This document shows positions 1 to 64,000 of a DNA stretch of 64,000 nt, one piece after another; the stretch's first letter is position 1; every line of letters begins with the position of its first letter. This stretch comes from Tilletiaria anomala UBC 951. Lineage: Eukaryota. The stretch covers positions 124,001-188,000 of the forward strand of contig NW_013547017.1 in assembly GCF_000711695.1 (NCBI RefSeq), given 5' to 3'. Made by a program: the position numbers and the translations under genes. The notes under the pieces were generated by a model. That model did no database searches, was not told the DNA's origin, and was given only the letters and a program-made list of their open reading frames with translations.

Positions 1-1715
1 CGTCTGGGGAATCGTGCCGTAGCGCCGCCTCAAAGTCGTCAAGGGTGAAATTGCTCAGGCGCAGAGCTTTGCCGCAAGAGATTAGGAAGTGGTACGCGCC
101 GATGAACCGCTCGAACCACTCGCCGGCCATGCGCCCGCACGGATCGTCGACTGCCCCACGCTTGGGCTTCGGTCGATCGCGTCGTCTTGCGACCTCCTCC
201 TCGAGCATACGCGATGCCAGCTCGCGGTTGGTGATCGCGCCAAGGTCGAGATCCTCCCATGGAAACTTGACCGTCTTGCGCTTCTCCGCGCGCCGCTTCT
301 CTTCCTCTTCCTGCCACACCTTTTCCTCCTCAGCAGCAATTTCCTCCGCGCTTTTGGTTGGGACATCCTTCTTCCTCCTCTTCCTCTTCGGCTTGGTCTC
401 CTCTTCTTCCGCGCTTGCTGCGTCGTCCGCCCCAGGCTCCTCTTCGACGACTTTCTTACGCTTCTGAAGCTTCTCCTCCTTCATTTGCAGGTTCTTGCGG
501 CGCACCTCGTCACTCGGGTTGATCGGGATGCCATAGCGATGCGCTATGACGTGTCTCACGATCCAAGGGGCGCCGATCGACGCATCGCGGACGACGCAGG
601 TGCGAATGTACTTGCGCAGAATGGTCTTGCTGAAGGCCAGACGGTCGCGTGAAAGGACTTTAGCGCGGACTTCCATGAGACTACCGGTGAACTTGCCATC
701 GTTGTCGACAAGCTGAATGGCATAGAGGTATTCCGCAGGGTCGTCCACAGCGATTGCTGCCTTGGCGTCGATGCTGAGATCTGTGCCGATGCGGTGCAGA
801 ATCTCGACCGGGTGCACATGCGGAAGCTGGCTTTTACTGGGCGAGCCGTCGTTAATGCTAGCCATGCTTGTATTGTCGCTTGCCTCAGGTTTTGCTGCGA
901 CTTTGACTTTGCCCTTCTTGCCACTTGACGCCTGCAATTTCATAAAGCCCGCAACGAGATCGTGGGTCGACTGCCCGTCCGCAACGCGCTGCTGATGCTT
1001 CTTAATGAGGGAGCGACTTGGGAAGGCGTCCTTGATTCTCGCGTGGTAGCGATCGCCCTGCACCTCCACGAGCACGCTCTCATCGGGCCAGAAGCGGTCC
1101 TTGAAGCGCTCGAACAGCAGATCGACTAGGTTGTCTAGCCGTCCCGTCACAACGAATTGAATAGAGCGCAGCACATGGCCTTTGAGCGCCTCGGGGAATC
1201 GGCGGTGCAGCTCTTGCGCTTCGCGTCGCTCTGATTCAACAGCTTGCCAGTACGAAAGGCCTATCTTTCCGGTGAGCTCGCACTGGAAGATTTTTTGATT
1301 GTAGAAGGCGAGCCGTGCAGCATATGATCTGGAAAAGAAGCGAAGTTGGAGAGCATGTCACGTAAGTATAGCTTCGTTGCAACCGAATACCGATGTGAGA
1401 GGTGACTCACTCATAATCCAGAAATATTTCTCCCGTCTTAGCAAGGTAAAATACCTCTGGGTCAGGTAGCTCTTCCTCCTGCGACATGGCTCTGGCCGTG
1501 GCAGGCGAGCAGGTGTTGCTATGCCCCTTTCCTTTCCCTCTGCCCTTGCCAGCTGCCGCAGAGGCTGGTGCTGACGAACCAGCGGCAGGGCTGCTTTCGT
1601 TGCTCTCTGCAAACGTGCCTGAGCGTTCTGCTTCTTCTAATGCCATGACGGCTGCGAGGGCACGTGGATCTGGCGGAGGGATGTGCTCGACGAGCTTGCG
1701 TCTCACGAGCGGCAT
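1..1715 (-). CDS. ITC1: ISW2-complex subunit Itc1 / ACF1 (BAZ1A-like; WAC + DDT domains), 3' end runs off the window
   Basis: ATG at 1715 (MPLVRRKLVEH). WAC motif EVFYLAKTGEIFLDYE|SYAARLAFYNQKIFQCELTGKIGLSYWQAVESE is joined across a GT-AG intron at 1410-1329. Downstream LSRDRLAFSKTILRKYIR...APWIV, KFPWEDL, and DDT-like AYHFLISCGKALRLSNFTLDDFEAALRH at the window edge. Confidence 0.9.
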
Positions 1716-3835
1716 TGTGAAGAATGCTTTGCACTTTGATGATCTGATCCGGAGTGTTTTCTGTATGGAGGCCTTTGGCAGTGATGATGAGTTTCTGATC
1801 GCGTGTGGACGCCACTGAGCTTCTGGTTTGCGCGTGATGGGGCCCTGGTACGTGGTAAACCCTCTGCAACAGTTGCAAGTATGAGCAACCTGGTAAAGCT
1901 GCTGGATGGTTTGCACGTGTTGCTGCTTTGAGACTTTCAGTCCGCGCCCATTGCAAGTCGAAGACAACTAAAAGACGCGCTACCTTCCGAAGAAAGTTGC
2001 GTGCGCGGTGTAGCAACGTGGCAGAGATTTAAGGCAGGATGATGTTCGCAACGCGAACGAAGGGCCCTTGTTTGTAATGGGGACGTATCGGAGCCCTCAC
2101 GGGAGAGTCGTGCGTGGTAGGCGAGAAGCTATCAGTATGTTCGACTGGTCATCTAGTTAATGGACAAGGCCGACGAGCCCTGCGCCTCGAAGGAGCCCTG
2201 CAGAGTGAACGATGCTAGATGCAGCACGCCGGTTCGGCATGAGAGGATACGAGTCTTTGGATGGATGAGGCGCGAGGAGATATGGAGAACAGGTGAAGGA
2301 AGCGGTGCTAGGGTCGTTTCCTCAGCCCCCTGACAGAAGCAGTGGCTGGAGCGAATTCGATGGAGGTGATCACACGCAAAGACGTGAGCCGGTGCGTGGA
2401 AGAGAAACGAGCTGGATTCGTGGAGAACCCATGAAAGCGAAAGAGGCAGACCGAGGGGAGGGAAGAAAAGTGATGCAGAGAGGATAGGGACGATGAGGAG
2501 GAAAGAGGAGGGGAGGGACGGAGAAGCGCCTGCTTGGGGGGGGGGACCGCCGCCAGCCAACGCGACAACGGCCTCTGTGTAGTACCACAGCACCACGAAT
2601 CACAATGACGTCCGCAACAATTTGACACAACAGCAGCAAGCAACACCAACAAGCCGCCGCCGATTCGCACACCACAATGCTACACGACGAGCTGGACGTT
2701 CCCTCGCGCCGCCGACTGCCCATTGACAGCGCGATGGATGTGGTGTTGGACGGCGATGCTTACAGCTTCGACTTGCCGCCCAGAATCTCCTATCCAACCT
2801 GGCTTGACGTATGTATGTGGGAGAAAGACATATGTGAGGGATGATCGAATTGCAAGCAAAAGCAGAACAGCGTGCGCCGTACTGCCGCGTCGCCCACCTA
2901 CATCTCCGCCGAAAAAAGACCCCGGCCAACAGGCAGCAGTTCACACTGCCCTGGTGCCTGGCTGGGTTGAGTGGAAGTTTGCAAAGTGGCGCGCGCACCC
3001 GAACAGTCGCAGTCGTTCGCTGAAGATGCCGCTTCCAACTCAGCCCCCTCCCCCAAGGGCCAAGAGAGAGCAGAGCGATGTTCAACGCTTTGGATTATAC
3101 GTACAGCCAAAAGGCGAAAAAAATCAATAATATGTTCAATGCGCCATCCGCGCCCTGCCGTTCCCTCTCTCTCCTCTTCGTCATCACAATGTGGACTGTC
3201 CAGCATCGCTAATACTCGTCTCGCATCTTCCTTCCAACCTTCGATGTGACACAGTACGCACATCCCCCCACGCACATTAAGCATGTCTGGTCTCGTTGCA
3301 AAGCTTGCGTAGCCTGCTACCGCATGGACGTGTCAGGAGAGGTCCGATGGTTATTGCAATGTGCTATGGTGTGCACGTGCAGACACGGAACGAGCCCCCG
3401 ACGATTCCTCAGCTCCTCGCTACCTTTGATGTTCTCAACGTGAAAGAGAACCGTCCACGGCGGCATAACAGCGGCTATCGTTCACGCGCATCGCAACCAT
3501 CTCGGCAATATATTTAACACTTCTCACCTTGCTTGCCGTTTAGACCTGTTGGAAATCAGCTCAAGGCTCTCATAACTGACCTACTATTCCAGTTCTATAG
3601 ACGTCGATGTCGTCCAATCAAAGACTCTGCGTGCTATGCGGTTGTGAAAGACGTTGTTCTTCTGGTGCGAGCTTTCTTTTAGACACTATTACATCACGGC
3701 TGTTGCATGCCAGCAGGGGATGTCACTCGGCCAAAGAAGCAAGCGTCATGTAGACGCGGACGCAAGGAGCGGTCTCGTTACAGAGCCATGCTACAGTGAA
3801 GACTAAAGGTGCATTGGATGTCGCTGACTTCCGAT

Positions 3836-5216
3836 CTACAATGGGTAAGGGGGTCTGCAACTTCGAACTACGCAGACGCCACATCGTTGCAAGCTCTCAA
3901 AAGCTTCTTTCTCTTTCTTGACGTCCGTCGGCGTACCGCGACCGACAAACTCGCATTTGCCGGCAGAAACCGGGAACAATCTCGCCGACGTCTTGTCGCG
4001 CGTAAAGTGCCCGCACCGGTCCTGGATGATGTAGCACATGTTGGGCAACGTGAGAGGGGGGATCGCGGGGATGTATATAACGGACGCGTCGGACGCGCCG
4101 GTGTGCACCGACTCCCCAGAGTGCACCAAGTCGCAGCGCCAGAGCACCATGCCGCCCAGTTCAACGGATGGGGTGGACGTCATGGTCGACGAGAGCGGTA
4201 GGTGGTGATGCGTAGGGTCCGGCAGCTTGCTATCATGGCCCAGCGAACACCCGATGAAGTCGGAATTCTCCGTGTCGAACTTGATGCACAACATCCAGTC
4301 AGCAACAAATCCAGCAGCCAGCGCCCCACAATTCTGCACATCTCCGCAGACTCACAACCCAATTGCTCGCCTGCAAAAGTCGACGCCACCGTGGCGTTTC
4401 AGGCGAAAGAATGGCCGAAGCATGATGCAAGCCGAGCTCTCCTTGAGGAATGGCAGCACCTTTAATGCCCCTTCGTGTTGGTTTCGCTCAGGCTCAGCCA
4501 GCCTTGCCAAGTCCTGAATACGCTGCACTGACTTCTACCTCCATACATGCTTGTTTGCAACGTAAGACGCTGCTCCTCGTTCCAGATGTAAAACGGCGTA
4601 AGCACGGAGGTCATTTATGTCATGTTCTGCAGCGTCCTTGCACCACTCACAGCGTGCATCGACCTGCGACTTGGGCCAGTACAACTCGTACACTTGCGGA
4701 TTGTCCTCCGGAAATCCTTGCGTCGGGTTGGCAGCGGCGTATTCGCGGGTTCTGTTGCTTCCATTTGAGCGCCTTCTTCGGCTTGATGCCGCTCTTGACG
4801 ACAGCCCCGCCGCGTTGCTTGATATCTGCGACATGATGTCGCGTGAGCCAGCTTTCGATATGAGATGATGTACCCCCACCACTTCCTACGATGGTATGCT
4901 ACGGGTGCTTGGCGTATATGAACACATTCTCATCCAAAGCTTGCGTCATCTCGGCTTTCTCTTTGATCACAGAGATGATGTTGCGCCAGGACTGCTGCGA
5001 TGGGAAGGAGTGCTACTCATCGCGGACCGGAGACTATTTGAGTGCGGCGTAGCGTGGCAGTGTCCCCGGAAAAGGAACTAAAGACGTCGGCGATTGAACC
5101 TTCAGAATTGGGCGTAACCTTGCTTGGGGGTTTGAAATGAATATCTGCGCCAGCGGGAGCATCTGTCGGACTGCTGACATTATTGGAAGCTCTGGCTTGC
5201 GAACAAGCGTCGACAC
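3836..5216 (-). pseudogene. Degraded DUF1479 (Gig2/YbiU-like oxygenase-fold) gene
   Basis: Collinear family-like blocks in shifting frames: LPRYAALK*, SWRNIISVIKE, DIKQRGGAVVKSG, EYAAANPTQGFPEDNPQVYELYWPKSQVDAR, QCSVFRTWQGWLSLSET, EGALKVLPFLKESSACIMLRPFF, MTSTPSVELGGMVLWRCDLVHSGESVHTGASDASVIYIPAIP. Several in-frame TAG stops and frameshifts. Confidence 0.85.
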
Positions 5217-6080
5217 GAAGTCAGAAGGCGCGCCTGCCGGTCAGGGAAAAGCTGGCGGAAGCACGGTCGGAATTTCTCGCGAGCATGTTTTAGAGATGGT
5301 CAATAACCCTCAGAGGTGAAGGAGCGCATGTATGTCATATTAGAGTCGAAGGCCTCGTATCATGACTGCAGAATTCTACTTTATGTACAGGCGTCGTCTT
5401 GATACCGAGGTGCCCGGCTGCATGTCAACCTCGGATGGAGCTATGTGGTAGTGTCTATGAAAAAGTCGCCTATTCAAGATGCCGATCCCTACGAAAGCAC
5501 GTGGCAAATTCGGGTACTTTTTCTTTCAAGACGCCGAGCCTCTCATCGCTTGCGACACGAAGAGATGGAAGGGTTAGTGGGTTGGTTGCGTGCGACCCCG
5601 TACCGGTCGTCTGCGAGATCGATCTCGCATTTCGTGTTCAAGTAGCATCATCATCGTCCCTCTTCCACACTTCCGCTGATGGGACATGCGTGACATACAT
5701 TGGTTGACATGACCACATGGGAAAGAGGGGATCGTTGTGCGAAGCATTCGTCTTCTTAGGAGCGAATAGTAGACTCACAAAGCTGCAAATCCATAACGAC
5801 GTCCCCCCTGTTGACGTGCAGTGAAACTGGAACGTCCGTCACCGCTGGATCAGTACCTCTGGTCCAACCCACGTTGTCAGCTGGTAGACTTCGCATGCGT
5901 CGCACGTCTCCAGGTCGAGTAAATACCCGGCATGCCATAGTGTTCTCGAGCATCGTCTCGTGACCGTGGTGCGCCAGCGTGGCACTTGAACCACCCTATC
6001 TTCACATTGCAGGTCCTCCTTCGCCCTCCGTCAGCAAGCCTCATTATTGTCTTGGGTGGGCCTCTACCCAGCGCCAATGT

Positions 6081-6117
6081 ATGCCACACTCTGATGTGCT
6101 TATCGAGAGTGTGGCAT
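6081..6117. repeat. Inverted repeat / hairpin (12-bp perfect stem)
   Basis: ATGCCACACTCT (6081-6092) is the exact reverse complement of AGAGTGTGGCAT (6106-6117); the loop allows extra GAT/ATC pairing. Confidence 0.85.
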
Positions 6118-6897
6118 TCGACCTCACTCTTCCCGTCGTATATTGCTCTTAATGTACGACACTACCGAAGCAATGCATGTGCACTAGGGATCAAGCAATC
6201 TCGATACGTGTAACTTCGCGCCAGCGACTAACCAGCTCTAGTCTCTCGCGAGCCTCCATGTAGCCTCGCTTGCGGCGCCAAACCTTCAGCTCTAGCAATT
6301 AGCCTCCTTCAGGCCTCGGCATATAATCGCGCGTATTGAATGCTCGCATGGTGGAGCCTCAAATGGCCGCGAAGGAATCGTGGTCGGGTTTGCGGGTCAA
6401 ACCCTCGACTGTGTTGACCGAAGTCTCGATCGGACTGCACAAGCGCTTAATCATGCACCATCATAGGGATCTCTTTCATATTTGATTTCACTTAGCGGGA
6501 CATGAGTTGGGCCGTCCGAAATTATGGCAAGCTGCTTATCAATTGCTCTCGTCTGTCATCCCTGGAGGGGTATCTCCTGCGTTCTAAGAGGAAAAATGGA
6601 ACTAGGTTTCGGATTGATGAACAAGCTGACCAGATAGCAACAAGCAGCTCTTACAGATACGAGAATGACAAAGCTTGCGTTCCAGCACCTGGCACTCTCA
6701 AGCACAGCAGCAAACACAAAATGGAGACTGGCCTGTCGCGTCATAATATAACAAACAGAAGCGTCATATAAAGCTAACCACCCATTTCTCTGACATCTCA
6801 TACTTCATGCAGTGCTCCGAGGCCGTACCGCCAAGCAAGGAAGATCCATGTTCAGCTTTACGCTTTGTCCGCATTAACTGTGTAGAGCCTGCCGCGG

Positions 6898-8394
6898 ATG
6901 TACGCCCCGCCTTCACGGGCCGCTCAAGCGGAGGCGCCTGGCGTAGCCGACACGGGTTTCAGCAGCAAAAGCAGTCATAAATCGAAGCCCTATTTCCTTG
7001 ATGCCATCAGGTTGGATCTGAAGGACGCAAAATCGATTAATGTTGATCTTAACACGAGCAGATTGAGCCTTCAAGCATTCACTGAAGCAAAATCATGCAA
7101 CCGGGACAATTCTAACGAAGCCACTAAAAGTCCATGTATCTCAGAAGGAGATGCGCAGCATGGCTTGCTCGTGTGCTGCGCATCACCACCCGAGCAGCTG
7201 CCAAAGATCTCAGCTGTCCTGGCTGACGACACAGACGCAGGCGTAGCCGAAGCGCCTGACGGCGACGCTTTCTGTGCAGGACTCACCACTCCAGCCCTCG
7301 TAGCCGCAACGGAAACGCGGTTGCTCTGGCTGCCAGGTGTCTCTTCGCCTGCGTCGGTACCGGCAATGAGCTCCAACGCAGGCTCACCTACCACAGCGCC
7401 TACTCTGTCTGACGAGCAGATTTCAAGCCCATGCAGACCGGCCGCATTGGGGCCACCCATAGGGTCTAACCTGACATTGCCTTTTAAGCTATCTCGACCG
7501 GTTTGCATCAACGGGCAGCGACGCAAGTCTTTCACATACCTTCCCAGACAGCGGAGCGAGCCCACTCCAGGCAGTGCTGAGAAAAGTGGCAGAAACTCTT
7601 GGCTGTCACTGTCCATGAAGCCAGAGATGCAGGCAGCTGACAAGTCAACCAAGGAGGTACAAGGCGGCTCTGGCGCGAGCGAAACCGATCTCCACATTCG
7701 TTCAGCCCCACATGCTGTGGAATCGGACCGAGAGCAACCGAAAGATCATTTTCCGTCTCTTCTCCGCAACTTGAGTGCCGCCGACAGGTACGAGAGAGCT
7801 ATTCGCCCGCCATTGCCATCGCCATCGTCACTGCCGACACCCATCTTGTTCGGCATCTGGTCTCAAGCTTCACCTACGCCGCCCAGAAGGCAAAGTCGAT
7901 TGTTTCCGGGGACTGACGCTGCTGCTCCTGCCGACTCTGAAGTAGAGGCTGAACTTCAGCAGATGCCAATGGATCACTTTGATCGTCGCTACGACGAGCA
8001 GATTGACCCTGTGCACGACCCTGTCCACTGCGAATTTCCAGACGGTGATGATGAGACTGTGGCAGACGGGCCTGCTGCAAACCGCTCAAGCGCGACGCAA
8101 GCCCCAACATGGGTTGGCGGGACAATGGTCCGGACGCCTTCGGCCACCTACCATGCGCAGCAGCAGCAAACACTGCAGCAAAGAGCGGTACCTGGAAAGC
8201 AGACACAAGCGCCGCCGCAGCAGGAGCAGCAGCCACAACCGCAACAGGAGTTCAAGCATCCTCCGAAAGCTGCGGGCTATCCGGCGGAGGGCGAGAAAAA
8301 GCCCGGAATAAAACAATTCAAGCAGGCCATGAGGAGTGTCCTCCGCGGAGTCAAGGTGCGTATCCCACAACGAAATAGTGCCAATGCCACTTGA
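6898..8394 (+). CDS. Hypothetical disordered Ser/Pro/Gln-rich protein (498 aa)
   Basis: Long ATG-initiated ORF with a Q-rich C-terminus and no recognisable domain. A GTGCGT donor at 8356 could alter the C-terminus. Confidence 0.65.
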   Translation: MYAPPSRAAQAEAPGVADTGFSSKSSHKSKPYFLDAIRLDLKDAKSINVDLNTSRLSLQAFTEAKSCNRDNSNEATKSPCISEGDAQHGLLVCCASPPEQLPKISAVLADDTDAGVAEAPDGDAFCAGLTTPALVAATETRLLWLPGVSSPASVPAMSSNAGSPTTAPTLSDEQISSPCRPAALGPPIGSNLTLPFKLSRPVCINGQRRKSFTYLPRQRSEPTPGSAEKSGRNSWLSLSMKPEMQAADKSTKEVQGGSGASETDLHIRSAPHAVESDREQPKDHFPSLLRNLSAADRYERAIRPPLPSPSSLPTPILFGIWSQASPTPPRRQSRLFPGTDAAAPADSEVEAELQQMPMDHFDRRYDEQIDPVHDPVHCEFPDGDDETVADGPAANRSSATQAPTWVGGTMVRTPSATYHAQQQQTLQQRAVPGKQTQAPPQQEQQPQPQQEFKHPPKAAGYPAEGEKKPGIKQFKQAMRSVLRGVKVRIPQRNSANAT

Positions 8395-8695
8395 CTGCAG
8401 GTCGATTATCAATTGCCCCTGCGCTCCTGCGGATTTTCTTGCGTTGCTAGCGTTCGTAGCCCCACCTTCACATCGCATCGTCGCACTTGCATTCGCATTC
8501 ACGGCCACACTTGCAACAATATTCAGACCGCACGCCTAGCCATCCCCATATCATAGGAACAGTATCTCTTCAACGCTCCCTGTTGATTTTGCACCTGGCC
8601 AGCTCAATGTACTTTTCACCCTCCCCTCATAAGTGCACACTACACATGTGCATCAATGCTGCACGCCTCTAAAAGTTGATCCGCGTCGGTTGATA

Positions 8696-10069
8696 TTAGA
8701 CGAGGGTCCACGCGTCGCCTTGTTTCTTGATGTTGATCGGCCGCTTCTCGTCCAGGCTCCTGCGGCCTGCCTCGAGAATGGCGGTGGTAGCTACGGTGTC
8801 GTGGATAGTGGGTAGCTTACCAGTGTAGCTTTGTGCATCCCTGCGGCCGCTGTTGATCTCTGTGCACGCCCGGATGAAGAGCTCGAGGGAGCGGTAGCCG
8901 TAGCCTGTCTGGCCGTCAAAGTAGCCGTCGGCGTCTGGGGCGTATTTCATGTAGAATGGATTGAAGTCGGTGTTTCCTGCGCCGGCGCCTTCCTCGCGCA
9001 CACAGCTGTAGCCGCGGCGCGACTGGTTGAGCTTGAGCTCGCCCTTAGTGCCGACGTAGTGGAAGTGCTGCTCGGAGTGCACGCCAGCGCCCGTCGGTGC
9101 GGCCCACGACGCGGTGAAGACACCCGTGGCGCGGCGGTGCGCGAGCGGCTGTTGCGTCTTGGCGTCGAGGATGGCGTAATCGACAAGCAACGTGATGTTG
9201 TCCTCCGTCTCTGGCGGGCAGTTGAACGGCTCAGCGTTGGCGATGCCCAGGGCGCCGTTGGCCATGACGCGCGTCGGCACAGCGCGCTCCTGAATGTACC
9301 AGTCGAGGATGTCCACGTGGTGGCTGGAGAGGTAGTACGAGATGTCGCTGTCCCTGCCTGCCCATGCTTTGAACGTCTCAAGCTGCGTTTTGGGTTGCGA
9401 CATGTACGCGTAAAAGTACGACAGGTCGCCCAGGTCCTCTCGCGCCTTGTCGCGCGCGTCGGCATACGCCGGGTCGAAGCGCTTGTGGTGTTCGACAAAG
9501 CAGAGCACGCCTTCCTCCTTTGCGATCCGCGCGAGTTCCAGGTGGTCCTTGAGCGTCTTGACAGCCGGCTTGGTGACGAGCACGTGGATCTTGCGCTTCA
9601 TCGCGTACACGGCGATAGGGAAGTGCGTCGTGTCGGGTGTGAAGATGGTGATGGCGTCTCCTGGCTTGAGCTTGTCGATAGCTGCCTTGTCTGCGCAGGG
9701 AAGGGGGCATGAAAGAGCGTCAGATAGAGCAGGGCGATGCAGATGCTGCATTAGCTCGGAATGCCACTCACAAGCCTCAGGATCCCTCTTCCCGGGTTCT
9801 GGGTACGCAGTGAAAGTGGTGTCCATATCGCGGTATTTGTTCTCGATGTTCTGCGTGAGATGGTTGCGAATGCCGTCGAATTTATCGCCGTTGGTGCCGA
9901 CCATACTGATGTCCTTGCCGAGCAGGCCGCGCCGACGGAGGTCGAACATGGTCAAGCCGACGACACCGACCTTCTTGTCTGACTTGGAGGCGCCGGTGCC
10001 GACAAAGCCGGTGGTGTACTCGCCGATGCCGCAGCATAGCACGTTTGGCTGGCTTTGGGCGTTGGGCAT
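8696..10069 (-). CDS. gaaA: D-galacturonate reductase GaaA-type (Gfo/Idh/MocA oxidoreductase), ~430 aa after splicing
   Basis: GIGEYTTGFVG...SDKKVGVVGLTMFDLRRRG, IFTPDTTHFPIA, EHHKRFDPAY, YMSQPKTQLETFKAWAG, NPFYMKYAPD...GQTGYGY match the Aspergillus GaaA family. Removing the 81-nt intron 9771-9691 restores DPEAYKAAID. Confidence 0.92.
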   Translation of the reverse strand: MPNAQSQPNVLCCGIGEYTTGFVGTGASKSDKKVGVVGLTMFDLRRRGLLGKDISMVGTNGDKFDGIRNHLTQNIENKYRDMDTTFTAYPEPGKRDPEACEWHSELMQHLHRPALSDALSCPLPCADKAAIDKLKPGDAITIFTPDTTHFPIAVYAMKRKIHVLVTKPAVKTLKDHLELARIAKEEGVLCFVEHHKRFDPAYADARDKAREDLGDLSYFYAYMSQPKTQLETFKAWAGRDSDISYYLSSHHVDILDWYIQERAVPTRVMANGALGIANAEPFNCPPETEDNITLLVDYAILDAKTQQPLAHRRATGVFTASWAAPTGAGVHSEQHFHYVGTKGELKLNQSRRGYSCVREEGAGAGNTDFNPFYMKYAPDADGYFDGQTGYGYRSLELFIRACTEINSGRRDAQSYTGKLPTIHDTVATTAILEAGRRSLDEKRPINIKKQGDAWTLV

Positions 10070-10827
10070 GGTTGCGTTATGTGGGATGAAGCAGAGGAAC
10101 GTCGTTTTCTGTGTCGTGTCGTCCGTGTTTTAATCACGGACTGCCGCCAGAACAGAACGGAACGTGAAGAGCAGAGCGCAAAGGGTAAATTGAGAGAATG
10201 AAGGATGCTATTCTCTGCGCGAAGGTAACATGTGACCTCTCCTTACCAACTGAGGTGAAGCTTGAGCCACTCTACGTTGTCTTCGTCTGCAGCTGGCAAG
10301 CTCAACCCGAATGGAAACATAGCAGCAAGTGTATCATGGTCACGACGACGATGACGACGTCGTCTTCGAGAGCGCAGCCCATCGTCCACGATGAGCATGG
10401 GGACGTGGTGACCGGTCCGCTCTCGGTGTGGAGAGAACAGGAGCTCGTGGGGGGGAGGGGGAAAGGGTTTGGAGGCACAAGGGCAGTCTTTACTTACTAG
10501 CATCCGGCCTACATCAGCGCGGGAGGCGAGGCATCTCCCCCTCATCATCGTGGGGAACGGCGGGCAGACGGACGAGCACGTGACACACAATGCGGATCCA
10601 GAGCAACCCACTACACGATGGAGCGGAACTCGGAACGTCATGGTGAGATGACGATGACGCCAGTCGATAGATTCCCATCACATGGAACCTTTGATTGATA
10701 TTGATCACCGCTCCCGTTGATCCGTTGGTTGCAGAGCATGGAGCACTTCCCAAGTTTCTGCCACCAATCATCTCACGCTGAAAGGACACGGTCTCGCAGA
10801 GCAAACCCCAGAAGGTAAACCAACGGC

Positions 10828-11739
10828 ATGGCGCTGCAACCATCGCTACGTGCGCTGCAGCTCGGCGCAACCGACGCACCCAACACGCTCGAGTTCTACA
10901 TCGACTATGTCTGCCCCTTTTCCCGCAAGGCGGTCCTCGGCCTGCGTGACTACGTCATCCCGCTGCTCTCATCAGGCCAGTTCAAGCTGATCATCCGGCC
11001 ATATGTACAGCCGTGGCATTGGACGAGTGTGCGTTGTAGCATAGGGCCCTATGCTGGCTATGTACATCCGTGCGAGCCCGGCCTCGCGCTGTGACTTGCT
11101 TGTGCCATTAGACTGACGCATAGATGCCGTTTGGCTGACCAGACGCTCACCTCTGAGGGTGCCCTCGCAATCGCCAAGCTAGCCTCACACAACCCGCCCG
11201 AGCAGCTCGCAGACCCGTCACGCAACGCCTTCTGGCTGTACACCGTCGAGCTCATGGAGAAACAGGAGCAGTTCTTCGAAGCCGCCGCGCGCTCCAAGTC
11301 CAGCGACGGCATCCGGCAGGAGCTCACCACGCTTGCCGTTGGACTTTTTGGCGGCGGCGGACAGGGCAGCTCGGCGTCCAGCGGCCAGGTGCACCTGGAC
11401 ATCCTCCGTGGTCCCCAGGGTGGCGTACCCCTCGGGCAGGCCATCAAGGACCTGCTACGAGTCGCAAAGGTTGGCAATGCCGGCAACTCAGTCGGCGCCG
11501 ACGTTAAGTACTGCGTGAGTATAAGCGAAGACGCATAGTCTCCTTTCATAGCTCATCCCGCATCCGATTGACAATGACAACACCTTTGATTCCAGAACAA
11601 ACTTGGCCGCCAGAACGGCATCCACGTCACGCCAACCGCGCTTTGGAACGGCGTCGTCGACGGCGCCATCTCCTCTTCGTTCAGTCAGAAGGAGTGGAGG
11701 CAATGGTTCGAGCAGCAGCTCGGTCCGAGCAAGCTGTGA
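10828..11739 (+). CDS. Thioredoxin/DsbA-fold protein with C-terminal PTS1 (SKL), ~238 aa
   Basis: Exons 10828-11028, 11143-11514, 11596-11739. LEFYIDYVCPFS, YVQPWH, GRQNGIHVTPT(cis-Pro)ALWNG; ends GPSKL*. Confidence 0.85.
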
Positions 11740-11950
11740 ATGCGTCGGACACACAAGCCCAGGCTATAGGCAGAGTTTCATTTGAAAACGGATGTACTGA
11801 TCTGGTGGGCAAGCAGGCTCGCGAGCACGCGCAGCAGGCACAGGTTGCAATGCGGACCACTACATGATGACGAGACTCGATGTTACACACGATAGATGCG
11901 GTAGCCAAGTTAATGGGAAATATTGGGCTGCTGACCGCAGCGCGCAGAGA

Positions 11951-14900
11951 TTAACGCGTTCGGCGGTTGTATACTGCTTCCGTCAAGGACGAGTCTCCGA
12001 TCTGCTCGACCATCATTTGTTCATCGACGGCCGACTTGGCACGGAGTTTCCTGAGGAACACAAAAGCAAACATTTCGTCGATCGATCAGCCGATGCATCA
12101 AACGTCTTTCATCTGCGTCCGCATGACGCCGCACACTGACCTCTTCTTCTTGGGCGAAACGCTCTTGGCCGGCAGCGCGATGAGGCTGACATTGCTCTGC
12201 GAGTCGAGCGACATGCTCACATCTGCAGCAGCTGCCATCGAGGCGGGCGACTTGTTCACTATCGACGGACTCGATTCGGCGAGCGGCTGACTCGTAAATC
12301 GGGACGGGGCTTTCGGCTTCGGTGTTTTCATACTAGCTGTCGAGTTCGTCGATATCCTGGAGGGCGCGCTGGCGGCAGCAACAGGGGCCTTGGCAGCCTT
12401 GCTTGCCCGCGGCGTCTTAACGCTTTGGCGCCGGGCGGTGGCGGTACTGGCGCGACTGCGCCTGCCTGCCGTTCGAGCTTCGAATGAAGATTCACCATCA
12501 TCACTGATTTCCGCGGCGTTTGCGTCGAACGACTCGTCCTCCGGGTCATCAGTTTGGATGTCGTCGATCGACGACTCCTCTTCGTCCTGCGGAGAAGAAG
12601 CTCCCACATCACTACTGATGTTTGCACTGGACACGCTGATGTGGCTGTGGCTCGACTCGAGGGGCTCTGTTTCCTTTTCATCATCTGTGTCTGCTGCATC
12701 CTCCCCGAACTCAGTAGCAGAGTGCTCCGCCTCGTCGTGCTCATCGAGGCTGATGCTTGCAGAGTCGATCGAAGCAGACGAAGTGTCCTGGCGACCAGTG
12801 TCGGCCGATACAAACTCGACCTGGCTGTCATCGGATGAGGTGAGAGGGGGTGACGCCTTTGCCACACGTTGCGGAGGCAAACGTCCCGGGCGCAGCAGCG
12901 GACTATCGCCCAATTCCATCGAGTCGCCAGCGTCGTCATCAGCTGGGAGCAAGGCAGGCATCGTGCTACGATGCACAAGCGGCGTCGGGTCAGGCGAGGC
13001 CAGGGCGACGCCTCCCATAGCCGAGACGAGCGAGTCGTCCGCATCGCTCTCGCTATCGGTAGTGGGGTCGATGGAGCTCGCGACCGTCGAGTCTGCGATG
13101 CTGTCATTTGCGCGATGAAGGCTCGATTTAAGAGACATGAGAAGGTCCAGCTTCTTGTTGATCAATTGCTCATTCATCGCCTCCTGTGAAGTAATGTCAT
13201 ACGCGACTCTCAGCACCCACGCCTGAACTCGGGAAATGTGGCCCTATGAGATTCTTACCTCCTCCAGCATGCGCTTCGACCACATGTCTGTCATATCTGC
13301 AAGGCGCATCTGCATCTCATCGGCCATTTCTTGGCGCACATCATATTCTATCTGAGCACAACGTGTCTCGGCTGCAAAGAGCTGAGCGAGGCAAGTGGGA
13401 ATTGCGTCAGGGCGTACTCCACCCATAGGATACTGAGGACGATTTGGCTCACCCTCTGTCGAAGTTCTTCGCACTTGGTAATGAGAAGGTCCACAAGAGG
13501 ATCTTGAGCCTCGTCATCGTCATCGCCACTCTCTGCAGGCAGTAAATAAGACACGTCAGAGTCTCTTCTCTTTAATCAAGGACGTAGGGAGCACTCACCT
13601 TCGATGATGGTGATGTCCCCTTCGTTGCTATCGTCGGGGATGATCATCTGCGCCTGAGCCAGCTGCGAAATCCTGACTGGTGGTACTGAGCTCTTGCCCT
13701 TTGCGTTCTGCTCGGCAGATGGCAGAAGGGAGATCTTGGTTGGGCTTCTGGGGATGGCCGCTCGCATGGCGTTCGGTGCACCTCTGAGCTGCTGCACATC
13801 TTTGACGGTCGCGCTGAATTTCATTACCTGTGCGTTCTCATAAAATCCACCGTCGTATGGGTTCGCGGTGATGATCATGACGGTCTTGCCCTCACCGACA
13901 AAGTACGTCTTGAGTAGAGCGGTCAGCTTGGAGCTGTTAAAGGGCACGACCTCCGGCTTGGCAGTTAGATTAAAATTGCCTGTAGACAACGACTGCGCTT
14001 TGGTCTGATTGGCTCTGAGCTTTTCGAGGCAGTGACCGAGGTTCATCAGGGACTTGTTGATGTTGCCCGCCTCTTTCATCCTAGCAGCGTCCGTAAGCTG
14101 GGTGTTGGCCATGCGCTCGCTGCCCGCCAGGTCGACGATGCTCATCCGGCTGGTGCTGTACATGGCCTCGCCTACTTCCCCGCCGTGCTCGCGGATCACG
14201 CGCACGGTAAAGACTCCGTGCGAGCGAGAGCTGACCCGATTCGCCATCGTGCCGAACACGGCGCGATTCTGCTCGCCGCGCTTGATCAGCGCACGGGCTT
14301 CCTCCGCTGAACAGACTTGATGCTCCGAGAGGCCGACTGCGTATTTGCATTGACCTTCAGGGTCGCCTGCAGAGTCGCTGTCATTCTTGAGCGGCAGAGC
14401 ATGGCGCGTAAGTGACACGGCTGCGCTGCTTGTCGAACTCGGAAGACCACCTGAGCCCCCGGTAGCAGCAGCGGCAGCTAGACTCCAATTACTTGCTCCT
14501 GTAGCGGAGCAGCCACGCACACTCTCGCTGCGACTCATGCCGCAGGCTGCACTTCCACCAGCGGCAGCTGTTGTCGGTGTGACGTCGAGCAGATCGTACA
14601 GCTTTTCATTGTAAACTTCGAGGTAGCTGATCCACACACTGTATCGGTAGTTACGATCGACTTTGACCGAAGCTTGCTCGCGCTCATATTCGTTCAGCGA
14701 GCCCGTAGTGGAAGAGAGGAGACGCTTGCGCAAAGGCGGCAGGCTAAGAGGGTCGAGTCTGTCGGGCCTGTCGCTGCTAAGGGCTGTGGCATGGGCGTCG
14801 TTATCATCCTCGCTCAGCTGTTCCACTCCGCTCAAGCCAACAGGCCGAATCTTGCTCTGGCCAAGCAGCCCGTCCAAGCTGTTGAAAATGGTATCGAGCG

Positions 14901-15892
14901 TACGCGGCAGCACACCTGCCTCGCCTTTGCCGTTCCCACCGTGTATCGTGTAGCTTTTTCCGCTGTTCGTCACGCCATAGGTGCAGTACAGTCCGCTCTG
15001 GCCGTTGTTCAACAAGTCGGTGATCATGGGAAGACATGTCTCCTGGAAGAAAATCGCCTGCGAAGAAGACGGTGATAGAGAGGCTGAGATGGAAGGTCGA
15101 AAGATTTTGTTGAACGAATAGTGTTGAGCTTGGCGTGATCGCTGGGCCGACTGTCCAGAGGCATTCTGACCGGGCCGGAAGGAGAAGCCTTAGCAGGTTT
15201 GCCTAAATTAAAGAGTAATGCACAACTTACGTCTTTAGGAGGGGTCATAATGATATCTGTGTCACTCGTAACCTCGATGTAGGGCTCTGCAACACCCCCA
15301 TTTCGGCTGACGTCGAGTGCTGGACGCAGGCGGAGGAATGCCTGCGATATCAGAAAGAACAAATGTCAAAGGAGTGATGCAAGATGCACGCTTAAGTTTT
15401 GTCCCTAAAACTCGCCTTGATTGGCTCTGCTCCGTCCCAAATACCAGCTGCAACACTGGGGAAAGATACAATGACTTTACTGATTGGGGTGCTGTTGGTG
15501 CTTCCCGCCTTGCTGAAAGCATTTGTTCCTCTGCCCTGTGTCTTAGATACCTTCTTCACAGGAGATCTTGCCCCCGTCGGGGTGGCAGTCGAGCCTCTGG
15601 AGGAAGCAGCACATGCCCTGGTAGACCCTGCACCAGCTCTTGCCTTGATTGGACTAGACCCTGGTGGAGCCGATGCAGAGGTGGTAGCGCTCATGTTGCT
15701 GACTCTGCTAGTCGGTGCGGCTGAAAGTATGGCAGAAGTTGTGCTGCCACCGCGCATGAGGCGATTTCGAGGGGTAGGAGGAGGGCCCATCAATGCAGAC
15801 TCCTCGCTCTTGGATGGAGACGAGGACGTGGTCCTTGAAGAGCCACGCGCAGTAGGCGTTGGTGGTGCTCCTGTTCCTGCGAGACGCGGCAT
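11951..15892 (-). CDS. klp9: Kinesin-6 family motor (Klp9/MKLP-like)
   Basis: EPIK|AFLRLRP, YSFNKIF, P-loop YGVTNSGKS (kinesin-6 type), SYLEVYNEKLYDLL, switch I NRVSSRSH, switch II DLAGSER, EAGNINKSL. Coiled-coil stalk and acidic tail ending YNRRTR*. About 6 introns. Confidence 0.9.
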
Positions 15893-16163
15893 GGTGGTGT
15901 GTGATTCGCGTTAAGGTCAGGTCCACGACCAATGGAACGCGCAAGACAGGTTGTTTACGTTTGGCTCCAGACTGTAGCAATCCTTGCTCTCGAGGCTCCG
16001 ATTAAGCGTCAAAAGCCATCAGCCATGTTGCACATTCTCCGCACTTCCTGCTGCAGACGGACCCAGCTTGCGTTGTGGACATTTTCGTGATTGATGCGGT
16101 GATGCCTGATGACTGCCAGATGAGAATAACACTTGCGCGGACGGAATTGCGTGTCGCGTTCTG

Positions 16164-16367
16164 GTCACGTGACTTGGATGCTTCCTGTTCGCGGCGCGGT
16201 CAGCGCGTGATTGAATATATTACTGCACCGCAAGACCCTTTCTCCTAGGGCCGGAAATCTGGATGGAATGGTCGGACGTCAGTCAGTTGGTTACATGCGG
16301 TTCCAATTGGATGGAAGGCGAGGAGAGTCTACCAAGGTGCTGCGAAAAACGGATTCAATCACGTGAC
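16164..16367. promoter_or_regulatory. Two RTCACGTGAC E-box (Cbf1/bHLH-type) motifs in the kinesin-6/MFS divergent promoter
   Basis: Palindromic GTCACGTGAC at 16164-16173 and ATCACGTGAC at 16358-16367. Confidence 0.5.
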
Positions 16368-16721
16368 CCATGCGTATTCAGCTCTGCCACGGCAATGGTC
16401 CGCCACACCCGAGCCATCAGCGTTCTCGCTCTCTCTCATTACTCATGCTCGACTATGCTATATATGCGTTTGTATGCTCCTCAGACGAATTTCTCCCTTC
16501 ATAGTGTGTCTGTCTGAGGATTGGTCTACTGTGAGCGCCTACTGTTGCAACAGAAGCCTTCGCTTTTGGAGAGGGCGTCGAACTGCGCGTGCACATTTGC
16601 GGCTGCCATCGCTATCGCAGCTGAGGAAGTGCTCGGTAGTTGCGGCGAGAGCGCGAGCGGCACAAGCTACCGCAGCTTAACGAAAGGTCGTCACATAGTT
16701 CGCTAAGGGGAACTTCTCAAG

Positions 16722-19331
16722 ATGGCTGGCTTGGGCGCCGGGGAAGCGGCGGCCCTTGGTAATGTAGACAGTGGATATGTGAAGCAGAACAAAGGCAACG
16801 TTCACCACAGGAGCGGCTATCCTGCGCCATCATCAGCGATGGCAATGGACGTCAAGTTCCCTGCGAACCGCGCCAAGTCTTTCCATGGTATTTCAGATCT
16901 CAAAGGCAGCGCCTTGTTCGAAGAGCAGCGCCAGGACCCGGGTTCAACAGAGGATGCGGGAGGAGCAGTGGTTAACCCTTGGGGATCGAACACGAACACC
17001 CATGGCGGGAACAGTACCTCCAAAGATTTTCAATCGAGTAGCTGGAGCCATCCTCAAGGCACGGAACATATCAATGGCGATGTGGCTTTTGAGTCAGGAC
17101 GCCAGGGCATCTCATTTTATGGTCATCCCCAGGGTCACGGTACCAAGCCGAATGCAAAAGGGAAAGGGAAGGCTCGAGATGCGCCGCGCCTCTCGTTACC
17201 ACCTTGCTGCGCTTCCACTCATACGGTAGGCGCGGGACTTGACGGTCACCCCAATGTGTCAATTGGTGGCCTTGGCTGGGACGCTCTCGAGACGGGTGAG
17301 CGCTGGAATGCAAGGTCGTTACGCCGTGGAGAGACCCCGCTGGATCGAACGATCGACCAAATTGGCGTGGGGCGCTATCAAAAGACTCTACTCCTCCTCT
17401 CTGGACTCGGGTATCTGGCGGATAATATGTGGCTCCAGGGGATCGCCATTGTGCTGCCGCGCGTACAGGATGAATGGGATGTGCCGGACCAATGGATAGG
17501 CCTGCTTTCGAGCTCTACATTTGCAGGTATGATGGTCGGAGCGTTGGCGTGGGGAAGTTGTGAGCGCAAACATGAGCCCCTCCGCGAGCAGCTGCTCGCA
17601 CGCACTGTGGCTCTCTGATCATCGCCCTCATGTTTCTTCTGTACAGACTCTGACTCGTATGGCCGCAAAGACGCATTCAACGGAACGCTCTTCGTAACCG
17701 CCATCTTTGGCTGTCTCTCGTCCTTCGCCACATCGTTTCCGATGCTATGCTTCCTCACATTTCTGCTCGGCACAGGTGTTGGTGGCTCCATGCCGACAGA
17801 CGGGACGCTCTTCCTGGAGAATCTGCCCAAGAGCAAGCAGTACCTCTTGACGGCACTCAGCGTCTTTTTTGCTCTAGGGAGCGTCATCACGAGCCTACTC
17901 GGTCTCGCTATTATCCCGGAAAATAGCTGCCCGGAAGACACAGACTGGAATCCGGCCGTGCAGTGCGACACACAGACGCAGAACCAGGGGTGGCGTTGGT
18001 TGCTGAATGGACTTGGCTTCGTCGTGAGTGGGCATGGTCCATACTGTGACCGTCAAGCTAATGTCCCTCGTTACGCAGACTTACGTTGTCATTTGACGTT
18101 ACAGACCGTCTGCTTCGTGATCGCCCGGCTGATTTTTTTCAAACTATTTGAATCGCCCAAATTTCTCGTCGCTTCTGGCCGACATCAGGAGGCGCGCGTC
18201 GTTCTTCAGCAAATAGCAGCATTCAACGGCAAGCCGTTACCTGTCAGCTTGCGCGATGTCGAGGACGAACAGAGGCGCCATGCGGGCTCCGCGCAGAGGG
18301 ATAGTCGCCCATTCAGAGGGTTTTCCTCACTATTTGGTGGGGACGGAAAAGCGAATTCACCGGGATACGATGCTCTACCGACCGAGGATGAAGAGCATGG
18401 CAGATCTGAGATGGAAGAGGCTACGCCTTCTCAGTCTCTTGATCGTCCGTCTATCGAGGCTGCGCAAGCTACGACAAGCAGCATGCACATACTATCTCCG
18501 GCAGCGCCACTGCCGCTGCCGCTGTCGCCTCCGCCTGCCTTCGTTCGGCGGCTGCTACCTGCCAATTGGCACACAGGCTTAGCAGATTTCTGGGCCCGCT
18601 ACACGCATCTCTTCGAGCCGCACTGGCGCCGGACGACTATTCTGGTTTGGGCGATCTGGACACTTGTGTCGCTCGCGTTCACCATCTTTAACGTGTTCCT
18701 GCCCAAGTTCCTCGAGGCGCGCCTTGGTGCCGGCGGCAGAGGCAATGGCGGTACCCCCAATGCTGCTCCTGGAAGCGACGGTGGCTTGCAGTCGCGCAAA
18801 GACGTGATGCAGGACTATCTGCTGTATGCGCTCGCCTCTGTGCCCGGCTCGCTTTTGGGCGCGTGGATGATCGAGACGCGGTTGGGGCGCATTGGGTCGA
18901 TGGCGCTGAGCACGGCGTGCACGGGCGTGTCGATCGCCATATTCACCGTGGTGCGCTCGCGCGGCGGGATCGTGCTTTCGAGCATGCTGATCAGCATCAG
19001 CGCCACGACAACGTACGCGGCCATCTACGGCTACACGCCCGAGGTGTTCACAACGGACGTCAGGGGCACGGCGTGCGGCAGCGCCTCGGCGCTCAGCCGG
19101 CTCGCAGGCATCGTCGCGCCCCTCGCGGCGGGCGTCTTGATCGCGATTGACATCAACCTCCCGCTCTTCCTCAGCATTGCGCTCTTCGCCGTATGCGTCG
19201 GCTGCATGCTGGCACTGCCGTACGAGACGCGGCGGCGACCGGATGCCGATGTCGATGCCGATGCTGATATCGATGCTGCTATTGGAGTACAAGGCGATGC
19301 CGAGGTGGGCATCAACGCAGGTGGACATTAA
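16722..19331 (+). CDS. MFS transporter (SV2/SVOP-like, sugar-transporter family)
   Basis: IDQIGVGRYQ...SGLGYLADNMWLQ, WGSYSDSYGRK, GVGGSMPTDG..FLENLP, QGWRW, FESPKFLV, YTPEVFTTDVRGTACG, LPYETR. Introns ~17560-17646 and 18024-18104. Confidence 0.9.
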
Positions 19332-19464
19332 AATGGACATTAAACAAGAACTTGATCGCAGTCCTGTAGCATACACCAAAACATGACAATGTGTCGTATT
19401 TTGGACGACCAAAGACGACAAAAAGATTACATTTGCTTTGCAAGTGGAGCCGCCTGTATTCCCT

Positions 19465-20502
19465 TTAATCTAGCTTCCTGTTGTCCTTTTCGCCGCCGAG
19501 CATGGGCGCATGCTTGTCGTTGCCGTTCCAGTACATGACAAGCTGCACGGCAATGACGGCGTTGAATACAGTGGCGAGCGCAAACCCCCAGAAGAGAAGC
19601 GCGTCGTCGGTCTCGGTGAGCGTCGTGAAGACGCGCGCGACGGTACCGAGCAGCTGCGCAAAGACGACGATCGAGCTGAGCTGCCCGGGGGCTTTTCGCC
19701 GATGCAGCTCGAGAATCTGCGGCACTTTGGACATGAGCGAGATGGGGATCGTCATCGCTTGTAGCAGCGAGAGGAGTGAAATGGAACACAAGGATGGTGT
19801 GAAGAGGAAGAGCGATAGGAGCGCCATGAGCGTCGCGGCGATCAGCAGCGCCGCCGAGCGCCTGCTTTTGGTAGCTGATGCGGAAGACGCTGGAAGCGAT
19901 TTGACGGGCGAGTATGCGATGATGAGCAGCGTGATGACCATATCTTATAGTCAAGTGGGAGAGAGGAAAGGTGCATGTCAGCCATGTGCATACTTGTGTG
20001 GATACGACAAACCCACTCTGCACGGTCAAGCTCGCGTTCTCTCCGTAGGTGCTAAAGGGAATCTGCCTGCGGTAGGCGTACGCAAGACTGATGGTATACG
20101 CGAGAACCTCAAGGATGTACATGCTGAGGCTGATCCCCCTTGCGGATCTGCTGTTGACGATCTTGAGGATCTGGGGGACCTTCATGATGGATCCAAAGAC
20201 GACGATGCCCAACCCCAAGCTCTTGGATAGCGCGAGGTGGAGACAGTACTTGGAGCTAAGGTCGATATTGTAGACAAGCTTCGTGTAGCATTCCTGTGCC
20301 CCGAGTGAGGGGAAGCAAAGTGACGCGCCAGGTCAGCAATGCAAGAGGAGAGTGCAAAGGGCACCCACCGCGGTACTGGAATCACCTGCCCAAGGACGGC
20401 GACGGCGGGATCTCGAACGAGGGCGGGCAAGTTCCGCGTGAACCTCTGGGCAGCATGTTGCCACCCAGCGCTGCTGGCGGCTGCGGCGCTTCCCTGCGCC
20501 AT
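19465..20502 (-). CDS. MPDU1: Mannose-P-dolichol utilization defect 1 protein (MPDU1/Lec35, double PQ-loop)
   Basis: ECYTKLV..CLHLALSKSLGLGIVVFGSIMKVPQILKI, FSTYGEN, second PQ loop SKVPQI...PGQLS, ARVFTTLTETDD, YWN. Introns 20385-20294 and ~20017-19944. The start may lie further upstream (see findings). Confidence 0.9.
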
Positions 20503-21585
20503 CCTGTCGGTCAGCGTTCCCAGTGCGGCGAGGTCGAGCAAGCCCTGCGGGGTGTCGGCGGCGGCGTGGTGGATGGACAGGGGGATGCGCTCCAAGTTGG
20601 CCAGTCCGCCGCCGGCTGCTCCACCTTCGATGATGATGCCCTGGGAAACTGTGGCGTGTTCGTGCGAGAGGCCCGAGGCAAACGCGGCGTGCGCGATGTC
20701 GAACGTTGCGCTCGCTGCCAGCGGCTCGCCGGTGATGCGGTCGAGGGCGGCGGGTGAGGGTAGAAGGGCGGGAATGGTGATTGCGGACCTAGGGGCCGGG
20801 GGAATATTCGGGTGCTCAAAGTTGTGCCGTGCCAGTTCCAGTTCCAGCGTGAAGAAACAATCCTGTTGCCGCCACAGAAGATGGACCCAAGCTGATGCGC
20901 TTGTGGTCTGGGATTCGCAAGTCGCCCTTTGCACAGATTTCAAGCCATACCATATCCACTACATGTCAGGATGCTGGGAAGGCGGCAGTAATGCAGCTGC
21001 AACCCTACTTGGATCCTGGTGCCCAGTCCACCATTCCATCCACGTTGTCCACAATATCATTTCGCCATCGGCGCCGCGTGCTGGGGGCCATGTTGAGTGA
21101 GAGTGCACGGGCCATGCGTAGAGTGCTCCAGGGCCGTGACGAAAGGATTGACTCAATCTGATTTGAAAGGCATGCGGCTGGCGGCGGCGGCGGCGGAGCT
21201 GAAGAGGGGAGCGATGAGGATTGGGAGATTCATGCAGTCATACATACTTGGAGTGATCGAGTGATTGGTCATGCACGCACTCGGATCGGTCAGGTGCACG
21301 AGAGAGAGCAACAGGCAGAGGATCGCCGCCGCGCATCTCTCAGCACGCGGCAGGGTCTGCCTCTAGTAGGCGAGAAAATAAGGTGGCAGCCGTCGGCGGA
21401 AATGGCAGATTATTAGCCAAGATCGTATGGTCATGTACTAGAAGGGCTTCGTCTCACATCTTTCCAAAGGGCCAATCTCATCCATATCTACCACCCCCAG
21501 CTTCGAGCGGGTGCAGGGCAACGCATAGCCAAAGAAAACCCGCGCGCACATCTGTTCGGAAAAGACCGCGGACGAGAGTCAAACG

Positions 21586-22694
21586 ATGACGTTGTACGTC
21601 GCTGGCCTGCGCGGCCTTCTCCCTACGTTTGTCCTCATCTACGGCTTCCAGGCAGCGTGCGCAGCAGTCGCCGTGCCGATGCAGACTGAAAAGGTGCGTG
21701 TCTGTGCTCCTCGTCGCTGTTACATGTCGGGAACACTAGACTGTGGACGCATGCTGACGCTTCGTCATTGCCAAACGCACTCAGTACTACGACCTGTGTG
21801 GCTCGCTCGGCTTCGTCTCCGCCACGGCGGTCTCGCTGCTGCTGCCGTCGCTGCGCACGCGCTTCCCCACACTCGCCTGGCTCGGCAGTGGTACTGCATC
21901 CGCCACGTCGGCCAGCTGGCCACCGACGCTGGCGACGTTCCATCCGCGCCAGCTGCTCGCCTCTGCACTTGCGACGGTCTGGGCCGTGCGGCTCGGCAGC
22001 TTCCTCTTCGCGCGCATCCACAAGCATGGCTCGGACCCGCGCTTCGACAAGATCAAGAAAAACCCGCCACATTTCCTTTTTGCGTGGATGATGCAGGCGA
22101 CGTGGATCTCGCTCACGGCACTCCCCATCTACCTCGTTAACGCCATCCCGCCCGCCGCGCAGCCGCGCCTCGGCACAAGGTTGACCGACTACGTCGGCCT
22201 AGCTCTCTGGCTTGGCGGCATGGGCCTCGAGGTCTTCGCCGATTGCCAGAAGAGTGCGTGGAGGAAAGGGAAGGAGGGAAAAAAGCACGACGAGCCCTTT
22301 ATCACTCGTGGGGTCTGGAGCTGGAGCAGGCACCCCAACTACTTTGGCGAGGTCTCCCTATGGACCGGCCAGTACATCCTTTCACTCTCCTCTCTTTCTG
22401 CAGCGACCCCCATGTTTTACCCTTGGTGGATCACTGTTGCCGCCGCCGCTTCGCCCTTATTCGAGTACATGCTCATCCGATACCTCAGTGGTGTGCCCAT
22501 GCTCGAAAAGTCCGGCGACGAGAAGTACGGCAAGGAGTGAGTCGTGCCTCTTTCCTCACATATTGCCCTGCTTGGTGATAGTAGAAAGTCCATTTACCCA
22601 TTTATTCCTTTTTTTCGTGTGCGCCCGCAGCCCCACGTGGCAGGAGTACAAAAAGAACGTCCCCGTCTTCGTGCCGTTCTTTGGGCCCAAGTGA
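21586..22694 (+). CDS. DUF1295 / steroid 5-alpha-reductase-like membrane protein
   Basis: QTEK|YYDLCGSLGF, WAVRLGSFLFARI...DPRFDKIK, FITRGVWSWSRHPNYFGE, SGVPMLEK, WQEYKKNVPVFVP; two introns. Confidence 0.9.
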
Positions 22695-22829
22695 AGCATA
22701 CCCCAGTATGTCTGCATAGCCAAGTTCTCATCATGCAATGCAAGTTTCTGCCTGTCATGCCTAAAAATCATTTTGAACGCTTGGGGGTTTCTCCAGCGAT
22801 TAGCAGACGTCATACAATGTAACGACCGT

Positions 22830-24607
22830 CTTGAGCGGATGTCCCGGCACGAGGCTCTCCCAAGCGCTACTAAACAGCTTGCACTGGCAGGCCGCAGGGA
22901 CTTTGACGCCCATGCTTTTACCTCGGGACAAAATGTCTTGGATGGTGTCGTCGCTGGATGACTTGATCGAGCCTGCGCCTCTCGGCTCGATGTTGGCGGT
23001 GATGCGGTTCAGTCCGTTGTCGAGGTCGAAGCGTGCGTCGGCCTGGGAGAATGCAGTGACTTAGAGCATAAATGAGCCGTCTCTACTCGCCTTGATGAAC
23101 ATATTATGTTTCTTGCCCGCAATTGCGGTTGCATTTGCATTTGCAGTTGCAGTCGCAAGCGCAGCCACAGCGATGCCTGTCGGGCTGTCCGACAGAATGA
23201 CCATGTACGGCGCCACGTCGTCGGCGATCTGCAACAGCACCGTCTTCAGGCTGATTTATTAAACGAGCTGAGCGGCGTCACGCCCATGGTGTTGCCAACG
23301 CCGTACATGGACGCCTCGTAGCTGCTGGGAGTGTACGTGATCAGTGCACCTTCATCCCGTCTTGGAGCTCGCGCGAGACAACCGTGCTGCCTTCTGCGCA
23401 CCGTCGGTTTTTATTTTTGCAGTTGATATTTTGGTAGTTGTTCGGGTGGTAGTTCTCCCAGTCTTGCACGTCTGCATCGTACGAGGTGAGCGTCTTCCAG
23501 CCATTAGCGGGGAGCAAAGCGAGAGACGCATCACAGAGCGGTCAGCCAGCAACTTGCGTGCGCAAAGCCGTGCCACCATCATATTGACTCATTCCTTGTG
23601 CGGAGGCTCGTGGATCTCCCCGTTACCACTGTAGGTCGACATGTTAGCCGGTACGGCCGGTACATTGGCCAGATTGGCATTCTTCATTTTATCCACAATC
23701 TCCATCAGAGCGTTCGCAGTCGGATTGTGCCACCAACCCGCCTTGAGCTCGCCGCCGAGGAGTTGGGCTCTTCAATTTATTCCTTGAGTCTATGCTCGTC
23801 CCACTTCCAATTCTGGTAGGCGTTTCGCGAAAGGTAGAGGTAGATCTTGATATTGTCGTTGTCCAAGTAGACATTCGGATCGATGGACGGGATGTAGATG
23901 CCCCTCGGCGCGAACTTGCCAACCTTGCGACTTTTCCGCGGCCTGAGCTGCAAGTCGTCCATAATGAGGTTAATCTCGTGGTGGTCTGAGTGAGTGAGGA
24001 GTGTGATACGTCAGCAATGTCACGCTGAGCCTATGGTTAGCGTTAGGGCAGTACGTAATGTGATCAAAGTGGTAGTACTCTATCGGATGACGCTCAAGCT
24101 CCGCCAATGGTCCTTCTGGTGACCATGACCTGCGGAGTGGCATGTTCAAAGCTTTCAGCAAGCACAACTCAAGGCCCTACTAAGCCTGAATCATGAAGAA
24201 GATGAGCGCATCTTGCAACATCGATCTTGGACGGTTCCTCGAATACAGCGAACCTGAATCAGTTGGCCGTTTGATCAAACGTGAGGCGGTCAGCAAAGAA
24301 CGTAAAGGGCCAACCCGTCTTGTTGTAATAGCACATTTCGGGTGCTCACTGCCAATCTCGCACTCAGCACAGACCTGCCGTCTTTTCGCGCTCGATATCG
24401 CTTCTCCATGTCAGCTTGAGGAGCAGGCTCGACGGTCAGACATGCGGATAGAAATCCGAGAGGAGGCGGAAGAGAGGATAAACCTGGTAGAGATGGCCCT
24501 TGAACATCCGCTATACGTTCCACCTCTCTTGTGTGCATGTATGTTCGAGTGCGCAAGCTGCTCCCGCTAGCATCGGCGGTGCCGAAGAAACCGAGGAAGA
24601 GCAACAT
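22830..24607 (-). pseudogene. Degraded secreted glycoside hydrolase family 43 gene
   Basis: Signal-like MLLFLGFFGTADAS, SWSPEGP, YIPSIDPNVYLDNDNIKIYLYLSRNAYQNWKWD...E*IEEPN, GWWHNPT, DGWKTLTSY..DWENYH..RRCAEGSTV, LITYTPSSYEASMYGVG..TPLSSFNKS*. Stops, frameshifts and broken splice sites. Confidence 0.8.
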
Positions 24608-25313
24608 TTTATTCGATCATGGTGGACTGGCGCCTGTTTGACTCGGCACTCAGCGCAGCTCTCGGCGCTTGCCATGCCATGTCCTCTGCCAATACATAAC
24701 TGGACTCTATGTGCAACGTCCCTTTCTGCTCTCCTGGCGAAACGTTGGAAAAGGAGAGGAGTGAAGCCAGGTGTTGTTGGTTGTGCTTGCCAGTTGCAAC
24801 GCAATACGGGGCAAGGACTTGAAGGTATCTTCACTCTCCAGGCACCGATTGACGGATATTGTCACACCCTTTCTCCTGCGTATTGCGTGAGATAGTGCTT
24901 GACCAGCGCTGCGTCGTTCACCAAGCGACGACCCGTCTCATCCTCATCGAAAGCCACCCCGCGTCATCCCTAACATTGATCCAGGGATCTTCCGCGCTGC
25001 TGGCCCTTTGTAGTCGTGCACCTCCTGCGCGGTCGTGCCTGGCAGCCTGACGATCTAAGCTAGCTCATCGGCAGTCTACTCTCGCTTTTCCACTATAGGC
25101 AGATAGTTAGGTCCAAGTACTTGGTCCTCAACTCCTTTCGTTTGCCTGTTCAGCATCTCTCCCCAATAAAACTCTTCTTTCTGGTGTCACACAAAAACGA
25201 TGCATTTTTACTTTGTTGGTCCAACTCAACCTCGCGCTCATATCAGGGACGTACATTGTCCATGTGCAATTATAGCTAACATTTCGCACACTGGCAGTGT
25301 TTCTCTTCAGAAA

Positions 25314-27301
25314 TCAGGAAGGGGACGGTGACCTCAACGACAACGCTGCTGCTGGAGACATCACAGAGTTGTGCTGTCGCTGTGTGTCTGTGCCGCCTCT
25401 CATCGGCGTTACAAACGGCGACGCCACCTGTCGGCGGTGCGTGGGTGACACGCCTGTCGGAAATGAGCTCTGTGGCGGCTGCAAACCCAGAGGCGCATCA
25501 AGCTGTTGAATTGCTTGCCCATGGCCGCACCGCGTTGTCGATTCCGGCGAGGCCACCACCATCCAGTTTGCGCCAATAGCAGGGAAGCAATCCAAACTTG
25601 CAGCCTCTTGCGGCGGTGGCCGAAGACCAAAGCCATTCACTGGAGATGTAAACGCACGTCGATGGGGGTGGGTGTAAGGGGAAGGATGGGCCAAAAGTGG
25701 CTGTTGTTGTCGAGCCTCCCGTCTGTCAAGCAGGTTGATGGCAACCTGCAGCTCGGCTTGGTAGGTTGACATCTGCGCCTTCAGTTGATGTCTTTCACTC
25801 CCAGCATTGTCCAAGGGTTCCTGTTTTGGCAGCTCCTCAACCCGTAGCAGTTGCTGCCGTCGCTTGCACCGCTCTCGCTGATGCGACTGCAATGTATCCC
25901 TGCTGATGGGAGCCCCGCCCGTGCGAAAACGTCGGCGAGCACTGCGAGGCGGCTTCGAAGGGTTCAAACCAATGTCGGTCGAAGCTGAAAGCTGCGCCGG
26001 CTGTAGGAGCGCAGCGACGCGTGCATATCCCTGCTCATCATCAGCTGCACCTCCCCCGAATCGCGTGTCAGTGCTGAGCACTGCGTCTGCGCTGTCCTTA
26101 GGCTTGGTCGGCGCTTCTACTGTGGCTTTGCGCTCCAGAACCAAGTCACCGTAGCCTGACTGGCCAGGCGTGATGCACTCTGAGGGGAAGGACGGTCCGA
26201 AGATGGGTACGAGCAGGTGTCGTATCGGGAATGTGCATCGACGCGCCAGAGCTTTTGCGATATCTATTGGCAATTACGACAAGTCCAGTCACACACTGTC
26301 AGATACTTGCTATGCGGAATAAAATCTCTTCATCTGGAAATCGGTTTTGGCACCCACTGTAAGGCACCCAACTTCCCTGGATCTTCAATGTGCCACCACG
26401 GATCTTGCGGACGACTGCGTCGAGCTCTGGATAGATTTCGACGAGGCGCACAATCTCGTCTGGACAGGCAACAGGTCAAGGCGCGAGAGCTGTCAGCACA
26501 CGCAACCAAGTGAGAGACCAAGAAATAGAAATTACTTTTGGTATTGCTGACGGCGCGCCAGATGCCGGTGAAGTGCACGTAGCTATTCTCTGCATCGATC
26601 ATGAACAGCTTGTCTTCTGCAACGTACTCATATACGGGAAGATATCCGCGTGGATCCATGCTCGTATTGTAACGCTTGTACTCGAAGGGATAACCCGAGG
26701 TTTCGAGCAGCTTGGGAGGGCCGATGGCACTGTGTTTGAAGTCTTGTACCAGCTGATGCATCGTCGGGCCTCTGCTGGTGCTGCTGCGACTGTTGGTAAC
26801 AACCCCAGTCCTCGGATTCGCTCGGATTGCAATCTCGCTCTCCTGTACAGAGGCCGCCGGGAGTGATGAAGATGCTGAAGTTTGCCTAACCCGCCATTCT
26901 TGTTGATCTTGCGTTGGCTCTCTCCTCTGCGGACGCCCAGGCCTGCGTGTTGCCGACATCGATCGGTCTTGGGTGATTTCGTCCGCTTTAACTGGCGCGT
27001 CGACCAGTGCCGCTGCACCGCCCGAGGTGTCGAGCTTGAGGCCGCCTGGACCACAACCCACGTCTTTGCGGTTCAGCGTATAGTCCGTGCGGATGCGAAG
27101 CGCCCGACGGGAGCCTTCATTGTACTTGCTACAATCTGTCGAGCGTTGCTGCTGCAATGATACGAGCTCCGGCCGATGCAGCTCTTTTGCAACCCAATGG
27201 TCCGTCTTGAAGCTTGTCATAGCGGTTGCTGCCAGTTCTCCCTTGTGCCACCTATGCTGTTGCATGCTGAAGAGCCACTCCAAGTTGCATGTCGAGAGCA
27301 T
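25314..27301 (-). CDS. APSES/KilA-N DNA-binding transcription factor
   Basis: SMDPRGYLPVYEY...FMIDAENSYVHFTGIWRAVSNTK|NEIVRLV..KIRGGTLKIQGSWVPY|NIAKALARRCTFPIRHLLVPIFGPSFPSEC, using introns 26535-26460 and 26357-26264. Start codon uncertain. Confidence 0.85.
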
Positions 27302-28474
27302 CTCCAAACGAAATGCTTATATATCGTCTCAGGAAGGAAAGTTCCAGATGAGACGCTGCTGGCTTTCTCAGTGCAGTACACACACAACAGTGTGGCAGAG
27401 AATATCGAATCCGGATCTGGGCAGACGCTGTCACTCAGCAAAGCACTGCTGTCCCCCTTCCTTTTGCGAGCGCTGTCCCCGCGATGCAGATGCTGGACAG
27501 CTGGCCTGAGCGCTGTGGCTCATCGATCAGTTGAAGAATTATGGGGCGACAGAGAGCATGGGGCAGAGACGAGAGCGCTCGGGCCTGCATCAGAAGATCA
27601 AATGTTGCATTCCGCCTTGCTCGCTCAGCTGCGTGATGACCAAGCTTTCTTTATCAGTATAGGGAGAAACAAAGCAGCGGTCTGCGGGGCATCGCCGTCT
27701 CGTCCAGCAAAGAACACCATCTGTCCTCATCTGGCGGCTGCAGATTCTGCTTTGTCGTATCGGTGCTCGAGGAACAGAGCAGCTCATCATCTGCATGATG
27801 CCCTAATCGATGCGCAAAGCGTCTGCGAAACATGAAAGTGCCGGATCCCTTGTTTATGATTTGAAAGGGATGAACTATTCCTCGTACCTTTCGCCTTTCG
27901 GCCGGCGGCAAGATGCTTTCTTTGGCGGGTGCATCGATCCTGGAGGCGTCAATCAAGCGAGGATATTGTAAGTGGGCAGGGCGCTTGCGTAGAGAAAGGG
28001 CCACTAAGGCGATGATGGAAAGATTACTCGTCAACGTCACCTTTGAGGGGACGGAGCGATATTGTCTAAGGCGGTGTGTTGCCAGCCGGAGCGGCAGGTC
28101 AAACACGAAAGTGTTAGTAATTTGAATGTCGGAGCCAGTAGTTCTTTAATAGCACCGCGTTTTGTCAATTTTCCAGGTGGTTAGGGGAGAGCATCTTTCA
28201 GTGACGCTGCGTGGTGGCCGGAAGTGCCCACTAAACAAGAAATTGAACGTGGCAGTGGGATCATGATTATAGCAAGCGGTGGCAGCATCTCGTGTCATCC
28301 TTGCATGTTGTGCGACGCTTGGTGCATGGTTTTGATCAGTGCACACATCGAATCAGAGTCCACTGAGGTCCCGAGAGGCACTACAAACACATCCGATTGC
28401 TGCATTGCTGTTGTGTGCGTGAGAATGAATGACTGAATGAACGTCGCCCTTAGGAAGAGCAGGGGAGCGTCATC

Positions 28475-30063
28475 TCAATATCGTGGACGTTTCGCCGGTG
28501 GTGCATCAAAGCCACCACGTCCGCCATAGCCGACTCAATAGTGGAGCGCAAAGGTTAGATATGTCAGCATCAAAATCTCAGGGGAGCGAGCATTTCGGCA
28601 AACATCACCCACCTCCACCACCTCCAAAGCCACCCATTGGCGGGAATCTGAGCGTGGAGTAGATGATTCAATGGTCAGTTGCCCGATTGCAGTCCGAAAT
28701 GGGAAGAGTCCAAGTAACTCACGCCCCACCAGGCGGCCCATACCCTCCACCTTGTGGGGGGCCTCCATAGCCCCCTCCTCCACCTCCACCAGGCGGGCCG
28801 TTGAAGCCTGCGCTGAAACCTCCTCTGCCGCCTCCATATCCGCCGCCGCTACCTCCCGGTGGGCCAGCATAACCTCCTCGCCCTGGTCCACCTGGCCCGC
28901 CGAACCCTCCGCGCGGAGCGAAACCGCCTCCTCTTCCTCCCATCCCGCCTCGGAAGCCGCCTCCACCTCTGAAGCCGCCTCGGAAACCACCACGGAAGCC
29001 TCCTGCACGTACGGTAGAAGATGTGTATGTAGTCCCATCAGTCAGTGCAAGGACGCCAGAAACTGTCTCGTGTCATTATGATCGACGCACCTCCCATGAA
29101 AGGCTCCGGCTCGACAGGTTTTTTTGGTTTGCGCGCACTTCCGCCTAGTCCGCCTCCTAGTCGCATGGGTTTCCACCCTGTGACAGTCCTTCCCCGCTCA
29201 ACATCGACGAGTATCCGTCTCCCTCGAAGCTTCATCCCTTCTGCCGATTTGTACGCGGCTGCGAGGGCCAACGCAAGGGCAAAAGGAGGAGATAACGGGG
29301 GAAAGGACGAGGTGAGGGGGTTCAGCATATGAGTCCCTGCGAGTCATCTAGAACAGCTGTTATGTCACACACCTCGCATGTCCTTCTCTCGCTCATACAC
29401 AATGAAAGCGTATCCTCTGCTCTTGCCCTCTTGGTCTGTCACGAGCCTTACGACTTCAATTGGCCCATACCGATCAAATTCTTTCCGCAAGTCGTCTTCG
29501 GCGACCTCATAAGACTGGAACCCAAAAAGTGCATGGTCAGCAGCAATCAGATATGTATGAGATGCAAAGTGCGATAGCTGGACGCACAAGTCGACCGATG
29601 AAAAGGGTCTTGAAAGGATCACCAGTCGTGTGCGCATCTTCTTTGGGATTATCTGAAAGGCGTAGGGGGAGCCAGGTGCATCGCGCAGGTTAGGCAAATG
29701 TGCCTACCAGAAGCAAATCAATGAACGCCTTTGTGAAACGAAAGACTCACAAGTGTCAAGCCCACGCTTCTTTTCCTCCTCCACCTGCTTCTTCTTCTCT
29801 TCCCGCCTGATCTCTCGCTTGGTCTGCTCCGTAAGGGAGAACTTCATATCTGCATCCGCGTCTGTCGCCTCTCCGCGGTCCGCAGCTTCCTGCTTGACTC
29901 TCTCGAGGACTTCTGATACCCCCGTGAGCTTGCGTGCCTTTTTGGGGTTTGCATTCTCAGGCTTTGCCATGGGATTCTTGTCATAGTGCAATGGCGTCAC
30001 ATAGTCCACCGGCGGTCGTGGCGTGAAGAGCCGCTGTAGATTCGGCGGCAGCATGTGCGTCAT
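28475..30063 (-). CDS. SNP1: U1 snRNP 70 kDa protein (U1-70K)
   Basis: [36 protein letters not shown]1 [40 protein letters not shown]-repeat tail ending PAKRPRY*; about 6 introns. Confidence 0.95.
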
Positions 30064-30553
30064 CTTGGCTGAATGAGGCGAGCTGCGCTCTCAACAAGCG
30101 CTGCTGGCTGGTTTTGTTCGGTTTGGCCACGATGGCGTTGCAGATCACAGCTGTTCAAATGAGAAGTGAGAAGACATGTCTGCATGAGCAGCTGGCTGTC
30201 AGGGTGATTTTCTGGCTTATTCGAGGTCGTATTCTCTCTCTTCTGCTCTCTCTTCTTCGGCGGTTTGGCCCCCACCCGCCAAAGGCACGCCTTGCGAAAC
30301 GGCTCGCGCGGCCACGCCTCTCATACTTGTCACCTGCCGCGTGTACATTTAGCAGCTAAGGTCTTCACTCTCACACTTGTATCCATTGAAATGGAAAGCT
30401 CACAGTACACACCAGCAATGTAAGCGACTCTGCACCCATCTACAATCCGAGTCTTGCGAGTATCACGCTTTAGCCTGAATCCCCAAAGCGCATGCTTTAA
30501 GGCCTGGTCTCCGTCCAGTAATTGAATCGGGAGAAGTGATTCAACGTTCAACA

Positions 30554-31094
30554 ATGTCCGCGTCGGGACCAGGAAAACACAAGTCAAAGGCATACAATTC
30601 GAGCGTAGCCATTCAGAGCGACGCAGCCAAGTACAGATCCAAGTACAAGGAGCTCAAGAAGAAGTGCAAGGAGATTGAAGTAGTGCGTGCTAAGCGGCGC
30701 CTGCGTCGTATGCTTCGTCATATTATGTTGACTTCTCGCTACGTCTTGTCGTAGGAAAATGACAGAATGCATGCCAAGACATTGAGGTTGAAGCGCAACA
30801 TTCAACGCATGCGGCTGGAGCGAGCGTGAGTCTCTCAAAAGGCACGTTGCACCCGTAGAGCCCGCTCATGACGGTACTATGTGATGCAGACTGCTGTACG
30901 AAAAGATGGAGGCCGAGATCGCAGCGATAGAGCGGCTAGGCGTCAATCCGGATCAAGCACGAGAACAAGGCGGGTCTTCGTGGGTCTTATCGCAAGCATC
31001 ATTACCGCCAGGCAGGCAGCGATCAGATCATCTTTCGCCAGACGAAGACGCGTTATTGGATGGCCCAGACACACTCAACGGCCGAGGGCACTGA
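30554..31094 (+). CDS. Small INO80-complex subunit-like coiled-coil protein (INO80E/F-type N-terminus)
   Basis: KYRSKYKELKKKCKEIEV|ENDRMHAKTLRLKRNIQRMRLERA|LLYEKM; introns 30683-30754 and 30826-30889. Confidence 0.7.
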
Positions 31095-31233
31095 TTCGAT
31101 CGAAGGCCTGTGATCGCCCAGCAAGTGGTAGTCATGAAGAGCATCTCGGCTTGCAGTACAGCGATTGCGTATTATATGGTACAGTTGACGAATAAGGCTA
31201 CATGGATCATCGTAGAGGGCAGAAGAGCGGGAG

Positions 31234-32451
31234 TCACGAACTTGTCTTCAGTCGCTTCGGTTGAGGCGCTGCCGCTGATCTGGACGGCCCAGAAGCCCTG
31301 GCGTCCGTGAATGGAAGAGTCTTTCGTTCCTTGGCCGCATTCTTCTTTCTCCGTTTCTCCATCGCCTTGCGAAGCTTCCTCTTCGCCGAGCTAGAGCTCT
31401 CTGCGCTCTCCTTCGGCCCGCCCGAGAGCTGCTCGAACTTTTGCTTGAGCAGCAGCTCCTTCTTTTCAGATTTCTTCAGGTAGAAAGGCTGCAAACCCGC
31501 TTTGACACGCTCCTTGTTCTTCTGTTTCTGCTCTTTGTCAACCATTTCCTCGCGTGTGCGGCGCTCGCGCTCGGCCGCCTTGCTTTCGGCTCGGCGTAGA
31601 GCCATCTCTACCCGCTCGCGCTCTTGGCGGATCTGCAGCGCATACTCCGACCTGGCTTTGGGGCCGGCTTGCGTCCGTTCTTTTGCTTTGAGAGAAGACA
31701 GCGTAGAGCGCAAGGTCGTGATTTCTTGTGACATCAAGTCGTTCACAAAGCCATATGACTTGTTGAACAGGTCTTTGTTGAGAGGCCCGGAGGTCAGAGA
31801 GGAGAATCGCGGATCTCGTCGTTGCTGCATGGTGGAATCAAGCCAATAATTAGCGTCCAATGCTGCGGGTAGTGAGAATGTCTGCTTGACTTACCACCTT
31901 TGCTGTCTCAACGACCTCCCTTCGTCGCCCTACTGGCTTGCGCGAACTGACTTCCGTAGGGCTGCAGATAAGCATTAGTCAGGGTCGCAATTACTTCATC
32001 AGGCAGGCCCCGAGAATTGCACCCACGCATGCTTATCACTTCGTTGCCCTAATTCATGTGCTTTTCTTTTCCGTTGAATTGCTTGCTCCCGTAGATCAGA
32101 GCGGCGAGAGATTTCAACCTCCTGATCAACCCCTTCGCGAAGACTACCTATCTTGCCACTCGTCTGGCTGGCGCGGGACAGCTTGCCTCTCGCCTTGAGC
32201 AACGATTCGAAAGGAAGAGCTGCAATACCTACAAAGGTGACAAAGTTCTCAGTAGAAATTTGCACGCAAGACGCATGCAAGCACTAACTTTTCTTTAACT
32301 CAGCCTCTTGCTTTTCTTCCTGAGACTCGAATGAAGATTCGCCATTGTCGCTTGAGCCGTCATCTTCGCCACTCGAGGGAAGGACGTCCTCGTCTGACCC
32401 AATGTACTGGCCAAAAGCGCCGGAGCGCCCGTCTTCCTCCTCGTCCGACAT
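31234..32451 (-). CDS. RRP36: rRNA biogenesis protein Rrp36 (DUF947)
   Basis: Acidic N-terminus, LPFESLLKA, KHA|PTEVSSRKPV, RRDPRFSSL..LFNKSYGFV, PFYLKKSEKK, KAMEKRRKKNAAKERK; three introns. Confidence 0.92.
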
Positions 32452-32651
32452 TCTCTCTTCAATGCTTTTCACACAGAAAAGTCTTTCAACGCGACAAGGG
32501 CTCTTAAACAAACCACGAAGATGTGTCCTATGGCGAAAACCAAAGTCTGGACGTGGGTAGTCGGAGTCAATACCAATCCCGACAACCACTAGATCAGGAA
32601 AGTCTGTTCACGAGACTCTGATCAAGAGCCACGCACCAATTTTTTTTTGAT

Positions 32652-32698
32652 GTCACGTGCTCTGAGTTTCACGTGCTACGCGCCTCAATCAAGCGCGT
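32652..32698. promoter_or_regulatory. Tandem TCACGTGCT E-boxes plus CGCG-type motifs in the RRP36/SPC105 divergent promoter
   Basis: TCACGTGCT at 32653-32661 and 32669-32677; ACGCG at 32678; GCGCGT at 32693; preceded by CCAAT and a T-tract. Confidence 0.5.
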
Positions 32699-32922
32699 TG
32701 ACACTCAACTCAATGCAAGCACCATTACCAAACACATCTGCTTGCTGTCGTGTGGAGATGAGAGACGATCAGTCGAGCATCTATCTTTTGGACACTTCCC
32801 TCCACCTCATGCAAAATCATCAAGCGTACTCTCTTCGTTGGCGCCAACCGCATGGTTGTACTTGCAGGAGAGAAGCACTGGTGCCTTCACATCTGTACAG
32901 CTAACACGAAGAACGCCGCAAG

Positions 32923-35900
32923 ATGAGCTATGAGTCCAGCCCGAGGCGCTCGCCGCGCAGAGCCCGACACTCTATGGCAGCAATGACGTCCAGCGCTTCA
33001 AAAGAGAATACACCAGCTACATCAGCTGGTAGCGTGGCGGGTCGCTTCAGCGATGTTCATAGCAGATTTGATACGAAGGCAAAGTCGAAGATGAGGATGT
33101 CACTGCCTGCAGCGTCCGCAGTGAGCGTCAGCGTCGGCACCTCTCGACGTCAGCTTGCACCGCGCAAGTCAGCCCTCAAAGCGACGCAGCAGGTCTTTCA
33201 GAGCCCCACAGGGCTGGTCGCTAGTCCAATCAACAGGCCGACTCGCGGGCAAACGATGATGATCTACGGGACGAGTCAAATGCCAAATATTGATGACATC
33301 TTCGCCGGATTCAGTCAGGAAGTCGGGGAATCCGAAGTCAAGACTGCGCCAATACAACCAGTATCTCGGGATCGAGAACCTAGCGAATCGCAGAAGCAAG
33401 CAGGTCGTCCACCACAGGCGTCTGAGAGAAAAATGGAAGAGGAAAGCGAAAATGAGCCAAGGCCGAGGAAGCGGAGAGTGACTTTCAGCAGGAGACAAGA
33501 AAAGACGTGAGTGCCTGTTCTGACTTATTCGACTGCTGCGCCGAGACGACTGACCACCTATTGCAGGGACTTCATTTCTGACGAGCCAACGATGAGCATT
33601 CGGCCTGCTAGCGAGTACGAACCCGCCGCGTCTGACACCAGTAACACTCAAAGCAGCGCTGCCCAGGCCCAAGATCAAGAGAGTGAAGACGAGGACGATG
33701 ACAGCGACAGCGACAGCGATTCCGATGTTGAGGAGTACAGGAAAGCCAAGCGGAGGGCCGCCTCAGCGGAAAGCTCTGATATGGACATCATCACAACAGC
33801 GAACCTCACTACGTACACGGGCTATGCTTTCACTGACACGTCTCTGGGCGACGTGGATGATGACACAAGGACCATGGAATTCACTACTCCTTTCGCTGCT
33901 GGAAACCATCGCGATTCGATTGCAGGCGAAGCAATGGATATGGACCTTACAGCTCCATTCGGAGCAAGATCCGGCCGTCAATCCACGGGGAGCGAAACAG
34001 TCGACATGGACCTTGACGAAAGCAGCGCGAGTTTGCATGATGACTCGGTGGAAGGAGCTGGAGGAGACCGGACTCAGACGATGCAGTTCACTGGCGTCTT
34101 CCACAGCATAGGTTGTGACAGCGAGGGAAGCTACCGCACCGAGTCGTCCACTACGGAAGTCCAAGAAGATGCGGAGCGAGAGGAAGGCGAAGCAAGCATG
34201 GAGTTCACCCAGCCCTTCACTAGCGGCAAGGTGGACGAGGGAGGACTGTCTCGCATTTCGGAGGAGGATAGTGCAATGCTAGAAGAAATATCACGACAGT
34301 CTGTCACGATGGATTTCACAAGGCCATTCAATTCGGTCGCTCAAAAACTGCAGCATACCGAAAAGGTCCGTCGGGATACGCAGAAGCATTTCGAGGAACG
34401 AGTCGGTGACACCACGCCCGTCAGAGCACCGCGGACTTCTTCCAGCGGCTCACAAACATCGACGCCCAATCGTATCCGCGACAAGATTCCATTCGGACAC
34501 GCCTCACCAAACTACAAGCACTCACCAGCGCGACGGGTGATGCCCAGTGAAGCAGAAGAGCCGAAGCCTTCCCCTAAGCGCAGCCCACGCAAAGAGATTG
34601 TCGTACCAGCGCAAAGTCGTCAGTCCCTTTCAGCCATTCCTCCGCATGTATTCACGCAGCAACCACGCCACAGTGGAGACAGCTCGCTCGAGTCCGCCAG
34701 CAGCAACTTCTCAGCACGAGTGCTGCCAGACATGCAACTCACTTTGCAGAGCTTCTTGGATGCCATGGGGTTGAAGTTTCAGGATCAGTTGTCCGCGGTT
34801 CGACCCCGTGTCGCTCGCCCGAACGACCTCGACCACGGCCGGCTTGGGCCTAATGTTGTCAGGTGGAGCAAAGTGGCAGCTGGCGGCTCGGTCTTGCTGG
34901 AAAATCTCAGCAGGTCCTGCAAAGAGCTCGAGGGACACATTGAGACAAGCCGCGAGGCCTTGGCAGAGGTTGCGAACCAATTCGACGCGCAACCGCCCGC
35001 CTATGCACGTGATGTCATGTCCTACCCGCCTGAGATGGAAAAAGAGAGGAAGCTGATAGAAGTGAGTGGTTACGTTGCGAAGTGCTTCCTTCGCAGATTC
35101 TCATCCTGCCCATCCGCCGATTCCACAGGCTCAATTCAAGCTTCAAAAGCAGTGCGCTCGCGCCCATTCCGTTGGACAATACTACGGCTGGCGTCTTGAT
35201 AATGAATACGACGAAGACACAGTAAAGCGCCTGCAAGCAAACAGACGACGCCTCGACGAAGATGCGGCAAAGTTGGCTGCCAAGTCATTGAGGCTTCGCG
35301 AAGAATTGCTGCCGGAGCTGAGAGCGCGTCATGCGCAGCTCAAGGCTGAGCTGCAGGCAGAGAAGCTGCACCAGGCAGCTGTCGCGGCCAGCGATCAGGA
35401 AGAGCTCGGCGGCATCCATGCGGCTATCGAAGACCAAATGTGAGCACATGTGTTGGAGTACTAGTGGCTTATGGACTTTCACTGATGAGCATATTCATCC
35501 CACAGGAACATGCTTGAAAGCTTCCGTTCTGAAAACAGAGAAGCATTGGAAACACTGGAACGAGTGCAAGCACGGGTGAATGAACAGCTCGAGCGCAAGC
35601 ACGCTGCCGAGGATGGAATTGCAGCGGCGCGTTCTGCATGCGAGCAAATCAAGGGCTTTACACGGGGCGAAGCTGCTCGCCTTCTGAGTGAGTGCAACAG
35701 AAAAGAAGCAAAACTGTTAAGCGACTGCTGATCGACGTTCCGTGCTTGAATAGGCGAGATCCGGAGCATCGAGCAGGCGCACCTGTGGACCCTCATCTCC
35801 GCCACGGAGACACATATCGCGCTCCTGCACAACAGTGTTATCGACGTCAATCTCAACATCAGCGTTGAAGCGCTTGTTCAGTCTGTGTCAATCACATCCC

Positions 35901-36439
35901 GGGCGTCGTCAGACAGGAACGGTCTATACGCATTCGTCACTGATGCCTTGCAACATTCTTTCAAATGCAGCGGTGTCTTGAAGCCCATGGAAGCCGTGCG
36001 GCGCATCTCCAATGCTTTCACGGCTCAGCGACACTTGCAGGCTGAAGTTGATGCAATGTTATCCTGTTTCCCGACCGAAGTGGCCAAGCTCAGCGATGAG
36101 GGGGTGCAAGTCAAAGCCAGTGTGCTACTGACCAAGAGGAAGGCGAAGCTTAGGGTGCTGGCGCCTTGCAAGCGCGATGCGCTGATCGCCGGCAGCGCCA
36201 TCCTTTTTCTGCCCGAGGAGATCCAGGTTGAGCTGGTCTACGGCTCCGTTGAGTGAGTACAGAGTCGGCTTGCCGAATGTAAAGATGCTCCTGACCGACT
36301 TTTACGCTTGGTATTCTCGTCTCGCGTATTTAGCGCTCCAGCTGTGCAGGCGCAAATTGCAGACATGCTGGGCGCTGCTCCTAGCCTGCGAAGCCTTGCT
36401 CAAGCTTGTGTCAAGTCCATTGCCACGTTTGATGCCTAA
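32923..36439 (+). CDS. SPC105: Kinetochore scaffold Spc105/Spc7/KNL1
   Basis: PP1-docking RKSALK and KRRVTF; MELT-like repeats (MDIIT, MEFT, MDMDLT, MQFT, MEFT, MDFT); Spc7 region LTLQSFLDAMGLKFQD...QFKLQKQCARAHSVGQYYGWR; coiled coil and RWD-like end; about 5 introns. Confidence 0.88.
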
Positions 36440-38192
36440 AGTTGTACATGTAATTTGCGACCCATACCCAGTTTCTGCATTTACACTCAGCTTAGTTCCT
36501 GGTTGCCTCGGCGTCCCATTGCTTATTCTGGGCTTGTGCTTCGCTCATCCAAAGGATGGGTTGCGATACGCTCTGCTTCTCGTAGCTCATGGCCTCAATC
36601 GACACCGGAGGGTGCCCATGTTCCAGCTCCAAGCGAGTTGGTCGCAAAGTCCTCACGTCATTTGAGACACGGCTTGTCAGGCGATGCATACGAGCATTTA
36701 TGCCATGCATACATGCGTGCTCATAATGTGAAGAGGATGTGTGTGATGAGCAGTGTGAAAGCCCCGACCTTCGGGTCCGAGGCTTCGTAATCCGGGCGGG
36801 ATTACGAGCACATCGAAGACAAGCGCGAGCCTCTCCAATACAGCTAGAGGCCAACTTTACCTATCCATCATTCGAGCGAGGACACCTTCATTGGGCCCTG
36901 CCCACGATGGAAGGTGTGTCGTTACAAAGGTCACAACATCAAGAAGTGCTCGTTTGGTTACAAGCGATGTGCTCTTAGAGTCACAATTTCGAATACAGCG
37001 GCGCCACCCTTTCAATAGCGCGGCCAACCGCAGGGAGCAGACGTCACAGCCAACAGCCATCTGCTTCTTCAAGGGACCCAAGCGCTCCTTGTCAAGCCTG
37101 GATGTCAGCTCAACATGCCCAAATCTCTGCCATGCCAAGGGTTAAACATCTGCGCATCATAGCATCAGGCCATCTCAGCCATAAAGTCATCTTCGTGACG
37201 CTGGCTGGACTTGCCCCTCCCACGGGATGCCTTCCTTGCAAGGAAGGGGAGGGATATGAGGAGCAGAAGCTTCGCGCGGCAAGCCACCGCTCACTGGGCT
37301 GTACACCACTCTATGAAGCGTGTTCGCTGGTCTCTGGCCGCACCTGTGACGCCCGATGCAGAACGGGAAAAGGGGGAGTCTCTACTCGTGTGCACTGCAG
37401 CATTCTTCGGCGGAATCCCTCGCCCTTGGCTCGCTCAGCGCCGCTGTCAGAGCAGTCTGTTGCTGCTCGACACCCAGCGCCCGAGACCCGTGTCTGCTCT
37501 CAGCCCCTCCTCCCTTTCAACCAATTTCTCCCCGCGCGGGTCCCGGGATGAGGAATTCGGAGGGGAGGGGGGGCGGGGGGCGTGACTGCTGTACAAGATT
37601 ACACCACGACACGTCGCGGTTTCGCCCTTATTACTTAACCCTCATAGCCACCACCAACCTGCATCAGCAGCATCCATCCCCGTCACAGACATAGACAGGC
37701 CCGTTCTACAGCCTAGAAGACGCGGAGAAGCGCACAAAAATCGCTGAGAGCCAAAGGCAGCGTGTAACATCGACTAATCGTGCGTGCCGAGGCCAAAAGA
37801 GAGGCGTGGCCTTTCTGAACACGTCGCGTCAACAGGACCACTCTCTTGCATCCATTTTAGTGAAGCATCTCAGACCGCCAGTAGAGCACATCCATCGACC
37901 CCAACTGGCGCTGCAAAGAGTCGAGAAGGGTCCTCGAAGCCAACAGTCATTCTTTCGTGCCAATTTCTTCCATTCGTGGTACGTGCTGGGACGCGAGATT
38001 TCGACGCCAAAGATCGCATCCACCGATCTGGTTGCCGGCGGCTTACGGCATCCATCCACTTGCACAATTCCATCATCATCATCTACAGTGCTCATAGAGA
38101 CACCCGTGGCTCCTCTCCAGCACCGCAAGTACCTTGCAAACGATCTTCACCGCCGTTTATGTCACCCGCCAACGCATTGGCTCCTGCCCTTG

Positions 38193-40937
38193 ATGACCAC
38201 GGGCAGCCCTCCCACATCTGGTGGACTTGCCGTCAAACCGCCACCACACGCAGCAAAGGGAACTGAAGAGACGGACAGAAGTAGTTCTTGGGGGTCAGTA
38301 GCGGAGGAAAGAAGGATGCAGCACAGCGTGGATGCCATGAATCGGGTGGGTGCTGAGGGCAGAGGGACCGGACCTCTATCGCGGAGCGACAGTTCCTCCG
38401 CAATCAGGGACATCTCGCCTAGACCGCCCACGGACCGCACCTCCTCCCCATCCATACTCACAATCATGCAAGACGGCTTCGGACAGCCGTCTTTTCCTGG
38501 CTCTCGAACTGGATCCGGCCCACAGCGCTATGCATCACCTTATCCTGACAGGGCTCGCTCTCCATCACCCAGCAAACGCTCGTCGACAGGAGCACAGCAG
38601 CAGCCCCAGCATCCAATGCCACAACAGTACCAGCAACAGCAATCGCAGCAGCAGTCTATGTTTGGACGACCTGGCGATCCAGGTCCATCGCCTTGGGGGC
38701 CGCAGACGCAACTACCAGCACCACGGAGACCGGTGAATGCATCAAATCCAGGGCAGTCGGTTGCGCAAGGCCAAGGTCCTTTCGGCGCCGAGCCTTTTCT
38801 CGGTTACAACGATCTGTTTCTTGCAGGCATCAATCCTGGGCCAAGGCCTCAAGCGGAGGATTCTGAAGGCGATGGAAGACCTACAAGGGCTGAAGACTTG
38901 GCGGAGACACTAGGGCGCTTGGACATGCAGGGGTCACTCAGAGACGTTGATGTACCTGGCTCTGCTGCTCAGGGCCCAGAGGGCTTTCCGTTCCCGCCTC
39001 CAGGCATGGCTATGGTTTCAGGGATGCCCAACGTCCCTGGGCTACCAGCTTCTGGGAGCCTCAGCCCTCGCAGCCTACTGCATTACCATCACCAGCAGCT
39101 GCAGGCGCAGCACGCTCTCGCCCTTCAAGCAGCTCAGCAGGCAGGTGGGGCGCATCACTCGATGGCAGGAGGTGCGTCAATGCAGGAGGAGATCACCACG
39201 GTGTTCATCGTTGGATTCCCGGACGACATGACGGAGCGCGAGTTCGCGAACATGTTTCTGTTCGCCAAAGGGTTCGAGGCATCCACGCTCAAAATCCCAG
39301 CTGGTGGTATGACAGGCACCGGCCAGAGTGGGCAGCGGGAAAGCTCTGTTTCAGGGCCACCAGGGCCGTACAACTCGGTGCAGTTGCAAGGAATGGCGCC
39401 TGCTGGATCCAACAGTGGACCCAGCTGGGATGAGCAAGCACTCTCCTTGGCTCTGGTCCGCGCAGGCGCAGGTCATGATGCCTTTGCGAATCTCGGCGCG
39501 GGCGCAGGTCTCCCCGGCTTTAATTCAAACAGCCAGGGGCAACCGGGTGGCAAGATCAAGCAAATCATCGGCTTTGCCAAGTTCCGTACGCGCCAAGACG
39601 CGCTTGAGGCTAGGGATGCGCTCAATGGTCGCAAGATTGATGCGGAGCGCGGATGCGTGCTGAAGACGGAGATGGCGAAGAAGAATCTGCACACGAGACA
39701 GAGGCCGGCACTTACGCTTGGGATAAAACCAGGCCCGCACGGTGTCGACGGGGGTTACGGCGCGCTGTCGCCTTATGCAGGCAGCGCTATGGGCGACAGG
39801 GACCCAGCACATGCTTTTGGCTATGGCTCTCGCCCCCCGCCACAGCCCTCTCAGCCTGGCCAAGGAGGATTCGTCGGTCAGCCACAAGGCTTCGACCGAC
39901 AAGGCGCTTTGCCACAGCAGGAGACATCCATGCGGCATACAGAGCTTCTCCGAGCCTCTGGGACTGGCGCGAGCAACCCGTCCCAGTCACAAGCACCGGT
40001 CAACTTTGCTCAACCTCAGGAACGCTGGGCGCCGATGGGGCCGCTCGACTTTTATAACGACGAGGCTGATCGAGCGGCGCAGCCCTCCGCGCGATCGGAT
40101 TGGGGGTCCGTCGGCTCGCCGCCGGCACGCCATCCTCAGCCGCGAGCGCCGGGCCTTGCACCTGTCAATTCGATGCTGCCAGGAGCGCCCTACGCTGCTG
40201 CTACAGGCGCTCGGATGCGACAGGGAGAGGATTTTGGAGTGGGGGAGCTGAGACAAGAAACACACCCAGACAACAACATCAACAATAGTACCAGGCCCAA
40301 TCAGGACTTGAGTAATCTTCTTAATGATCAAGCTCAAGCTTCTCGCCCTGGTCCGCCTGGGCTCGGCTCCCCCAACGTCGCAGATCCGTCTTCGGCTGAC
40401 CAGCGGCCGCAAGCGAAGAACGAAGCTTCGGCGCCGCGTTCACATCGATCTGGGAGCACCCCAAGTCCACCCAGCTCAGAATTACCTAGTCCGACTCATC
40501 GGGGCTTTGTCGGCGACCAGCATCCTCCCGGTACTACCCTCTTCGTCGGCAATCTTCCCGCTAACCTCTCATCTGCTAGCTCTGCTCAGCTCGAGGAGAA
40601 GCTGCGAAGCCTCTTCAGCAGTCGTCAAGGTTTCCGCCAGATGTCTTACAAGCTCAAGGGGCACGGACCGATGTGCTTTGTCGAGTTCGAGAGCATCTGT
40701 CATGCGCGAAATGCGCTGACGGAGGTCAATGGTGACTCCCTCGGTGGGTTGCTGAAGGGTCAAGGGATCCGACTGAGCTACTCAAAGAATCCGCTCTTCC
40801 GGCATAGCAATGCCAACTCTTCTCCGCCCGATCAAGGCACCGGCTTGAATGGATTCCACTCGCCTCAAGGGCCACGAGGGGCCATGTGCGAGGACGTACT
40901 CGACATGGACAAGCTGAATAACCTTGAAGAGACGTGA
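38193..40937 (+). CDS. WHI3: Whi3/Scw1-type RNA-binding protein (two RBPMS-like RRMs, Q/P/G-rich)
   Basis: RRM1 EEITTVFIVGFPDDMTEREFANMFLFAKGFEASTLKIP...KQIIGFAKFRTR...VLKTEMAKKNLH; RRM2 DQHPPGTTLFVGNLP...GPMCFVEFE...GIRLSYSKNPL. First in-frame ATG is 38193. The stop TGA overlaps the LTO1 intron donor. Confidence 0.88.
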   Translation: MTTGSPPTSGGLAVKPPPHAAKGTEETDRSSSWGSVAEERRMQHSVDAMNRVGAEGRGTGPLSRSDSSSAIRDISPRPPTDRTSSPSILTIMQDGFGQPSFPGSRTGSGPQRYASPYPDRARSPSPSKRSSTGAQQQPQHPMPQQYQQQQSQQQSMFGRPGDPGPSPWGPQTQLPAPRRPVNASNPGQSVAQGQGPFGAEPFLGYNDLFLAGINPGPRPQAEDSEGDGRPTRAEDLAETLGRLDMQGSLRDVDVPGSAAQGPEGFPFPPPGMAMVSGMPNVPGLPASGSLSPRSLLHYHHQQLQAQHALALQAAQQAGGAHHSMAGGASMQEEITTVFIVGFPDDMTEREFANMFLFAKGFEASTLKIPAGGMTGTGQSGQRESSVSGPPGPYNSVQLQGMAPAGSNSGPSWDEQALSLALVRAGAGHDAFANLGAGAGLPGFNSNSQGQPGGKIKQIIGFAKFRTRQDALEARDALNGRKIDAERGCVLKTEMAKKNLHTRQRPALTLGIKPGPHGVDGGYGALSPYAGSAMGDRDPAHAFGYGSRPPPQPSQPGQGGFVGQPQGFDRQGALPQQETSMRHTELLRASGTGASNPSQSQAPVNFAQPQERWAPMGPLDFYNDEADRAAQPSARSDWGSVGSPPARHPQPRAPGLAPVNSMLPGAPYAAATGARMRQGEDFGVGELRQETHPDNNINNSTRPNQDLSNLLNDQAQASRPGPPGLGSPNVADPSSADQRPQAKNEASAPRSHRSGSTPSPPSSELPSPTHRGFVGDQHPPGTTLFVGNLPANLSSASSAQLEEKLRSLFSSRQGFRQMSYKLKGHGPMCFVEFESICHARNALTEVNGDSLGGLLKGQGIRLSYSKNPLFRHSNANSSPPDQGTGLNGFHSPQGPRGAMCEDVLDMDKLNNLEET

Positions 40938-41477
40938 GTTGAGCCTGTGAATGGTGTGGAGCATGGCCATTTTCTCACACTATCGTTCTTGATCGATCTT
41001 CCACGCAGCGCATTTGGGCATGGATACGCTGGCGGCTTCACACATGGAGCGCTGCATGGAAAGTTCGAAGGCCGGGCGTTGGGCCGCGAGAAGGGTTTCG
41101 ACATTTGGGGCGAAGTAGGCTACTACGAAGGGATGGCGGCGATGTGGCAGCGGTTGTTACAGGACGGGACATCAGAGCAGGACCGATCGCGCAAGCAGAA
41201 CAAACAGATGCAACAGATTGGCTCCTTGCTCGAACTCATCGTTGCGTTTCCGACACGCAACGACGCAGCCGGTGGAGGGAGTCAGGATCAGTCGCCAGAC
41301 CTTGGTCAGCTGTTGGAGCGAATCCGAGCACGATTCAAGCTCACTGCTTCCACCTTGGGTTTCCATCCGAGCGATGGCCCATTTGCCGCAGGAGCAGACC
41401 TGGGGCCAGGAACGTCGCAGCCGCAGCTCGCTGAGATTGGCGGACGCCTGGTAGATACATCTAGACTGCGATATTGA
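40884..41477 (+). CDS. LTO1: Lto1/ORAOV1 (Yae1_N, deca-GX3) CIA Fe-S targeting adaptor, ~172 aa if translated alone
   Basis: Exon 1 40884-40933 (MCEDVLDMDKLNNLEET), intron 40934-41008, exon 2 AFGHGYAGGFTHGALHGKFEGRALGREKGFDIWGEVGYYEG (GX3 repeats), FPTRND, LLERIRARFK..LG, aromatic C-terminus LRY*. Confidence 0.88.
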
Positions 41478-42576
41478 AGAGCAAAGCATTACGCCCCTTC
41501 CCGTGCTCCAGCCTGCCCCCAAGCCAGAAAGCAAGACCGCAAGCAACACAAGTATCGCATTCATGTCCACACTTCGCATTCACCCTCCGGCGGAGGCCGC
41601 AATAGGAGCAGCAAAGCCTGACGCTGCATTCGGCGTGCAGTCGCTGTTGAACCTCCGGCCCATGCATGCAACAACGATCATCAGCCCGTTCCTCTTGCTT
41701 CATTTGGATCCGCACACAATCACCACGTCGTACAGCTTCCACAATCTTCTGAACAACAAGCATCGCAGCAGGACAAGGCTGTCCGCCTTGGAAAGCCATA
41801 CTTCCTTGTTGTACTAGTATTCGCAAGATCGATCGCTTCAAGCCTCCCACCTTTCGAATCTCAAGCGCACACAATTGCAACAAATGTCTTCTCCTCGCTC
41901 TCTCGCTCACTGTCACAAAACAACACAATACGCCCTTCAGACTACATTCGCCTATCATACGTTCATCAATATACGTTCACAAACGCACGCACATAAGAAA
42001 TGACATTATCAACAATGACAGCTACAACAATTCCTCCTTTCGGTTTTTCTCGATCCATTTCGTACATTCCGAGGGGAGGGCCACCCGCTCTCTGTTTTCG
42101 TCAGATTTGTCTGTTATTTTGCGCTGTAATCATACATTGTAGGACAATGGTTCATTTGCATGCTTTCACCGCCTATTTCACAATCGTATTGGAAGAGGGT
42201 TCATTGCCGGTAGTTGTGGCCCTATGACGCTCTCTCTCCTCGCTTATGCGTGATGTGCGGTGGGCGGTGGGGACTGACATGCATAGTGCAGCGAACCGGA
42301 ACGATAAACAGATAAACACCGAACACGAGGCTAAAAGCGGTCACAAGTATCATCGCATCCACGTTTGTTGCCTCCAAAAGCCATTCACAGACAACAGCAG
42401 ACCCTGGGCACACCTCTTCTTCGCTTCAAGAAGGCTCCGCAGCCTTATTGCTCACTTGATTGCTAAGAGAGACGTGGGCCTTCGAGATCGCGTGCAGCAG
42501 GTCCAATCCTCTTCGTCGGCACGTTGATGCCTCCTGGATTTGGAGCATCTCCGTAGCTTCCGGGCGTCGCTGGAAG

Positions 42577-44926
42577 ATGAGCGCCACGGATGGAGGCAAG
42601 GAAGGATCGGTGAATGAGCAGCAGCTGCTCGGTTCGTGCTCATTAAGGGCTGACCCTAGCGATGCACAATGCCCAACTGAATCTGCAGGTTACATTCCTT
42701 CGCGCAATCGCCAGGCGTCGACCATTCTGCCACCTGCGGCCTTCTTTGCTCCCAAAAGGCCTTCTCAGCAGCCACGGTCGCCTGGGCTACCGCCCACTCC
42801 CTTGTCGGCAAACAGCTTCGCTACGGCTGGAAGCTCTTCGTACCGCGGCCCGCTTAACCCAGGTGATCTGAGCTCCTACCAGAAATCTCCCCTTCAGGCG
42901 CAACAAACGCAGCGGCCACAGTCGCCTTGGTCTCCTGGGCAAGCGAGGGTGTCAACAATAGCCTTGGGTTCGAATAGCATCTATGACGTGGCGCCAGAGG
43001 CGGCTCAAGATGATGGAACAGTGGAGCAGTCGCCTGTGACCCCATCAAATGGGCACCTGAGGGGTCGGCAAGGAGGTGTGGCCTTCAAGACTTCCCGCGA
43101 ACCGCTCTTAGACATGGAAGACCCAGATGCTTTGACGGAAGTGGGTACTCCAAGCGCCTTTGAAGCTCCTATGGACGCGCAAACAGAAGCGGATGGAATG
43201 GCAGCCTTGCAGCTTGCTGGGATCGACGGCAGACTGAGTTGCAACCTCCAAACAGGCTCAGGCGATGGAGAAGACGGCGATGGTGACGATGACGACCTCG
43301 AGCATCAGCCGCTTGGGAACAGGCAAAATCAGGACCCGCTGATGGATGTCATCGAGCACGCACAGGGATCCCGAATGCGATCCGCCGATCAAAGCTTCGA
43401 GCCGAGGACGGGCAAGGCGGAGCGCATGCTAGGAGGAATCAGGATCTCTTCAAGCCCGAGCTTCTCTGATGCGCAACAAAATCCTTCCAAACGGCGGAGT
43501 GTCAATATGACACGTGCAAGCGTCTCAAATATAGAGAAAGGCTTGAATGGTGGCTCTGCTGTGGATGGAGGCAGTGGAAACATCTCGGGCGCGCGGGGAA
43601 GCAAGAAGGAGCGAAATTTCAAGTTCCACAAAGGCGGTAACCGTTTCTTTTTTGGCGGGATCATCATGACCTCGCACGCCAATCCCATGCCATTCCTCGC
43701 GAGCTTCGCATTAACACTCGCGCTGCCAGGCTTGTGGTTAGGTTTCGACGCGTCCTACACGGTGCACAATATCAGCATCGCACCTGTCATCATCCTCTGC
43801 TACACGACTGCTGTAGCCGTCACCAACATGCTGTAAGTGCATCTCTTTTCGCTTGCTCAATATTTTCTCTGGTGTTGATTACAACTATCCACGCATTGCA
43901 ACAGCGTGACCGCCTGGCGTGATCCAGGTGTTTTGCCCCGCGACTTAGACCCAGATCCTCCGTGTACACTTGGCGAAACCCTCGGGGCAATGGATCCAGA
44001 AGACCCACTGGCCATTCCGTTACCCCGCACCATTCAAGTGCGCGGTGCTAGAGATCTGAAAGTCAAGTGGTGCGAAACTTGCGGAACGTACAGAGCGCCG
44101 CGAAGTAGTCATTGCCGAATGTGCGACAATTGCGTTGAAAACATCGGTAAGTGTGTGCACTTTGGTAGCATGATGCACTACTGAACAGCGCCTACCTGTC
44201 ATCCTTTCTTCAGATCACCACTGCACTTTCCTTAACACCTGCATCGGCCGCCGAAACTACAGCTCGTTCTTCTCTTTTCTGATCTTCACGCTCCTTTCAC
44301 TCTGCATCATGATTGCCTTCTCTATCCTGCATCTATATTTTCTCACCCGTCCCACCACACAGCGGCTTCCGAAAGCAGGCGCGTATGGCGGGGGGCTCGA
44401 TTTTCGACAAGCGCTCGGTCGCTCGCCCGTCAGCGCCGTCGTTGTCATCCTCTCCTTGGCCGCCATGTGTCCGATCGGCATGCTATTTGGCTACCACGCC
44501 TGGCTCGTCGTGCACAATCGCACGACCGTCGAGCAGATCCGCTTCAACGCCGCACGCGAGTACGGCGAGCAGCCGGTGGATACGGGCGGCGAAGAAGAGA
44601 AGCGCTGCCTCTTCTTGCCAGGCAAGGCGGGCCAATTGAGCAGGTCGGATCCAAACCCGTTTTCATATGGCGGGTTTGTCAGGAACGCCATTGCTGTGCT
44701 TGGCAGGCCGATAAGCGACAGTTGGATCGCAAGGTATGAACACAGGGTAGTGGATGAACGACTGGACAACCCTGCCTGGTCGATGCAACGACATGTTTCG
44801 GCTGCCAATGGCGATAGCCCCCATGTCGCTGGCGATGGCACTGGTTTCCAAACGAACGACTTCAGCAAGAGGCCGCTGAATGGAAATTTCGGCTCGGAGG
44901 CGATAGAGATGCAGGAGCGCTCTTGA
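42577..44926 (+). CDS. ERF2: DHHC palmitoyltransferase, Erf2-like
   Basis: GNRFFFGGIIMT, TAWRDPGVLPR, KWCETCGTYRAPRSSHCRMCDNCVENI|DHHCTFLNTCIGRRNY, NRTTVEQIR, NPFSYG. Introns ~43833-43904 and ~44147-44212. Start uncertain. Confidence 0.92.
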
Positions 44927-45093
44927 GAAGCCCGAGGAGGCCTCCTGCTTACATCACGGGGATCGCATTCCACACATTCAATTGTATACTACAACAAATC
45001 TTATCATCGCAATGACAATGCCCTTATCGTCGATTAAGATAGAATCTTGGGACATGGGACTAAAACCGTGCCAAGCTTTTTCGTTGCCAACGC

Positions 45094-47305
45094 TTAAGCG
45101 AGCTGTTCGCCTTGAAATAGAGCGACGCGCGGCTTAGCGCCGCTGAGCGACGAGATGTAGCCTCTGTTCATGGTTGTAGAGTTCATTGGGAAGGTGACTG
45201 CAGAGCGGCGGAAGGGCAGACCAAATTTGGTATATATCACGTCAGCTGTCCCTCAGGCCATGCAAGCCACCAGAAGGGTATGCTCACCGTTCCCAGTGTG
45301 GTCGAGCACGATGGCTCCGCCTACACCTGCATTGCGACCGAGCTCTTTGATCGCTGCTTGGCCCGCTGTAGCTGCATCTTCGGCCAGGAAGCGCATGCGG
45401 TGAGCGACGAGCGACGCCAATGATACTAAATTCGTCGAATTCGTGTTGAGTGGAAGTGAAAGTGAAGTTTCTTGATGTCAACGCACCACAGCAGCGACGG
45501 GGAATTCGAAAGACTCGTCACGAACCTCTGAGAAAGTAGTCACCATCCCCCGTTCCAGACAACGCAAGACCTCTCTCATCGGTACTTTTCCACTTCTCAA
45601 CGCCAGCCGAGTCGCGGCAGCCGTCCTTGCGAGGCGATAGACAGGCACAGGCTGATAAGCAGTTCCAGAAGCAGGACAGCAGAGAGGAACAGGGGGAGGC
45701 CCAGCAGGTCGTGCCATCCATCGGAACTGCGTCGACTTCGTATTGCTTCTCAGCCGCCTTCTCCTTGCTGTCACCGCCGTCGACGACAAATCTCTCAGCC
45801 CAGAAGCCCGCGCCGACTGATGGTGTATCGCCCACGCGTCCTGTATTCTTGTTGGTCTTGCCACCGGTGGACGTCGCGACAGCGAGTCTCCCCTGCGCGT
45901 CGATGGCGCATGCACCAACAGTCCCTTGCGGCAGGGCGGAGGAATCAAAGTGAGCCGAGAACTGCTCGAAGACCTCGGCATCTGGGTGGCGAGGGGAGTC
46001 GGTGCTGGTTTCAGAGCGTTCGTTTCCGTGCAAGGAGGGTGGGGAGGAAGAGGGTGAAGTTGAGGCTGAAGCTGCCGTCAAACTTGGTGTGCGGTCGTAG
46101 TAAGAGGAAGGCGGTGTGCTTTCTGTCTGCGGAGTCGTTTGTAGGGCTGCATACCGCGATGCCGATGGCGCCGATGGCCACGAGCTGGATGCATCAGGCG
46201 CAGCTGCTCTGTCGACTGACCCGACACTGCGTATGGCGCTGCTGTACGAAGGCGGCGGCGCGACGTGCGCTGCGGAAGGGCAGGCTGGAGTTGGTGCTTT
46301 GAGTGCGCTGACGAGGAGGTTGTCGGTGTATCCCTGAAGGCCATTCGGGTCTCTGATACCATGCTTTCTCACTTTACCCTCTCTCTCATCATCATTTTCA
46401 TCATCACTATCACCTTCGTCAACGTCATCGTCATCGTCATCTGGCAAGCCGAGTCCACGCCGATGCTCCAGCCACCTCTTTCGGGTCCAGTAGTAGTCAT
46501 TTTCCACTTTGGTGCAGCCGTACTTCCATCCGATCTTCTCGGCTTCCATCCCGGAGAGCAGAACGTGCGGCGCATCTTCCGGAGAGAGGTAAAGAGTGCG
46601 CGCGAGCAGGATCGGGTTCTTGGTCGCGCGGACGAGGGTCGCTGCTGCACAGCGCCGCGTCGCGGGGAGCTGTTGCGTATTGAAGTTGGAGTACGAGGCC
46701 GTTGTTTGCGGAGGGTTCAACATCAGAGGCTTCTCGGAGAGCAATTTGGGAAGAGATATCGATCTTTCGGACGGTGGACAGCCGCGGTGGAACCATTCGT
46801 TGTCGTGCATGACAATCGGAAGGCCGCAAGCGGAGAGGCCCTTTTCGATTTCTCCGCTCCGAGACACGGAAGTGGAAGGAAACGAGACCATGACACTCGC
46901 CTCGCACTCGACCTTGCCGTCCTTGGTGAAGACCGCGCCTTTTCCAGCGTTGAACAGCGGACTGTCCTCAAGCACCTTGACAGCGGCGCAGACGGCGTCC
47001 AGTGCGTTTCCGGCGCCGCGAAACGCTCCACCGCGCGATGGTGAAGACGGAGCATCTTCATCTTCATGATGCGTTTCGGGTCCATACAATTCCGAGGCGC
47101 TGGAAGCGGCAGATGGGAGACCCTGTTCGAGCACACGGTAGCCGGCTTCGAGGGCGGCGCGCAGACGCGCGCGGTATGCAGCCTGCAGCACCGGTGGGAT
47201 GTCTGGCGTGATAGTCCCACCCGCACCACCGTGAATAGCCAGTGTGATGGGAGGTCTATGCAGGCTGTCACCAGCTCTTTTCGATGAACGTGCAGAGGCT
47301 GTCAT
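45094..47305 (-). CDS. Type-2 (plant-type, Ntn-hydrolase) asparaginase / isoaspartyl peptidase with large insertions
   Basis: LAIHGGAG, ALDAVCAAVKVLEDSPLFNAGKGAVF, KNPILLAR, nucleophile G-T-VGACAID, ATSTGG..GRVGDTP, SGTGDGDYFLR, TMNRGY; two 3' introns. Confidence 0.9.
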
Positions 47306-48179
47306 ACTAGGGCTGGGATGAGGGCGAGGTTGCTGATTATGAATTATGGTCGGGCGGCCGTCGGGCTCGCCCACTTGTACATCGACGAGCATGTTGGCGC
47401 GTGTTGCGTGCAGCTTTGAGCTTACGGTATCCTGAGTGGGAGCGGCGCAATGGATCTTTAGTTTACGCTTGAAGGGAGCGAGCATCTGCCGTGGGAGGAG
47501 CCAGCCAGCGTCTATCAAGTCGATGTCGGCAGTCAGGGAGCGGCGGGGTTAAAGGCGACCAGGTCAAAATCTATCTGTGCGCACCAGATGAATATTTCCT
47601 GCAGCGCAACGCACTACCAGCAGCCCAGGGTCAGGAAACCCGCTGCCCATGCATGCGAGAACCGGGTACGGAAACGATGATGATTATTTCTACGGCCCAG
47701 CGCCCAGCACATGAAGCGTATGTGGCCCTAGTTGTACCTCTCGAGATTGGCCTATGGTGGCGATAAGCTGCTACTGACCCGTTGTCATCGACTAAGCTTG
47801 CGTCACAAAACAGGCTTCGGTTCATGAAACGCAGGCAGCGGGGAGCGGACACATGCGAACCCAAACTAGAATAGGGTTGCCGTTATCGTTACCATTACCC
47901 CGCAGTGGTCGAGCCATCTTTCATTTGATGCCGTATTCAGTTTCCCATGGCGTGAGAAAGGGCAAACAAACATCCGTGAGCGGTGTATACATACGTTTGC
48001 ACGGGTTATCAGCTCTCACTGTCATCGACTCTCTCTCGTCTCCAACGGACTCACCCTGCGAAGAAGTCACGCGACAGAATTGGATTCATGCAGTCGCTTG
48101 CCCCGGCCATCACCGCCGTAGCAATCCAACCCAGCCCCGGCGGCACCGCTCCGAGTCAAGGTTCCAGCTCGGATCTCCG

Positions 48180-50412
48180 ATGCAATACAAGATAGCATCA
48201 ACCCCAACTATGAAGCGCCCCCGTCTGACAGACAAAGGCACCGGCGCCGGATTCGGGCCCATGTACAACTTTATGCGCTTCACCGGGGAATGTTGCAATT
48301 GGGCCTTCTACCGCAACGTCGCCGTCGTCGGCGGCGAGGATATACCGCAGTCTGGAGCCGTCATCCTCGTCTCGACGCACTTTGCAACGCTGATGGACAC
48401 CAGCCTGCTAAGTGAACACATGCCGCACAGGAGAAAGCTGCATTACTGGGCAAAACGTGGGTTCAAGGATTCGAAAGTCATTTAACAGTTCCCCCAACGC
48501 CGCTCAATACTGAAACCCGTTTTGCCTGCGATTATAGGTGGGTTATACAGGCACCCGGTCGCCTCGTACATCTTGAACAACTCGGGCAACATCCAAGTCG
48601 ATCGCCATACAAAGGATAACCAGGCGCTTTTCCAAGGTACATTTGAAGCGCTGCAAGCAGGCGAATGCATCGCTCTCTTCCCCGAAGGCGGCTCCTTCAC
48701 CGAGCCTCACCTGCACTCGATGAAGGCAGGCGCAGCATGGGCCGCACTCGAATACTCCAAGAAACTCCAGCTGAGCCGCGAGAAGAACGCAGAGCACACT
48801 GATGTGACCATAATCACCGCCGGCATCAACTTCACGGACAAGTCGCGCTACCGGAGCAGCGCCTGCCTCGACTGGGGGCCAGTTTTTAGCGTGGACGAGT
48901 TCACGCCAGATTTCCTCAGCGCCGGATCGAGCAGCGAGCCGAGTGCAAAGGAGGCGGTCTGGAAGCTGACAGAGCACATTGGCGAACAGCTAAGGAAACT
49001 CTCGATCAACGCGCCGGAATGGGTCACTTGGCATGCGATGAAGGTCGCGCGCGAGCTCATTTGGGAAAGCGATGACGAGCTTCCGATGCGCAAATTGCGC
49101 ATTATCTCCAACGAGTGCGTCGGTCAGTTTGTGTCGAATGCCTTCTGGATATGCACGAGTTGCTGACACTTTTCTGGGGCCTTTTCTTTCCGCACCAGTC
49201 TCATCACGATCCTAGCACCACCACAGCACGTCTCGTCCTCTGCGACAGAGACGCCCGAAAGCAGCAGCCCGACGCTGATGAACTCGTCGTCAGCCGGCAC
49301 AATGCATGGTAACGCTGGTAGTGGCGGCGTTGAGAAGTTCACCGATGCCTTCTCCTCGCGCAACCCTGCCTGCGCACTGGAGGAGACGCAGCACGCGCGT
49401 GACTTGCTCTCCGAGCTCTCCGCCGTCTCGGTCGGCTGCTCAACGGACATGTTTACGCTGAACAAACTTGCCAACGACCTGACGCGACGCGGCCATGCTG
49501 CCGACGGCAGCCTGCCGCCCGCGTGGCTCGCTGCAAAAATCGTCGTCAGCCATACGATGGGCTTGCTGCTCCGCGCGCCCTACCTCGCGCCCATCTTTGC
49601 ACTGCACGCCGTACCCTATATCATCGCTAATTATTGCAGCATAAAGTATGCCAGTCACGAGGAGGAGAGCATGGCAAGCGCAAAGTCACTAGTGTGGGTT
49701 CTAGCTGTGGAAGCAATCAGGATATTCGATTCATATAGAGGGAAAGGCTGACAAACACATGCTCCTCTGTGCTTGAGACAGTGGCTACGGCTTCACCAGC
49801 ATCATGTACGGCCTCTACATTCTCTTCTTCTGGCTGCTATTCCTGTTCAACCCCGTCGGCTTGCTCGTCGGCTTTATCTTCGTCTACTCACTCATGCACC
49901 TGCACCACGCCGTCATTGACGACACGTATGACCGCGTCAAACTGCTGCTCGCGTCTGTGCGCCTGCTTACCGCTTCGCTCGGCGGGGAGAGCTGGCAGCT
50001 GGACATGGGCGACCCGCGCGTGCGCCATGCGATCGACACCGTCCGCGCCGGTGCGCCGATACAGGACACGATCAACCTGCGCAAGCAGCGCGGCAAGAAG
50101 GGCAAGAAGGAGCGCCCCTGGCGTGCGCGCCTGCTCGGCGTCGCGCTCAAGATGCGCCAGGACACGCGCAGTGCACTCAAGGACGCTCTCGACGCCGTTG
50201 AGCGCCATGGCTCTCCCGAGCAGAGGGATGCACTGGCGCGCCTCAAGAAGTGTGCCGGCCATGAGCGCCTCGAGCTCCAGGACGCTGGGCGCCAAACGCA
50301 GACGCAGCGCATTCGCCAGCGTCTCTCCAAGCTATCCCGTTGGCGGTCGGCAAATGGTGTCCCGCGGTATCGCAACCGCAACAGGAAATCTATCAAGGAG
50401 AATGAGGATTGA
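48180..50412 (+). CDS. Glycerol-3-phosphate O-acyltransferase (Sct1/Gpt2-like, PlsC fold)
   Basis: GGEDIPQSGAVILVSTHFATLMD (HX5D), HYWAK, GNIQVDR, ALFPEGGS, AAWAALEY, DKSRYRS, HEEESMASAKS; three introns. Confidence 0.85.
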
Positions 50413-50583
50413 GAGAAAGTCTGATCCATTTGGAGCGAGAACTGCGCACTGTTCGACCACCTTATAGCTGTATATTTTCTTTCTCCACCCGCCTATCAGT
50501 TTCATGTTCCTGTATCTTACACAAACGTTTATTTGGCAGTGTGACGATGGATGCGCTTATCGCACCGAGCTTGACATCTTTCG

Positions 50584-52435
50584 TCACCCCCGGACTTGCA
50601 GTGATGCCACAACGCCCCCTACGACGGCTTCACTTGCCAGGCACGGCGGAGTGGGGACCGCGGTCTTGACCGCGTTCATGCGCAACCTCCAAGGCGCCAA
50701 CGAAGACGCGTGCGGATGCCTCGGGTACGGCTTGCTGTCCGCTGCTGCGGCGTTAGAACCACCAGCGATGGAGGTCGGCAGGCCTTGCTTGTGAAGCACC
50801 AGAACGAGTCGCTCAGAGAGCACGCGCACAGCTGAGACTTCCGACGGGCTAGCAGAAATTGGGCCCGATGGCTGCGCGCATACGATGGGATCCAGCTCTG
50901 CGTCGGTCAAAAGCAGCTTTTCCAGCCACGCAGGCTCTCTTTCTTCGTCGAATGATACCCCTGCCCCTGCTACGGCTCCTTCGCTAGAGACGTACCAAGG
51001 CAGCGTCAGGCTGTGATAGCTTGATTTCAACCTGGTCCATGTCCGAGTCTGCAGCTGAATCAACACCTTGCGCAGCAGGAAGTAATGCCACGGCGTGAGC
51101 TCTGGATCAACACCGCTCTTCATCTGAGATTGAATGATGAGACGGCGGAACGAGAGGACGTCGCCCGTGCGTAGGTGAGTCGAAATGAGTTTAACACGAT
51201 GGAGCAAGCTGGCAGCCATATCGTTGCGAGGGCTGCTTCTTCTGCCTTTCTGCGCTCTTGCCAAGCTCTCCAACCGTAAAGACAGTAACATAAAATCGGA
51301 TGCGCGTTCTTTGCCTTTGGCCGACGGAATGCACAAGTCGACAGTGCGTGAGAGCAGGTATAGGCTTGCAAAGAAGTCGAACAGATTGTCTTCTGGCAAG
51401 CCAGCGTCGTCGGTCAGGTTCGAGACGTCACACCACAATCTCTGGCTTGCTGTATGTGTCAACTGAGCCGCTTCTAAAATGAGCAGCTCTTCCACCAATC
51501 GTGGCATGGCAGTCGCAAATTGTCCAGCATTATCGCACAGCAGCGAAAGAAGCACCGAAAGCATGTAGACTGAAGATTTGCACAGAATATCTTATCAGTG
51601 CAAGTGAACTTTGCAAACGCGCAATATGACTGACGCACTTTCGAGTGTAAGCGAGTCGACCCTATGCGTGGCCATCAGGGCTTCCCGCAACTTTCGTACG
51701 AGGAGGGCTACCTCTTCCAGAGACTGTTGGCAATGCGGATTCACAGAAGAGACGTATGAAAGGCGCTGACCGTGAGGCAGAAGACCGTGCTTCTGCCGAT
51801 GGGCCTTGATCCGGTCAGAGATGTACTGACGAAATTCGTTTTGTGTATCTGCGTTCATCAGCGATGATCTGCGAGAGAGGCAACTTTGTCAGGGCTCATT
51901 TCCGTTGCCATCGCCCGACACATCTGTCTCACACTTTGCTTTGACCGTCCAGGAATATCGATGCACTCGCGTCGTCTAAGCCTCTGCTGGGGCTCGCGAG
52001 AAGAGCCATTTGATCTATTAGACCGCCCAGGGGCTGGCCGGATTCACGCCTGCGCATGCCACCCAGTGATCTGGACGCTTCGCCCGCGTGGAAGTTCTTG
52101 GACCGACTCATAGAGCCTGTGATGTTATGGGAAGCACCATTGAACTGAATAGGGCAAGGGTGCTGTGGGGAATCCTGATTACGTTCCCGGCCTGCCTGGC
52201 TGTTGTCCATCGCGAGAGAGTCTGAAGTCAGAGGACCACGGCCATCTTGATTGCGTAGGGTATTCCATCGACTTGATTCGGATCCTCTGTCTGCTTCGAG
52301 CAAATTTACTCCCGTTGCCGGCCTTGGCGCCCATCTTGATGCGCTTGTCGAGCTAGCCTGAGATGCTTTCTGGTCTTCGACTCGACGACTGCGCCATACC
52401 TGCTGTTCCCTTATCCGGGGTCCGTTCGAAGTCAT
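50584..52435 (-). CDS. Conserved fungal protein, probable PCI (SAC3/THP3/CSN-like) helical domain
   Basis: LMNADTQNEFRQYI...LLVRKLREALMATHRVDSLTLE|IYMLSVLLSL...MPRL, and RTWTRLKSSYHSL resemble PCI-type subunits. Introns 51932-51869 and ~51638-51570. Confidence 0.55.
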
Positions 52436-53162
52436 CCCAGCTGCGCTACGGCGTGTGGTGCTGATGTCGCCTCGGTGCCTTGGTTGCCACAAACCTCTCA
52501 CTTTCTAGTGTGCAAGTCTTCTAAGGTCTTCGATTACGCTCGGGCTGCGTTAGGCGGCGTTGCGCCTGATGACCTGAGTATTCAAAGAGTATACACCGTT
52601 CAACACGCTCAATCAACCATAAAGTGAGGCACCATGGTGACCTTGGTCAGAATCCGGGGAGGCTCTGCGGGTTTGCCGAGTGTGCATTAAATCGCCGACG
52701 CGATTTCAAGTGTTGCGACCGTCGGCGGTCATGAGTAGACCGATTCCCAGTGATGCAGAGGCACTCTACGAAGGCAGGGAGGGATAATGGCTAGATTCAT
52801 ACCAGTCTGAGGAGCGTAAATGTGCATATACCACAGTCGAGCATGAGTGATGACTGGGAGAGGGAGACGCCGGTGGATGCGCCGATGGTTTGGGGGGCCC
52901 CATGCCACCGCAGGGCTGAATGCATCGTCACCTGTACCATTCCGTTTTCACAACATCAAGTGGCCACGATGTTCGCGATACGTGACGCTTCATGATGGCT
53001 TCTTGCATCATGCTCCATCTGACGGCGTAGAAGCTGATCTGAGGATAACGCTTTTACGCTCCCGCTGGCAGGTTTGAGAACTGACTTCGTATCAGCGAGG
53101 ACTCGGCTAGGCGCAAAACGCCTTGAAGCTTGAGAACCAATCCCAACGGTATCGGCCTCGAA

Positions 53163-54890
53163 ATGTCGAAGCTGTCTCGCTCCTTCGGCCGTCCGAGCTA
53201 CCCAACTCTGCCGGTCGATCTTCGCCGCAACAAGATTGACAACCCAGCTGCACTGCCTCCACTGGCAGATCTAGCCCTCATCGATGTGAAAGATGACTCA
53301 ATATTAACGAGTATCAGCCCGCCAGTCAAGCGCATCTACCTTGAAGAAGATGTACAAATCTGGCAGCGTTCACATGCTCATCACCAACTCCTGCTCTTCC
53401 TTGCTCAAGTTGCTCAGGCATGCATTGGAAAAGCGACAGTATGCCCGCAGAAGCATGACACTCAGAGCCCAAGTGCGGCAGTACTGTCTTTGATCGAGCT
53501 ACTCGAGCGCGTAGACGCTTTGACGCAAGAGATCAAGCCTCTGGATACACCGCAACGGTTCGGCAACCTTGCCTTCAGGACCTGGGGTCAAAGATTGGAA
53601 GAGGCGAGTGGCAGATGCTGAGAAGGATGAATTCTTCTGCCGAATCTAACGTTTCACGCCTTTCAGGAAGCTGAAGGCCTGCATAAACAACTCCTGCCGT
53701 CAGAGCTACATGCGTTTATACCAGAATTAGCGGCATACTTTCTTGGCGCCTTTGGCTCTTTTGTGCGACTTGACTATGGCTCCGGCCACGAGCTCTCATT
53801 TGCCGCATGGCTGTGCTTTTTACGACGTCTCGGTTTCCTTCATGAAGGCGATGAAGAGGCTATCGGCCTAAGAATCATTCCGCGCTACCTCCAGGTCGTG
53901 TGGAACTTGCAGGACGCCTACAAGTTGGAACCTGCGGGGAGCCACGGAGTGTGGGGGCTGGATGACTACCAATTCGTTCCCTACATTGTGGGTGCGGCTC
54001 AACTAGCTGCCCAAGACGAGTATCGCCCGTCCCAAATCTCTTCGGTTTCGCATCGCGCTGTAAGTCAAACACAGAAGCATGTCCCCCCGCAGGACCTTCT
54101 GGCCTTTGTCCCAAACGTAGGTCCAGCCAGCATGACCCGCAATAGCGCGCCACTACGATCTGTCGACGGCCCCTCTAGCAGCTCTCCGCAGCCGACATCG
54201 CGTGTCACGCCAGAATCTCCGCCACCATTTGCGAATCTCTTCACCAGTTCCATTGCGCGTATCCACTTACTCAAGAAAGGTCCTTTTGCGGAACATTCGC
54301 CGCTCCTGAACGACCTGTCTGGTTCTGTGCCAAATTGGGTCAAGATGCACAATGGCATGCTCAAGATGTATGACGCAGAGTGCTTGGGCAAAAGGCCAGT
54401 CGTGCAACACTTCTTGTTCGGGCCAACTTGCTTCAAATGGGAAGGGCCGGTTCGTCAACCTTCCACTTCAAACATGGAACAAACCCCACGGCCGAATGGC
54501 TGCAACGACGCTCCAGCAGATGCACCCAACATCCAGGTGTTTAGTCTGACGGGTGCACCCTGGGCTGCACAACCTCCACGTATGGGCATTGGCAGCGCCC
54601 CACGGCTCCCACCGCTCACCATCGCACATATAGGGGGCGGGAGCTCCGCGGCGGTGCCGCCTCCAAGTGTACTTTGGGCAGCGTCGTCGGCTCCGCATGC
54701 AAGAACGGGAGTTCCGATAGTCTCCCCGGTTGCAGCACCCTGGACTGCTGCTTCCTCACGAGTTCGTCCAGTGGAACGGAATCCTACGACGCTTGGCGGT
54801 ACCAGCTCTGCAGCCATCGCAACCTCTCCATTCAGCGCGCTGCCGCCTGCAACTCCTTCCCAACCACGTGCAAAACCAGGCAATGGATAA
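53163..54890 (+). CDS. RRD1: Serine/threonine protein phosphatase 2A activator (PTPA, Rrd1-like)
   Basis: PVKRI, PQRFGNLAFRTW, GAFGSFVRLDYGSGHELSF, YKLEPAGSHGVWGLDDYQF, KKGPFAEHSPLL, GMLKMYDAECLGKRPVVQHF; APW repeats in the tail; intron 53604-53666. Confidence 0.92.
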
Positions 54891-54937
54891 GGCGGCATCT
54901 AGCAATGCAGTATTGCGATTTCATGAGTGTGTGCGCT

Positions 54938-57471
54938 CTAGTACAGCGGCTTCATGGTGTACATCGAAGTGAGAGCCGGAGTGTCAACGTCCTCAGTGAG
55001 CTGGGGCATCTTGTACATGTTGGTCGCCTTGCTCGCATCTTGCCCGATATCAAAAGCGCTGTCAGTGCCTGATTTGGTGCGGCAAGCAGTAGTGAGCGCT
55101 TGCGTGGCAACCTGCGGGTCTTTGGCCTTTTGCGCGCTCTTGGCCGCCTGTTTCTTGGCCTTTTGGTCCTCAGTCTTCTCGATGCCTGCGTGCTTGCTCG
55201 CCACGCCGGCCGCTTTGCCATCGGGAACCTTGATGAACTCGCGGCGCCCGTCTTTGCCCTGCGCTTTGTCGAGAATATAGTAGCCTTTGCGCTCGAATTG
55301 GAGCATTGCGCCTTCAGCAAGTTCGCTGACGTCAAACGCTGCAACAGCATCGTAGCGGAATTCCGTCTCAGGTGTGAGGTAGTCTTCAAAGTGGTCTTCC
55401 TCCTCGAGCTTCTTCTTGGTGATAAGATAGTCGAATTCCAAAAGGGCGACATCGACCAGCGGCCGAGTGGCCGTCTTGGCGAGCCAGGTGACCTTCTTGT
55501 CCGTTTTGCTGAAATCCCCCTCGAAGTGCGCGTCGAGCTCGAGCGATTCAACCGTCTTGCCATCCGCAGCGAGCCTCTTGGACTTGACAAAGACGTTACC
55601 CCAGTCCATCAGGGTGATCTCCTCCCCTTCCGCGAAGCTCTGCGCGTCGACTTGCTCAATGTACACTGGTGAGTCGTACGTCGTGGTCTTCGTGCCAAGC
55701 TCGATATTCTTCTTGTGCTTGGCAACGGCCTTCTCGTGTGATGGAGGTGCGCCATTAATGTGGCATGTGACCATGTCGTTTATTTCGATCGCAGTGAAAC
55801 GTGGAACAACCGGATCAATGATCTTTTTGTTGAGAGCCCAGATCGTGTCCCATTCCATGTTGACGACCTGCTGCGCTGGGCCCGTGGCGAGAATGAACTG
55901 CTGGATGCAGTCGATCGTCATACCACGCCTCCTGATACCTCGAATTGTCGGGAAACGAGGGTCGTCCCAGCCGTGCACATGACCGCGGTCGACAAACCAC
56001 TGCAGCTTCCGCTTCGACAGCAGCGTGTAGATAAAGTTGAGCCGAGCAAAGTCCCAAATTTGAGGCTTGCGCAGATTGAGCTTCTCGATGAACCAGTAGT
56101 ATTGCGGGTTTCGGTCGCGGTATTCGTTCGTACGCAGTGCATGTGTGACGCCTTCAAGGGAGTCGACAACTGGCGCTGCAAAGTCGTACGTCGGGTAGAC
56201 TTTCCACTTCGCACTGCAGGAAAATATGGCCAAATTTCGGTCCGTCAGTCTCAAAAAAATGAGAAAATTGGACTTGTTAAAGCTGCTCACCCAGTGCGGT
56301 GGTGTGGAACATCAATGTTGCACCTGTAGATAACAGGGTCGCGCATGGCTTTGTTCGGGTTGTCGACGCTCATCTTTGCCCTCAGGCACCACTTGCGACC
56401 CTCTTCGGTTCCCTTTGTCATTTCTGCAAAACGTTCCATCGTCTCCTCAACTGTGGAGTCCCTTCGCTTAGAAGCAATGCCGTCCATGCGCTCGGCACGC
56501 ATCTGCTCCTGCAACGTGTCGTCCGCGTAGGCGTCCCCTTGCTGGATGAGCAAATTGACTTGACGGTAGAGCTCGTCGAAAAAGTCGGATGTGTGAGAGC
56601 GGATATCTGGCTGGATTCCCATCAAAGCGAGATCTTCGACAATAGAGTCTTCGAACTCCATCTTTTCCTTGCTCGGGTTGGTGTCGTCAAAGCGGACAAT
56701 CAGCTTTCCCTTGTACTTTTGAGCAAAGTATTGATTTAAAATGGCCGCTTTGGCGTGCCCAACATGCAGGTATCCTGATGGCTCCGGAGGGAAACGAGTG
56801 ACGACGGAACCTTCCTTGGGATTATCGCCAAGGAAAAGATCAAAAGAGGAGGCAGCCTTCTTGTTGCGGTCCTTGTTGCTCTTCGCAGATGTGATGGCTG
56901 CCAACGCATCGCTGAAGGCGGGCACCTGCTCAAGGTACTTGTACCATCGTGCAAGATGCTTGTGGGTGCCCCTTCGGACGAGACCCATACCTGCGCTGCT
57001 GGATCGCAAAGCCGAATAGATGGCAGCATCGCCAGCGGTGATGCTGTGTCCGACAAAGAAGGTCCGAAGTGCAAGGTGCTGGTCAACCTCATCCGCGATG
57101 GACGAGAGCGTTGCAAAATCTGCTGTGAGGAGCTTGTCTCCCTGTGCAAAGTACTGATCAATCTCCTTGCTCTGGGCCTGCGATGAGCCGTACATGCCAG
57201 TTGCAGCGAAGGCCGAGGCGAGCTTCTGCGCAACCTGTGTTGCGCCCGTCACGGTAGATCCATCGGGAAGCACCAGCACAGGCTCTGCGCCTAACTCACC
57301 CTCGACAACGTTAACTTGATTTGCCGAGGTGGAGGACGATGCCGAGTGGTTTAGGATGAGGTTGGACACGACCAATGGCAGGAATGGTGGTCTGTCCTTG
57401 GAGAGGAAGTCGACGGCGAGGGTCAAAGGGCCGATGCCCGGCTGGTCGGCGTTGGCCTGAACGGAGGCCAT
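54938..57471 (-). CDS. GUS1: Cytoplasmic glutamyl-tRNA synthetase
   Basis: GST-like N-terminal domain, VTRFPPEPSGYLHVGHAKAA, RFDDTNPSKE, MRDPVIYRC, YPTYDFA, LLSKRKLQWFV, WDDPRFPTIRG, QFERKGYY, PDGK; intron ~56290-56216. Confidence 0.97.
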
Positions 57472-57939
57472 GATCACTTTTTGCTTAACTGCACTCGCGT
57501 TTACGATGACAGTCGGATACGGAGATCTTCGGTAGGCCACATATACCTCGCAGATACTCCATCGATGTCCAAAAGGTAGCAGGAAGGAGAGAAGCAAGGC
57601 GAGCCCTGCTGGCAGGTGAGGAAGAGAGAACTGAATCAGAGTCAGAAGTAGAATCCGGAAGTGGACAGGTCGGAACCAATGTGAAGATTAGGGTTACTGG
57701 CATCCCTCAATCAGAATGGTGAATGTAAATAACCAACAGCCAGACGCCAATTGGGGCGCGACGCGACATGAAAGCTTGTAGAGGTGTTGGTCTCTATGGG
57801 GCGTTTGGTGGCAACCCACATAACAATCACAGCGAGGTTAGCTGTCAGCCTGTCATATTTGAGGTACAAGTACAGATATGACTGGGCACTTGGGTTGTCG
57901 GTAGGTGCAGCACGGCATGATCCATGAAGGGTGGCTCTG

Positions 57940-60900
57940 ATGAGCCTTGCCCTATGCGAGAAGAAAGCAGAAGTAGTTGCATCAAGCATGCTGCCCACCT
58001 CAGCCATTCCCAAGCCAGGGTCAGTCGACGGTCCCAACATCGCCTGTGTTCTTCTTCTCGAGCACTTCTGCCATCATGTCAACTATTCGTCATGGCGTCG
58101 GACGATGATTCAAGCTGCGCAAAAGGAGTACCAGGAGCAGGACGTTCGTCGACATGGTCCCGACGAGGGTGTCGAAACGGTGAAAGAAAGCTCCGGAGAA
58201 GAACAACACAAGCTGCACATCAATAGCCACCTTGTCAGTAGAACATACGCCTCTTTACTCATCTACATTGTTCGTTTGTACTGCCAAATCGACCCTCCAG
58301 CCCCCACCTGGAACCATTTCCTCTGCTCGCTCCGAGCCTACCTGCTATCGGATGCATGCTATCACATTCGGCAGCACTTCTCTTTTACCTCCCCTCCGCA
58401 CTCTCAGCTCGGTGGCTCAAACACAGAAAGCCATGCTAGCAGGCATCTCGCACGCATAGAATTGCTCGCCGACGCCCTAGTCAGCAATCTTGTCAGCTAT
58501 GAGCTCGAGGCAATGATGGGTAGGATTCAAACCACTTCCGACCTGGCACGCATCTTTGCCAACATCGTCGATGGGGATTCCAAGGCGCACTCGCCTTCCT
58601 CGCTTTCCTCGCCTTCTTCTTCCGAACAGCAAACCACCGGGTGGCTGACAAACAGCATGAATAATAGCGACTTGACAGTCTCGCAGGGTGCATTGCATCG
58701 TCGCAGCTTCCTCGGTGTTCAAGTGAGGCGCATCCGCTTGCGCTGGATCAGGCTCGACTTTACCGAGCAGGCGACCGTCCTTCAGAATTTCGTCGCCTGG
58801 CGTCAAGCACCGTCGACATCGAATACCATTTGCAACAGCAGTACCATGGCTGCAGCATATCTGTCAGAGAAGCTCAAGGAGATGGATGCCCGAGGCCAGT
58901 ACGGTAGAGGCGAAATCGTCCTCGAAGATAGGGTGGATGCGTACGACAATTATGTCCGATCACTATGGCGAGGCGACTGGTCGGCAGCAAGGCACAATCT
59001 CAGTCGCTACTTTGATCACGCACCGCAGCATGCTGAACAGTAAGTGTGAAATTTTCGTCACTGGTGCAGCATCGGAAGGAAGCCGCAATGCTCATCTATG
59101 CTGTGCTCATTGGTTTTGCAGTGAGCTGCACCATCACGCCTTGATCAACCTCGCTGCCTTTCACATGCAATCGAATAATCTTCAAGCAGCCGAAAGCAGC
59201 GTGGAAGAAGCAATACGGCTCGGGCGCCACGTCCATGACACATATGCGATTGACCTCTGCGCAGCCCTGCTCGATCGATTGCAAGCACTCAAGCCGATCG
59301 ACGAACCGCCCATTCTCGACCCCAAGCTGATCGTCGATGCCGGCAGCGGAAAATTTGAGCCACAACGGCAGATCTTGCCATTCAGTCTTGAGACGCTCTG
59401 GCATGCTCGACACAGCGTTGAGACCGGACGTTCGAGCCTGCCCGAAGCCCTGAACAGTATGCACGAGCTGACGTGGGACTTTGACCCGGACTTCCCGGCC
59501 TCGTTCCTGGGTGGCACACTCGGCTTCGGCGGAAATAAAACGCCGATGGCGAAGACGCTGCGCAAGCAAAAGCAGAAGAAGCGGCTCAAGGAGCTGCAAG
59601 CGAATGCGGCGCAGCAAGGCCCCATGGGAGGTATGACGGCCGCCACCGCGCTTGCCGCTGCCGCAAGGGAGGCGCAACTGCGGAAACTGGGGCGGAAAGA
59701 GCCGCGCGCCAGTTCTGGCAAAGAAGCAGTTCGTTACGATGCGCTGCGTGGGGCTGTCTGGTGCGACATGGGATTCGGGCAAGTGGCCGAGGTGCTTTGG
59801 GATGAGGCCCTGCATCAAATCGGCTCGAGTGGCTTTTCACATCACACATGTGCCAACGAAGTTAGGCTGGAGGCTCTCGGTGGAAAAGCCTTTCGCCTTG
59901 CCGAAGCCGGACATTACGATGATGCACTTGCACTACTGCTCGACTGGGACTTTCTGTGCGGCCTATCGCTGCTTGAGTACCAAGACTGGCAGAAACGCAT
60001 CTGGAGGGTGCTGTGGCTCCGAGCTAGGAGGCAAGGCAAGGTCGCGACAATGAAGAGGCTCAAGGAGTCGAGGTACGAAGTGGAATTGGAGGTCGATGGA
60101 TTAAATCCGGCGGACGACCGAGCGGCACTAGATCCACTCTTAGGCACTAAACTCGATGGCGCTAGTCCCGAAGCGCCTGCTCTCAATCCTGAAAGCGACA
60201 ATGCAACACTCTCTCGAGGTGCCAACGAGGCAGACGCTGTCGTGCGGATGCATGAGAGCGCGAAGGAACGGACTCTGCGAGTCCTAAGGCAAGGAAAACA
60301 TGCATCTGTGCGTATCCAACGCATGTCCGTCGTACATCCCTACTGCACGAGACTCTGATTGACTTTCGGGCGTACAGGATCTCGGAGACGTCTCGCTGGC
60401 TCTGATGCCATTGATGGAATCCATCAGTCTCGCCAATCGCTTCAAATTCGCGCCTTTGCAGCGCGCAGCGACAGTTCATGTCGCAGAGCTGATGGCCGTG
60501 CAGCTAAACCTGCCCAAACGCGCACAGCATACACTTTCGGAGGTATTCGATGAAGTGAGTCATGCAAGGATGTGCAAGCGCGAAGGCGATGGCTGGCTAA
60601 ACCGAATCTGACGAATAATGCTTTCGGACGCAGTGCCTCGTAGAGGACAACTTTGAACGGAGAGCAGATGCACAAAAGGTCAAAGCTGTGGTTTTGCTGG
60701 CAAACTCTTCGCACGAACGTGAGCCATTTAGGGTGTAGAGAAAATACAATTGATGCCACGGTGCTAACGACACAAGAGCTTTGCATTTTAGCTGGCGAAT
60801 GCAAGGAGGCGATCGGATGGCTCGAACGGGCTTGCGCAGGTGAGCATGTGAACGCAAGACTCTTGAAAGCGTTCTCAAACACAACCTGAACTCATTCACG

Positions 60901-61139
60901 ATGCTGCAGACTACGAGCGTGTTGGTGCAAATGCTTCGCGCCTATCGTGCGTGGGCCTGATAGTCTACCTCTACCACCATCTGCAAGATCAGGACGAACG
61001 ACAACGGTGGTTGACCACGTACATGGCTCTGGAAGCACAGCTGGCTCAAGCGCAGAACAGTTTGGAAGTTGACCCACTCGTCCTTAGAGTGGAAGGGATT
61101 GTCAAGCAGCTAGGGCACCGCTTTAGTCTAATTGAATGA
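57940..61139 (+). CDS. APC5: Anaphase-promoting complex subunit 5
   Basis: RRSFLGVQVRR; APC5 block YDNYVRSLWRGDWSAARHNLSRYFDH...HHALINLAAFH...VEEAIRLGRHVHD across intron 59040-59121; TPR-like C-terminal exons; about 5 introns. Confidence 0.85.
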
Positions 61140-61222
61140 TCCTTGGTGTTACAACAATGGGGAGAAAGATTGTTGGAGTCCGCAAGCGCACATACCCGTA
61201 ACGCTACAGAATGTTCAAGAAT

Positions 61223-62797
61223 CTATCCCTTGCGCAACAGCGTGCGCTTGAAGAACGCAATCACGCGGCTGACCAGCCCACCCTTGTGATCACTATCCCT
61301 GAGGTCATCGCTGCGCCAAACCCAGCCAGTGGGCAACTGGATCATCCCGACGGAGCCCTCATCGGGCGGCAGGATGCTCATGATAGGGCGCGCAGAAAGC
61401 TCTCGGCCCAGATTGGCGTGTACGGCCATTAGCTCAAATGGCGAGCGACCTGCTTCCACCGCCTCATTGATACCCTGTGTTAAAGTCTTGCGCGCCTGTT
61501 GCGCGGCTTCGCTGAAGACGTCTCTGTAACGCGCAGGCAGGACATCTTCCGGTATCAAATTGGAAAGGGCACGCAGTTCAGGATCCGTATAGTATGGCGG
61601 AATCTTCCAAAGGCGATAAAATGGTTCGTCCTCAGGTGGTTCCAAGAAGCCGACCGGTGGGGGCTCGCAAGCTTGCGACTCAGATTCCGTTTGCGCGGCG
61701 AGCGGCGAACTCTTGTGCGGAGAATTGGAGAATGAAGGGCGACCGCGCACTGGGCTGTTAGAAAGATGAAGTGACGAACGATGTTCTTGGCTGCCTTGCG
61801 CTTCGCCAAATGGATCATTATCAGCAGTTGGCTGCCTCTGACACGTCCGTCGTCGCGCTGGCGTGATCACCTCAAATCCCAGTACGCGGACGAGGAGGTT
61901 CACCGCGTCGCGCTCGAATTCTGGCCCTGCAGCCTCGAGGAGGACAGCCTCATCAAAGGCCCAAATAGCTTGATAGCAACCCGCGCCACCGCGGTCTCTT
62001 CCTCGTGCCTGGCACTGCATAAAGAGGCGAAGCGCGCCAAAGAAGGGTCGTGTTCCCACTTGTACGGACGTGCAATGGGAACGAATGAATTCTTGCAGCA
62101 CCCCGTACCGCGCCCGTCTGTCGGCGGCAGAACGCGGACGTTCGCCGTGATCGGGTAGTTTGGAGGCCGGTATAGCATTTTCGATATCTCGCTCCAGTCG
62201 CTCACGGCCCTGTCTTGCTACTTGGGCATGAAAGTCTTGTCGGACTTTAGCTTGTAGACGCATGTAAGTCGGTCGGTGCGTGGGCGGGGCCTTGTTCAGC
62301 ATGGATTCCATTGCCAATTTACTCGCCTCATCTTGTTCGAAATAGAACCCGTGGCAGGTAGCAGCAAAGCCTTTCAAATCGACTGGGGTTGGGCTACGAG
62401 GAGGAGCAGGAACCATAGAAGTGCCGCTCATCTTAGGCGACCCCATCTTAGGCGACCCGTTAAGCACAGGGCTTTGGGAGGTTCGAGGTAGCGGGGGCAC
62501 ATTGTACACCAATTGAGACGGTGGGGGCGAACATGTGCTGCTCGGTCGAAAAGGCGAGCTTCGCCGCTCGATCGAAACAGGGGGCGGCGACGGTGAATGA
62601 AGCGATGTTCGGAACTCGAATCCTGTAATGCTTCGGGCTCTGCCATGTTCCCCATCCTGCTTTTCTACTTGATGAGCTTGATTGTCTCCATCTATGGCGT
62701 CGTGAAAGAGACCGACGGCACGCTTGGGCTTGGGTGCTGCAAGAAGTGGCGGGGCTGCTGAGGCCGAGCCTCCCGACGCTGTCAAAGGGCCAGACAT
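61223..62797 (-). CDS. Hypothetical protein (524 aa, intronless)
   Basis: Long ATG ORF with an S/P-rich N-terminus and globular-looking blocks (FAATCHGFYFEQD..YMRLQAKVR, IWAFDEAVLLEAAG..LVRVLGFE, GMIQLPTGWVWRS). Confidence 0.8.
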   Translation of the reverse strand: MSGPLTASGGSASAAPPLLAAPKPKRAVGLFHDAIDGDNQAHQVEKQDGEHGRARSITGFEFRTSLHSPSPPPVSIERRSSPFRPSSTCSPPPSQLVYNVPPLPRTSQSPVLNGSPKMGSPKMSGTSMVPAPPRSPTPVDLKGFAATCHGFYFEQDEASKLAMESMLNKAPPTHRPTYMRLQAKVRQDFHAQVARQGRERLERDIENAIPASKLPDHGERPRSAADRRARYGVLQEFIRSHCTSVQVGTRPFFGALRLFMQCQARGRDRGGAGCYQAIWAFDEAVLLEAAGPEFERDAVNLLVRVLGFEVITPARRRTCQRQPTADNDPFGEAQGSQEHRSSLHLSNSPVRGRPSFSNSPHKSSPLAAQTESESQACEPPPVGFLEPPEDEPFYRLWKIPPYYTDPELRALSNLIPEDVLPARYRDVFSEAAQQARKTLTQGINEAVEAGRSPFELMAVHANLGRELSARPIMSILPPDEGSVGMIQLPTGWVWRSDDLRDSDHKGGLVSRVIAFFKRTLLRKG

Positions 62798-63569
62798 GAT
62801 TTCCTCGTTGGATCTTCACGTCGGGAATTTTGCTACAGAGTGCTAAGCGTCTTACCGCACCAGAAGAGGTGCAATTCCTCGGAAGTGGAGGACGATGTTG
62901 TTTCGATGATTCAGGTGACGACTGCCTATCGGCACGGTGATAAATCTGGCTTCGGGACACGTCGAAACAGCATTCTGTAATCTCTCTGCCGAGGCTCAAG
63001 ATGCGAAGCGGAGGTGGGTCCCCCTATCCTCTAATGTCCAGTGGACATGCATCAATCGCAGCCTGTCCGCCCTTGGCCTGAAATCAGCATATTAAAATCT
63101 TGAAATGTGGTACGAAGGAGATGCACAGACAGGCGACAGCGGATGAAAAGGCGGACTTACAAGATGTTGTCATTAACAAGACTTTTTTTTCGCGGCAGGG
63201 AGAGCATTCCTTTTTACTACCATAACTACAATACAATGTTGAAACATCCCACCATCGTTTAAGCTACTTTTTTCGCAGGGTGTAGCATCGCTATGCTACG
63301 TTTTATTAAAGGAGAGGCTCACGAGTTACCGTCAGATCGGCTTGGGGAGCTTGCTCATGCATTGCAAACAGGGCCTCAAATTCGTTTGTTGGGCACGAAA
63401 AACTTGTCTCGTGCATGCGGTATCCGCATGGCGATGGCCAGACAAGCGGTCATAAGTTGGCTACTTCATCCTCAAGTACATGTCGATGTTGTGCAGAGCC
63501 ATATGTAACTTCCCTACCGGAAAGGCGGGCGGAGAGAGAAAGTCAACGGTCTGCCCAGCACCAGGTCAT

Positions 63570-64000
63570 GTGTTGGAGCCCCTGCCTTGCCGGTTTAAGC
63601 ACCGCTACGACTCATGCTTTGAAAGGTAGAGTGTGTGAGTTGGCAACCCTGTTGAAAGCCAGAGTGTCCACATCTTCGACGTCTCCGTCTGGCGCACGGA
63701 ATCGCAAAGCCCAACGCAGGATGGAGCAGTTGATGAAGATGGATCAATTGGCGACATTGAGGCTGACGCAGATTCTGTGACCAAAGTCGAACTGAATATT
63801 ACCGCGCGTTGAGAACCACGGCCTTGTACCGTCTGACCATCATCGCTTAACAAGCGTCCAGGTTTGAAGATGTGCGGCTCAAGGGAGATGTACCCATGGT
63901 ACCCTATGAAATGATGTCTTTTTGAGAGCAACTAGTCCTTATGCAGGATGTCTTTGGCGATGCCATGAAGAACGCCACCCCTCCGAAATCAGGCATCTCC
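63570..64000 (-). pseudogene. Degraded cytochrome P450 (C-terminal part; the rest lies beyond the window)
   Basis: GGVLHGIAKDILHKD*LL..FIGYHGYIS, PERF-like EPHIFKPGRLL, a frameshift, then heme motif FDFGHRICVS (63791-63762) LNVAN*SIFIN...DTLAF..ANSHTLPFKA*. Confidence 0.8.

What the first reader, a model, noticed from the sequence alone, without database searches (positions are those of the whole stretch)
38193..41477. Whi3/Scw1 RNA-binding protein reads in frame into LTO1: a splice-controlled fusion
Seen: after RRM2 the Whi3-like ORF has no stop and continues ...GPRGA-MCEDVLDMDKLNNLEET. This is the typical Lto1 N-terminus. Its stop (AC|G TGA GT) lies inside the 5' splice site of a 75-nt intron (40934-41008) whose removal is needed to make Lto1. 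Known: Lto1/ORAOV1, with Yae1, recruits the ribosome-recycling ATPase Rli1/ABCE1 to the cytosolic Fe-S assembly (CIA) targeting complex via GX3 repeats and an aromatic C-terminus, whereas Whi3/Scw1 bind and regulate mRNAs. Inference: one locus can yield free Whi3 (intron retained), a ~1069-aa Whi3-Lto1 fusion that keeps the aromatic C-terminus (spliced), or ~172-aa Lto1 from ATG 40884 if there is an internal promoter. This could physically couple mRNA fate to Fe-S loading of the ribosome-recycling machinery.
Basis: partly seen in the sequence, partly recalled or inferred. Interest (0 to 1): 0.9.

Follow-up and report, generated by a model that had tools for sequence, protein, structure and literature searches.

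The report
Whi3–Lto1 fusion gene in smut fungi
In this fungus and many related smut fungi and Malassezia yeasts, the gene for an mRNA-binding protein (Whi3-like) runs in frame into the gene for a likely iron-sulfur delivery adaptor (Lto1-like), so one spliced message likely makes a single two-part protein; no sign was found that splicing switches the fusion on and off.

Summary
The Whi3-like frame runs without a stop into an Lto1-like start, and an RNA contig shows the 75-nt intron (40934-41008) spliced out exactly, with no sequence difference. The fusion is not a quirk of this genome: 16 distinct relatives across Exobasidiomycetes and Malassezia carry both domains in one protein, against 0 of 111 named Whi3 relatives outside Ustilaginomycotina. 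In 5 of the 16 the nearest in-frame Met lies 88 or more residues upstream, so no normal free Lto1 can start from AUG. Ustilaginaceae and one Malassezia-like locus type keep the genes adjacent but separate, so linkage is dispensable. The 'splice-controlled' reading is unsupported: no contig covers the intron, its splice sites are ordinary, and 6 of 14 other spliced introns here have the same stop-forming donor. Best reading: a constitutive, lineage-wide fusion like S. pombe Tpt1-Yae1, with Lto1 at the C-terminus where its aromatic end stays free. Minor retained or internally started forms are not excluded. Searches found no paper on it, although public gene models already contain it.

The parts
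38193..40933 (+). Coding exon 1: Whi3-like protein, linker and first 17 codons of the Lto1-like part; no intron seen inside; start codon uncertain (first ATG 38193, public model 38466)
39186..39695 (+). RRM1, RBPMS/Mec-8 type, split by a low-complexity insert; kept in all full-length fused relatives
40524..40802 (+). RRM2; confidently folded in the model; not detected in Tilletia and Malassezia fusions
40803..40883 (+). 27-codon open linker, predicted disordered, colinear with the closest relative P0013
40884..40933 (+). Lto1-like N-terminus with in-frame ATGs at 40884 (not conserved in P0013) and 40905 (conserved in P0013) and the Asp 13 residues before the first GX3 glycine
40934..41008 (+). 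75-nt phase-2 intron, GTGAGT donor holding TGA 40935-40937, TTGAT branch-like site at -20, CAG acceptor; spliced in the RNA contig
41009..41477 (+). Coding exon 2: deca-GX3 motif (Yae1_N 41022-41138), helical Lto1-like domain, C-terminal Leu-Arg-Tyr and stop
41478..41952 (+). Likely 3' UTR: the spliced contig runs on to 41952; contigs cannot show a true RNA end

Best explanation
WHI3 and LTO1 share one open reading frame here, and the spliced message likely makes one Whi3-Lto1 protein constitutively, as an old Ustilaginomycotina gene fusion that is likely a passenger arrangement rather than a splicing switch. Shown: open frame, spliced intron, conservation of fusion or adjacency across the subphylum. 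Inferred: the N-terminal part binds mRNA as Whi3/Scw1 do; a disordered linker leaves the C-terminal helical domain free to pair with Yae1 through its GX3 motif and to dock on the CIA targeting complex through its terminal aromatic residue, so the fusion supplies the cell's Lto1 for loading Fe-S clusters onto Rli1/ABCE1. Inferred origin: the genes became tandem neighbours in an Ustilaginomycotina ancestor and LTO1 came to use the WHI3 promoter and start codon; the N-Whi3/C-Lto1 order is tolerated because Lto1 needs its C-terminus, not its N-terminus, free. Whether the split state in Ustilaginaceae is ancestral or a reversion is open.
For: RNA contig: only the spliced joint, no cover of the intron (bin depth 143 equals 241.3 x 109/184). 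33 of 387 fetched proteins hold both RRM and Lto1 parts; after removing this organism's own record, 10 same-cluster duplicates, 5 Ustilaginaceae merges and 1 multi-gene merge, 16 remain (9 NCBI models, 7 Logan/JGI ORFs). 0 of 111 named non-Ustilaginomycotina Whi3 relatives match the Lto1 profile. DNA: 14 of 80 LTO1 loci have WHI3 RRM1 1.3-1.6 kb upstream on the same strand; they fall in 5 types, 4 of which read as fusions: L012 one uninterrupted frame 1-2640, L010 via a 70-nt GTAAGT..CTAAC..CAG intron with no ATG model after the stop, L013 and L048 via two canonical introns. Nearest Met 88-117 residues before the first GX3 Gly in 5 of 16 fusions, against at most 54 in 70 free Lto1-like proteins that begin with Met. 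20 of 20 fused or adjacent Lto1 domains end Leu-x-Phe/Tyr. Fused and adjacent Lto1 domains form one group of 34 rows (100/98, midpoint root). Precedent: S. pombe Tpt1-Yae1 domains need not be linked (PMC12810181); N-terminally HA-tagged Lto1 was used in PMC4523923.
Against: The RNA evidence is one run of contigs; the 8732-nt contig also merges upstream genes, so it does not prove one transcript, and contigs drop rare forms. No protein-level data. Gene predictors over-merge in these genomes (Hus1 joined in P0002 and P0005, a further gene in P0130, four different junctions in five Ustilaginaceae merges), so NCBI models alone are weak. In this species ATG 40905 could still start a free Lto1 that keeps the conserved Asp. 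Most fused lineages with DNA-like records keep at least one junction intron whose retention stops translation (P0013-P0016, P0263-P0267, L010, L013, L048). No whole genome was available to exclude a second LTO1 copy.
Confidence: 0.62

Rival explanations
1. Splice-controlled switch: the fusion is real, but regulated retention of a junction intron makes a substantial pool of free Whi3 and so sets the Lto1 dose.
For: Junction introns are kept in a complementary way: this species has only the intron inside Lto1, L010 only the linker intron, L013 and L048 both. The retained-linker-intron ends of P0014, P0260 and P0263 stop 6-7 residues after the same SLGxAxESL-type motif after which free Ustilaginaceae Whi3 ends, so a retained form would resemble a natural Whi3. 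RRM1 is of the RBPMS/Mec-8 type, whose animal members regulate splicing (recalled).
Against: No contig covers the intron. Donor, length and branch site are ordinary, and 6 of 14 other confirmed introns have GTRA donors. GCAY/CAC motifs are not enriched in junction introns. In P0011, P0385 and P0386 the apparent linker intron reads through in frame with no stop, so retention would not free Whi3.
Confidence: 0.18
2. Two overlapping genes: LTO1 is made mainly from an internal promoter and ATG 40884 or 40905, WHI3 ends at the TGA in the unspliced intron, and the fusion is minor.
For: Two in-frame ATGs at a typical Lto1 start distance; Met 40905 is kept in P0013 and three of four Tilletia clusters. 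L002/L007-type loci have a WHI3 stop 68 nt before an LTO1 ATG, so an internal promoter or two-gene message exists in some relatives.
Against: No intron-retaining contig; linker colinear with P0013 and Met 40884 replaced by Leu there; 5 of 16 fused relatives and locus L010 have no nearby ATG.
Confidence: 0.1
3. Functional coupling: the fusion is selected because it tethers the Yae1-Lto1 adaptor, apo-Rli1 and the CIA complex to Whi3-bound mRNAs or granules.
For: Fusion retained across many orders, with RRM1 kept even where RRM2 is lost; Whi3 enters P-bodies or stress granules (PMC3875557 abstract); the partner Yae1 is fused to another RNA-handling protein in Schizosaccharomyces.
Against: Split in Ustilaginaceae and in one Malassezia-like type; linker of variable length and predicted disordered; Tpt1-Yae1 linkage proved dispensable.
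Confidence: 0.1

Closest known systems
Schizosaccharomyces Tpt1-Yae1 fusion (PMC12810181; abstract, first part of the text and 8 passages read)
   Same: A small deca-GX3 adaptor subunit sits at the C-terminus of an unrelated RNA-handling protein in one fungal lineage.
   Different: Here the subunit is Lto1-like, the partner is an mRNA-binding protein rather than an enzyme, the range is a subphylum, split relatives keep the genes adjacent, and introns lie at the junction.
Lto1/ORAOV1 of the Yae1-Lto1 adaptor (PMC4523923; 12 passages read)
   Same: Deca-GX3 motif, Asp 13 residues before the first Gly, terminal aromatic residue.
   Different: Carries about 900 extra N-terminal residues; ends in Tyr (relatives 14 Phe, 6 Tyr of 20) rather than Trp.
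Whi3/Scw1/RBPMS-type RRM proteins (PMC8437301, 3 passages; PMC3875557, abstract)
   Same: RBPMS/Mec-8-type RRM in a long Q/P/G-rich low-complexity chain; orthologues are named 'related to WHI3' by their sources.
   Different: C-terminal Lto1-like domain, absent from 111 of 111 named relatives outside Ustilaginomycotina.

Membership tests
Lto1/ORAOV1 | Deca-GX3 motif | tested here: met
   Gly at 9 of 10 positions 22-58 of the 172-aa form, Trp at the eighth; Pfam Yae1_N above cut-off
Lto1/ORAOV1 | Conserved N-terminal Asp (yeast D4, 13 residues before G17 per PMC4523923) | tested here: met
   D9 is 13 before G22; Asp in 18 of 20 relatives
Lto1/ORAOV1 | C-terminal Trp (Phe in some organisms) | tested here: inconclusive
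   Tyr here; 14 Phe and 6 Tyr in 20 relatives of the same group; yeast Leu1 W779F/Y variants kept part of their in vivo function (PMC10245660 passage)
Lto1/ORAOV1 | Orthology to named Lto1 rather than Yae1 | tested here: inconclusive
   No named reference was returned: no PDB hit, Atlas clusters carry only Yae1_N, which covers both; assignment rests on the two features above
Lto1/ORAOV1 | [quoted passage not shown] | not testable with these tools
   Needs complementation or pull-down
Canonical TCR signal | [LIM]-[DES]-[WF] at the C-terminus | tested here: not met
   Leu-Arg-Tyr; motif from PMC10245660; at most a degenerate version
Whi3/Scw1 (RBPMS-type RRM) | RBPMS/Mec-8-type RRM | tested here: met
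   All 4 PDB hits are Mec-8, RBPMS or RBPMS2; relatives named 'related to WHI3'
Whi3/Scw1 (RBPMS-type RRM) | Binds and destabilises target mRNAs | not testable with these tools
   Needs CLIP or RIP
Tpt1-Yae1-type passenger fusion | Both domains in one frame across a lineage | tested here: met
   16 distinct fused relatives, 4 of 5 locus types
Tpt1-Yae1-type passenger fusion | Domains work when unlinked | tested here: inconclusive
   Naturally split in Ustilaginaceae and L002-type loci; not tested in a fused species
Regulated intron-retention switch | Retained isoform present at a measurable level | tested here: inconclusive
   Not seen, but contigs drop rare forms and only one run is served
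Regulated intron-retention switch | Splice signals weaker than or unlike the genome's other introns | tested here: not met
   Common GTGAG donor, 75 nt within the 60-114 range, branch-like site at -20

The most novel reading that the evidence does not exclude
Smut fungi make their Lto1 as the tail of Whi3 and keep a junction intron as a valve: regulated, possibly Whi3-controlled, retention shifts output between free Whi3 and a Whi3-Lto1 form that brings Fe-S loading of the ribosome-recycling ATPase Rli1 to Whi3 mRNA granules, and Ustilaginaceae fixed the retained state by losing the donor.
Probability: 0.15. Interest if true: 0.82.

Novelty: new variant of a known kind. Interest (0 to 1): 0.5.

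Why it matters
It would be the Lto1 counterpart of the recently described Tpt1-Yae1 fusion: both halves of the adaptor that loads Fe-S onto Rli1/ABCE1 have been attached to RNA-handling proteins in separate fungal lineages. It is a shared genomic character of Ustilaginomycotina with natural fused and split versions, which makes the question 'does linkage matter' testable. Practically, WHI3 knockouts in these fungi would likely remove or disturb an essential gene and be misread, and many public gene models split, truncate or mis-end the protein, including this species' own model, which drops the aromatic C-terminus.

Tried and rejected
No whole genome is held, so a second LTO1 copy and YAE1 could not be sought. 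Only one run holds the stretch and it is kept as contigs: no raw reads, no retention level, no start sites; no RNA holder on record as RNA was listed. PDB profile search for the Lto1-like domain: no hit to E=1. Atlas: family-level only. The supplement of the M. sympodialis proteogenomics paper PMC5389616 (one file, 14,595 characters held) had 0 hits for six terms; files of the store that gave no answer may hold more. Earlier findings: none by sequence or words. Paper searches with 0 hits: Lto1+Whi3, Lto1+Ustilago, Ustilaginomycotina+gene fusion+RRM; some searches listed papers but none on this fusion by title or start of abstract; subscription papers are not searched. Autoregulation by GCAY/CAC motifs in the junction introns: no enrichment. 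Five Ustilaginaceae 'fusions' (P0246, P0358, P0365, P0366, P0372) rejected as predictor merges: four different junctions and an own Met in each. Fused models for L002 need weak donors and none exist in the 94% identical L007, so that type is read as split. Only 6 of the 14 WHI3-adjacent loci were splice-modelled or read in full frame, covering all 5 types. P0019 (Ceraceosorus) joins Whi3 to both ends of Lto1 but its model skips the GX3 part, so it is not counted among the 16. No complex prediction was run, since binding between the two halves is not claimed.

Full report
Observation. Pfam finds an RRM and Yae1_N; the first RRM matches only Mec-8 and RBPMS structures (4 of 4 hits), the type to which Scw1 and Whi3 belong (PMC8437301 passages). 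A database protein 100% identical over exon 2 is named by its source as a Tilletiaria anomala model that already joins the two parts (P0001), but it uses an extra predicted intron that replaces the aromatic C-terminus.

RNA. One run holds the stretch. It is spliced at 15 listed joints over 28-48 kb (7 more not shown), so it behaves as RNA. One contig matches 37000-40933 and 41009-41952 with no differing letter and a single joint at exactly this intron; no contig covers the intron, and the extra intron of P0001 is not used. Limits: the contig also runs through upstream genes, so it is no proof of one transcript, and contigs drop rare forms.

Is the stop in the splice site special? No. Any phase-2 intron with a GTRA donor puts TAA or TGA in frame; 7 of the 15 confirmed introns, this one included, have such a donor, and length and branch site are ordinary. 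The open 27-codon linker is also unremarkable alone.

Relatives, proteins. Three homologue searches, one representative search and three cluster look-ups gave 387 proteins; 33 hold both parts. Dropping this organism's record, 10 same-cluster duplicates, 5 Ustilaginaceae merges and 1 multi-gene merge leaves 16: Parajaminaea, Jaminaea, Sympodiomycopsis, Tilletiopsis, three named Tilletia clusters, two Malassezia, and 7 Logan/JGI records. The Logan/JGI/ENA records look like uninterrupted ORFs, since several run into an apparent intron and stop (P0013, P0015, P0016, P0264-P0267); this is my inference. None of 111 named Whi3 relatives from other fungi matches the Lto1 profile. In 5 of the 16 the nearest in-frame Met is 88-117 residues before the first GX3 glycine, inside RRM2, against at most 54 in 70 free Lto1-like proteins that start with Met. 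The closest relative with a linker, P0013, is colinear through it, has Leu where ATG 40884 gives Met, keeps the Met of 40905, and stops at the same place when unspliced. RRM2 is not detected in Tilletia or Malassezia fusions.

Relatives, DNA. Of 80 metagenome loci with an LTO1 relative, 14 have WHI3 RRM1 1.3-1.6 kb upstream on the same strand; of 23 loci with 5 kb or more upstream, 9 have it and 14 do not, and those 14 match best to proteins other than the fused or adjacent ones, most of them placed outside the group in the tree. The 14 adjacent loci are 5 sequence types. L012 is one frame, 1-2640, from RRM1 to the Lto1 end (DNA or RNA cannot be told). L010 fuses through one canonical 70-nt intron and has no ATG model after the Whi3-frame stop; L013 and L048 fuse through two canonical introns but also have a Met near the Lto1 start; the L002/L007 type has a true stop, 68 nt, and its own ATG. 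In Ustilaginaceae the two genes have consecutive locus tags, Whi3 mostly ends in Arg-Arg and Lto1 has its own Met. A tree of 55 Lto1 domains puts fused and adjacent forms in one group of 34 rows (100/98, midpoint root, poorly resolved inside). Class relationships in the subphylum are unsettled (PMC7451774 passages), so I cannot say whether the split state is ancestral or derived.

Mechanism. Shown: one frame, one spliced intron, conserved fusion or adjacency confined to Ustilaginomycotina. Predicted: RRM2 and a helical C-terminal domain fold confidently, joined by a low-confidence linker (residues 775-811 of P0001; pTM 0.37 overall). From the literature: Lto1 pairs with Yae1 through GX3 and binds the CIA targeting complex through its terminal aromatic residue, N-terminally tagged Lto1 was used (PMC4523923 passages), and C-terminal extension kills such a signal in Leu1 (PMC10245660 passages). 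The C-terminal domain has the GX3 register and the Asp 13 residues before it, and 20 of 20 relatives end Leu-x-Phe/Tyr; it is not a canonical TCR tripeptide, and no named Lto1 or Yae1 reference was available, so I call it a likely Lto1. Inferred: the fusion supplies Lto1 constitutively from the WHI3 promoter. Natural splits, and the dispensable linkage of S. pombe Tpt1-Yae1 (PMC12810181), favour a passenger arrangement (0.62).

Against: no retained contig, ordinary splice sites, no motif enrichment, and in-frame read-through in P0011, P0385 and P0386.

Novelty. Both proteins and this kind of fusion are known; this pairing was not found in print (0 papers; nothing relevant by listing; subscription journals not searched), though public gene models contain it unnamed. 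New variant of a known kind; interest 0.5.

Noticed in passing
window 35684-35782 and 36064-36132, minus strand: Two introns spliced on the minus strand lie over the 3' end of a plus-strand gene that looks like SPC105/KNL1 (33511-36256; name recalled from its repeats, not tested). The spliced antisense RNA has no ATG-started ORF over 93 aa: a possible antisense non-coding transcript running away from the WHI3 promoter region.
   Followed up: partly
P0001 versus window 41440-41817: The public model uses a predicted intron that removes the Leu-Arg-Tyr end and adds about 100 unrelated residues; the RNA contig is continuous there.
   Followed up: yes
L002 5579-5648; L007 6720-6789: In this Malassezia-like type WHI3 stops only 68 nt before the LTO1 ATG, and LTO1 has both junction introns; LTO1 needs a promoter inside WHI3 or a two-gene message.
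   Followed up: partly
P0002, P0005, P0130: Malassezia gene models merge neighbouring genes (Hus1 upstream, another gene downstream) into the WHI3-LTO1 locus; HUS1 appears to be the upstream neighbour.
   Followed up: no
P0009, P0017, P0117, P0147, P0005, P0321; loci L002-L013, L048: The second RRM is not detected in Tilletia and Malassezia although the fusion is kept; it is strongly diverged in P0274 and P0278.
   Followed up: partly
P0260 with P0105; P0263: Early-branching Ustilaginomycetes-like Whi3 records end just after the same motif with an intron-donor-like Val-Ser, so they may still splice into LTO1; no DNA was available to check.
   Followed up: no
window 42460-44926 (+) and 45518-47548 (-): Downstream neighbours look like a DHHC palmitoyltransferase and an asparaginase-family protein (recalled from motifs, not tested); ordinary.
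   Followed up: no
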